Positions 1-64,000 of a stretch of DNA of 64,000 bases are shown here, piece after piece (the stretch's first letter is position 1; every line of letters starts with the position of its first letter). A model generated the notes under the pieces. It had not been told where the DNA came from and did no database searches. It saw only the letters and a list, made by a program, of their open reading frames with translations. The position numbers were made by a program, and so were the translations under genes. Source of the stretch: Negaprion brevirostris (taxonomy: Eukaryota); contig JARDVH010000025.1 in NCBI GenBank assembly GCA_030324005.1, positions 61,528,424 to 61,592,423 of the forward strand. The letters are read 5' to 3'.

Positions 1-420
1 GGAGGTCTTATGAGGACAGGTTGAGAGAGCTGGGGCTTTTCTCTTTAGAGCAGAGGAGGATGAGAGGCAACTTAATCGAGGTTTATAATGATGACAGGGA
101 TAGATAGAGTGGGCATGCAGAGACTATTTCCTTGGGTGGATGTAGCTGTTACTGGGGGGCGTAACTATAAGGTTCATGGTGGGAGATATAGGAGGGATGT
201 CCGAGGTAGATTCTTCACTCAGCGAGTGGCTGGGGTGTGGAATAGACTGCCTGCTGTGATAGTGGAGTCGGACACTTTAGGAACTTTCAAGCAGTTACTG
301 GATAGGCATATGGAGCACACCAGAATGACAGGGAGTGGGATAGCTAGATCTTGGGATTGGACATAGCTCAGCACAACATTGAGGGCCGAAGGGCCTGTAC
401 TGTGCTGTAATGTTCTATGT
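1..420 (+). mobile_element. CR1-clade LINE 3' end
   Basis: ORF2 C-terminus remnants ([21 protein letters not shown]; FFTQRVAGVWNRLP) and gggccgaagggcctgt...ttctatgt tail. Confidence 0.9.
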
Positions 421-459
421 GAAGTTTATATTTTAAATGAGGAAGCAAAACCTGTTTCT

Positions 460-750
460 AAATTTATTTACTGGTGTCACAAGTCGGCTTACATTAACAC
501 TGCAATGGAGTTACTGTGAAAATCCCCTAGTGGCCACACTCTGGCTCCTGTTTGGGTACACTGAGGGAGAATTTAGCATGGTCAGTGCACCTAACCAGCA
601 AATCTTTTGGACTGCGGGAGGAAACTGGAGCACCTGGAGGAAATCCATGCAGACGCAGGGAGAACGTGCAGACTCCACAAAGACAGTGACCCAAGCTGAG
701 AATCAAACCCAGATCCCTGGCACTGTGAGGCAGCACTGCTAACCATCATC
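460..750 (-). mobile_element. tRNA-derived V-SINE (HE1-like)
   Basis: Minus strand has an A-box-like tggttagc, a B-box-like gggtttgattc and the V-domain tgcacgttctccc..gtgctccagtttcctccc. Confidence 0.85.
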
Positions 751-1223
751 ATGTCTGGAAGGTATCAGATGCTTTACAGATTAACATATCTAAATAATGG
801 GTGACTTCGTTTAATCCAATGAGGCAAACTAGCATTATCACTTGTAAATTCTCATTTTATCAATGGCAGACATTCCACTGATTAGCAAAAGTAAGGTGGA
901 AAGAAAAGCAAATCTTGAGTGAGGATTTATCTAATCGTAATGCACTTTACTTTCTTACCTTCAAATAAACCTTTTAGGCATTAACTAGGTTTTTAAAAAG
1001 TTCATAACTAAATGAACATTTTCAAATCAACAAGGTAATGAGTCCATTTATGCAGGTAAACATTTTCCTTGCACATTATATATCCATTTTATTGAAGTGT
1101 GTTGAAAAGGTAAGGGAAGGTGAGAATGCCAGAAACACAAATAAGTGGAGTCTGTACAATAAAAATCAGCACAAAAACAATTCACATAACAAGAGGAATA
1201 AAATCTGGTGCAAGAACACTTAC

Positions 1224-1349
1224 CCTGGTAAGGTTGCATATCCTGAAGATCCGACTTACTAAATCACAATCCATTGAACAAGAAATGCATCCAACTTGGA
1301 TTGGCCCATATCGAAGTGTCCCCTCTTCTGGCCAATACTGTGGACATCC
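1224..1349 (-). CDS. PTPRK: PTPRK exon (126 nt): GCPQYWPEEGTLRYGPIQVGCISCSMDCDLVSRIFRICNLTR (D2)
   Basis: attag|GGA TGT ... ACC AGG|gtaagt. Confidence 0.95.
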
Positions 1350-3384
1350 CTAATTTACAAAAACAAATTTGAATTTCATGGTCACATGAGCCATAAAGCA
1401 ACATATTGACATAGTGATAAAAGCAGTAATGGACAGTGAGTCTGCAAAACTGTCAACTATTTGTTATGGAGGAGTATTTTTTGATATAATTTCAGGTATT
1501 TTTGAGACCTCTTTACTGAATGCTGTAACCATAAAAGTACAAATCATTTTTTGTACAATTGCTGCATAAAAAAAAAGTAACATCGGCATGTGTTTCTTGT
1601 CTGATTACCCTAACAAATCCTTAATTCTGCACAACACATCTATTAAGAGGAGGTAATGTACTGTCACATTTAACAGTACATCTGATGATGAACCAACCAA
1701 CAGCAAGAAAAGGATTGCATTCAAATCTGAGCAATTAGCAGGTAATAAGTGTAATAAAATGACAGCCAATAAACATCTCACGTATGAAACTTCCTAACCT
1801 AATTCCCTTATCTCCCATGAGATTATCTTTACTGATTCTCCACCATCAATGGGTCACCAATGACATGATACATAACTGGAGAAATCATAAACTATGGAGC
1901 AGCTGAACATGTGATCAATGGTTCATCATCTGACCTCTCCAGACTTTCTCTGGCCATAAATACAATGGAATATTCACCAATTGCTCACTGGGTTCAACTT
2001 GTTACAATCTATGAGCAAGCAGTCTGCTTGCTTGGCAACACTATAAATGGACTTGATTGATCTCCACAACAAGTGCACTGTGACTACGTTCTGACTAAAA
2101 CAAGATGCATTGCAACAACTCATCAACGGTACATTCAAAACCTCTAACTCCAAAAATGCTACCATACCAGCAAAAACACTATTTCTCTGCCCTTGTTTTT
2201 GTTTGGCTGGTTAACGTCTGTTGTAGGTAAAATGCTGACCTTTCAAAATGGCAATTGTGAAGGTGGGTAAATCTGTTTTGAAGTTAATTGATGTTAAATA
2301 TTCAATTATCGGGTGCTGCAGATTTTGATGGTTCCAATTAGACTTCACCTAGTTTTTTATTGATTGAAGGCAGCAAAGCAAGTGGAAGAACTAAAGATCT
2401 AAATTATCTGTGTCTTTTGGGAACCTGATCTCTTATGACATACATTATTGACAATGAAGAGGTACCAGCTGTTACATCTGTGAATTACACAGCATGATTA
2501 CTATTGAGGAAGAATTTCTTATTTAGGATGTTGTTTACAACTTTCACTGTTGAAATAAATAAGTGAAACAAAAGTTTCAAGTAAATAACAAACAGAATGC
2601 TGGAACTCTGAAAGGAAACAAAATGTTAGAAATGCAAAGCAGGTTGATTTGGAGAAACAGTAAGTTTAGTGTTCCATCATAAATGTTAATAGCATAATAA
2701 TTCAGAAACACACGTCAGTTTGTATTATAGACCTTGCAGAAGCAGAGTAAATGTTTTTAGCAAATCGTGTTTTGCAAAAAAAACTAAATGAATATTACAA
2801 ATGACCAGATTAATAGCTTTTTATAAATTGACAACTGTATTGTTTCCCTTCTAATTTCTAATGCTACTCATCTTTTCCCTCGCAAAACGTTCCTTGGCTC
2901 TTGGTTATTAATCTAATGTTGCATCAATTTGGAAAATTTGAAATGAACTAAAATGTACTGTAACTTATAATGAAGTTGAAGTCCCTTGTGCACTAAAAGC
3001 CAATTCAATCTTTCTCCCTAGAGCAATGGAAAGTCTGGTATTCCAGGCTGGCAATGTGCCTCCTTTTCTTTGCCATGTTCTCATTGCTATTTAAAGGCAT
3101 TTGCTTCAGACAAAGTTCTCCAGAATGGAACACTGAATAACCAAGACAGGCTGATCAGTGGAGACATCTACAGACTATCAAATCTTTGCTCTGCATAAGG
3201 ACAAAGTTGTTTTTGTTCCTTTACTTATATAATTTTTATTTCTTCTGTTTTAACTCACAGCTTATTAGCTAGCTATTTATTACCACCCTAATGTAAAATT
3301 AATGGTTGTGTGTGAAGCATTTTTGTTTACATCATTTTTGTTTCATTTTAGCTAATTCAAACCATCAATAATTTCAACTACAAC

Positions 3385-3660
3385 TAAATGAGGATGAGAG
3401 GGGGGACTTAGTGGTAGGGGATGGGGAAATGGCTGAGGTCTTGAATAACTTTTTTGTTTCGGTCTNNNNNNNNNNNNNNNNNNNNNNNNNNNNNNNNNNN
3501 NNNNNNNNNNNNNNNNNNNNNNNNNNNNNNNNNNNNNNNNNNNNNNNNNNNNNNNNNNNNNNNNNAGCCACGACAGATCAGCCATGATCTTATTGAATGG
3601 CGGGGCAGGCTCAAAGGGCTGGATGGCCTACTCCTGCTCCTAATTCTTATGTTCTTATGT
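3385..3660 (+). mobile_element. CR1 LINE spanning an assembly gap
   Basis: EMAEVLNNFFVSV coding remnant left of the gap; 3' UTR gatcagccatgatcttattgaatggcgg..ttcttatg right of it. Confidence 0.85.
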
Positions 3661-3829
3661 TAAACCCTTCTGAAGACGACATTCCGCAGCCAGTTTATTC
3701 TGATGTGTGCGATATTCTAGATTGCTGCACAGTTGCACAACTTATAACAAAATAATCTTATGATTAAATCTTATAATGAAAGCTAGATCCCACTGGGTCC
3801 ACCTTTCCCTATTCCCCAAAGGTCCCAAC

Positions 3830-4190
3830 TCACCTCCACCTCTCCCTGCTCCCAACCAGCCTCCCTATCTTTGCCCTTTCCACGCACACACACACCCCCA
3901 TCCTCCCTCTTCATGCGTACACTCAGCCCGCCACTCATTCCCATCCTCGCTCTCTGTACACGTACTCACCCTATCCTCCAAGTGTACACATTCACCAGCA
4001 TCTTCCCTCTCCGTGCACACTCACCTATCCTACACCTCCAAACACACATCCGCACTCACTCTCTCTCCAAGCACACATCCACACTCTCTCTTCACACATG
4101 TCCCCATCCACTCCTTCCTCACAAATGTCCCCATCTCCTCTTCTAGATTCTTGCCCATCTTCCCATTACTTACGCATGTCCCGTCCCCTT
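3830..4190. repeat. C/A/T-rich low-complexity tract
   Basis: Degenerate cacac/ctctc/ccatcc runs with very few G on the + strand. Confidence 0.7.
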
Positions 4191-5130
4191 GTTGCATGTT
4201 TACACAACAGAGGGTGCATTGCTCTTGAGGTGCAAATGTTTGAAACCATGCTGGCTGACTGAACTAAATATAGGACAAGGTGGACAGAGCTTAGAACAAA
4301 TCAAAGCTCTACAATACATTCTTACAACATGACTGCAAATATTGCTTTGCAAGCAATCATAGGCTATGTAAAGTAACAAAAATGAATCGTTATTCCAACG
4401 ACAAATAGATTAATGCTGAGCTAGAAATTTTGCATGCAGGGTTTGAAGATGGAAGTTTCATTATGAGCAGAGACTGCACTAATCCACCTCCTCTTGAAAC
4501 ATGCAAAGAAGGTGCAATTGACGAAATGATGATATTTTAGATTAAATGTTTTCCCAAAATCAAAGTTAAACAAATTTTGGGTATTAAAATGCATATAAAT
4601 AATACATTTTGAACATGCTTTCTGGTTCAGTACTGATCGATTTTTTGATAGTGGGTTCAAAGAATATTTTATCACAAATGAAGCAAGGCGCCTGGGTGTG
4701 ATTGTTGTCAGTGCAGATTTGATGGGCCTTCTGCACTATAAGGGAATCTGTGAAATCATCTGCCTTTCAAACTAGTAGTGTAAAATAAAATTTGAAGGAC
4801 CATAACTCTATGAAAAGTCGTCAACCAAGTGAAAAAAAAATGAAAAACAGGAGCAGAACTTAAAAACACTGATTTTACACTAAGTAGTTTGAGGGCCGAT
4901 ATCATGAAGGGTGGACAAGTGGGGCACTTTGTTTGTGTAACAATTTCATTTTTATTAAACGTGCTGTGTTTTGTTGAGCAGCAAAATGAATTAACAGAAA
5001 TATGCAGTCTGCTCATTTACGTGGTCACATTTTTAAATTACATAATAAATTGTTTAAGTGAACTTGAGTTGTTCTGTAAACATTGAAACAATCCTATATT
5101 TTTCCACAATTTCAAGATCACTGTAGATAC

Positions 5131-5262
5131 CTGCACAAGGTCCAGTTCATTGAGCATTACAATAGAAGTGCAGCCATAGTCATATACCAATCTCCAGAAG
5201 TCTTTGACTGTATTTGGCAAAGGATGCTGGGTGACTATAAAGGCAGCTGGCTGTCTGTAACT
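5131..5262 (-). CDS. PTPRK: PTPRK exon (132 nt): [44 protein letters not shown] (D2)
   Basis: ttgcag|AGT TAC ... GTG CAG|gtatct. Confidence 0.95.
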
Positions 5263-5684
5263 CTGCAAAGAAATTAAGAGGATAAAATAATAAAACTTTT
5301 TAAAAAAAAATCACTGGAAAGCAAAAATCACTCAATATTAATTTGATGGTAAGGTTTTTGCCAAGGTTTCCTGAACTGCACATTAAAGGATATCAACTGG
5401 GGAAATTGCTCAAAGGTTTCATTCTGTGTTCTAGATGCTGAGAAGCATGCAGCTATGGTGTGTAGTTATAGCCTACAACTTGCCCTTCAAGTTTCAATTA
5501 TCTCTATGTGACATCCCTCGTGTTCCAGCTGAATCTGCAATATTACTGGTTGTTGCAAAAGGGGAAATCAAACTGGTTTCCCATATATGTTGCAGTATTA
5601 AGCCAAATTGTAAATGAAATGACCAAAAAAAAAATTGCATGTGCTTATACCTTTTTAAATCTAGTATTAAAATGGAACACATAC

Positions 5685-5858
5685 ATCCATAAGGGCAGCA
5701 TTGATATAGTTGCTGCTTTCACCATCAATGGTAATTAAGAATGGTAGACATCTGTCTGGTGGCAGCGCGTCCATGTATCGATTCTTTTCATGATTCCTGG
5801 GAAGAAGGGCTATGCTGCAGTCTTCAGGTTGTAGTTGAGAAGAGACAGAATTTAGTGT
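5685..5858 (-). CDS. PTPRK: PTPRK exon (174 nt): [58 protein letters not shown] (D2)
   Basis: ccacag|ACA CTA ... ATG GAT|gtatgt. Confidence 0.95.
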
Positions 5859-6797
5859 CTGTGGCAAGAAAAAACAACATACTTCAGTATTAGCCATTGT
5901 AGAAGTTGATATTTTTAATATAAATGCCTGATTAATATACAAGTGGAGGATTCATCAAGAACACACCCTTGTATATAAAATATTAATGAGTTAAAGCACA
6001 TGATTTGGATGACAGCTGCACCAACTGTGCCAGCAGTTTAATTAAAATTCAAATCACGAAATCACGTTTGCAGTTTCAGCATTTCTCTATCTGTGTAAGT
6101 ACTGAAGACTCAATAAGACCCATGGGCTAGAGAATCAGTATGGAAAATCTGTAACTAATTGATCAAGCAGCACAGCACACAACTTCATTTGGTACCCATA
6201 AAAATAAATATGCTGGTGCTTGAGGAGGATTGCCCTGTCATAGTTTCCAGGTGTCTGTCCCCAGAGAAGAACAGTTTCATTGACATCAGGAGGTGCATCT
6301 AAAGCTTGATGGTATGCACAGTGCATGATTGCTATCTACAATGGTCTGCATTCTTGGCAGTCTTTTCAGCTGGAACAAATTATGTATTCCATCGAACTTA
6401 GCCCCTCTTTACAAAGACATTGGCCATTTTTCAGTTTTACAAATGAAAGCAATTGTAATGGACAGTTGACAACACAAGTTTTGCAATACAAAATAATCAT
6501 ATCCATCAACAACACAGCTATCTAAATGTAAACTAATAAATATGGTAAGTTTAAAAAAAAAACTGCAGCCAGCAGTATTACATTTTACACTTTGAAGAAG
6601 CCAAATTTTACAGGCTAGACCATTCATACAGTTACCTCCACTTTCTCCAAACTCCAATTTGACTGGTCCAAATGTGTTATAAATTTATGGAAAATCAAGT
6701 GGCCATCAGAAACTGAAAGCATAAATGCTTTGAAATAATGCCAAGTGCTGAATTGAAGTGTGTAAAGCACCAGGACTTGTACCCGAAGCTTACTTAC

Positions 6798-6947
6798 TTG
6801 AAATTCATCTTTAAGTTGTGAGGAGTTACTTTGCGAATCAACTCTTGTCATTTCATAATATGTTGGCTTGACCTCGCATGTTGGTATTGAAGTGTCCCCA
6901 CACAGACAAGCCTCTAGGATGGCATCATGAATGAAAATGTATTGTTC
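6798..6947 (-). CDS. PTPRK: PTPRK exon (150 nt): [50 protein letters not shown] (D1-D2 linker)
   Basis: tttaag|GAA CAA ... TTT CAA|gtaagt. Confidence 0.95.
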
Positions 6948-7204
6948 CTTAAAAATAACACTTCTAGTCAGTAACAAGTTCTTACTTTGCAGTTATTAAA
7001 TGAATTAATTGCATCTGAGGATTATCTGCTGTGGCAAGTGGTTCCCTGGAAACAGAAACTCAAACAAATTATATCCTTGGATACCAGGCTACTTACATGA
7101 AGTACATTTTTGCCATTTAGTGACAGGAAATTTGAAATAAGAGTAAATTAATCCTGTGTGTTTCATAAAGATCTAAAAAGTGCATAGGAAAATCAGAAAT
7201 GTTT

Positions 7205-7635
7205 GACATTTGACAAGTTTATTGGATTTCTATGAGGATGTGACTAGTGTGGTAGACAGAGGGGAACCGGTGGACGTGTTTTTAGATTTCCAAAAGGCAT
7301 TTGATAAGGTGCCTTACAAAAGGTTGCTACAGAAGGTTAGGGGTGCACGGAATTGGGGGTAAGGTGTTAGCGTGGATAGAGGATTGGCTGTCTAATAGGA
7401 AGCAGAGAGTTGGTATCAATGGGTGCTATNNNNNNNNNNNNNNNNNNNNNNNNNNNNNNNNNNNNNNNNNNNNNNNNNNNNNNNNNNNNNNNNNNNNNNN
7501 NNNNNNNNNNNNNNNNNNNNNNNNNNNNNGGAATTAAGGGTTATGGGGAGAAAGCGGGAAAGTGGAACTGATCCACCTCAGATCAGCCATGATCTTATTG
7601 AATGGCCTACTCCTGCTCCTATTTCTTATGTTCTT
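7205..7635 (+). mobile_element. CR1 LINE (RT fragment, gap, 3' tail)
   Basis: LDFQKAFDKVP and WIEDWLSNRKQRVGING remnants; same 3' UTR as the 3385-3660 copy. Confidence 0.88.
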
Positions 7636-8299
7636 AGAAATACTAATGAATTAAAACAATTTTTTTTTAGTATCAATCCTCAGCCCACCATCGGTGTTCT
7701 TCACAATTTTGGCTTTTGGTGTCAAAAAAGGTTTTGCAAGCAGATATTGTTGAGATGTTTACCTCTAAAACAGATGCCAGAGGTTGAGGTAGAAGGAATT
7801 GAATAGTAAGAGAATTCAAAGCTACTTCCCCATCTCTTGTCATGCCTTGTCCCTCTCCCGGGAAATAACGGTAAGGATTAATGAAGAAAATAAAAGCGAA
7901 GTTAAAATAAGTATAAAATGGGTGGTGAAAAGAACAAAAGCTGATGTTAAGCAGAATCATAGTGTTAATTAAAAGATAATTGAAATCATTTATTTTTGTA
8001 CTTTAGGTATAATAAAGGTATGCATGAGACTGTATTATGGTAATCTAAGTGTTTGTTTTAAGCCCATTGTTCACAAGTATTCTCAAGCCCTTCTGGAGAC
8101 CCTCATCTCCTGAGCTTGTGAGAGGTTGAAGGTACTTTAACCGCAACCTAATGGAACAGTAAAATTAGCAGACACATACATTCACTATTTACCAAAAACC
8201 TTGCATCCTAAATATAATTCTATAAAGATAGAAACTAGCTTTTCTTGATGAGCGTTCAAAGCGGAGACCACAGACCAAATGCTAATCATCCTGTTGTTC

Positions 8300-8620
8300 C
8301 TGAGGGACAATAGATAATTTAGTTGAAAAGGCAGTCACGAGGGGATATGGGTTCAAAGTGAGAGGCAGGAAGTTTAGAGGGGATGTGAAGAAAAACTTTT
8401 TTACCCAAAGGGTGGTGATAGTCTGGAATGCGCTGCCTGAGANNNNNNNNNNTTGCCTTACATCCATTAAAAACTATGTGGATGAGCACTTGGCACATCA
8501 TAAAATTCAAGGCAATGGGCCAAGTGTTGGTAAATGGGATTTGATGGGAGTTTGGGTGTTTCTAGTGTGTCGGTGCAGACCTGATGGGCCGAAAAGCCTC
8601 TAATGCACTGTATGATTCTG
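8300..8620 (+). mobile_element. CR1 LINE 3' end
   Basis: FRGDVKKNFFTQRVVIVWNALPE. Confidence 0.85.
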
Positions 8621-9959
8621 AGGTGCAAATTCCACTTACTGCTCAATGATCAAAGGCAATCAATGAAGCAACAAAAGAAAAAATGAAGTTGAAATAAGCA
8701 CAAGATGGGAAATGAAAACAACAAAGGCTGACATTAAACAGTGCTTACTTGAAAATAATTGAAATTATTTAGTTTTGCTGTTTAAGTTTAATATTATAAT
8801 AATAAAGATATGTCTGAAATTTTATCATGTATTTAAGTTGTTCACTGGGTCACTTGTTTAAGCAACAAAAGCCTTGAAACAAGGAATATGCCCCCACCCC
8901 ATGACAGGATCTTTTGCTTTTCAAGCTTCCCACTTGATGAGACTCATCTTTCGCTGGCTGAATAACAGCTCCGACAGGATGCAATTGTTAAATAGCAATT
9001 TCCCACTTAAAGGCTGCTATGAGCATGGAAGTGGAAAGGTTGCCCATAGTTTTTTCCAACCAATACCAAATCAGATCAGAGGTGTGAAGGAATTGGGGTC
9101 CCCACGCCCACCCCCACAATCCCCACCTGATTAAATGCCTTCGAATTCAGCTAGGGAAAGTGCACTAAATTCAGCCCATTAAATACCTTGCATAAGCAAA
9201 TAAGGGGCCTAATGCATCCAAAAGCTTTCTACTTCAAAACTGAGAGAAATCAGAACCTGAGATTGCCAGCCACGCATGATAAGTTCTTCACTTTCACCTA
9301 CCTTGAATGTGGACCACAGAGAGGTTGGATCCTCGAGAGCTTGCCACCATGACTGACTCTCACATCCTCAAGCTCCCGCAGTCCGACATCCCCTAGATTC
9401 TCAACTCTGATTACCCCACAGCCTCTATCTAATCTTAGTCTCCACATAACTTATTCTATGTGCTGTTGTGCCTCACCGACTCCATTACAATGTAGACTGT
9501 GGTCCAATGTAGAGGGATCTTGGGCCTCATGAATCAGGCACATGCCTTAATTTACGGATTTTTCTACTTTAAGTGGCTGAACCATCAACGATGTTTCATT
9601 CAGCAAAATGCTAGATGTGAATGTCATTCAGAAATATTAATGTAACTCATAGAAAGTACTGGAAATGATTTCATTGGCTAAAAGCTCCCAGCAGCAAATA
9701 ATAACTTGTCTTTCCACCAAAGAAAGATTACTGTCCCATGGGCTTTAATACCCACTGCTGCAACCATGTAAAGAGAGTAATTGGAGCTTCATGGAAAAGC
9801 ACTTTCCATATAACATCAATTTGAGGCTCTGTCAGAGACGACTGAAACAAATGATCAAGGACTTTGGACTGCTAACTTTTTAAAATTTTAAAACCAGTTC
9901 ACATATTTTGCAAGCCTACTATTTTATTTTTAATATCTCGCTATGCATTTCTGTCTCTG

Positions 9960-11620
9960 AGCAGTGTGATACTGAAGCAATCCATGGCTACGTGCAGCAA
10001 GACCCAAACAACACTCAGGATTTGGCTGTTAAGTGGCAAGAAACATTCATGCCTCACAATATCATCTTCAACAAGGGAGAATCTAACCAATTCTCTTGTT
10101 ATTTAATGGCGTTACCATCAATGAATTTCCTATTATCAATATAATGGGATGACCATTGATCAGAAAATGAAGCGGATTAGCCATATATGATGTTGTGGCG
10201 ACAACATCATGTCATAGACTGGGAGTTCTGGTGTGAGTAACTCATCTCCTGACCCGTCCAGAGCCTGTCCAGCATCTACAAGGCACAGATCAGGAGTGTG
10301 GTGCAATACTCCCCATTTGCCTGGATCAGTGCAGCTCCAACAACACTCAAGAAGCTCAACATCATCCACCACAAAGTACCAACCTAAACATTCATTCTCT
10401 ACACCACTTACATACAATGGCAGCAGTGTGTACCATCTACATAATTCAATTAGCAACTCAGCAAGGTTCCTCTGACAGCATCTTCCAAACCAGCAACCTT
10501 TACCACCTAGAAGGGCAAGGACAGTGAATGCATAGGAACACCATCACCTGCAAGTTTCCCTTCAAGTCACACATCAGCCTTGGAAATATATCGCTGTTCC
10601 TTCACTGTTGCTAAGTCAAAATCTTGGCACTCCCATCTTAACAGAGGGTGGTTGTGGAGAGTTGTTTTTCAAAATGAGGTTTAATTTAGATAAATGCAAG
10701 ATGATGCATTTTGTTCGACTGAACCAGGGCAGGACTTACTCAGTTAATGGTAGGGTGTTGGAAAGAGTTATAAAACAAAGAGATTTAGGGCTACAGGCTC
10801 ATTGTTTCTTGAAAATGGAGTCACAGGATGACAGATTGGTGAAGGCGGCAGTTGGCATGCTTGGTTTCATTGGTCAGAACATTGAATACAGGAGTTGGGA
10901 CATCTTGTTCAAGTTGTACAAGACATCGGTGAGGCTACACTTGTGATCCTATGTACAGTTCACGTCACCCTATTATGGTAAGGATATTACTAAACTAGAA
11001 AAAGTGCAACAAAGATTTACTAGGATGCTACCGTGACTTGATGGTTTGAGTTAAGAGAGGCTGGATAGACTGGGACATTTTTCTCTGGAGCGTAGTAGGC
11101 TGAGGGGGTGATCATATAGAAGTCAAGAAATAATGAGGAGCATAGATCAGCGAGATAGTCAATATCTTTTCCCAAAGGTAGCAGAGTCTAAAACTAGAGG
11201 GCATAGTTTTAAAATAAGAGGGAAGAGATACAAAAACATCCAGAGGGACAAATTTTTCAGAGGGTGGTGAGTGTCTGGAACAAGCTGTCAAAGGTAGTAG
11301 TAGAGGTGGTACAACTTTGTCTTTTAAGAAGCATTTAGACAGTTACAGGGGTAAGATGGGTTTAGAGGGATATGGGCCAATGCGGGCAATTGGTACTAGC
11401 TTAGAGGTTTTAAAAAAAAGGGCAGCATAGACAAGTTGGCCAAAAGACCTATTTCCATGTTGTAAACCTCTATGATAACACTACTGTGGGTGTACCTACA
11501 CCAACATTGACTGCAACAGTTCAAGGTGGAAGCTTGCTACCACCTTAAGGGTAATCTGGGATGGAAAAAATGCTGGCCTAGCCAGAAATGCCCAATCCCA
11601 GTGAAAGAATTAAAGAAAAG
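9960..11620 (+). mobile_element. Old LINE-derived repeat, split by the CR1 insertion at 10644-11475
   Basis: catctacaaggcaca..tcaggagtgtg..gtgcagctccaacaacactcaagaagct; resumes at 11481 ctactgtgggtgtacctacacc; a colinear uninterrupted copy is at 20410-21180. Confidence 0.75.
10644..11475 (+). mobile_element. 5'-truncated CR1 LINE nested in the older repeat
   Basis: FNLDKCKMMHF..RDLG..LYKTSVRLHL remnants; flanked by taaca (10639-10643 and 11476-11480). Confidence 0.85.
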
Positions 11621-12414
11621 GATTTACTGCCTTTCATAGTACAGCTATAGTAACTGAAATCCAGCTTTCCAAGAACAGGATATTTTTCTCTCGAGCAGCA
11701 CTTCTGGAACAGAATAAGCACAAGAATGAAGTGACTATTCTCAGGCTGATTCCAGAGGATATAATCAGTGAGAGTTGTGCACGCACAACACAAGTCTACT
11801 GCAACATCTTAAGATCTGCCTTCCCCTGACCCTCCCTCATTCCCTGTACACAAAGCTGCCTGTTCCACCAGCAAGAATATTCTGATTGCAATGTTCCCGG
11901 CTGCTTGCGGGCGAGAGAATCTGAAATTAGCTTCTACTCTTAATCCAATTATTGTAGTCCAAGTGACTGCTATTTTCCTGCAAGAATCACTGCTGTAAGA
12001 TTAATACATTTTTAAAAACATAGCCAGTCAAATTTTTAAATCTTCAACATTCGGCCCATAAATGGTTATAGTATTTGTAGCATGTTAGCATTCCCCATCC
12101 CATGATCCGTATCCCAGTTATTTTTATGACATTAATGATGGAATACTGTACCTCTAACCCAAATGCACTGGCTATTTCAAACTGTCTGGAGCGCAGTGGA
12201 TTTTAGCCACGTGATATAGGTCAGTTCCATACCACATGATACTTATCACAATCTTGATCAGAATGAGAATTTCAATTGATTTAAGATCTGTCTGATTACA
12301 ACAACTGCATCTCAGCCCAAACTGTAAATTGTTACTTTAAGGGTAAATGCCAAACCAACAAAAAACTGATATTGCTATTCAGCCAACTTTACAACATTTC
12401 CTTTTCTAACACAT

Positions 12415-12954
12415 AGTCAAGTCACAAAATATAACAGTAGAGAGATTATGTTAGAATTGTAAAAACCACTACTTTGGCCACAGCTAGAAAACTGCAGACA
12501 GCTTTGGATCACTGTACTATTCAAAGAATGTGGTTGCACTGAAGAGGGTACAGACAAAATTTACAAGACTGTTGCCAGAAATGGCGAATTTTAGCATGAG
12601 GAAAGAATGGATAGGCTAGGTTTGTTTTCTTTGGAACATAGGAGGCTCGAGGGGAGATTGAATTGAGGTGTACAAAACTTTAAGGGGTCTCAGTACAATG
12701 GTTTGGAAGGACTGATATTTCTCTTCACAGAGAGGTCAATAACCGGGGACATGTAATTAAAATAATTGGCAAAAGGAATTAGAGGGAAGTTGGAAGTTTT
12801 TTTTATCCAGAGGATGGTAGGGATTTGGAACTCACTTTCTGAAATGGTGGTACAGGCAGAAACTCTCACTGGATACTTTGGATATGTATTGCAAAATAAG
12901 CGCTGTAACCTACAGGGTTACAACCTACAAGAGCTGGGGAGTGCAATCAGGCTG
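12415..12954 (+). mobile_element. Decayed CR1 3' fragment
   Basis: FFIQRMVGIWNSL and LGLFSLE-type remnants. Confidence 0.8.
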
Positions 12955-13208
12955 NNNNNNNNNNNNNNNNNNNNNNNNNNNNNNNNNNNNNNNNNNNNNN
13001 NNNNNNNNNNNNNNNNNNNNNNNNNNNNNNNNNNNNNNNNNNNNNNNNNNNNNNNNNNNNNNNNNNNNNNNGATGCAGTGGGACAGCCAAAGTCCATTGG
13101 CTTTCGACAGGACCGGAAGATCCCAGAGATGGGTGGGGCTGAAAAATCCCACTTGCACACTAACTCGTAAGACTACAAGTTCTTTGATCATATCGATGTG
13201 AATCTTAC

Positions 13209-13344
13209 CTCTGTCTGAACCATATTGATGCGCCTTGACCGTAATGCTTTAACGCAGTTATAGATATCAACAACTCCTTCGCGCTCTGCCATGTCTAACA
13301 TAATATCTATAACGATATAGCATCCAGTCCTTCCAGCCCCAGCA
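13209..13344 (-). CDS. PTPRK: PTPRK exon (136 nt): (S)[45 protein letters not shown]
   Basis: ttcag|T GCT GGG ... ACA GAG|gtaaga; second half of the PTP signature motif and Q-loop. Confidence 0.95.
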
Positions 13345-13694
13345 CTGAAAATACAAAGGCAGAAATGTGAATTTCAGGTCTCGTCCCAATTGTTGGTTAT
13401 GCTTAAGTTCAGCTGACTAATCAATATTGTTATGAGAATTCTAACAGATTAAAAAAAGTTATCAATTCAATTAAAATGCAGTTTAGTTCAAAACAATAAA
13501 CTGCAGATTGTAATTTACTACAGGTTATTTTCAAAATTCCGCGTACAACCGAAGTCAAAATTTGTGAAAGGATTTAAGAAGCTGACCGAGGTAAACTTTG
13601 CTGACAAATGTTGATCATTAGGACATTAAGAATTAGAACAGGGTCCAAATGGAATCTTTCTTATTGTGATGATCAAATGAGGAGGGGTTTTACG

Positions 13695-14243
13695 ATTATA
13701 AGACCATAAGGCATAGGAGCAGAATTAGGCCACTTGGCCCATCAAGTCTGTTACGCCATTCAATCATGGCTGATTTTTTTTCTCATCCCCTGATTCCCTT
13801 GTCAATCAAGAACTGATCTATTTCTGTCTTAGAGACACTCAATGACTTAGCCTCCACAGCCTTCTGCTGCAAGAAGTTCCATAGACTCACCACTCTCTGG
13901 CTGAAGAAATTCCTCCTCATCTGTTTTAAGGAAAAGTCCCTTTAGCCTGAGGTTGTAGTTTTTCCTGCTAGTGGAAATATCCTCTCCATGTCCACTCTAC
14001 TCAGCCCTCACAGTATCCTGTAAGTTTGAATAAGATCTCCCCTCATCCTTCTAAACTCCAAGTACAGACCCAGATTCCTCAACTGTTTCTCATAATAAAA
14101 GCACTTCATTCAACCTCCTCTGGACCCTTTCCAAGGCTAGCACATCCTTCCTGAGATAGGGGGGTCCAAAACTCTGAATGGGGGTCTGACCAGAGCATTA
14201 TACAGCTTCAGAAGTACATCCCTGCTCTTGTATCCTAGCCCTT
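13695..14243 (-). mobile_element. CR1 3' end
   Basis: Reverse-complement tail ataagaccataaggcataggagcagaattaggcc and ORF2 remnants. Confidence 0.8.
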
Positions 14244-14343
14244 NNNNNNNNNNNNNNNNNNNNNNNNNNNNNNNNNNNNNNNNNNNNNNNNNNNNNNNNN
14301 NNNNNNNNNNNNNNNNNNNNNNNNNNNNNNNNNNNNNNNNNNN

Positions 14344-14615
14344 ATCCTGGCACTGAGTGGCAATCTCACCTAGACCCTACAAGAATTGACCCCACTAATC
14401 CCCCTAACCTACACATCTTGGGGCACTAATTTAGCAAAGCGAATCCACCTAACCTGCACATCTTTGGAGTGAGGAAATCAGGGTACATGAGGAAACCCAC
14501 ACAGACATGGGGAGAATGTGCAAACTCCACACAGACAGTCATCCAAGCCTGGAATTGAATCCAGGTCCCTGGTGCTGTGAGGCAGCAGAGCTAACCACTG
14601 GGTCACCATGCTGCC
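14344..14615 (-). mobile_element. HE1-like V-SINE
   Basis: ggggagaatgtgcaaactccacacagacagt..ctgtgaggcagcagagctaaccact; same family as 460-750. Confidence 0.85.
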
Positions 14616-15004
14616 CTAAGGATTTCAAATTAGAGTTATATTTCCCAGCATTTAGAAGGCTAAGAGTGATACAATCGATGTTTCCAAGATATTGATGGGA
14701 AAAAGGGAGACAGAGGCATAGTGGTATTGTAGGGGAACCAGTGTTCCAAAGACACAGGAAAATGCTTTGGGAGCTCTTGTTTGGTCAATGGTGAAATTTA
14801 AACTCAATTAAAAAAGTCTGGAATAAAAGTCTAATGGTGACCATGAAATCATTGAGGTTTGAGTTGATTTGAGATTTGAGTTGATTTATTGTCACGTGTA
14901 TTTGGATACAGTGAAAAATATTGTCTCTTGCGCACTATGAAGGTAAAACATGCCATTTATGAAGCACATAAGGAAAAGAAAAAAGATAGGGTACAGAATA
15001 TAGT

Positions 15005-15360
15005 ACAAGAACAAAGAAAATTACAGCACACAAAAAAGGCCCTTCAGCCCCCCCAAGCCTGCACACACCATACTGCCAAACTGAACTAAAACCCCCTATC
15101 CTTCCAGGCTCTATATCGCCCTATTACCATCCTATTCATATATTTGTCAAGATGCCCCTTAAAAGTTACTATCGTATCTGCTTCCGTTACCTCCCGCGAC
15201 AGCAAGTTCCAGGCACTCACCACTCTTTGTTAAAAAAAAATCTCCTTTAAACCTTACCTCTCACACCTTAAACCTGTGCCCCCAAGTAATTCCCATCCTG
15301 GGAAAAAGCTTCTGACTATCCACTCTGTCCATGCCCCCCATAATCTTGTAGACTTCTCTC
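15005..15360 (-). mobile_element. CR1 3' end
   Basis: aagaacaaagaaaattacagcac..ggcccttcagccc tail in reverse orientation. Confidence 0.75.
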
Positions 15361-16249
15361 AATGCAGGATTGATTTCCTTTAAGAAGTCTGCTTGCATCA
15401 GGGGTGTTCCTGGATGCTGAGCAAATAAAGCTCAACATTTTGCACGTTGGGTAAGAACCAGGGGTTGGAAGGAAGGGGGAATCTTGCTTCACCAACATTT
15501 TAGCTGCTTATCTCTTCTTACTGCAGAGAAAGCAGAAGCTGAAACATAAAGGTAGGTCTATCACATGTCCATCACCCTATGATTCAAACATGATCATTAC
15601 TAATGTATTCCCCTTTGTACTTAATCAATTCATCTCTGGGAATCCATCTTTCAACCAAGATTCAGTTTTTGAAATGATCAAGTTTAAGGCGTATTCCCAT
15701 TGCAGCTTGATAGGTTCAGGTCCAGGAACCTTCTGTTGAATCTCCCAACTGCCTGATGTCTTTCTAATGGGGACAGAATTTATGGCTCATTCATATTCTC
15801 CCGAGATCATTACCCTTGGAGACATGGTGTCTCCATCTCAGTAGATTGATATGTGAGATACAGTAATGTAAATTGGGTAGACATCTTTAGTCATGAGCAC
15901 AAATCACATTTAGTTTTGTTTTTAAAAAGTCTCTGGATTTATAAGTTCAGTTCAATCCAACAGGTGGATTAAAATATTAGTCTATGACAATGTACAAAGT
16001 GTAATAGAAAATATTTAGAAGAGAAGTTCAACAAAGCAACGGTATAAAATATGTTGGAGATTCTCAGCAACATTCCTGAAGAGAGGAGCAGTTCAGCAAC
16101 ATGAAGACAAGGTGGTGTGGAGATGTATCATGAAAAAAAATTGTCAGCTGGACCAAACTGCCAGTTCTTACAAATCCCTGAGTTACAGTGCGCATTGAAG
16201 AACCAATATAATTACTTGGAATGTAGATATACTGTAACCCAGTGATATA

Positions 16250-16952
16250 AACATACAAATTAGGAGCAAGTGGAAGCCACTTGGCTCTTCAAGCCTCTTC
16301 CGCCATTAAGACCATGGTCTGGTCTGAACTCCAATTTCTGCCTACCCTTGATAACATTTGACTGATTCAGTTGTTAGTCAAGAAAGCATCTAACTGCCTT
16401 AAAAGTATTCAGTGACCCTTTCTCCACCATTCTCTGGGAAAGAGTTCCAAAGACTCATGACCGTCCAAGAAATTTATCCCATCTTCCTCCTGAATGCAAG
16501 ATCCTTACTTTTAAAATGTGTCCTGTAGACCTAGTCTTTCTCAAAAGGACAAACTTCCTTTCAGTAGCCACCTTGTCAAGTTCCATTCAATCACCTCTCA
16601 ACCTTCTAAATTCAAATGTATATTGGCCCAACCTGACCAACCTTTCCTCACAAGAAAACACCACTTAAACAAACCTTCTCAGAAAAGTTTCTAACACAAT
16701 TACATCCTTTCTTAAATAAGGAGGAGACCACAGCTATACATAGTACTCTCGATGTGGACTCATCAACGCCCTGTACGACTGCAGCAGAACATCTCTGCTT
16801 TTATGTTCCATTTTCGTTGGTAACGTTCCATTTGCCCTCCTGATCACTTGCTGTACATGTACATTAGCTTTTTGTGATTCATGTACCTGGACGTTCAGAT
16901 CCCTCTGCACTTCAAAATTCTTCAATTGCTTGCCATTTAAATAACATACATC
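16250..16952 (-). mobile_element. Decayed CR1 fragment
   Basis: YLNG..VQRDL.V.VHESQK..VQQVIRRANG.L on the minus strand. Confidence 0.8.
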
Positions 16953-17471
16953 NNNNNNNNNNNNNNNNNNNNNNNNNNNNNNNNNNNNNNNNNNNNNNNN
17001 NNNNNNNNNNNNNNNNNNNNNNNNNNNNNNNNNNNNNNNNNNNNNNNNNNNNNNNNNNNNNNNNNNNNNNNNNNNNNNNNNNNNNNNNNNNNNNNNNNNN
17101 NNNNNNNNNNNNNNNNNNNNNNNNNNNNNNNNNNNNNNNNNNNNNNNNNNNNNNNNNNNNNNNNNNNNNNNNNNNNNNNNNNNNNNNNNNNNNNNNNNNN
17201 NNNNNNNNNNNNNNNNNNNNNNNNNNNNNNNNNNNNNNNNNNNNNNNNNNNNNNNNNNNNNNNNNNNNNNNNNNNNNNNNNNNNNNNNNNNNNNNNNNNN
17301 NNNNNNNNNNNNNNNNNNNNNNNNNNNNNNNNNNNNNNNNNNNNNNNNNNNNNNNNNNNNNNNNNNNNNNNNNNNNNNNNNNNNNNNNNNNNNNNNNNNN
17401 NNNNNNNNNNNNNNNNNNNNNNNNNNNNNNNNNNNNNNNNNNNNNNNNNNNNNNNNNNNNNNNNNNNNNNN

Positions 17472-17544
17472 GATAAGGTACACCATGGTCAGGCCAACCA
17501 GTGAAATGAAACTGTTTAACTTCACGAATTTCATCAAAACCTCT
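17472..17544 (-). CDS. PTPRK: PTPRK WPD-loop exon, 5' part only ([24 protein letters not shown]); the 3' part is lost in an N-gap
   Basis: ttcag|AGA GGT ... CCT TAT C, then gap 16953-17471. Confidence 0.93.
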
Positions 17545-19299
17545 CTGAAAAACAAAATTCAAAATCAGGGCAATGCAATGCATTCCTTGCCAAATTTGCA
17601 CTTTACATATTTACTTACTTGTATAATCTTCAAAACATATTGAGACCTCTTGCCAGAGCCATACTCATAATCACTTAGATTCCTCTTAAATTATTTTTGT
17701 AGTAGATAATTCAGAATCTATTAACTCAGAGTTTCACATTACCTTGCATACTCTTTCACTCTGCTCATTTTCACATACAATGTCACTTCCATTCAGCATT
17801 TCTTCTTTTCTTTAGGTCATGTGTACTGAATACTTAAACCATCCAATACTCATTTTAATAACTGAATCACTAAATCACTTTCATTTCCTTCAAAAAGGCA
17901 ATGAAAATCTTATTTCTTCCAATTTTTCAAAGAAACTGTGTTCTCTTAATCTTTTCAAAGTGCAGCCTTCAGCTACTATCTATTACTTGGGATAGATTCA
18001 ACTTTCGTCCTTGGTTGTCTATCCATATTCCAGGTTTCACTGAGTCCAATGACCATAAGTAGACTCGTACAATTCGACTGCTGGAACATTCACTAAGATA
18101 AATCTTATCCTGTGTGTTAAACATACTAACTTGATGCTTTAACAAATCACTTTTCTAAAATGGACCTTATCGCTTCACTGTTTTTACTCATAGTTTTTTC
18201 GCTTACCCAGAGGGGCGAGCCGTCAGGGGCTTTCATTTCTGGTCAGAAACTCTAGGGCAGGCAAGATTATAGAGATAAGGCTGGGGAAAGGGACTAGATG
18301 GAATGCTCTTTCAGACAGCCAGTACAGACTTGATGGGTTGAATGACCTACTTTTGCTCTTTAAAAACTCTGTGATGCACTTGGATTTTAAAGATGTGAAT
18401 ACATATGTGTGGAGAATCTGATATTACTCATGTACTTCTGTACATGCCAATCATTTAAATTCTCAACACACTCAATTCTAAATTCAAGACTCAATTCTAA
18501 GTAACAGAAAGGGAAAGGTGCATTTTCTTATCAGCAGTAGTATGTTTGGTGCTACTCTGAATCTTCCTCAAATGTTGCCCGAATTCCAAATCTGCGGTCC
18601 TGCAGATACATTTTTCTCCCTATGTACCCTTTGAGGTGGAATCAAGACATTGTTTTCCAGGACTTGAAAACTATGGAACCTTTGTCTCCCTCCTATAACT
18701 TTCTTTGGGTTTTTAAAATGGAATTGCGACATCAGTTAGCTAATTTATTTCATTATGTGAAACTGTGGCATGCTATAATATGGTTCTAAACAAAAGTTTC
18801 TCCGTTATTAAAAAGATTAATTTGCATAAATGTTGGCAACAAACTTGTTTGCTATTAATATAGCAATTATTAGCTTATTTCTTTTTTGGACATTAAATAA
18901 CTTGTGCATAATGTATATTTAGCAGCTTTTGATTAAGTTGCACAGAAACATAAAAGCCAATTGGTGTTGAAAATGCACTGCTGATCACATACACATTGTT
19001 GCTAGCTATGGTGAGGCTACAGATCAGACGTAATATATTCCATGGAATAAGTAATAGTGTGAAATTTCATTTGCCAGTGTCAGCTGCTTTGTTGATCAAT
19101 TCAATTTTCAGTTCAGTGTAAAATTCCAATCAATTTAGCTGCAGATATGTCCTGTTTGTTCAGTGTAGGTAATGAAAGTGTAACATAATTTGAACGATCA
19201 GCTTTCTAGAGTTCCAGTTTTCCTAAATATTGTGAAGGAAGTATTCAATAAATGCTAAAGAGAAAAAACAATGAAGAAAATTAAGATAAATCAGCTTAC

Positions 19300-19416
19300 C
19301 CTTTCTAATGTAAATGTCCGCACTACATACTCTGCAAGTGGTTCCTCTTCCATGAAAGTAACTTTAAAATCTGCATAAACGTCAGAATCGTCTGGCCAAT
19401 ATTTGTAGCATTTTAC
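19300..19416 (-). CDS. PTPRK: PTPRK exon (117 nt): [39 protein letters not shown]
   Basis: cttaag|GTA AAA ... GAA AGG|gtaagc; KCxxYWP motif. Confidence 0.95.
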
Positions 19417-20409
19417 CTTAAGTATTAAAATAAAAATGGTCAAATGATTGACAGCTATAATGGCTATTACAGTTCTGAGTTTTGACATGATAACTTATTG
19501 CTTTGTGCTAACTTAGTTGAAAGACAAACAGTCTTTTCCAAGAAATTTCTTTGCATGTTTGAACACTCAGAATACTTTTCCAACAGATGGAAGTTTTAAA
19601 TGTTCAAATAACGACAGGAAAATCTTTGCATTCTAAACACTCAGATCAAGTTCAGGTGGGTCTATAACCAAGATATCCAAAAAATGGACCATTGAGAACA
19701 TTCAGGTTTTGCACTGTAACAGACATTCCATTGACCGCAAGACTATTTTCTACATGAAATCTCATTCCGCTTCCCTTTGAACATACGCTGCAAGTTTGCA
19801 TTAACATGAAGCCAAAACCACTTCACAAAGATGCTAAACAATTACAGTACAAACATATCCCAAAATTATTCATTTTTTTAAAATAGTGTTCAATACCAAT
19901 TGAACTATATTAGTTCAAAATATATTGTATTACAGAGTGAATTAATCATATGCAATGCAATCTTTCCTTGCAGTTGCCTCCTTCTAAAGTGAAATCCTGG
20001 TTTCCAAGAAGCCATCCAAATAGACACTAATGGAAAGAGACAGGAATTATCTTGTGACGTTTCCATGGAAAGACAGCACAAGAATAGGACAGAAATGCAG
20101 GAGCAAATAATGAAATTTGTTTGACTTTGTAGTCAAATGATATTACATAATAGAAATCCACACAAATTGTCAATAAAAATCATTATCAAAGAGGAAGAAA
20201 ATCAAAGCACANNNNNNNNNNNNNNNNNNNNNNNNNNNNNNNNNNNNNNNNNNNNNNNNNNNNNNNNNNNNNNNNNNNNNNNNNNNNNNNNNNNNNNNNN
20301 NNNNNNNNNNNAAAATCAAAGCACAAAGAGATCTACAAACAAAATGTCAGTGATCTTTCGATTTTCTGCGTCAACAAAATTAGATATATTTTGATTATTC
20401 ATTAAAACT

Positions 20410-21180
20410 CCATGTCCGATAGCAACAAGACTTGGACAACATTAAGGATTAGATAGTTAAATGGCAAGTTAGTATTCACACAAAAGTTTGACATTACCAT
20501 CGTTGCATCTCTAACAACAATCTGGGGGTTATCATCGAAATTTAACTGAACAAGTAACATGAATACTGTTGCTAGAAGAGCAGGTCAGAGACTGGAAATT
20601 CTGCAGTGAGTAACTACTCAACGTCCAATTCCCCAAAGCCTGTCCATTATTTACATGGTACAACTCAGGAGTGTGATGGAATATTGTCCACTTGATAGGA
20701 TGAGTGCAGCTCTAACAAAACTCAAGGTGTTTGACACCATCCAGGACAACAGAAACTCCCTTGAATGGCACCCCATCCACCTTTGTCAGCATTCACCCTT
20801 TTCACTTTCGATACACAATAGCAGTGATGTGTACCATTTACAAGATACACCACAGCAACTCACAGGCTTCCTTCAATAGTACCTTACATGCCATGAATTC
20901 CATCACCGAGAAAGAGTGGAAGATGGGAAGCATATGGGAACATGACCACCTACAAGTTCCACTTCATGTCACAAATCATCTGAACTTGGAAATGTATCAC
21001 ATTCCTTTATTGTCCCTTGTAAAAATCTTGGAACTCCGCCCTAATAATATTTGTGATGTCTACACCACATAGATTGGATTGGTTCAAGAGATGGCTCACC
21101 ATCCCTTCTCAAGAGAAATAAAGGATGGACAATAAACACCAGCTTTACTAGTGATGTCCACACGCCATAAATAAATTTAA
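20410..21180 (+). mobile_element. Old LINE-derived repeat (same family as 9960-11620; further pieces near 52790-53130, 35885-35985 and 63895-64000)
   Basis: tcaggagtgtgatggaatat..gagtgcagctctaacaaaactcaagg..tgacaccatccaggacaa. Confidence 0.75.
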
Positions 21181-21237
21181 GAATCAATATTTCTTCAAAC
21201 TCCAAAGCATTTATTTTTTCTATAAAATCAGACTTAC

Positions 21238-21335
21238 TCTTCCAACTTCCACCAGATTTGTCACCATGACAATACAAACTGATTGCTCTTGCCAAGCCAT
21301 TCTCCAGAAATCATACACAGTTTCATGTACTGGTC
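21238..21335 (-). CDS. PTPRK: PTPRK exon (98 nt): [32 protein letters not shown]
   Basis: tctag|GA CCA ... GGA AGA|gtaagt; DFWRM motif. Confidence 0.95.
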
Positions 21336-22194
21336 CTAGAAGATGGAGAAACCATAATATATAAATAAGTACAATAACAAAAATGATTCATAGACAGATT
21401 ATTATTACATTAACATTGTTTCATTTTTATTCAAGAATATGAGTGGCAATTTCTTGAATCTGCACTTATAATGTAGAGTTTCACCACCTGGAGTGCATGT
21501 CAAGAAATCACAGAAGTGTGTCAGTGCAAGGAAGTTCACTTCAGGATTGTGCAGTCAGAAAACTGGCACTTTCAGTGAAAGAAATTTCAAAGAAAAGCAA
21601 ATACTGGAAATTATCAGATAAAACAGAAATTTCTAGAAATTAACTGCAGGTTTACCATAATCTAGAAATCTGTACAACATGATTGATGATCGAATGCCAC
21701 CAACAATAAAGGAGAACAACCGATAGAAGTCAATGGTCATTTTTGGATTTGGATCAAAAAAACAATTAATGGGATCATTGGGCCCCAAAATGCTTTTGGG
21801 AACACTGTAATTATAATTGGTGGTTCGTATACAAAAATCCTCAAAAGTAGTCAGCATTCCTGATTTATCATTCTCCCTCTTACATTCTCCACCCCCCCCA
21901 ACTCTCTCAACCTGTCTCTCNNNNNNNNNAGTTTCCTTCCATTTCTGATATCTAAAAGAACCACCTTTCTTTTATTGTTCAGAAGCTGCTTAACTTGATG
22001 TGACTAATGTTTTCTGTGCTTGTTTAAACAAACATTCTTTCTCTATACATTGACATGAAATGTAGAACCTTGAGAAACAATATTTAACATATTGGTATCA
22101 ATAACTAGAAAATTCAATTAAGTGCATATACTTTAATGTTATGCCAATGCATCTCCTAACATTATAATCAACTTAATATATCAAAATGCTGATG

Positions 22195-22330
22195 AAGCTC
22201 TGATGAAGGATCATCTAGATTCGAAATATTGGCTTTATTCTCTGTCCACAAATGCTGTCAGACCTGAGAGATTTTCCAGAATTTTTTGTTTTTGGTTCAG
22301 ATTCCAGCATCCACAGTATTATGCTTTTAA
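22195..22330 (+). mobile_element. Penelope-like short element (family B) with a minimal hammerhead motif at 22195-22235
   Basis: AAGCT-CTGATGA-A-GGATC-atcta-GATTC-GAAA-TAT-T-GGCTT followed by ..atgctgtcagacctg..cagattccagcatc; relatives near 50845-50950 and 54498-54625. Confidence 0.65.
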
Positions 22331-22729
22331 GCTAAAATTCTACTTTGAAATTAAAATTTGGAATTGATAAAGCAAATGAAGCAAANNNNNNNNNNGTTTC
22401 AGGAACACGAAAAGCTATAGCAAGGGCATTTATCAAAATTAAGAATGTCAGACCTGAAAATACTGCTGTTGCATCAAATGCACAAAGTACTGACATGACA
22501 ATAGGAAATTGTTAAGGGGTGATATTCCTTTTTTAATGTTGCTATGTAAATACAAACTTGTTGTTGCTCGTGTGTTATGCAGAGTCCCAGTGCGAACTCC
22601 ATCCATCCTTTACGTGTCCCTAATGATATGCGACCATGATCTGACAAAAAGATTCACAACAGACCCAATTCATACTTGGGCTAGGGTCAAGCAAGGCTGT
22701 TGCACAAGATTCTTTTCGATCTTCCTTGT

Positions 22730-23800
22730 TGAAATACTCCATCTCACCCCCAGCAAGCACCTCACTGACATGGAGCTAAACTAAAGAACAAACGGGAATC
22801 TGTTCAACCTCTGCCACCTGCAAGTCAGATCCAAGGTCACGCCATCCTCTATCATTGAACTACATTGCAGATAATGTTTGCATCGATGCACACTCAGAGA
22901 TAGAACTCCAAGCCATCGACGACCATTTCACCGTGGTGGACACGAACATGGACCTTACGTTAAACAGTATGGACCAAGGTGCTCTACCAACTTGCCCCCA
23001 CCTCACAGCACTGCTTCCCAGTTAGCAAAATCCACGACGACGCCTTGGACAATGCAGACTTTTTATTATATTTCAGGAGACAACTATCAACAAGGCCAGA
23101 CATCAACAACAAGGTTCAACATCGCCTTCAGTGGGCCGGTGCAGCTTTTGGTAGCCTGGGGAAGAGTGTGTTTGAAGACCAGGACCTCAGACCCAGCACC
23201 GAGCTCATGGTCTACAGAGCAGTAGTGAAACTTGTCCTCATATATGACTCAGCAGCATAGACTATGTACAGCAGGCACCTCAAAACCCAGCAAAGTAAAA
23301 CCAATGCTGCATCTGCAGGATCCTGCAAAACCATTAGCTGGATAGGTGCACCAACGTCAGTGCTCTCACTCAGGCCAACATCTCCAGTATCTAACATTGA
23401 CCACACTCGAATAGCTATACTGGGTGGGCCACATTGTCCTCATGCCTGACATGAGGCTCCCAGTGTGTTCTGACTAGAACTTTGACATAATAAGTGAGTC
23501 CCAGGAGGACAGAGGAAATGCTTCAGGGACACCCTCAAAATCTCCTTGAAAAGTGCAACATCTCCTCTAACACTTGGGAATCCCTGGACTAGAACCATCT
23601 GAAGTGAAGGGAAAGCATCTTGGATGGAGTTGAATGCTTCAAGTTTCATCACTGAGAGCAAACTAAAGCCAAGCATCAACAGTGAAAGCAGCGCGTTGCA
23701 ACCCGGGCACCCCACCCACCTGTTCTTCCAACCACTATCTTCCCCATTTTGAGAGAGACTCTTGAAGCAAGTCATCGTCAACTCTGAGGGATTGTCCAGA
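22730..23800 (+). mobile_element. RTE-clade LINE fragment
   Basis: GNLFNL..; QHRLQWAGAAFGSLGKSVFEDQDLRPSTELMVYRAVV; GGQRKCFRDTLK remnants. Confidence 0.85.
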
Positions 23801-23984
23801 AAGATGTAAATGCAAGCAAACTGATCCTGTATTGTGTAGGATGGCCAAAGACTATGTCATCACGTACATATTTGTACTTTATCCAGGGCTTGATTCCTCC
23901 TGTTCAGTTTATTTTTAGAACTTCTAGGAGAAGTGGATTTCCTGCAGTTACCACATTATAACTTGGAACAGACAAACATACAGA

Positions 23985-26340
23985 CATACATACAAATTAG
24001 GAGTGGGGATTGGCTATTCTGCCCCTTGAACTTGCTCTGCTATTTGATAAGATCATGGCTCATCTGATCATGGTCTCAACTCGACTTTCTTATCCGCCCC
24101 CCATAACACTGACTCCCTTGTCTATCAGCTGTAAAAATATTCAATAACCTTTCCTCCATTGCTTTCTCAGGAAGGGAATCCACAAACCAATCTCCCTTGG
24201 AGAGAAAAAAAAGACATAATCTCTAACTTAAATGGGGGACCTCTCATTTATAAACTCTGTACCCTATTGTGTCCTCTGTGTTTTCTGCACAAGGGGAAAC
24301 ATTCTCTCAACAGCCACATGGTCAAGTCCTATCAGGAGCTTATATGTTTCAAGAAGATCACGTCTCATCCTTCTAAACGCCAATGGAAACAGGCCCACCC
24401 TGCTCAAACTTTCTTCAAAAGATAATCCCTTCATTCAAGGAATCAGTCAAGTAAACTTTCACTCATATTGTATCATTCCCAAATAAGGAGACCAAAACTG
24501 CCTTAAAAACTGTACACAATACTCTAGAAGTGGTCTTATCAACATCTTATACGATTGTAGCAAAACTGCTCTATTTTTATATTCTGTTGCCATGGAAATA
24601 AATGATAACATTCTATTTGCATTCCTAATTGCTTGCTGCATTTATATACTAACTTTTTGTGATTCATATTATCAAGATATCAGATCCCTCTGTACGATGT
24701 TTTACAATGTCAGTTTAAATATATTGCTTTTTCATTCTTACTGCCGAAATGAAAGAGTTTATATTTTCCCACTTTATACTTCAATTGTCAATTTTTGTCC
24801 ACTCATTTAACCTATTTAAATCTCTTTGTGAACGCTATGTTCTCCATACAATTTACTTTTCCTACCTCCCTTAATGTCATCTACAAATTTAGTAAACATA
24901 CACTTGGGCCCTTTATCAAAGTAATTAATATAGATTGTTAGTAGTTGAGGCCCTAACATTGATCCTATGGCACCCAACTGGGTACACCATACCAAACTAA
25001 AAATAACACATTTATCTTCCACCTCTGCTTCCTGTTAACGATCAAAGCACTATGCTAACATGTTACCCCTACATCATGATCTCTTATTTTGCACAGTAAT
25101 CTTTGAGGTAGCACCATACCAAATGCCTTTTGGAAATCCAAGCACACCACATCCATAAGTTCCCCTTTACACACATTACTGTTACAAAAAACCCGTATAA
25201 CTTAATCAAACATGATTTCCTTTTCGCAAACCATATGGACTGAAAGGTTTTCTAAGTGCCCTGCTCTAACATCCTAAATAATAGATTCTGACATTTTCCC
25301 TATGACAGACGTAATGACAGGCTAATTGGCCTGTAGCTTACTTCTTTGTGTTTCCTTTCTTTCTTGAATAGAGCAGTTGCATTTTCTATTGTCCCAGCTA
25401 ATGGGAATCAAGGGAATTTTAAAAGTGATGAGTCTACTATCTCTGCAGCCACTTCTTTTAGAACCCTATGGTGAAGTCCATCAAATGCAAGTGATTTATT
25501 AGCTTTTAGTTCTAATAGTTTCTCAGTACCCTTCCTCTGGCGATTGCAATTATTTTATGTTCCTCGGTGCCTGGGATGTACTGAGTCTTCTACACTGCAG
25601 ACTGACACAAAATAGCTGTTTAATGCTTCTGCCATTTCCTCATTTCCCATTAGTAATTTTCCAGACTCACTCTAGTGATTGACTGCTCACTTAAGTTGTT
25701 CTCTTCCTTTTTATATACATTTAGAAACTCCTACCATGTGTTTTCATATTTTCTCATACACTCATTTTTCCCTCATTCATTTTTTAGTCACCTTTCCTTT
25801 TTTAAAAATTCTTTCAAACCTTTGGATCTACTGATAAGCTTTGCAGAATTGTATGTTTTTTCTTTCAATTTGATACCATTACTAACTTCGTTCATCAGGT
25901 ACAGATGGTGTATTTGTTTCCTCGAGGTTTTCTTCCTCACTGGAATGTTACAAAATATCTCCTTAAGTGTCTGCCACTGCATTTCTACTGACCTATTTTT
26001 CAAGTTCACCTTAGCCAGCTGTGTCTTCATTGCCTTGCAATTTTATTTATTTAAGTTTTAAACACTACTCTTAAATGCACTCTTCCCTTCCTCTCATTGA
26101 ATGCAAAATGTTATGATTGATGTTGCCTTTACTTTGAGATAATTAATCAAACCTGCCTCATTGCACATTACCATATCTAGAATATCTGCTGTTTGGTTAG
26201 CTGTAGTACATGCTGTTGTAAGAAATTGTCCCAGAAACACAATCAACTAATTTTCCAAACTAACATTGCCAATTTGATTAATCCAATTTATACTTAGATT
26301 GAAAATACAGTGCCTTTCTGGGGATCCTCCATGATTTCTT
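23985..26340 (-). mobile_element. Long decayed CR1 ORF2 (about 2.3 kb)
   Basis: QQAIRNANRMLSFI..LIRPLLEYCVQF; GSMLGPQLLTIYIN..KFVDD; VEMQWQTLKE remnants. Confidence 0.88.
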
Positions 26341-26434
26341 CCTGCAACATTGGGTCACAGAAACTGCTTTAANNNNNNNNNNCATAATGTAACTAATATC
26401 TCAAAGGTAAATGAATTTAATGCAAGATGCTTAC

Positions 26435-26471
26435 CTTGTGTTGCTATATAATGACTCGGTCTGTGATACCC
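26435..26471 (-). CDS. PTPRK: PTPRK exon (37 nt): GYHRPSHYIATQ(G)
   Basis: ttgtag|GGG TAT ... CAA G|gtaagc; YIATQG motif. Confidence 0.95.
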
Positions 26472-26758
26472 CTACAAATGAGAAAAGGTTCATAAATCTA
26501 CATGATCTGAAAAGAGGATTGGTCTGCTCTCCACCAATCCAATTGGGAGATATGTACAACATGAAAGTCCTCCATTTACATTGTGAGTATGTGCTGACAG
26601 TAAGTTTACATCCCTACGTAAAGCACCAATATGTTAAAGGTCAGTCAGCTGAATTGAATTGCAACAATTTCCACCAAGTGGAATAAAGACCAAAGCCACT
26701 TAAGAACGAGGATTTGAACCATTTACCCAAATTGAACATGAAGAAAGTTGCAAAGCAA

Positions 26759-26896
26759 GGGCTGGAATTCTCTGGCCAATTATACCACGCCATCGCTGCA
26801 AGCGAGAACAGAAAATTTGACGCTCAGCCAAATCCCCATTCACCGCAGTGGGACCATAGAATCCCGCCAGCATGAATGGCTGGTGAATTCTGGTCA
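26759..26896. mobile_element. Short MITE-like element with imperfect terminal inverted repeats
   Basis: ggctggaattctctggcca ... tggctggtgaattctggtc; a related element is at 50404-50530. Confidence 0.5.
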
Positions 26897-27180
26897 AGTT
26901 ATTTTGATCAAAGAATTGATTACAATGATCGCGCTGCAAGATGATAGACAAGACCACGCATTTTCTTGCTTGACTTTCCAAAATATGACAGGTAAACAGC
27001 ATTTCAGTGACCTTACATAGTATGGTACTTGTGAACATCTTTCCCATAAACTTAAGGCTTATAACAGAAACAGAAATGATAGACTAAATGACGGTATATT
27101 ATATTGCAATAGTGTATGCGATATGACTTACCAGAAGTAACCCTTTTATTTCATTAAAAAAACAATTGATTAAAACATAC

Positions 27181-27207
27181 AAGCAAATCTGGTGAAGGAA
27201 ATGTCAT
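27181..27207 (-). CDS. Candidate 27-nt microexon, MTFPSPDLL (unverified)
   Basis: U-rich tract ...ttatttattgtgctttgttag|ATGACATTTCCTTCACCAGATTTGCTT|gtatgt; phase 0-0, no stop, in the intron after the IWLYRD microexon. Confidence 0.35.
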
Positions 27208-28349
27208 CTAACAAAGCACAATAAATAACGTGAATAAATAAAAGCACAAAAGGATGCTTGCAAATAATAAAGCTACAGTGAAAATGGTGCATTTATACTG
27301 CCATTATAACAATGCCATGATGCAGTTTCAGCTTTGCAGCAAAATTAAAGCTGTAATATCAACTTAGAATCAGGCAGAAGAAGCACTGAGAAATTCCTGA
27401 AAGGGTGGGCTTTAATCCGGATTTTAAAAGTTCTCAGACATTTTTGAAACATACCTGGCTTCAGTTAAATGGTTAGAGTGCATGTGCTTGCATCTTGACT
27501 CCTTGAGTGTTTTCAATTTTAATTCTTTTATGTATTCCAACTAGGGAACATAAAATAGGTAGTCTCTGGCTGGAATCCATACTCCAGCCATGAGACTCAG
27601 ACCATGACTGGCTTTCGTTTGAGACAGCGTGGAAGAGACAAAAGGAGGGAGGGAGAGAGAAACTTTAAAAAATCCTTTTTGAAACTATCTAAAAATGAAA
27701 TTTAAATACAGCATAGATGTGAGATTCAGGGCATTGTCTGTCATTGATATGTCTGAACAAAAACAAATTTCAAATATGTTTTTTTTTGAAAAAAGGGTGA
27801 GGTGTAATATCTAGCCAACCTAATTGAAGTATCTTGCTTGTTTCAGTACTTCAAATACATATTTATTTACAGTGCTACAGTGGATGTCATGATGACTCAT
27901 TGCTTACAGTGGTTCTGTTGGAAATGTTCTATGCAGGAAGCATTTAAATGAAGAGTGTTATACAAATGCAGGCATAAAATGTAGCCGTGTTGAAAAATCT
28001 GAGCTTAATTAATGTTTTGAGTTTCATGAAAATCTATTACAATATTTTTCGTTTATTGAAAGGAAATTTTCACATTCAATTATTGATACTTAAACAAAAG
28101 AGGTACATTGAAAGCTGAAAACATGGTGTCAACAATGGACAATTTTTTTCCTCTATTAATGCAGAGAAGCAGAATTAGAAGTAAGCACGTGAAATTTTGT
28201 TCAGCTGAAATTCAATATTAACATTTTCTAAAAACTTGGACTTTAATCTTAGAATCCTGTTGCTGCTACAAATCTTGGTGAAAAGGTTGGTAATTTACAT
28301 GATAAATTCTGTGTGGCTATTTTCATTAACAAGTTATTCATGTTTGTGA

Positions 28350-28590
28350 TGATGATATGAAGATGCTGGCGTTGGACTAGGGTGGACACAGTAAGAAGTC
28401 TCACACAACAGGTTAACGTCCAAAAGGTTTATTTGGAATCAAGAGCTTTCGGAGCACTGCTCCTTCATCAGGTGAGTCTGCCAAGTCACAGTACACACGC
28501 CTGATGAAGGAGCAGCTCTTCGAAAGCTCATGATTCCAACTAAACTTGTTGGACTTTAACGTGATGTTGTGAGACTTTTTAATGTGTTTG
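28350..28590. mobile_element. Fold-back Penelope-like element (family A) with two inverted hammerhead motifs
   Basis: Inverted arms of about 90 bp (about 28386-28474 and 28498-28588), each containing CTGATGAAGGAGC..GAAAGCTC. Confidence 0.75.
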
Positions 28591-29647
28591 TGGTGTTCAG
28601 GGGCCATTGGAAAAGATGAGGTTTCACAGGAGTTAACAGTCTTGGATTCTGTTCAACTTTTTGTCCAGACAATAATTTACTGTAAGCAAGATTTTGGCAA
28701 GCATTGGAATAAATTGTAATGTTTTGCACTGACATTACTTGCGTTTTCATAGGCCAATGTATTATTAAACTTCAGTATTACAGGATACTGTTTCCAACCC
28801 ATTTTATAAATTGTTTTCACTTGGTCTTGAGAGCAATACTACACAACACACACACAATAGTGTGCAACTGCACAATGCACTTAGATGTACTTACATTATA
28901 CTGGCTTGAAATGGACCACATTGTCAACCATGTGCAAATTTCAATTTAGATTCATGATAAGGACCATGAAACAGTACAGTCATTTCCTTTACACTTTAAT
29001 TGACAACTTCACAAAATTGGTAATTTTTGAAATATCACTGACCCAAAAAGAGGAATTAAGCCTCTGTTTTAAAAGCATACAGCTATTAATTTCACCTAAA
29101 ACATATGCACTAAACAAAATTCTAAGAAGACCAGATAACCATAAAAGATATATAACAATGACTAATTTACATGCATGAGTTCACCTCTTCATTCTCTTCA
29201 TTGTGTGCATCTTTAGGCATTGTTCGTTAACAGTATATTTCAAACTCAAACAATTTGCAACTTTAGCTCGTTGAATTTTAATAAACTGATGCTTGAAATG
29301 ACAATGAAGCCACTGGTATGCAGTTATTTTGGCTGCCTCCAAATAATGTATATTTGTAGGCTAATGCAGAATATAGACCAAATTGATTTAATTCAGCAAG
29401 ATGGATGTGTACTTTACACTGTGGTTTTTTTTTCATAACATACAATAATGCAAAGGATAAATGTTGTTCCTACACAAGAGATCACAGGAGTCCAACTGAA
29501 AATCACAAGTCAATTTTTACGAAGAGAATCAAATGGGTTTGCTCAGTTATCTGCTGCATGTACTGCTTGTTTTAGTAGCATGTTTGTATATTAAATGAAT
29601 TGGTATTAAAATTAAAAAAAATCTAGCTTTTTCAGTGAGATACTTAC

Positions 29648-29665
29648 ATCCCTGTACAGCCATAT
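29648..29665 (-). CDS. PTPRK: PTPRK 18-nt microexon, IWLYRD, inserted in D1
   Basis: ctgtag|ATATGGCTGTACAGGGAT|gtaagt; phase 0-0; peptide recognised from PTPRK isoforms. Confidence 0.92.
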
Positions 29666-29828
29666 CTACAGCCCAAATCAAAGCCAGATGTGAAAGAAAG
29701 CACAACAGTGTCAGTGAGTGCCAGCAAATTGAATATACAAGGAGCAAATTTTAAGAGTTGCAATCTTTAGACACAACACAGGAAAGAAAATCAAATGCAG
29801 TATTGTAGTACTGGGAAATGTAACTTAC

Positions 29829-29905
29829 ATCAATATAATTTGCATTAATGTAATCTGATGTTGAGTCATCCTCTAATGGCTGTAAAATTACTCTGGAATG
29901 GTCAT
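29829..29905 (-). CDS. PTPRK: PTPRK exon (77 nt): (Y)DHSRVILQPLEDDSTSDYINANYID
   Basis: cctgtag|AT GAC ... ATT GAT|gtaagt; DYINA motif. Confidence 0.95.
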
Positions 29906-32130
29906 CTACAGGAAACACAATGCACACACTGAATTTATTTTCTTTTCAGGAAGTGACATACAGCACTTAAGCATTATTAAATGTGCTAAAACTGATCTGG
30001 AGTTACTCCGTTATTCACCTTTAGTTTCAAAATACCATTTTCTAACTTTCAACTGACAGAAAATTATGCAAATGGAACTGAGACAGAGAAACGCAAGGCC
30101 ACATTCCAGCATTGGATGCGAGAAACAGACAAAGCACCCTCAGGGCTACGTGAAGAGAGAGATGTTTTCTATAATCCACAGACCCATTGAAACCTCTAAT
30201 TGCCTGAGGAAGTGATCTTAAAAATGGATATTGAAACAATACCCCTTGGAAATACATAATGAGTGAAGTATTTCAAGGCAAGGCTGCCAACCAGAGAGAT
30301 TGCAAGTGATATAGAAAGCCTCATGTCCAGAAATCCTTCAGCAGAGAAAACAAGCTGAGGGCTGCTTGCTCCTTTGCCTCCCTCTCATGGAATAAGCATA
30401 TCACCTGATTCAAGAAGGCAACTTTAAAAAAACTATAAGCAAATTAAGATCTCTTAATAATTCCAGCATCTTCTACTTTTGACTGCACCTAAGAAACCAG
30501 CTAATCCAGATCAGCCGCAACATTTAAAAGCTATGTCTCAAGGACAATCAAAGGATGCTGACCATGTATTCTTCTATCTTTTTTATTGGACTCTGACTCT
30601 CCTTATTTCTGATACCTGTTTTGTGTACATGTGGGTTCTAATGCACAAGGGCTGAATAGTTGACATCACGTTTTTAATCATTTTTTTTCAGATCAAATGG
30701 TTGATAAATTAGCTTTTTCGTTAACACAATAAATCTTGTTTGAGTGGCTTCTTACTACTCCATAGCTTGAATGGTCAAACACATTCAGATATAAAAAGGC
30801 ATATCCTCATGAGAAATAAAAGTAAACATTTGTTGTGACCATCTGAGGAGGTTCAATAGGGCGGAACCAGTTCACCCCTTTTCATTGGTCATAACATACG
30901 GGAAACAAATTTTAAAATCATGTGAACACACAACATTAAGCAAGCAATTTAAGAACCATATTCTGAGTTTGGTCCAGGAACTGATTCTTTTGCTTTCCTG
31001 CGTAGCAACAATATACAAATTTTTGAAAATTGTAAATTTGCACTATCTNNNNNNNNNNNNNNNNNNNNNNNNNNNNNNNNNNNNNNNNNNNNNNNNNNNN
31101 NNNNNNNNNNNNNNNNNNNNNNNNNNNNNNNNNNNNNNNNNNNNNNNNTTGAAAATTGTTAATTTGCACTATCTGACATGCTTCAAGAGCACTGCACATC
31201 TTTCAGCATATGGAGGTGGAAAAGATTGCATTGAATATTATGTCCATGATGAAAGCTTATTATATGGTTGAATTGTGGTTGATTATTAGTGAAAATTACA
31301 TACAACATTGCAAAAGGTAATTACAGTTTTGTATTACTACCCATTAAAGAACTTAATAAAAATTATGCAGTACAGAACTTTGTTCATTTGGCTGATCAGT
31401 TGTGCACTCACCTCTGCCGGTGGGTTGTACAGTCAAGCCTCACTCAATTAACTTTATAACAATATTTACAAAGGGGAAGTAGGTTTAAATGTCTCACAGG
31501 CAACATAATTTACATCCATGTTTAGGAAAAGGGATAAAAGATGAAATTCTGGAAATGATTCCATACAGGCTTCCAACGATAGGCTGCAATCAAAGGGAAC
31601 ACAGAGCAGTAACATGGCTGCAAACCAGAACCCTTGACTCCATTATCTGTCCCAATTTTGAACATCGCAATTAGTCTGATCTCAGCTGTGTATCAACCTC
31701 TAGCATCCATAATGCAGGATAAATGAGTGAACAATTAAGGAAACAGGCATCATCAGAAGTAACCAGCATGGATTGTAATGGACAGATCATGCTCAACCAA
31801 TTTATACTTTGAGACAATCACAGTGTACATAGTTGAAGTGAATGGCTGTTGTTATAGTTGTAGATTTGTCAGCAAGTATTTGATAAGGTGCTCCTTGTTG
31901 CAAAACCTGAGTGTGTGACACGAAAAGAAAGGCAACAAAATGAATAGAAGATATTTTAGGAAAGAACAAGAGTGAATTTAAAATATTCAAAAGATTGTCG
32001 TATGTTTGACATTTTTCTGTTCCATAGAATAACCTGAAGAAATTCAGATTAAAAAGTTACATTTTCATAGAGACATCCAAATTGTGATAACAATAAATTG
32101 TGGATCATAGCTGTTTATAGATCAACTCAC

Positions 32131-32218
32131 AAGCTATAATATTTCCATAGCGATTCTTTGTTCTGTTCTGATCCTTCTTGGCAACATCCCAGGAAGCAGA
32201 CTGCCCTTCAAAGAAACT
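32131..32218 (-). CDS. PTPRK: PTPRK exon (88 nt): [29 protein letters not shown] (D1 KNRY loop)
   Basis: ttgcag|AGT TTC ... GCT T|gtgagt. Confidence 0.95.
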
Positions 32219-34379
32219 CTGCAAAAGAACAATTTTGTTGACAAGAATGATTCCTGCCTTTCATGAAAGCCAACAAATCTAAATTTCATAAAAATCTTCT
32301 AATTAACAACTCTTGCTTAAAATGCACTAATTATAGTTACTGCATTATTTTAACCAAAAGTGAATAATTCTAAGTTCTATACACATATACTGTACAATAA
32401 TAAAAAAAGAAAAATTTTGACCTTGGATAAATGTTATACATGATGCACCTTCATGCATTTAAAAATACTTAGATGTAAAGATGATGTGCTGCAACCTGCA
32501 TAGATATGGATCAAGGGCTAGAACAGGAGGATCAGGCTGGATTGCTGTGCTCTGTCTGCACAGGCACAGTGGGCTGCAAAGCCTCCTTCCATGCCATAGA
32601 TTTTCTAGGTCTCTTTGTTCACACTGAGGTGCCCTACACTGCAAGATTTAAACAGCATATTTTACATGAAATATTATCAGATCATTTGGGATGGTAAATT
32701 ATTTAAAAGTCATTTTTGTGGGTGTGAAACATAATAAACTGCAGCAAATTTGAAGCAACATGTGGCTTTTCTGCTATTTCTTTCGCTAATCATAAAGTGC
32801 AAACAGGATTTGCTCAGAAACAACAAATTTCTACAGGAAACGTTGCCAGCAAAACCACAACTACTGGCTCAATGGTTTGAACTATCTCGCATTTGTTTTC
32901 AAATCTCAAAACCCTGAGGTTTTGACATGAGACAAGCCAAAGAGATTACAAAAAACATAGTTGAAACAGTAATTCAATAAAAATAAGAACAAAAACCAGC
33001 ACAGTACCATCTATACTCATGGCGAGTACTATGGCTAACGAATATATTGCTTTTCCAGGAAAAATAACAATCGCTATACTGGAATATATTCTTAACACAT
33101 TTAATTTCAGTTCTAATGAATCCCAATCTTCCGTGGTATGAAAGAAGTAATGACACAATATTGTTTTTCTGGTAATTTGTTACCAAATGAGTCATAATCC
33201 TAATACACTGCCTATGAGGGCATATTCTGTACTTTCAGGTAAAACAATCAATTTTACTATATTCATTTGAAGTTGAATTTTGTTGGTTGGATAACAATGT
33301 GTTTGCAACAACTGAGAATCTAAATAATGAGAACCAAGCTAAGGAACAAGTGATTCAGTTTAAATTAACTAATTTTGTCTGCAAGTTACATCAGTGATTA
33401 TCTGTCAGCTGCTGGTGCTGGTAGTCAAAATATTTCTAACACTGCTGTATGTATCTGCTTAAATCTGTTACAATCCTAAGGTTAGTAAGTGTCTTGTATT
33501 TTGGGTCTGTCTCTTTAACTTAAGATAAAATGAAGGGGGTCATGTGACCAGTGCTGAAGTTTGCCCGACAGCAACCCTGAGTAGTTCGCATGTTGGAGAT
33601 TAAAAGGCGCCCAAACTACTTTTCTGGGAAGAAGCAAGGGGCCAACAACAGATAGATCCAAGTGAATCTAAAATTCCAGAGAAGTGTTGAGAATCTCAGG
33701 TTGTAAACACTTGTGCTGCAAACTGTTCATTTAGTTCCAAGATGCAAAAGAGTTGTGCCCTCAAAAGATCGCTAACCAGCATTTCTACCTGGTTACAACG
33801 CTCAAGTGAGTCATGCAGCCCTGGAAATGAGCTTTGAGAGGGGAAGGATTTCTAAAATATCTCAGAAAATTCACTGACAAGGTTAGTCTGCCAGGATCTG
33901 GGTCAAATTACAGATAGCGGGCAAAATTCCTGACAGTTCAGTGCGTTGGAATGTGGATTGAAGTTTGCAGCTTGATTCAAATGACCATATTTCTGAGGAG
34001 TTCAAACAAAGCGGCACAATTTGCCCTATAGGGAGAATTTCCAGGCCAGTTCTGGAAATTACCAATCTGAGAAAGGAAAAGAACAGAAGTAAAGCCTTGG
34101 GAGCTAAGAATTACTTTGGGACAATTGTAACATATACCAGATTTTTCATATGTACTAAAAATAAGAAGGGGTATTCTATTCTGTGATTTTAAGATACAAG
34201 CTTCCTACAAAGATAGTGTTTAGTTAGTTTTTTTTATTACAGTAATTATCTTAAACATAGAAATCTTGTTACGTCATCCTTTCAGTATCAACTGGGAATT
34301 TCAAGTTTCTATTTAGAAGTTATCCCTCTCCACAGATGTCACTGAGCTGCAACTATGAGGTTGAGAGCTTTGTTGACAG

Positions 34380-35720
34380 CTCGCTTATATGTGTAATCAC
34401 CTCTCAACTTAAGCATATGCAAGGAGAGGGGGAATGGGTGACCATCAGGCAAGTAAAGAAGGTAATGCAGATGATGTGAAAGTAATGCAATACCAGTGAG
34501 AGAAAGGCTTCATCTTGCATGAGCAGCCAGAGCCAAATCCATAGCGCCATGGCTGGGTCAGCTATAGTAAGAAGTCTCACAAGACCAGGTTAAAGTCCAA
34601 CAAGTTTTTGTGTCAGCTATGCCAGAGGACAGACAGAAGATTGGAAAAGCAATAATGATAGAGGATTTGATAGTTAGAATAACAGACATGTGTTTCTGTG
34701 GCTGCAAATGTGGATGATATGTTGCCTCTCTGGTGCCGGGGTAAAGGATGTCACTGAGCAACTGCACAGCACTCTGAGGGGGGAGGGTGAACAGCCAATA
34801 GTTGTGGTCCACGTTGGTGATAATGACAACGGCAGAAAGAGAAATGTCGTCCCCCAATCAGTATTTTGGGAATTACAGCAAAAACAAGCAAGCAGAACCT
34901 TAATGTTAGCAATCTCTGGATTATTTCCAGTACAACATGCGATTATAGAAATTGAAGGATAAAGTAGATAAGTGTGTGGCTGGAAAGATGTTGCAGGAGG
35001 GTGGGCTTTAGATTCCTAAGACATTTGGACCAATTCTGGGGGTAATGAAATCCATTCAAGCTGAACGGATCTCACCCAAACACAACTGGGATGAAGCTCC
35101 TTGTGGGATAATTTGTTAATGCTTTGGAGGGGGTTTAAACTAAATTGGTAGGAGACTGTGAATCANNNNNNNNNNCAGGAGGTCAAAGCAGACAGAAACA
35201 CTCAGGTGCACAGAACATCAGGAGGGTCAGAAATACAAAGTTTTAGGTGGATGGACCAAGAAGGAATTGAATAATGTCTAAATTAGGATTCTTGTGCATG
35301 TATGTTAAGGTGCACTGTGTGGTACATAAGATTGGTGAGCTGCAGATGATCATGTAGAAACATGAAGCAATAATGGAGATATGGCTCAAAGGAAGAACAA
35401 GACAGGCATTACTCCTAGATTCAAGATGTTCAGCAAAGATAGGGAAAGAATAAAAGGAAGAGATAGCATCATTGGTTAAGAAGAGGATTGCTATGCATCA
35501 CAGGAATTTATTTGGCATAGCCAAGAAACAATAAACGTAAATGGTAAAAACATCAGTTTGTATGCTCTACAGATCACCTCCTAATGGGATTGCAAGGCAA
35601 TGACAGAGAAAAGTAAGAATGATAAGCAGTTAAAAGGAGAGACTGGAATTAACATAAAAGAGATTGTGATAGTAAAAATGTAAAGAACTGAGAACAGAAA
35701 TCATTTGTAGAGTATATTCA
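34380..35720 (+). mobile_element. CR1 5' region: ORF1 (SGNH-esterase-like) and start of the ORF2 endonuclease, decayed
   Basis: ICCLSGAGVKDVTEQLHSTLRGEGEQPIVVVHVGDND; EIWL..F.KDRE..KG remnants. Confidence 0.8.
34566..34611 (-). mobile_element. 46-nt fragment of Penelope-like family A with a 9-bp target-site duplication
   Basis: gtcagctat at 34557-34565 and 34612-34620 flank agtaagaagtctcacaagaccaggttaaagtccaacaag, which matches 28390-28430. Confidence 0.8.
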
Positions 35721-36085
35721 GGATACACCAAGGTACATTCAAATAGGGGAAAAAAAAACACTCTGGATAATGAATAAGATAAAGTGCAAGATGAAGCAAA
35801 AAAAGTGCAGGTAACATATTAAATAGATAACACAATTGTGAATTAGGTGAAATGTTGGATGTGTTAAGAATTATTTTTTCACAGAATGAGGGCATCACCG
35901 AATAGTCTTTAATACCCATTCCTAATTGTTCTTGGGAAGGTGGTGATGGTAATTTGGCTTCTTGAACTACTGCAGCCTACGTAATNNNNNNNNNNNNNNN
36001 NNNNNNNNNNNNNNNNNNNNNNNNNNNNNNNNNNNNNNNNNNNNNNNNNNNNNNNNNNNNNNNNNNNNNNNNNNNNNNNNNNNNN

Positions 36086-36290
36086 CCCTCATTCTTCTAA
36101 ACTCTTAACGAGTACAAGCCTAGTTTATTCAACCTCTCCTCATAGCTAAACCCCCTCAACTCTGGTATCAGCCTAGTGAACCTCCTCTGCACTCCCTCCA
36201 AGGCCAAAATATCCCTGCATAAGTGTGGCAACCAAAACTGCACACAGTACTCCAGCTGTGGCCTCACCAGTGCCCTGTACAGTTGCAGCA
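36086..36290 (-). mobile_element. Well-preserved CR1 ORF2 fragment
   Basis: LQLYRALVRPQLEYCVQFWLPHLCRDILALEGVQRRFTRLIPELRGFSYEERLNKLGLYSL. Confidence 0.9.
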
Positions 36291-36374
36291 AGACACTGGT
36301 TAGTTATAGCTAGGGTGTAGAGAAAGATCAACTTAATATAAGGAAGGTCCATTCAAAAGTCTGACAACTGCCAA

Positions 36375-36610
36375 GGCCAATGACCTAATCAATAAGTTGC
36401 TATTTGCTCACTCTGAAGGTTGTTGACAACTTCATATACCTTGGATTATCGATTAGCAGGAAATTGCCTGTTGACACTAAAATCACCACCACAATTGCCA
36501 AGGCCATCATTGTCATGTTAACATTGATAAGTCAAATCTGGATCAACAGCAAACTAGCTGAAAATACAAAGTTCTGTGTGTACCAAACTTGTGCTCTCAG
36601 CAACCTCCTG
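36375..36610 (+). mobile_element. RTE fragment
   Basis: LKVVDNFIYLG..IW.NSKLAENTK.CVYQTCALSNLL. Confidence 0.75.
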
Positions 36611-36614
36611 AAGG

Positions 36615-37570
36615 TTTTGCGAGATTCTAGAACTGTCACAGTGCACCAGAATTTGCAAACATGAGCCCGCTGTTCAGGAAAGGAGGGAGAGGGAAATCAG
36701 CTAACTACAGGCTAATTAGCCTGACATGATTATTCAGGAAAATGCTTGAATCTATTATTAGACATGTAATATATGGCACTGTGAAAATCACATGACTAAG
36801 CAGGCTCAACATGGATTTGCGCAAGGAAAATTGTGCTTACAGTCACAGAATGATTACAGCACAGGAGGGCATTTGGTGCATCATGCCCATACTTGACAAA
36901 AATTTTTTGAGGTTTTAACTAGTTGGGTATATAAAGTGGAGTGAAATGGGACTGATGGATGAAGTGCATTTCGAATTTCTAAATGCATTCAATAAGATGA
37001 GGATTAGAAGAAACATACTGGCATAAATTGAGGGCTAGTTATCAATTAGAAATTAGAGTCTAGGAATGAATGGGTTATTTTCAGTTTGGCAGATTGATGA
37101 GGGAACCCAGCATAATAAAGTGCAATGTTTGCTGACAATACAAAGTGAGATCAGAAAGGAACCTGAGGAGAATACAAAGGGACTGCAAAAAGATATAACA
37201 TATTAAACGAATGAGCAAAACACAGCAGATGGAACATAATGTGAACAAGTGTGAATTTGGTGAGCAAATCAAAACAAGAGACTTTTTTTAAAAAATGGAG
37301 AGAGACTGAAATGTTTGTATTTAGAAGTGCTTGGCTGTCCTTGTAACAAATCACAGGAAATTAAGCTGCATGTATTTCAAGAATTAGGATGGCAAATTAT
37401 ATTTTAGCTTTAATTATAAAGGGATTGAAGCAGAGCTTTACTGTTGTTGTATAAGGTCATAATTAGACCTCGCCCAAAATAACATGCACAGTTTTGGTTT
37501 AGCTACATAAGGATATATTTGCCTTACAAGGTGTTCAGTGAAGATTGACAACAAGGATTTCTTTGATGAA
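36615..37570 (+). mobile_element. Decayed CR1 RT fragment
   Basis: PLFRKGGR..NYRLISLT; QHGFAQGKLCL; FADNTK remnants. Confidence 0.8.
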
Positions 37571-38499
37571 GATTTGAATGTATGTTGCAGTACGTGGATG
37601 ATTTACTCTTAGTTGCAACAGTTGATGAACATCTCAAATTATTGTTTGAGATCATAATTTGAGATCATATATCCTTATGTAGCTAAACCATAATTAACAA
37701 TGTTGTTTTCCTGGAAATCTTGATAACATGTAGACTGAACCCAGATGGTCACAAGATAGAAGTCATTTAGCAGTAGTCTCTGCCCAGTGTCCAAGTCTTC
37801 ACTTTGCTTTGGGATTGGTAAGTTACTTACATAGCTTTATTCCAGGTTCTGCAGAGATGGTCAAACCTCTGTATAGACTTTGTAAATGCTAGGAAGNNNN
37901 NNNNNNATTGTCCGCAAAATACATTAATGCGATGAATAAGTTAACAGTAGCAGTTACATGTAGGCTACCAGTTTAGTAGCCATTTCATTTCAGGTGGAAG
38001 CAGTTTCCACAAAGAATATAGCGACAATATTAGGACACAGGTATCCAGTACGTCTTGGCATCCAACAGGCAACAGGCCTTATTTATTAATAATATTTATT
38101 AGCTATCTGTTGGATAGTAATGCTATTTCACTTATCAGGGGCCTACAAAAAATCATCATTCCTTCACCTCAAATTCTTTTGAATTTATAGTTGAAACCAG
38201 GAGACATTTTAGTAACATCACTAGAATTACAGTAAGTGTCTGCTTAACTTTATTTCACTTTCATGTCATTAATTTAATGTCATTTTATCCAATTAGCATT
38301 AGCACCACAGACTTCCTCTTCTGCGACCTGCCTGTTCGCATGACCTTTTCGGAGCACTTGCGCTCTCGTTCTCCATTTCTCTTTCCTCCATGGCTGACCT
38401 TGTTCCGCAGTCTTGCCTCTGGATACTGCTTCCTGGCCATGCCTCCAATGTTGCATCCCAGCCTCTGTTCTTACCTTAGTCCCTGGGTCTGTTCTTGCA

Positions 38500-38572
38500 G
38501 CTTCACTCTTGCCTCCTCCACTGGCTTCACTCTCGCTTCCTCCACTGGCTTCACTCCTGACTCCTCTGCTGC
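38500..38572. repeat. About 3 copies of a 24-nt tandem unit (gcttcactct.gc.tcctccactg)
   Basis: Direct reading. Confidence 0.75.
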
Positions 38573-38597
38573 TAAATTTGCACTGAAGTCCTGAGAC

Positions 38598-38669
38598 CCA
38601 TCTAGTGGCAGACATTGGTCAGCTAAGGGAGTCTTATGTCTCCATCTACTACCTGCCACCAGATGGAGC
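38598..38669. promoter_or_regulatory. Inverted pair of CTCF-like motifs
   Basis: CTGCCACTAGATGG on - (38598-38611) and CTGCCACCAGATGGAGC on + (38653-38669) resemble the CCACYAGRKGGC consensus. Confidence 0.5.
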
Positions 38670-39188
38670 TTCCTTAATGAAAGAGTATTGTACTTTAGGT
38701 GAGTGTACTGTAATTTCTTACTGTGTTGTACATTCTACTTCTTTTATATTTAATGACATATTTTATTTTGGAAGTCATTTTAGCAAAGAATGCACAGTGC
38801 TGCACATGTATCATGGTGTTTCAACTTGTACATCATTTTATCCAGGCAGAAATATCCAAAGGAACCTAACTGTGGCTCTAACATTGATTCCTATGGGAAG
38901 GTAGCACTCACTTAAAGTCACAATTTTCAAATGCACCACCACAACTTTAACTGACGACTCCTTGCACTTCACAGAGACTTATATGTGACCTCCACAAGGT
39001 ATTACTCTTCTTGTCTCATAAAGACCAGTCTCACAAATGTCCTTTACCATTGATGGATTATGAGCAGCGTTCAATTTGCCCTATTGAAGCTGCTCTTGAT
39101 GTTCATCTTGATGGTTCTTTATGCCATATCATGGGAGTTCCTCACACAGGACTGACAGCAGCGTTGCCCGAGTGTACGCTCAAGTTCA

Positions 39189-39417
39189 AGTGGGAGTTGT
39201 GTTCACAAACAAGGCATAAAAAGACAAACTCAACTTAGAATACTGAGTTTGTGTTTTTATATGCCCTGTTTGTGGACAACTCCCACTCACCTGATGAAGG
39301 AGCAGCACTCCGAAAGCTTATGGTTTGTGCTACCAAATAAACCTGTTGGACTTTAAACTGGTGCTGTGACTTAATTATTGTGCTTACCCCAGCCCAACAC
39401 CGTCATCTCCACATCAT
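39189..39417 (+). mobile_element. Penelope-like family A element with an upstream hairpin and a hammerhead motif (39288-39322)
   Basis: Inverted arms 39189-39232 and 39244-39287, then CAC-CTGATGA-A-GGAG..CTCC-GAAA-GCT-T-ATG and aaataaacctgttggacttt..ccccagcccaacaccgtcatctccacatc. Confidence 0.75.
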
Positions 39418-39705
39418 AAAAATATAGTCACAGCACATAAGCAGAACCGTTCTAAACACACACAGGATAACAGTGCAGCTGATATATCTGGAGATTCATT
39501 CCAGGAGTTACAGAGTACAGTAACATACGAGATGCAGCTAATCCTGTTTCAGGGCCTGCAATAGATTAGATGTTACTTCAGTCTGAACACGACACATGTT
39601 CAGGTAGTTATTTATTCCTATTTGCAAGGTCATCCTCTGCCTGCCCCTACTTGATGGGCTCTCAAAATCTTCTTTCTTCTGAAGGCTCCCCTGGTTTGTT
39701 AATGT

Positions 39706-39811
39706 AGAGGCGAGGGGCGGACAGACGGCCAGAGGGCGAGGGGCGGACAGACGGCCAGAGGGCGAGGGGCGGACAGACGGCCAGAGGGCGAGGGGCGGAC
39801 AGACGGCCAGA
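39706..39811. repeat. 26-nt GC-rich minisatellite running into an N-gap
   Basis: Unit agagggcgaggggcggacagacggcc starts at 39731, 39757 and 39783; near-identical first copy at 39706. Confidence 0.95.
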
Positions 39812-40254
39812 NNNNNNNNNNNNNNNNNNNNNNNNNNNNNNNNNNNNNNNNNNNNNNNNNNNNNNNNNNNNNNNNNNNNNNNNNNNNNNNNNNNNNNNNN
39901 NNNNNNNNNNNNNNNNNNNNNNNNNNNNNNNNNNNNNNNNNNNNNNNNNNNNNNNNNNNNNNNNNNNNNNNNNNNNNNNNNNNNNNNNNNNNNNNNNNNN
40001 NNNNNNNNNNNNNNNNNNNNNNNNNNNNNNNNNNNNNNNNNNNNNNNNNNNNNNNNNNNNNNNNNNNNNNNNNNNNNNNNNNNNNNNNNNNNNNNNNNNN
40101 NNNNNNNNATGAAATGTTAAGTATCAATCTTTATTGCTCAATAAACCCTATTTGCTTGCAATTTAAATAAATATTCATTCTTTTTGCCAGTGACTACTCC
40201 TCAACAAGAATTTTTCTACTACTAGTAGCTTGTCATACAGTGAGACATTGCGTA

Positions 40255-40610
40255 CACTTGGCCTATGTTTCCTGGAGTTTAGAAGACTGAAAGGTGATAT
40301 GATTAAAATATACTAAATTCTTAAGGGGCTTGACAAGAGGTTCGGAGTCTAGAAATAGTGGTCACAATTTGAGAATAAGGGATTGGGTATTTAGGACTGA
40401 GGCTGAGGAGAAATTTCTTCATTCAATTACTTGAGATTCTTTGTAAAAATTAGTTGTTGAGTATATTCAAAATTGAGACTGATAAATTTATGGATATAAA
40501 GTGAATAAGGGGATAGTTTGGGAAAGTGCAATTGAGGTAACAAAAACTATCCACAATCTTATGGAATTGCAGTGCAGCCTTGAACGGCATATGTTCCTTA
40601 AGTCTGCCTT
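40255..40610 (+). mobile_element. Decayed CR1 3' end
   Basis: LEFRRLKGDMIKIY.ILKGLD remnants. Confidence 0.75.
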
Positions 40611-41171
40611 ATTTCAAGGAGACATGTTTTATCAAGCTAAACTAATTGAATCTGATGATAAATTTCAGGTTTGTACATTAATCGTACATTGGAATAAAGC
40701 TGCTTAATAATTCAAAGCAAGCTTGCATCAAGTACCTGTAACTTGGGGTTACTTTCAGAAAGATTTAAAAACTACCGCTTGAAAAGACAAATCCTACGCA
40801 GATCACAAGAAGCGTGTAATTTTTGCACGTCAGCTTGATTCTGTCGTATAACAAGATTAGGGGAAGTTCTAAACAAAACCTTAACATTCCCAGACCACTT
40901 GCAGCGCAATTAACGCCTCTGAACCCACAAAGGCTGACCCAGTTTTGTTAACATATGCTCAACAGCATTATGCAAAGTTAGGCTGGAGGATTTTGCTTTC
41001 AAATAGAATAATCACCAAGCTAGCCATGTTTCAGAGTTAAATATTACTGTGAATAGCAAGCTTGGCTAGGCCCCAAAACATTAGTGCATCCTTGCATATG
41101 AGAAAGCTAGATTTCAAGTTACACATTGTCTTACTGTATAGTTATTTATGAGTCTTGCACAATATTTTTAC

Positions 41172-41356
41172 CTCATATTCCTCTTTGAAACCATAGCCCT
41201 CTGATGTTTTCATCAAGTTGATATGCTGCAATAAGTCTGCAACACGGATAGCAGGATGGAGTTGGCCAGTCTGGTATGGAGACTCCGTGGGGTCACAGTG
41301 ATAACGGGGAACATCTAATAACCGGCTTGACTCTGCTGATACTGTGTGGTTTTCAT
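41172..41356 (-). CDS. PTPRK: PTPRK exon (185 nt): [61 protein letters not shown]
   Basis: ctag|AT GAA AAC ... TAT GAG|gtaaaa. Confidence 0.95.
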
Positions 41357-42380
41357 CTAGGTGGATAAAGAATGATTTATTAAGTGCNNNNNNNNNNNNN
41401 NNNNNNNNNNNNNNNNNNNNNNNNNNNNNNNNNNNNNNNNNNNNNNNNNNNNNNNNNNNNNNNNNNNNNNNNNNNNNNNNNNNNNNNCCTCCACAAATTG
41501 CCTGACGCACTGGAGGTAAATTATATGCAGTTTTGGAGACGTTGACTTGCCTTGCAATTCGAAGAAACAATCTTACAAAAAAAAGTTTGCAATGGAAGTG
41601 ACTGAAGTCTACCTACACGTTTCTACTGGATAAGCATAATCCAAAGTTACAATTCAAATTAATGCAGAATCCAATGACCTAATCATAGCTATATAAATGG
41701 TTATAGAATCATTGTGGCCAATGCATATGTACACAAAATGCCTACATGAGTTCTATTCCCATAGGCTTTGTTCTGAAACATAAACTTTGTATGCAAGGTA
41801 TTATAAGTTAGAATTTGTCTGCTCTTGGCTTCAGAATTAAACAAATAATTTATTTGGAAATAAGCAGTATAATCTATTCAGCATGTTTCACTATTTATTT
41901 CTACTTTTGTTCAATCACATACCTGGCATGCCTACAGGGAAATGCACAGAACCATTTAGAAAATATATAAAGGTGGCTTATATCCACTTAACATGAGATG
42001 TACCCAATATCATAATACTGGTAGAAATCCAATGCTGGAAATGCAATATTTCCCTTCCTAAAATCTGTAACTGAATAATTATTTAAACCAATTCAGATCT
42101 TGTGCTTGCGCAGTTATTGGCTGACCAATACTCAAAAGAGGACATTGCAGTAGTGGAATGCTCCAATCCAGGAAAAGGGAACTGATTTGAGATTGAAAGG
42201 CATAGATCTGTTCAAATAGTGGGTGCATGTGATTTATCCTTCGATACTGACATATGTCAAAACAGTCATAGGTTCATAAATCCTATCAAGAATTCATGGA
42301 CAAATATACATTTCACCATATTACATAATTTCTACATATCCTACATTGCCCATTGTTGTTTTGCAAAATACACCACTCAC

Positions 42381-42392
42381 CTGCAATGGGCA
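42381..42392 (-). CDS. PTPRK: PTPRK 12-nt microexon, VPIA
   Basis: ttttttgctgctcttttcgacaaag|TGCCCATTGCAG|gtgagt; phase 1-1; corresponds to the VPIx insert that precedes DENH/DETH in PTPRK/PTPRM variants. Confidence 0.85.
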
Positions 42393-43747
42393 CTTTGTCG
42401 AAAAGAGCAGCAAAAAACAAAAAAAACATACATTCAGGTTCAGTGCAACTTTGAAGTATAGATATAAAATTTAATCCAAATCATATTTTTATTGTCTGAC
42501 TCATTTAAACCTTTTAATTTTAGGGTTGAATCTGAACCAATTTAACAGGCTATATTTGTTTTGTCCAGCAGTGATTTTGTAATGAAATAAAAACCAAATA
42601 GTAAACAAAACAATGTCCTCCCAGGACTAATGGATACAGTTACACTCCAACATAATGAAAGAGATTTGAGGACATGATGCTGCAACAAATCAAGCACTTT
42701 CTAACAGGATTGGGACCTTATCCTGGACATTGTGGCACTCTATTTTCTTTAAAATATAGTCCTAGTTTTCAATTTTTGTACTGTCTGCAACCAACAGAAA
42801 ATGCACATTATGCAACTGTGACGTTACAGCACTTGGAGAAGACCAATGCATAGTGACATCAGTAAAAACTACCGCTAATTTTGTCACATATTGACACTGC
42901 TTGAGAAATGCATGCAACATCACGTGACCATGCACATCACATGGAATTACAAAAAATACCCAAAAATATTACGATCAAGTCTGGGATGGTTTCACAGAAA
43001 AACAATTATTTTACATTATTCAAGTGAGGATTATCTGCACAGATGATTTTGGTGGTCTAGGCAAAGGACTGAACAACCATAACTGTGTAGGAGGTGGCCT
43101 TATAGTCAATTTAGCCCATGCAGAGTATATTAAAGTCAATCATGGTTTTATTTATTCAAAACTTGGCCTTTATTGCTAACAATCAAATTATGATAATGCA
43201 TTGTGCAGTTTGACATAAAATTACTTATGTTCAGCAATAATAAAATCTAGGGGAACTCTTCAGGAATTTTTGATTTATGGAGTGAAAAATTACATCAGAA
43301 AATGGACTATGCCAAAAAGCAAAGAATGACTGCACCATTCTCTTCCCCTCAGCCTGGCAACAAAAAAGGTCAGTAAAATAACTCGCAAGCATGTTGCATT
43401 TCACATATTTAAATATCTTTTACAGCTTTAATGGAATTAAACATGTAAAATTAACATGTTCATGCAGTGACAGGTGCTCATTGTTATTACACAGATTTCC
43501 TACATGTGAGATGAGCCAGTGTCAAGAGCTTTGCATACTTTTCTCTAGTTATTTATTTCAAGTGAACTTCATAAGACAAGAGTGCACATATTTATGATTT
43601 TATACTACTGAACATTGCCATGTTCATATCATGAGCCGAATTTCACTGGCTCCTGGATGGCAGGTCACATTGGGTCGCTGGTAAAATGCTGATGAGCCAA
43701 GTTGGAATTGTTCTTTGGCACAATCTTGCTGCTGAACCATTTTCCTA

Positions 43748-43945
43748 GTGACATGGGACTTTGATGTTGTGGCCATTTCAGAGACGTGGATAGAGCAGGG
43801 TCAGGAATGGATGTTGCAGGTCCCGGGGTANNNNNNNNNNNNNNNNNNNNNNNNNNNNNNNNNNNNNNNNNNNNNNNNNNNNNNNNNNNNNNNNNNNNNN
43901 NNNNNNNNNNNNNNNNNNNNNNNNNNNNNNGAAGGGCCTTGTAAC
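43748..43945 (+). mobile_element. CR1 endonuclease fragment across a gap
   Basis: TWDFDVVAISETWIEQGQEWMLQVPG. Confidence 0.8.
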
Positions 43946-45879
43946 CAGCTGTTAGTAGTTCCCCACCACATGGGGACACTTCCAGCTGCAAGGAATTATC
44001 TCCCCTAAGGGTTCCTGCCACCAGAGCCGGAGGCTTCATGGCCCAAGGTGAAATCCAATAGCAAAGACCATCCCCATGGTTCCAATATCATCAGCAGAAT
44101 TCCCTTGCTTGGCCCAGGCAGAGAAAAAAATATTTCTGACTCCCCTGCAAGGACAACTCAAAATGTAAACGTCCTCCCGTTCTCCTTGCAGCTTTGCTTT
44201 TCAATAAAACTATTTCATGCTTGTTGAGATGGATCATAGATTACAGCATTAACGACCTCTATAAAGTATAACTGCATTGTTTGCACAGTCACAATGATCC
44301 CTCTAATTTAGGCAGAGTTCTACTTTAATACCACTATGGGAGTAATATTGTTTAATTTGGCCCAAATTCTTTTAAGCTGAATGTTTGGCTGCAATGCTTA
44401 TCTATGGGAATTCCTCTTGCATTTTGTGAATTATAAGTACTGAAGTTGCATTAAAAGCATCTGTCGATCATCTACAAATCGTTAATTTTGATTCCAAAGT
44501 GTAATCCAGCAAATGTGCAAGGGATGATCAGCATTTTTTAAAATCAGAAGTGGCAGAGGTTTGACAATTAATAAAAAACAATTACTCAAGACTAGATTTT
44601 GGCTTTTAGCTAAACTTGCTTTCACATCTTTTCCCTCTGTGTGCACTGAGTTCAGCAGGTGACAGGGACCTCTAATACCTCACCCAAATCAACCTTTTAT
44701 AAAAGCATCAACAAGCTACTCAAAAAGGGAAAAAAAATCTCAACTGAGCCCAATCCTGTCATGCTGTAGAAGTTCTGTTTATTAGCAGCAGAAACCACTG
44801 CTGCTAACAAATTTAGGGGCTCTGAGACAAAATGAGGCAACGTCTGTGCCCTTCTTTGCAAACAACAGTAAACTTAGTGTAAACTTTGGATTGAGTCCTC
44901 TGCTCAGATCTTGGCTGATTGAACCATCTGATTCATTCATTATGCAGTACAGAATTCAAACAAACTCATATCATCAGACATAAAGGATGGAAGAAGACTT
45001 CAAAAAACAAAAATCAGCTGGAACCATTTTCCTCATGAAATTTCTCAATTGTAAGGTGATTTTAATCTCCTAATTGATTGTATACATAGATTCATTCTGA
45101 ATTACAGCCCTCATTCATTGACCTGAAAAGCAACATGGAGTTGACAGATGCAACATGGGAAATGCAAAACACACAACTTCAGCAGTATCAAGTTGGCAAC
45201 TGAAAACAAATTGATGAAATACTGTTAAAGTTTGTATCTGAACATTAAACTTGCCAAGAGGAACCTATGCTGACTGTTGTATGGAATTTTAGATTCTTCC
45301 TCATTCATTCAAGTTCCACAAAATGTAAGAAGGACTATTATCCTTTTCCATGACCTATTAAATGCTCAGTTCCCTGGTAAAGAACAAACAGAAAACATTG
45401 CCATTGAATCCTTTTCCTTTTACATTTCCCAATGACACAGCATTGTCAGAATTGGAAACAACTTCTTCAGTGGACTGAAAAAAGATTTCAAGGCCTGTAG
45501 AACTTTTGATTACCTTCTTGGAGAAGCAGAGTAATATTGACTTTTGTAAGTTATATGTTAAGTATAAGTTGTTATGGATTTGCAGCAGATGGAAAAGATT
45601 GAGTACGTGAATATTAAGGAGGAGGATGTGTTGGAACTTTTGAANNNNNNNNNNNNNNNNNNNNNNNNNNNNNNNNNNNNNNNNNTTTAATTTAAATTTG
45701 TAATAAATTCTGTTAAGTGTCTGTTCTTTAAAGGCACAGCACAAATAAAAATATATTTTGTTGTGGTCAATCGAGAGATGGGACAAAGGGAAGGATTACC
45801 CCACTGTCTTTGGCCCATGGCACAAATTTCATTCCCCAGCCCGATTCCACCTCCCTCCCTTGGTAAAATTTTTGAGCTT

Positions 45880-46110
45880 GAACCAGACCATTTGCAACCT
45901 TAGTATTGCATTTTAGCCCAGAATGTGTTTCCAATCACATATCCACACCATGACTAAGATCACCTACTTCCACCTCTACAACATTTCCTGACAGCCGTGT
46001 CACAGCTCCTCTGCTGCTGAAACCCTCATCCTTGCCTTAGCTTTTCCAGACTTAATTATTTCCCTGGCTGGATTCCCATCTTCCAACTGCAATGTATCGA
46101 AGCTCAATTG
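45880..46110 (+). mobile_element. L2-type LINE fragment
   Basis: TYFHLYNI..SAAETLILA..SRL remnants. Confidence 0.6.
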
Positions 46111-46799
46111 CAAAGAGAAACTGTGTGTCAATTCTACCAAGAAGTCTACTTCCAACTCAAGGCTAGACAGAGAATATCCAGTAGAATGTTGGATATCCTT
46201 GCTTCAAGGAAACTGAGCTAACCCTTTCATTTTTGCACGTTAGGACAGTGGCCACACGATCAAACATCTTGCAAAGTCTAAAATGGTACACAGTGATGAT
46301 GTGGGTATTGGTGATTGGAAATTACAGCAAAACTGAATTATAACATCTAAGAGATCAGCAGAAAAAAAAAGACTTTTATTTCTTCAACGTTATGTCAAAA
46401 CTTATTTTTTTGAAAAAAGCTTATTCCTTAAAAAAGACAAGAATTTTGTTTGAAATTTTAAACAACTGATCGGTAGATTTTTTCTCTCCCCACTTGAATT
46501 CATATGTTGTATGCAGAATCAGTTTTAGATAGCTACATGTTTTGCTAATTGCAACATACAAAGTAAAAATGTTTCCAAAATTCTTTGCTCAATAGAAAAT
46601 TATTTGCGATTTATGTGTATTCATTAGTCTTTCTCCTCTCACTCTCTCCATCATGAAACCACTATTTCGAATGAAAAAAGCAGAACACCTTTTCTACTCC
46701 ATTAAACATTCACACAGACACAACTTGTTTACATAGTCATTAAACATGCAAAACACACAAAGTCATGCATCAGTTGGGGATATAGAGTTCAGTCCTCAC

Positions 46800-46835
46800 C
46801 TAATACAGCAGTCGGAACAAGTGGATCATTAGGCA
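46800..46835 (-). CDS. PTPRK: PTPRK 36-nt alternative cassette exon, LPNDPLVPTAVL
   Basis: tacag|TGCCTAATGATCCACTTGTTCCGACTGCTGTATTAG|gtgagg; phase 1-1; peptide recognised from R2B juxtamembrane splice variants. Confidence 0.93.
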   Translation of the reverse strand, partial: CLMIHLFRLLY

Positions 46836-48787
46836 CTGTAGGAAAACATATCTCATGAAGCAAACAGATTGGCATCAATTATTTTCTTAGGTAGAAGTGA
46901 CATATTATTTTAAACTGCTGAAATTTAGTACAAAGAGAATTACAGGTCAACTATTTCAGGCTTTAGCATTAACTTATGAGAAAAAACATCCTTACAGCTC
47001 CTTGCATCCAAAGATCAAATTCATAAGTGCTTTCTATGAATATGCTGTTTGTATTAAAAAGCAGTAGCATAAAGAAAAATGTAGAGTTTTAATGGGATTC
47101 AGACAGATGGTCAATTATCTGGATGATTTAGAAACTAGACAGGTATTCATTACCAAACAGATTAGCTAAGGAATTATTAAGGCTGCAATAGCATAATTGA
47201 CTTTTGGTTCCAGCTTTGTTTTTTTAATTGCTTGATAGAACTGACAAAAAAGACAAAATTCCATTTAAGTTAATGTATTCTACATTTTTTGAAATAGAAT
47301 GCCACTAGAGTCTCAGTTACATTTTTATTTATAAATGTCCTGTAGAGTACTGGTAATTGATTTGTAAAACCATCTAATCTTTTAAAGAGATCAGATCAGA
47401 CCACAATAAATCTTCTGTCCAATAATATGAAACTCAGAGATTTTCATCTACTTTTGCTACTACTAACTATATTTTGATTACCTATAATTACGGAAATAGC
47501 CAAGCATACTTATTGAACAGCTAGAGATAGGACCATGAGAAAATGGACAGCATAGCTCAGTTGTTCCAGGATAAAGTTAGAAACTCAACTACCTGCAGCT
47601 ATTTTCACCATCTAACCATGGGATACAAAACATCAGAAATGGATATCATTGACAAAAGCAGACAAATAAATCAGTGCATGCTGGTCAAATGGCAGTATGC
47701 TAAAATGCTGAGATTCAGTTTCTTGATCTATTTTAAGATGTAGGGAAGATTGAGTGATGCATTGATATAATATCCACAGCTGAAGAAAGCATCAACAAAT
47801 CACCTCGATCATTAAAATGCACTTCTTAGTTGAAGACAAAAATGGAAGAGGGTTAATTCTCCAGACTTATTTCACACTTAATTATTTCACAGAAATGAAC
47901 GATGATAGTCTGTAATTGAATTGCAGAAGGCCATGTGTAAGAGCAAATATAGCTCTCTTTTTTCAGTGATTCTCTCACATTTTCACCATTGAACAGCAAG
48001 TTAGATAAATGTTAGCAAAGAAATCAAGTATAAATTATGGATAGCACATTTCTACTTCAAAAATTTGAAAACAAAATCATTTAAAATTAAAAAATGTTAA
48101 CTTATTTCCCAGTGCTCAATGTTTTTTGTCCTTTTCTCCAAAGGCATGAAATATTGTGAAGTTACCAACAATTTTCCAAAACTGTAACCTTTCAATGTGA
48201 ACCTTCACAGTAGGTATCAACAACAATGGGGGACATCTTGGCCAAATCTGATCCTATTTGCACCTGACACCGAGACAAGCACACCTTCCGGCAGCCAGAA
48301 AAGTATCAGCAGTTTGCACCTTGTGGATTTTTCTTTCCTAATNNNNNNNNNNNNNNNNNNNNNNNNNNNNNNNNNNNNNNNNNNNNNNNNNNNNNNNNNN
48401 NNNNNNNNNNNNNNNNNNNNNNNNNNNNNNNNNNNNNNNNNNNNNNNNNNNNNNNNNNNNNNNNNNNNNNNNNNNNNNNNNNNNNNNNNNNNNNNNNNNN
48501 NNNNNNNNNNNNNNNNNNNNNNNNNNNNNNNNNNNNNNNNNNNNNNNNNNNNNNNNNNNNNNNNNNNNNNNNNNNNNNNNNNNNNNNNNNNNNNNNNNNN
48601 NNNNNNNNNNNNNNNNNNNNNNNNNNNNNNNNNNNNNNNNNNNNNNNNNNNNNNNNNNNNNNNNNNNNNNNNNNNNNNNNNNNNNNNNNNNNNNNNNNNN
48701 NNNNNNNNNNNNNNNNNNNNNNNNNNNNNNNNNNNNNNNNNNNNNNNNNNNNNNNNNNNNNNNNNNNNNNNNNNNNNNNNNNNNNNN

Positions 48788-48915
48788 CCCCTGACGAAGG
48801 GACTAACCCCGAAAGCTTGCGAGTTTACTATCAAATAAATTGGTTGGACTTAAACCTGGTGTTGTCAGGCTTTTTACTGTGTTTACCCCAGTCCAACGCC
48901 GGCATATCCACCTCA
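48788..48915 (+). mobile_element. Penelope-like family A end with a hammerhead motif variant
   Basis: CTGACGA-A-GGG-actaac-CCC-GAAA-GCT-T, then ttggacttaaacctggtgttgt..ccccagtccaacgccggcat. Confidence 0.7.
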
Positions 48916-48934
48916 AGTTGCAGAGCAGGGCTTG

Positions 48935-49500
48935 ATCGAAAGTGGGGATATTTTGATATAGTTGTACAGACGTTGCTGTGCACAGTCTGGGTCTCATTTA
49001 AGAAAGGACATAATTGCACTGTAAGCAGACAGGAGAAGGCTCACTTGACTGCTTCCTAGGGTGATAGGGTTATCTTATGAGGAAAGATTGGACAGATTGG
49101 GCTTGTATCCCTTCAAGCTTAGAAGAACGGGGGGTTGATCTTATTGAAACATACAAGATCCTGAGGGGACTTGACAGGGTGGAAGCTGAAAGGATGTTTC
49201 CCTTTATGGAAGGGTCGAGAACTTGGGGCACCGTTTAAAAATAAGGGATTCCCTATTTAAGATTAAGATGAAGGGAAATATTTTTTTCTGAGAAGGTCCT
49301 AAGTCTGTGGGACTCTCTTGCGTAGAGGTGGGGACACGGAACATTTTTAAGGTTGAATGAGACAGATTCTTAATTGACAAGAGATAGGAAGAAAGGGGGA
49401 ATTGAGGTCACAAATGGATCAGCCAAGTTCTTATCGAATGGTGGAGCAGGCTTAAGGGGCTGAATGGGCTATTTCTGTTTCTAATTTATATGTTTGTAAG
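48935..49500 (+). mobile_element. CR1 3' end
   Basis: GLSYEERLDRLGLY..LIETYKILRGLDRV and 3' UTR. Confidence 0.85.
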
Positions 49501-49699
49501 CCTATGAATTAGAGGTGAGAGCTGCCAGTTGGATGCTGATACTTACCACCCCCTTCCTGCCCCCAGATCAATTGAGAAGAGACTGGGAATGGTGGACAGT
49601 TAAAAATTTACAAATCTGAAATATGCCCCAACTTGCTGCCAATCTGTCTGTCACTGTTTTCACAACAGTCATTTTTACCGCCATATCGATGTCCTATTT

Positions 49700-50005
49700 A
49701 TGGAGGAGGAATAGGCCATTCAGCTCCTTGAGCCTGCTCTGCCACTTAAGATCATTTCTGAGAGGGACCTCAAGTCTGTATTTTGCCTACCCACAATAAC
49801 CCATCACCCTTTGCTTACCAAGAATCCATCCACCTCTGTTTTATAAATATTCAAACACACTGCTGCCAGGGCCTTTTCAGGAAGAAAATTCCAAAGACTC
49901 ATGACCCTCAGTAAAAAAACATTGAATTCATCTCTGTTTTAAATGGATGACCCTTTAGTTTTAGATTCTCCCAAAAGAGGAAACAACCTCTCCACATCCA
50001 CTAAA
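49700..50005 (-). mobile_element. CR1 3' end
   Basis: aggaggaataggccattcagctccttgagcctgctctgcc tail in reverse orientation. Confidence 0.7.
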
Positions 50006-50403
50006 ATGGAGAGTGGCTTGGGGAGGAACTTCCAGGTGCTGGTGTTCCCCTACCACCACAATCTTTTCCAGACCCCCTTTAAACCACTTATCTTTCCCAG
50101 TTTCCACAAACCATCCCTACATGTCCTTGACTGTGGCCTCCTACTGCAGATTTCCCCACTCCAGCCACTGGCCAACCTCTTTAACTTTCACAGCATGGCA
50201 ATGCATTAGCAATGCCATTGAGGCATTAAAACCATATGAAAACAAATTGGTAATGTACAAGGAGGACTGAGAATGGACTACATATTGGTAACTTGATCTA
50301 TTGGAAGGTGTTAAACATTGGGTAAGATGATCATGATAATTTTGTTAGGAATGTCATAGGTTGATTCAGAAACTTACAACAGACCAACTGAAATGGATAC
50401 TCT

Positions 50404-50530
50404 GGGCTGGATTTTCCAGCCACACTCACGCCATGGTTAAAAAATCCCATCCAAGGTCAATGGGCCTTTGCATAGGACCATGTGCCACCCGCTGCAATTC
50501 CTGTGGCAGGCGGGACAGTAAAATTTCCCC
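50404..50530. mobile_element. MITE-like element
   Basis: gggctggattttcc ... gtaaaatttccccc imperfect terminal inverted repeats. Confidence 0.45.
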
Positions 50531-53399
50531 CTCTACCTCAAATCTGCCAAATTTTGTGTTAACTTTTCTCCACTGTAATCCCACTGACTTGCTATCTTTT
50601 TTTATGAACAATGATCGATCTTTGAAAAAAAAGAGGATTCTACTTCAACGCCGAGTACCACCCTTTGCAATCTTTCCTAAATTTGCTTTGGATCTTTTTG
50701 TGGGCGGTACAGCTCAATTGTGACCTGAATGGATGGTACAATATGCTGGAGTGGCAGNNNNNNNNNNTAAACTACTCCTGCTGCTATTTGAGATTTAACA
50801 TATAGTAATCTGCTCCATTTAGTTATCATATACAGCATTGAATAACCCTACTGATGAAGGTCACTCACCTGAAAATCTAACTCTATTTATCACTACGAAG
50901 ATGCTGGCGCCTGCTGGATATTCAGAGCATTTTTTGTTTTTGTTTTCATCCACCAACTCTGTTTTCAACTGATGAAAGTTGTTTTACTCCTATGTTCGGT
51001 AAATTCAACTTGTAACGTGAATAGACAGAAAACCCAAAACATGATACATCACTACATTTGATTCCTCTCCAATGCCCTCATTCACCTCCCACAACTAATA
51101 GATTGTTCGCGCTTTAGAAAATAGACTAAAAAAGTCACTCATGCCTTTAGCCTCCCACTTAGGGACTTTTTATGCAAATAATTTATTGAGTGTAAAGGAG
51201 AAATCACAGGAAACTTCTCCTCTTACTGTTAGTCTTATTCTGTCCTCAAAACTTACCAGAGGTTAATGGTAATAATGAGGTAGAGGAAGCCTTCTTCATT
51301 TTCTCTTCCCTACTCCAGCACTTGCCAGTGTTTGAACTAGGAATTTCCTGATCTATATGGTTCAACTAATCACTGAAGTAACTAAACCATTGTGAGAAGC
51401 TACATAACCTTCCTGAACAAGTGGGATCTTTTCGCACATGTGGCTATTATTTTCTATCCATTGCCTCCACTGATTGCATGAGTCTTGTCAAATCTGTTTT
51501 CAAGTCTCAGGAACTTGTACTGCAAAGCCATAAATTGCTAACCCTTACAAATACAAAGAAATAAAATTCATTCAAGTAGGTGGCCTCAAGGGGATTTCCA
51601 ATATTATTTGTGCACAATCATCCTGATATAAACCAGCAGAAACTATCCTCATTTCTATAGCTGATTTAATGTAAAAAAAACCCAAAAGCCATTTTAAAGA
51701 GGGGAAAATAAAATGGAACAATGTCAAGTCCTGATGGGAGTATCGCCTGACATGACCAAAGATTTAGTGGTTAAGATGGGTTTTAAACAGCTTTTAAAGG
51801 TGGACAGAATGTAGCAGATGGTGTTAAAAGAGAGGAGAGTGGCCCATGGTTACTGGCATCTCCTGAACAAATGATCGTGAGAAGATTAGAGAGGTGTACA
51901 GCAGGTCAAAAATCAGGAAATTAATGGCTGTGGAGGAAACATAAGGTTAAAGCATAAGGCACGCCCATTGAGATATTTGAAAATGACGAGAACTTGTTTC
52001 CAATGTATGGGGAGTCAAGGAGCCATCAAGGGACAGGGGTGTTATATGAACAGACCTTACTGTGGGCAACTGATTGCCGAATGAGTTGGCTTTTACAGAC
52101 AGAGAAATATCAGCTGTCAAGAAAACTTGGAGAAATCTGATGTAGAAGTAACAAATGCATCGGTAAGAGTCTCAGCATCAGTCAGACTGAGACAGCAATG
52201 GACACAGATAATGAAGAGATATAAGCAAGCATGTTGTGATGCAGTTTGAAATCAACACATGGACCCAACAGGATGTCAGAGTTTTGTAGCGTGCGTGGCA
52301 GGGCCAAAAATGATAGTTTTACTTTTCTCAATTTTCACTTGAGATTAGATATTTCTTCCATGACTTATCAGTACGATAGCACAGAGTTAACTTTGGTGTC
52401 AACTGAAATGGTGGAGAGAAAACGTTATGTTTCTTTAGCACACCTATGGAAACGGAGGAGTCGAAGAAAATATTTTCCATTTGTTTGGATGGATGCAACT
52501 GCAGTATGACTCAGGAAGTTCGACTCCATCCAGGATTGGACAATTTGTTGATCAGTGCCTCATTCGTTATCCCAAACACAAGATCAAGCATCAGATCAAA
52601 CCCAAGATGGGGCGCAATGCCTTAACTTGCCAGTTTGGATCTTGTTTATCTCTTATGGGCACCATGAATTAGATTCAATTGGATTTTGAATTTGATTTTT
52701 GGAGTAAGCAAGGAATGGATATGGGTCTGTCTGTTCTACTCTGAGCATTAGCTTTATAATGTTAAGGATACAGTAAGAAAAACTTTAAAAAACAGCCAAC
52801 TTGATTGGTGGCCACAATGTGTTCTATTTACAGGATGAATTGTAGTAACTCAGCAAGGCTCCTTTAGACAACAATTGAACCTGTCTATTCACTTTCTGGA
52901 CAGACAAAAGCAGCAGGGACATGGGAATAACATCAATTCCAAGGTCTCTCCAAGTAATACATTGTAGTTTCTTTATTCTCGTTGGGTCAAAATCCTAGAA
53001 CTCCTTGCCTAAGAGCACAATGGAAACACCATCAGCACACAGCTGTAACTTTATGAAGGAGGCACTTCATCACCATCTTCTCAGCAGAATGAGAGATGGG
53101 TGATAAATACAAAGCTCTCACACCGAGAATAAACATAACAAGTACACCAGAAGATGCAATGCTGATACAAATGCTAGGACCAGAAATGACGAATGCTAGG
53201 TGCCAACACCACTTAAGATTTTTACTCCCTTACCCTGCCTAGTACATTATTTTAATTATGTATCATTTCATGCACATAATTGTTTTAAAACTTTGTTTTA
53301 CTAATTAGGCTAGTTCCGATGTTTATTTGTGCATCCACGCCAATGTTTGTGTGGTAAATTTTGGTATGGTGACCCAAAGTTAAACATAAGATTGAGACA

Positions 53400-53660
53400 A
53401 TTTTAACTAAGTCCCATCTTTTAACCAAAGCTACTTCTGACTATTCAAGAAGATGCAAAAGATGTCATGGTTTTCAAAGTATTTCAGTCAACATTCTTTC
53501 TCAGCCAACTGCACCAAAATACAGATAAACTGGTTATGCAACCTCATGTTGCTTTTAAAACCTTACTGTGTGCAAATCTGATGCTGTTTTTTGCCTACAA
53601 ATTAACAGTGGCTACATGTCAAAAGTAATCTCATTGACTATGTAGGACTTTGCAACATCA
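53400..53660 (+). mobile_element. Decayed DeuSINE-like element
   Basis: ctgtgtgcaaat..tttgcctaca..aacagtggctaca..tcaaaagtaa..tcattg.ct.t tail typical of SacSINE1/AmnSINE1-like elements. Confidence 0.5.
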
Positions 53661-54672
53661 GCTTAATCAGAGAGGGAAAAAAAAACTTGGTGTGTGTATT
53701 CAATCACCATCATTAGATATCTGTCAGTTGATAACACACTACAGCAACAACAGTAACATATTCACTCAGCACTTAATCGGTTTTTCAGAATGCAGACTTA
53801 ACTTCAGGGTTCATGGAAATTACACCATTTTTGGCTCTAACACAAGCCAAGGAACAAGTAAATGGGATTTGCATGTTGGGTACAAGTAAGCGTGATGTCG
53901 TCTGATGGAGTTTCTGCTTCCTTGTCTCAGGAGACAGTGCAGTACAGAAGACCATTACATGTGCAGGTGAATGCTGGTGCACAAGGGAGGGGGATGGAGT
54001 CAGGGCAGCTAAGTTGCTGGAACCCTAAAGAAAAGGGAGATTTTTCTGATCAATCTCAAGGATGATTTAGGTCCTGGACACACCTGCTGATGTTGGCAGG
54101 CCGGTGCTGGACTTTCTGGCTTTCAGCAATTGGATATTGGACCTTTAATAGTATTTATGCCCAGTGGCCACATGTAAACTTGGTCCTGCTGAGTGCTGGA
54201 GTGCACCATCTTATTAAAATCATTTCCTGGGAATTATTAGGCTCCCAATATTCACTCTACATGATACTTGGTGTGCACACTGCCTCTGGCTGTCCTGCTG
54301 CTTGATTGCACTCTCAATCTGCCAGATTGAAAAGGTGCATGCTGTGGTTGTGCTCAGTCTGCATTATAATATCTTTTGAAGACTTCAGCTTTGGCTGGGA
54401 GTGTTTCCAAACCAGATTTGTGTGCTCGTTTTTGTGCTTCTAAATAAAAAAGCTTAATCAATTATTCCTGATGCGATTCCCAATGCCTCTTTAATTAACA
54501 GTTCTGAAGAAAGTTCATGTTAACTCAAAATGTTAACTGTTCCTCTCTCAAAAGGTGCTGAGTTTTTCCAGGATTTTGTTTTTACTTCAGATTTCCAGCA
54601 TCTGCAGTGTTTTGCTTTTACCTTTTGAAAGATGTGGTTTCCAACAATTTTAATTAACTACATGATACTTAC

Positions 54673-54833
54673 ATCTAGGACTGAAGTTGTGCGAATCCAT
54701 AAAGTTGATAGAAAGGGGTTCATCAGCATGAAGTGTGCTTTGATCAGCATAGCTCCTGTCCATTGCGTTCACCATATGAGTCATCTCTTGTCGAGTATTT
54801 CCTACTACATCCTTGCGCTTCTTTGCAAGTTTA
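54673..54833 (-). CDS. PTPRK: PTPRK juxtamembrane exon (161 nt): (S)KLAKKRKDVVGNTRQEMTHMVNAMDRSYADQSTLHADEPLSINFMDSHNFSPR
   Basis: ttgcag|T AAA CTT ... CCT AGA T|gtaagt. Confidence 0.95.
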
Positions 54834-55016
54834 CTGCAATCCAAAAGCAAATTGTTCGACTGAATATTTGTGCAGAATTTTAACATGACAGTTGGCTAGG
54901 CTTAACATAAAGATTTCCATCTTTTACAGATAGCATTGCCTATCATAAAACAGGAGCATCTGAAAAATTAATCTAATTGACTGTAACACACTTTGGGATA
55001 TCCTGGAGTTGTGAAA

Positions 55017-55345
55017 AATAGACTTGCATTCATATGGCACCTGTAGTAGCAATATGATAGTGTCCAAATAATCTGTTTAGTGATGTTCATTCATAGCTGG
55101 AAACTAGCCAGGACAACAGGGCTAACTCCCCAACGCTACTGTGCAAGGAATCGTTTATTGTGTCCACCTGAAGGGACAGAAAGGGCCTTGGTTTAATATC
55201 TCATGCAAAGTCAACACCTCCAACAGTGCAGCAAACTCTCAGCACAACAGTTTTACCTTAGATTTTTGTGCTCGCAAGTCCTGGAGTGGGAATTGATCCC
55301 ATAACCTTCTGCCTCAGACGGAGAATGCTGTTGAGATACAGCTGC
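55017..55345 (-). mobile_element. DeuSINE (SacSINE1/AmnSINE1-like), nested in the tail of another SINE
   Basis: gtccacctgaagggacagaaagggccttggtttaatatctcat..cacctccaacagtgcagca..ctggagtgggaattgatcccataaccttctg. Confidence 0.7.
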
Positions 55346-57654
55346 ACTAAAAGGAGCTTTATAAATGCAAGATCTGTCTTTCCTTTCTATTTCGTGGAAA
55401 TATAAGAATCTAATTAATGCTCAAATGCTTGACAACTTGAAACAATATCTACAAAAGCATTTTTAAAAAATTCGCTATAGACATATCACTGATGAGAGAC
55501 AGCTCTTTTGCAAATACTACAAATCAACAATTCTAGAAACACACATCTCAAGATTAACTAACATCGGAACAGGAGTAGTCCATTCAGCCTCTTGAGCTTA
55601 TTATGTCATTTAATGAGATCACAACTGATCTCAACTCCTCACATTTACCCCACACTCCTTGATAACATTGCCTAACAAATTTATCAATCTCCATCTTGGT
55701 AGGAATATAGGTTCAATAAGTGTTTTTCCCAAATCAAAGAACATAAGTTTGCTTCCATGACCTAGTCTCTGTGGGGCTTCTGATGAATGGTTAGACTTGG
55801 GAACATTGTGACTTCCTGTTGTCATTTGATTTTATGATCGGAAAATCTTTGATTTAGAATTAAATGAACAGTTGGGCCCCAAAACACTCTTCTCCAGTTA
55901 GTTTGCATTTCAAAATTCCTATGTTTCTTCCAATGTATTAAATAGACAAACAGATTTTATGCAGATGGAATCACTTAAAATGAAGCCTGCTGTGTTTTGG
56001 ATCAGTATCAATTGGACTTTACCTTAATATGAAAAAAGGGCTAAATTTCATTCCTGCAATTTTGATTAATTTCCAATCTTGCTTTTAATTTCATTTTCTT
56101 TTTTTTAAACAGCTGTGGACAGTAGAAATTTTTACATTTACTCTAGTTGCTGCTTGACTGTGCTCATCAATGATCTGATTAATGGAGCAAATTATTTGAT
56201 TACAGAATGATAAATGGGAATCTATAAACAAGTTAGCTCTCTTGGTTAAGATGAGCCTACTGAGCTAGCTTACAACTGATACTATTTATATGGATAGATA
56301 AGATTATTTTAGGCATTGACAGGACCTGATTTGAATTATTTTACATTCGTGACTCCCATGTTAAATATATTAATTCATTGTGTATTCCTTCATAACTTTA
56401 TAAACTGATTAGCTGTTTTTGGAAACAAGCATCTTCAATCCATCAAACATCATGTGCGGCACAATGGAAACACCAAAAGTGTTGTAAAGAGTACTTTCAT
56501 AAATAATATTCAGATTTAATCTGTATACATTGTTCAAAATAAAATAAATTGCAGTTCCTCAGGTCTTACATTGATTTTTATACTTCACATTTAGCACGCG
56601 CTAGAAAAAGACATTTGTCAAGGCCAAATTCATAAGCTTTGACACAGAATCCAAAAGATAATACCATATTATCTGTACGTGTCAAGGTTTTAAATGAAAA
56701 TTTATTTTCCGTAATTTAATTCTCTCCTCCATCGACTGACAATCTCTCTGTCGGAGTCCAGTAGCATGTGGCATATTTCAATAGCTGTATTTTCAGCCAA
56801 ACAATTCTTCTGCATTCTCTCCCAGGATAAAAAAATACAATTTAGTATCTATTTGAGATTGAATGAGCTGAAACCAGNNNNNNNNNNATTCCTTGCAGCA
56901 ATTTATGTCCTTCGTTCCTGAAAGAGTATTACACTTTCTGGTGTAAAAGAACTGGTTTTGTTCCATGGTGAGTGCATCAAGAATTCTCAATGTGGTATGT
57001 TAATCTGTTACAAGTTCAGAATCATGGTGAGAAACTAAACTTTGAACAATGAAGGATCTTTTCTGTCGTGAGCACTTGAAAAAGAAAATGCTGATGGGGA
57101 TTATGTGAATTGGTGCAGGAATACAATCATGCTTTGCTGAAATCAACTTTAGACTTATAATTAAAAATGCAAGTGTCTAAAAAATCGCTGTGATGTGTCT
57201 ATGTGTTGATGAAGAGAGTTAACAATGCTTTCCATTTGTGCATGCTGGTTTGTTTCTCATTTTCAGCCCACACCACTGGCTAGTAGCACTGCAGAAAAAC
57301 AGCCAAATGTGTAAGTCACTCCCTGTCAGTATGCTGCCCCTCTATTGGCAAGTCTTTAGCTTTGACTCCTGGTGGTGACAAGTGGAAAATGAAACTTGGC
57401 AGAAGGTTTGGTCCCGAGACATACAGTGAGCTGGTCCACTGATACATGGACACATTCTGGCACTCATGAACCTTACTCTCACCTGTGGGCACTTCAGGAG
57501 AGTTGAAAGCTAAGCAAGTAATCACTGATAAAAAAAAAGTAGAGTGTAGCTAAATGTGATCTGATGTCTAAGTCAATTTTCCTTCCAGCGACACCTGCAA
57601 TCAAGCCATTGGCAAGCATTGTGCTTTGCCTTCCTTTGGACTTAACAAAGGAAG

Positions 57655-57870
57655 GGATACAAAGAACAAAGAACAAAATCAGCCCGGGAAACAGGCCCTT
57701 CGGCCCAACGAGCCCGTGCCGCCATCTCAACACCACCAGTCCACCTCTCTACCCATGACCCCTATCTAATGTTTTATGGCCATCCAGATTGAGGGAAAAC
57801 TGATTTAGGGACAATTTATTCCTGCCAATCAGCCTAACAGCTTATCTTTGGGGTGTGGGGAGGATTTTTG
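57655..57870 (-). mobile_element. HE1-like SINE 3' part
   Basis: aaagaacaaagaaca..acaggcccttcggccca tail; gggacaatttatt..ccaatc. Confidence 0.6.
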
Positions 57871-57919
57871 GGAAGCCTATAGTCTTCGTAAATTTTGCTG
57901 TGCTTGCACCCTATAGAGG

Positions 57920-58776
57920 GTGTTTGTTTCACCGCAGAACCTTAACACCATGCAGAACAGCAGTTACAAGTGATAACCCCAACTTGATTGGTCTGAAGAA
58001 CAAGTGCTATGGGCTGTTTCCAATGGTGGGAGGGACCAACATACCCCAGTGGTCAGCCACCAACTACCTCAAGTCAGGCAACCCTGACTAGTAAACTGCT
58101 GATCCGCCAAGGACCATCTGCATGAATGGGTGCTCAGAGCTTAGAGTCTCTGCTTAACAAGTGGATGGAATTCCACTTGTTTGTTTGTTGTTTGCACCAA
58201 GCAAACAAACTAAAGAGGATGCCATCTCTTAGCTCAGCCAGCAGGAACGTCAGGTCCATGTGCACAGGACTGACAGCGGACTTCCAATGAGTCAATATTG
58301 TGCACAAACAATTGTGATCAATCTGGAGTTTGATAAGTTGAACATCGCAGAGCAGATCGTTGAAAGAAAAACAGTATACGTTCATCTGGCCGGGGGAATG
58401 TTGGGAGGAAATGTGAGTTAAGCATAGGTTTTGCAGTAAGGAACTTGCTGCTGTTGATGACAGAGGCCCTCACAAATGGTTCCTATTATGTTCTCTCCAT
58501 CTGTCTCTCAACCCAAAGACCAGTTAACCTCATGAGTAACTGTGCTTCAACACTGTGCTTCATTACAGAGATGAAAGACCAGCTTTATAAAGAACGTGAC
58601 ATGACCATTACCAGAATCCTAATGTCANNNNNNNNNNNNNNNNNNNNNNNNNNNNNNNNNNNNNNNNNNNNNNNNNNNNNNNNNNNNNNNNNNNNNNNNN
58701 NNNNNNNNNNNNNNNNNNNNNNNNNNNNNNNNNNNNNNNNNNNNNNNNNNNNNNNNNNNNNNNNNNNNNNNNNNNN

Positions 58777-58849
<73 letters not shown>

Positions 58850-61400
58850 TTTGCACTTTCTTCGTGTCTGCGTGGGTTTCTTCTGGGTGCTCCAGCTTCC
58901 TCCCCCAGTCCAAAGATGTATAGGTTTGGTTGATTGCCCATGATAAATTGCCCCTTGGTGTCAGGCAGATTAGGAGGATAAATGTGTGGGGGTTAAGGGA
59001 ATGGGACCTGGGTGGGATTGTTGGTGGTGCAGACTCAAATGGGCCAAATGGCCACCTGCCTCCTGCACTGTAGATTCTACGAATCCCTTCCTTAAGAACA
59101 AACCATGCCCTGAAGAAAACCAGGATCAGGGTATTGGCACCAACTGAATCTTATTATCACCAAACACGATTCTCTCAATAGTATTTTCAACACATTTAGA
59201 TACCACAGTGCTCACTGTGATACACATGCCTCCTGATGTGCACTGGAGGATACAGCCCTGGAAGCCTTTTCATTCAAAGTAAAAATGCCATCCTTGTTTC
59301 AAGATCAACTGTACTGCCTACCCATATAAAAACTAACAATTAGACAATTCTACTGAACAGACACACTCCAGCATTCCCATTTAGAATGCAGAAGTGAAAC
59401 AGAAAATACAACAAGACAATACTGCGTACTCAACATATGGGAAGAAAGAGTGGTAAAAGAATGACTGGAGACTAACATCACTGTGATGGAATCTGTCATT
59501 GAAGCCAAGTGGTTTGCTCTCATTAATTGCAAGCAAGATCTGAACAAGAAGTCTCTGAATGTACCAAGCGCCACTTGAAGAGAAGTCCAACAGCTAGGTG
59601 GGTGGAATACTACCTTGATTGTATTTGAGGGAAAACGCTGCCATTGAGTAAGCTCCAGGCACCTTAGAAAGCATGTCCATAATGACAGAGCTGGATATCA
59701 AATCCACAGTGGAAGAGTTTAACAAAATGATTGACTTGCTTGTTAAGGGCAAAAAGCTCCAGGCACTGATGCTATACCGCTTGAACTCACGAAGCATGGA
59801 AAACTGGCACTCCTGCAGCATCTGTACAAACTTCTCTGTCCCTGTGGGAGATAGGAGCAGTTTCCCAGGATATGCATGATGCAAAGATGGTGACCTTGCA
59901 GAAGAACAAGTGTGGCAATTGCAACAACTATTAAGGCTGCTGAACATCATGAGAAATGTACTTGTTTGTGTTGCCCTTGTTAAACTGCGGATCCTGGCTG
60001 AACACATCTATCCCAAATTCCAGTGTGGTTTCAGAACTGGAAGAACTATGATTGACATAATCTTTTCAGTCTGGTAGCTACAAAAGAAATACAATGAACA
60101 AATAAATCCACTATACTCTGCCTGCACTGATTTGCCCAAAGCATCAACAATGTGAGCAGAGGCAGTCTATATGAGCTACCAGAAAAGATTCAGTGCCTTC
60201 TGAAGTTGCTCAATGTGATCTTCTCCTTCCATGACAATGTGATGAGTAAGATCTGCTATGCAAGGGCAACATCAGAACACAGATTTGCAATATGGTCAAA
60301 CAGGCCTGTGTTCTGACACTGACACTTGTGAGCACATTTGTCTCTTTGCTGCTGTCACATGCCTTCAAGTGAACACTTTCACACCAAAATGATGGAAAGA
60401 TGTTCAAACTTATCCACTTGAGATCCAAGACAAAAATGCACCAAGTCCTCAAAAGAGGGTTGCTCAACGCTGAATGTTGCAATAACATTTCACAGTGAGG
60501 AACACCTTCAGGGTCAAATGGCGAGACTCTCTCACAACTGTAAAGTATTTGGTTTGATATCAGGTCCAGGATGCTGCCAATTCGCCATCTATCAGGATTG
60601 ACAACATGGCACTGAAGATTGCTGACTGTTTCCCGCATCTAGGCTCCAGAATCACCAACAATCTGTCACTGATTGCTGTCACAGATATCATAAAAGCTGT
60701 CGCTGTTATGTTCAAGCTGTGAAAGAGAATGGAGAACAACAGCAGTTTAACTGAGAACACCAAACTGTGAATCAACCAAGCCTGTGTCATCAGCATACTC
60801 CTCTACAGTAGTGACACCTGGACAACATATGTGAGGCAGGAGAAAAGACTGAATGGTTTAATCTTCATTGTCTCAGATATGTCATCAAGGCAGGACAAGG
60901 TCACCGACTCCAAGGTTCTGGATATGCTAATTCCATCAGCATCATTCATTGCTAAGTCAACAATGCCCAAGCTGTCTCAGCACATTCATAGGCTGGATGG
61001 TGGCTATATTCCGAAAAGTTTTTTGTACACAACCTACTGGGCACCCATACCTCAGCCACAAAGGTATCTGCAGGTATGAAGACGGTGGATAAAATTGAAA
61101 CAATTGGGAGAAAATCACTGATGTCATTCCTCAATTTGGAAGCCAACTGTTAAGACATTGGAAGAGATGAGCAGCAATGATAAGCTCAGCTGCCCAAAAA
61201 GGCAGCCCACAGAAAGCAAAGGCCACCAAATTGTGCACTTTCTCAGCCCACTGTCTACGTCCACACCAAATGTAGCGGAGACTGCCATGCCAGAGCAGGG
61301 CTCCCAAGCTACACCAGACAATGCTAAACACAAAGCTGACCACAGTGCAAGCCATCAGCCAAGATGGAAGGCTGCTGCAGATAAAGGTTTCAGAGTACAA
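57920..61400 (+). mobile_element. Nearly full-length but decayed RTE-clade LINE
   Basis: Endonuclease (LASRNVRSM..; LKEKQYTFIW), RT (YPKFQCGFRTGRTMIDIIFS..LQKK) and C-terminal (LTENTKL..QACVISILLYSSDTW) remnants with many stops and frameshifts. Confidence 0.85.
58776..59080 (+). mobile_element. HE1-like V-SINE with an expanded (TG)n tract, inserted in the RTE
   Basis: (TG)n at 58776-58847, then tttgcac..gtgtctgcgtgggttt..gggtgctccagcttcctccc..gggccaaatggcc..gcactgtagattcta. Confidence 0.85.
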
Positions 61401-63379
61401 CTTAATTAGTGGAACTAACTGTATCTCTATTTTGCTTCTTCAGTGGTTTATCTTCTAAAACTGTTTATTTTGAGGACAGTGTAATATTACCATTACACAA
61501 GCAGCTTTAGGCTCTCTTTTGCATTTCTATTTTAAATATCAGATTGTTAAAAGAATGTCTGGTTGATATTTGGTCACGCAATGACTTTTTTTTTTCAATG
61601 AAAATTGCCACCTCATTAACTTGAAAATTGATTGCATTGCTTAAGTCTGTTGAAATGCAGCTTGCAAAATCTAAGCATTGAATGGAGTCTAACAAGATCT
61701 ATCCATCACATTCAATATAGAGCTAATTGTCATAAAAAATGTTATTTGTAAAGACAACATTCCTTACAGAAGCCCAAAAGATACCCTGATGTTCAACATT
61801 GACTGCAGCTGTAACAGAACAATAATAAAGACTGATTTTAGTTTAGTGTTCCAAATGCGGACCAAAGGGTGAACTTCAGACGTTTTGGACTACAGCTAAA
61901 ACAAAAGTAACTTCATTTTTTTTAACTACGCTATCGCTTATTGAACTTACTGAAGTGATATGTAGGTTACCCATTATAAATTAAAACTACAAATTTAACT
62001 TGAAATATTTTGTGTGTTAACTTTCTCAGAAGGATTCAGAACAGGACCATTTGTGTCAAAACTTATAATTTGTACCCAACGAACCCTTTATGTTTAAAAT
62101 AACAACAGACTTGCTTCTATTGTCTACTTACAGGTAATAAGAATAAGAATAGTAGCTCCTCCTGGCAAGCAAATCAGACAGTGAAGAAAGAATTATTGGT
62201 GAATAAAAGTGTGGAATCAGTTACAATCAATAAAGCAAATGCTAGCTGTATTTGATACTGATCATCTTTGGTTAGCATTTTACTGCAAACAAGTCATGCA
62301 ATAATCTTACATTCCATGCAATTAAGTGCTTGCAAATAAAATAGAAATAATGGGCACAGAATGAGAGTGGACAATTACATTCCAGATATCAGTCATTAAA
62401 CAAAGTGAGCGAATTATTAAAATTGATTGCACATTTCTACATGCACCATATAATACACGAGAACTGCTAATTTGTCTTTATTAGGAACCCATTTCAACAA
62501 GAAAAAAAATTTGAAAAATACAAATAAAGAACGAAATAATGCTTTTGGGCAGAATAACTTGCATCTATTAAGATGTTTTGCACAAAAATCTTAAGTCAAT
62601 GAAATAATGAACATTCCAGGTATGATAAATAACAAAATCACTTTAGCCATCATTACAGCAATGTGATGTAGATGATCATGTCAGACAAGAGGCCAACATT
62701 GATGATCAGTTGATTAGCTTGAAATCAACCACTGGCTAAAACAGATTTTAATGATTTTGACTCAACTGACATTTCTAAATGAACAACCTTTTTTCCTCTT
62801 AATTAACCTTGCAGCAGTATTGATGTATTTAAATACCATTTCAATTTCAACTAAGCAAAAAAAAGTATCAATTTTTTTCTGTCAACTTTACCCTTATACA
62901 AAGAATTGTGACTAACTTGTTCACTTGCAACAAAATTTGTCGCTGTTCTTTCCTACCAATCTACTTTATTCTAACACTAATCAGCTAACGAGGAATATTG
63001 ATTCAAGTTTTTGGTTGGTCTTAAAATACTTGTAACTTATCAATATATTCCCCAGTTGCTGTGGAAGAGTTAAAAACCATTAGCAGGATTTGTAGGCATA
63101 TGTTCTAACATAGAAAGCGGCATAAATTGATTCAGGAAATAACAACATACATTGGATTGATATATACAATGAGAAGCCAGCACAGCCAGCATAGATCTAA
63201 AAAAATGTTTGACCAGAGGTCTCCAAGTGAATTTCTGGAGGAAATTGCACAATGAATACATAAACACAAAGTAGTAGATATGATTTGTACGTATTTGCAA
63301 AAGATATTTGATGAGTTACCATGTGTTAAAACAACATTTTAAGAACTAGAGCATAGTCTCACAGCAAGAGAGATGTCTC

Positions 63380-63830
63380 ACAGACAGGAAGCAGATAAAG
63401 AAATAAATGTATTTGGATTCAAAAGTGCATCAAGAATTGGATATTTTTAACTCCAATAAGACAGATGACTCCATTGTTTGAAAAATTTGCATGGAGAGGT
63501 AATGACTGACTGTTTCCACTACTACTCAGTGTAGTAACAAGGAGCTGAAGTCTAGGATTGCACCAGAAAATACATGAGAGGGGTGGAGACAGGGGAAAAG
63601 GAAACTAAAAGCCTTTTCTCCAAAGGATACTGCAACATGGAATGCTCCACAGAGCAAATGCTCAAATTAGAAAGTAATTTGTATGGGACTTTGATAATGG
63701 TCTGGAAAGCACAATTACAAGAGGAACAGTTAAAAGGGGGAAGAACATGTGATTTGAATAGAAAGCTGAAAAGTTAGCGGTGACTCAGCCAGAATGGATG
63801 ACAGTATCCTTCTGTGCTCTAAATTAATCC
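63380..63830 (+). mobile_element. Highly decayed CR1 3' end
   Basis: Faint LFNSNKR..; tggaatgctc..; tccttctgtgct tail. Confidence 0.5.
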
Positions 63831-64000
63831 AGGTTTCTGCATTATTAGTCCAGCAAAATAACCATTATGCTACTGCTCCTTTACAAATACACCATTTCTT
63901 TTTATTGTTTCATGGGTTGTGGGCATTGCTGGCTCAGCCAGCATTTATTGCCCAGACCTAATTAGGCTTGAGGGTGCTGGTGAGCTACCTTCTTGAACAG

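Follow-up and report, generated by a model that had tools for sequence, protein, structure and literature searches.

The window analysed here is a stretch of 64,000 nucleotides from the shark Negaprion brevirostris (assembly GCA_030324005.1, contig JARDVH010000025.1, positions 61,528,424 to 61,592,423 of the forward strand), and it contains a fold-back lying within a receptor phosphatase gene on the minus strand, as identified by a PDB sequence match of the neighbouring exon. The best PDB match of that exon was PTP-kappa (65.5 bits, vs 57.2 for T, 49.6 for mu and 47.7 for U), in agreement with the initial annotation of the host gene as PTPRK, and the IWLYRD stretch that had been read as a microexon about 1 kb away was found on the minus strand at about 1.1 kb. 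The fold-back derives from an abundant Penelope-like element (PLE) of the endonuclease-bearing kind, whose ribozyme end (pLTR) is present as two head-to-head arms, and is made up as follows.

28341..28351: left copy of the 11-bp target-site duplication, differing from the right copy at one position
28353..28477, minus strand: arm 1, PTPRK-sense; pLTR from the predicted start A(-6) through the hammerhead and AATAAA to the tail
28353..28385, minus strand: PLE tail, in arm 1 only
28428..28433, minus strand: AATAAA in the pLTR, PTPRK-sense, candidate signal
28439..28477, minus strand: minimal type I hammerhead of arm 1 (core 28471-28465, extra A, 5-bp stem II, GAA-AGCU)
28478..28494: central spacer, found in this copy alone
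28494..28586, plus strand: arm 2, inverted pLTR without tail, 87.1% to the 3' end of the long copies
28495-28533, plus strand: hammerhead of arm 2, stem I broken and stem II weakened
28585..28595: target-site duplication, right copy

The minus-strand hammerhead proposed in the initial annotation is real, with 28477-28439 reading ACTCAC CTGATGA A GGAGC AGT GCTCC GAA AGCT C TTGA and the cut predicted to fall between 28443 and 28442, and so is the second, more degraded one on the plus strand, whose core lies at 28501. The inverted arms also stand, as does their length of about 90 nt (about 93 nt by our delimitation), but the spacer between them is 17 nt long and not 23, the latter figure resulting when one measures from the minus-arm end as far as the plus core. 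The tail and the 11-bp target duplication had been overlooked. By an inverted-repeat search, 28405-28477 pairs with 28495-28567 (73 nt, 84%) and 28386-28405 with 28568-28587 (20 nt, 90%). Arm 1 matches the 3' end of the long copies at 89.7%, arm 2 ends about 35 nt before the end point of arm 1 (the tail end), and no ORF remains between the two arms. The spacer base adjoining arm 1 is G, where the long copies have C.

The window also holds a further fold-back of the family at 39189-39416, in which one arm is longer and takes in the TATA block, a copy at 48788-48915 whose subfamily differs in stem II, and a fragment of the same family at 34566-34607. Degraded hammerhead-like cores at 22189-22300 and 50851-50920 (plus strand) have different 3' sequence and likely belong to other PLE families. 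On the antisense strand, the 5' edge of the hammerhead (28466-28477, plus strand) reads CAG-GTGAGT, a strong splice-donor match seen in this one case, and the same site in the PTPRK-sense arm (28503-28495, minus strand) reads CAG-GCGTGT.

State of the ribozyme and the question of host adoption

The bare core pattern matches 13 times in the window vs 6.3 expected, a number that 3 of 100 shuffles reach, and an Rfam scan returned 7 matches at E<=5, all unrelated and weak, with no hammerhead family among them; thus, the standing of the motif rests on the family evidence given below. The stem I mismatch recorded in the initial annotation was confirmed, and we can now place it at the pair adjoining the cut site, which is C-U in arm 1 and C-G in the family. 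In all four runs compared, position 28442 departs from most family contigs, and since the base after the cut site is U and not G, which breaks the first stem I pair, this copy falls outside the intact pattern. The hammerhead of arm 2 has C-A at the cut, further breaks in stem I and 12 differences in all, and it does not fold stably (z +1.2). Arm 1 is 94.5% like the reference over the first 91 aligned positions, which places it among the less diverged family arms (median 90.9%), and arm 2, at 87.0%, is among the more diverged, so that together the two average the family mean of 90.3%.

The fold-back hairpin has a predicted stability of -111.4 kcal/mol (z -12.7), which none of 200 shuffles equalled, and the probability of the stem II pairs in the full transcript model is about 1e-12. 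The suggestion that the antisense arm could sequester the minus-arm ribozyme is therefore borne out as a prediction, and in the PTPRK-sense transcript the antisense arm is transcribed before the sense arm. When two copies of arm 1 were cofolded, it was stem II and not AGCU that was predicted to pair between molecules, though energy models of this kind cannot decide hammerhead activity. No second same-strand copy with a core for dimer formation was found in the window, and the ribozyme of this copy is likely to be catalytically silent here.

It could be argued that the host has adopted this copy, its hairpin (through dsRNA and editing), its ribozyme or its AATAAA affecting PTPRK microexon splicing or transcript stability. 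The sense arm retains both core boxes and stem II and is better preserved than the median arm, the hairpin is stable, and the insertion junctions occur in contigs of related organisms. In two of these organisms, contigs run from the same flank into arm 2 at its outer end (13 differences in 744 nt and 16 in 608), and the junction on the other side is spanned by one contig of a third; among the contigs of related organisms compared, none showed an empty orthologous site. An insertion common to related organisms must be old, yet this sharing is no evidence of selection, nor does old age alone exclude it. Against adoption stand the loss of the cut-site pair in stem I, the divergence of the partner arm and the lack of a second sense copy with a core in the window. 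In addition, minimal hammerheads are described as inactive as monomers and weak as dimers in parts of PMC4209133, and eight of nine Xenopus dimers showed no cleavage according to parts of a recent preprint (bioRxiv 10.64898/2026.07.22.740005). The special link to PTPRK and its microexon implied in the initial annotation did not hold up, given that the first stem I pair is lost, that the arms show average family divergence and that 1,534 genome copies match the intact pattern, which this one does not. With the cut-site pair gone and the ribozyme predicted to be locked in the hairpin, a PTPRK role is unsupported, and we regard host adoption as very unlikely. The locus is very probably a single old PLE insertion of two head-to-head ribozyme-end stubs, neutral in PTPRK and likely to be catalytically silent there.

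The family hammerhead and its parent element

Both arms and the family master carry the CUGANGA and GAAA boxes, an extra base before G10.1-C11.1, the palindromic AGCU and a UH site, so that the designation as a minimal type I hammerhead with conserved core boxes applies to a master that is intact. The majority sequence has all the features of the PLE minimal hammerhead, and 1,534 genome copies match the fully intact pattern. Stem covariation was examined in 69 motifs from loci picked without the hammerhead pattern, the counts being of copies and not of independent events, and compensatory stem II changes between subfamilies were found: pair 4 is G-C in 48 and A-U in 9, pair 3 is A-U in 41, G-U in 17 and G-C in 5, and pair 2 is G-C in 56 and A-U in 2. 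Only 7 of the 69 pass every criterion, and G12 has become A in 18 of 55 arms, a change that we attribute to the CpG effect. Genomic hammerhead copies thus decay neutrally, at CpG sites and without regard to function. Cleavage by hammerhead dimers was reportedly the subject of work by Lunse et al. in 2017.

The core boxes, the extra nucleotide between 9 and 10.1, G10.1-C11.1, the palindromic 15.2-16.2 and the short helix I are all shared with the metazoan PLE minimal hammerheads described in parts of Cervera and De la Pena 2014 (PMC4209133). Helix II has 5 bp here vs 7-8 in Schistosoma, and the dual motifs on opposite strands treated there lie 100-700 bp apart, whereas the cores here are separated by 29 nt; those parts name no shark for minimal hammerheads. 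A search of the literature by title found no paper on this shark PLE hammerhead family, which Repbase and Dfam, both outside that search, may catalogue.

The link to Penelope elements is substantiated by a near full-length parent, L091, with a reverse transcriptase (RT), a GIY-YIG-like domain and the same end. In this 2.9-kb copy the entire ORF is present, though broken; the same pLTR closes the 3' end, an inverted pLTR of 118 bp stands at the 5' end, and the start codon of the ORF lies directly after the tail end. Upstream of the tail come about 200 nt of non-coding sequence, then the endonuclease-like domain and then the RT. Two of four open stretches match RVT_1 (E 1.8e-6 and 9.6e-7), with scores of 28.3 and 29.1 that fall just below the curated cut-off of 29.6, and three of five database relatives exceed it. 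The C-terminal endonuclease is consistent with GIY-YIG: the Pfam GIY-YIG model had no match on the two genomic stretches but matched 4 of 12 aligned relatives (best E 2.5e-4), VY, YIGE and R are invariant in the endonuclease alignment, and the top seven Foldseek rows were GIY-YIG nucleases, though at E>=0.44 and from a poor model (pLDDT 50). A PDB sequence search with the endonuclease gave one unrelated match (E 0.19). Database relatives of the endonuclease stretch number 26, the closest being 75-81% identical and from Mustelus, Scyliorhinus and Heptranchias. The CX4CX2C linker before it, to judge by sequence, points to the Neptune or Nematis clade, a Zn-finger-like CX2-5CxxC linker being described for Nematis too in parts of PMC8557442.

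The family is large, with 9,101 exact matches to the tail pattern and 1,228 to a second tail pattern in the 2.69-Gb genome, and at 331 loci two exact cores stand back to back, no more than 30 nt apart. At one locus (L064, about 1130-1690) the N-terminal part of the ORF is joined to the pre-endonuclease linker with the RT missing, possibly an internally deleted derivative. Endonuclease pieces also occur within six annotated shark proteins (P0010, P0012, P0013, P0017, P0020 and P0001), namely NOXP20-like, a cytochrome P450, septin 5a, XRCC5, PPP1R12A-like and a pyrin-domain protein, and these are either exonised or mis-annotated.

Both the architecture and the ribozyme class of the fold-back are already published. 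As in the complex EN+ PLE insertions covered in parts of Craig et al. 2021 (PMC8557442) and Arkhipova et al. 2013 (PMC3846280), where inverted pLTR, tail and target duplication form the standard pattern, we see a head-to-head inverted pLTR, a one-sided tail of 30-40 bp and a duplication of 9-13 bp, together with a TATA and an Inr-like motif in the pLTR and an ORF start that adjoins the pLTR end. A 34-bp repeat comparable to the tail is described in D. virilis Penelope (PMC2377424, in part). Unlike the EN+ insertions in those passages, the shark fold-back has no ORF between its arms; and that both arms stop at the predicted start site, with an excess of G there, does not feature in the passages of PMC8557442, PMC3846280 and PMC2377424 concerned.

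Where the copies end and begin

When 177 arms were anchored on the hammerhead and positions counted from the core, the 3' ends fell into two groups, 76 at +80..+89 and 76 at +115..+120. Among 58 tail-anchored loci (two duplicate loci removed), 28 have an inverted copy no more than 60 nt away from the 5' end, with varied arm lengths, which form a continuum up to full-length elements. Of 29 fold-backs, 12 had a scored target duplication, as against 1 of 290 shuffled pairings, and duplications were found in 3 of 32 solo copies. The strings between the cores are almost all unique (66 distinct among 67 fold-backs), with fillers of at least 10 nt in 31 of the 67, most of them unlike the element. In L120, L125, L222 and L230 the spacers hold short re-copies of the hammerhead start in either direction, in the manner of templated end-joining fillers.

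The 5' ends were placed in 58 gap-free loci; these come from the first 66 intact-pattern matches listed, less six that had already been sampled (two of them G-type) and two with gaps. In 26 the end lies at -3..-14, in none at -15..-34 and in 6 at -35..-60, and the 26 copies of the first group begin within 12 nt of the start site predicted from TATA and Inr. A TATA-like hexamer is found 29-31 nt upstream of A(-6) in 28 of 30 long copies, and the 14-mer between the two differs (25 variants). The context of A(-6) is CCACT, which we take to resemble the initiator (Inr) consensus. A rotifer pLTR has a TATA plus TCACT (PMC3846280, in part); the D. virilis Penelope promoter, described as internal and TATA-less in parts of PMC2377424, counts against a TATA/Inr start. 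Of 13 gap-free loci matching from +20..+45, three (L135, L142 and L149) begin within a few bases of the predicted cut, possibly because cleaved RNA had been copied.

Genome-wide, the base preceding A(-6) is C in 6,011 copies, G in 927 and A or T in 653, and arm 1 in the window is a G copy. Of 30 C copies, 22 continue into upstream element sequence, but of 30 G copies none does, and 21 of these G copies have an inverted arm; 20 A/T copies comprised 9 long ones, with T, and 11 short ones. The ratio of G to A before A(-6) is about 4.7, as compared with 60:40 (1.5) at -5 and 57:43 (1.3) at -3 by hand counts among the first 100 listed, giving Fisher p values of 5e-7 and 2e-8 that depend on an A count of about 196 extrapolated from 30 among the first 100 listed. 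Short copies from loci not picked on that base have G in 17, A in 6, T in 3 and C in 27 (n=53), and also T at -8 in 25 and G at -9 in 19. A subfamily with a templated G before A(-6) was rejected, as none of the 30 G copies continues upstream, and so was C-to-G mutation of long copies, which have C in 67, T in 4 and G in none (n=71).

A non-element G before A(-6) would be expected if a capped sense RNA were copied to its end. An untemplated 5' G at the RNA start of full-length L1 insertions has been attributed to cap copying (PMC9341517, in part), although L1 belongs to a different retroelement class and the shark G comes from genome-wide counts only. Several observations count against a cap origin. 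The G lies within the duplicated target in both solo G copies whose duplication could be resolved, though duplications were found in so few solo copies that this test for a G lying beyond the target has little power; in about 8 of 21 G fold-backs the G can, by eye, be taken for a continuation of the opposite arm; G exceeds the genome composition at both control positions too; C is still the commonest base among the short copies; and snap-back self-priming would give the same enrichment of T at -8. A literature search with most subscription journals outside its scope found, among the matches listed, no report of a cap-derived G in PLEs.

Origin of the head-to-head arms

Taken as a whole, these findings are likely to be best explained by a twin run-off, in which element RNA was copied onto the two cut strands of DNA. 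From a TATA/Inr promoter in the pLTR, a capped RNA would start at A(-6), six bases ahead of the hammerhead core, and the endonuclease would nick both target strands about 11-13 bp apart. Reverse transcription would begin at two tail ends, one site per strand, as it does in vitro for an anole PLE, and where it began in the 5' pLTR it would run off the capped end after 90-125 nt, often adding a cap-copied base, the two cDNA ends then being joined with variable filler. Two internal RT start sites bounding the tail, with both strands cut and extended, are described in parts of the in vitro work on the PAc Poseidon element of Anolis (Frangieh et al. 2024, PMC11167929), where the hammerhead is protein-assisted and dispensable for insertion. 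PAc differs in belonging to the Poseidon clade and in having its ORF start inside the hammerhead, while the shark ORF starts after the tail and the shark linker is Neptune-like; inverted arms and the cap lie outside the subject of that work as those parts present it. We lean towards run-off at the predicted start site and put forward the cap as the source of the extra G more tentatively. The full reading, in which the head-to-head stubs are twin-primed pairs of cDNA that ran off the end of a sense PLE mRNA at its capped 5' leader and the G is a copied cap, is a possibility that we stop a little short of calling probable. A search by abstract on twin priming of inverted Penelope ends found no paper on a PLE mechanism.

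The main competing explanation is that one cDNA (or an antisense template) snapped back and primed itself near the 5' edge of the hammerhead and was then copied back, so that the pile-up of ends would come from structure and not from the RNA start. Self-priming on an antisense template was argued by Arkhipova et al. 2013 (PMC3846280, in part), and both the recurrence of short palindromic centres such as GTGAGTCAC and the enrichment of T at -8 and G at -9 in short copies fit such a process. It does not readily accommodate the many fillers of 10 nt or more, most of them unlike the element, nor the solo copies, which begin at the same place without an inverted arm; moreover, the two arms end at two different tail sites and the ends sit at TATA spacing. 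We therefore consider self-priming unlikely, if still the strongest of the rivals to the twin run-off.

The initial annotation had taken the fold-back for a non-autonomous ribozyme-bearing element, which as a mobile unit (MITE-like or retrozyme-like) would be copied whole by the PLE enzymes. Outer boundaries are indeed common to copies, and 40 scored candidates match most of a 256-nt query at 79-84%, but the search with that query selects for the fold-back layout. Spread as a unit is contradicted by the distinct centres, with MITE-type shared internal sequence absent, by the differing end points of the arms and by arm lengths that are continuous up to full-length elements. Non-LTR retrozymes, as set out in parts of the preprint bioRxiv 10.64898/2026.07.22.740005, are likewise pLTR-derived, hammerhead-bearing and non-coding, but they are head-to-tail tandems with a ribozyme per unit, whereas the shark stub is inverted and made anew at each site. 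A repeat search of 27000-30000 found no head-to-tail direct repeat (same-strand tandem units), and with the fold-back inverted, a retrozyme was rejected. Copying as a unit is thus already largely refuted, and we hold it to be the least probable of the explanations considered.

The locus itself is an ordinary degraded insertion, and it is the family that matters, for the question of how PLEs make head-to-head inverted ends; their origin, and whether the template is sense or antisense, are described as open in parts of PMC3846280. Two sharp predictions follow, an RNA 5' end at one base from the clustering of the ends and a cap-dependent extra base from the position-specific G. If the twin run-off of capped sense RNA is true, then inverted pLTRs do not come from self-priming on an antisense template, the hammerhead that opens the mRNA would usually be uncleaved in the RNA that gets copied, and shark genomes would record tens of thousands of twin-priming events on capped, uncut sense RNA.
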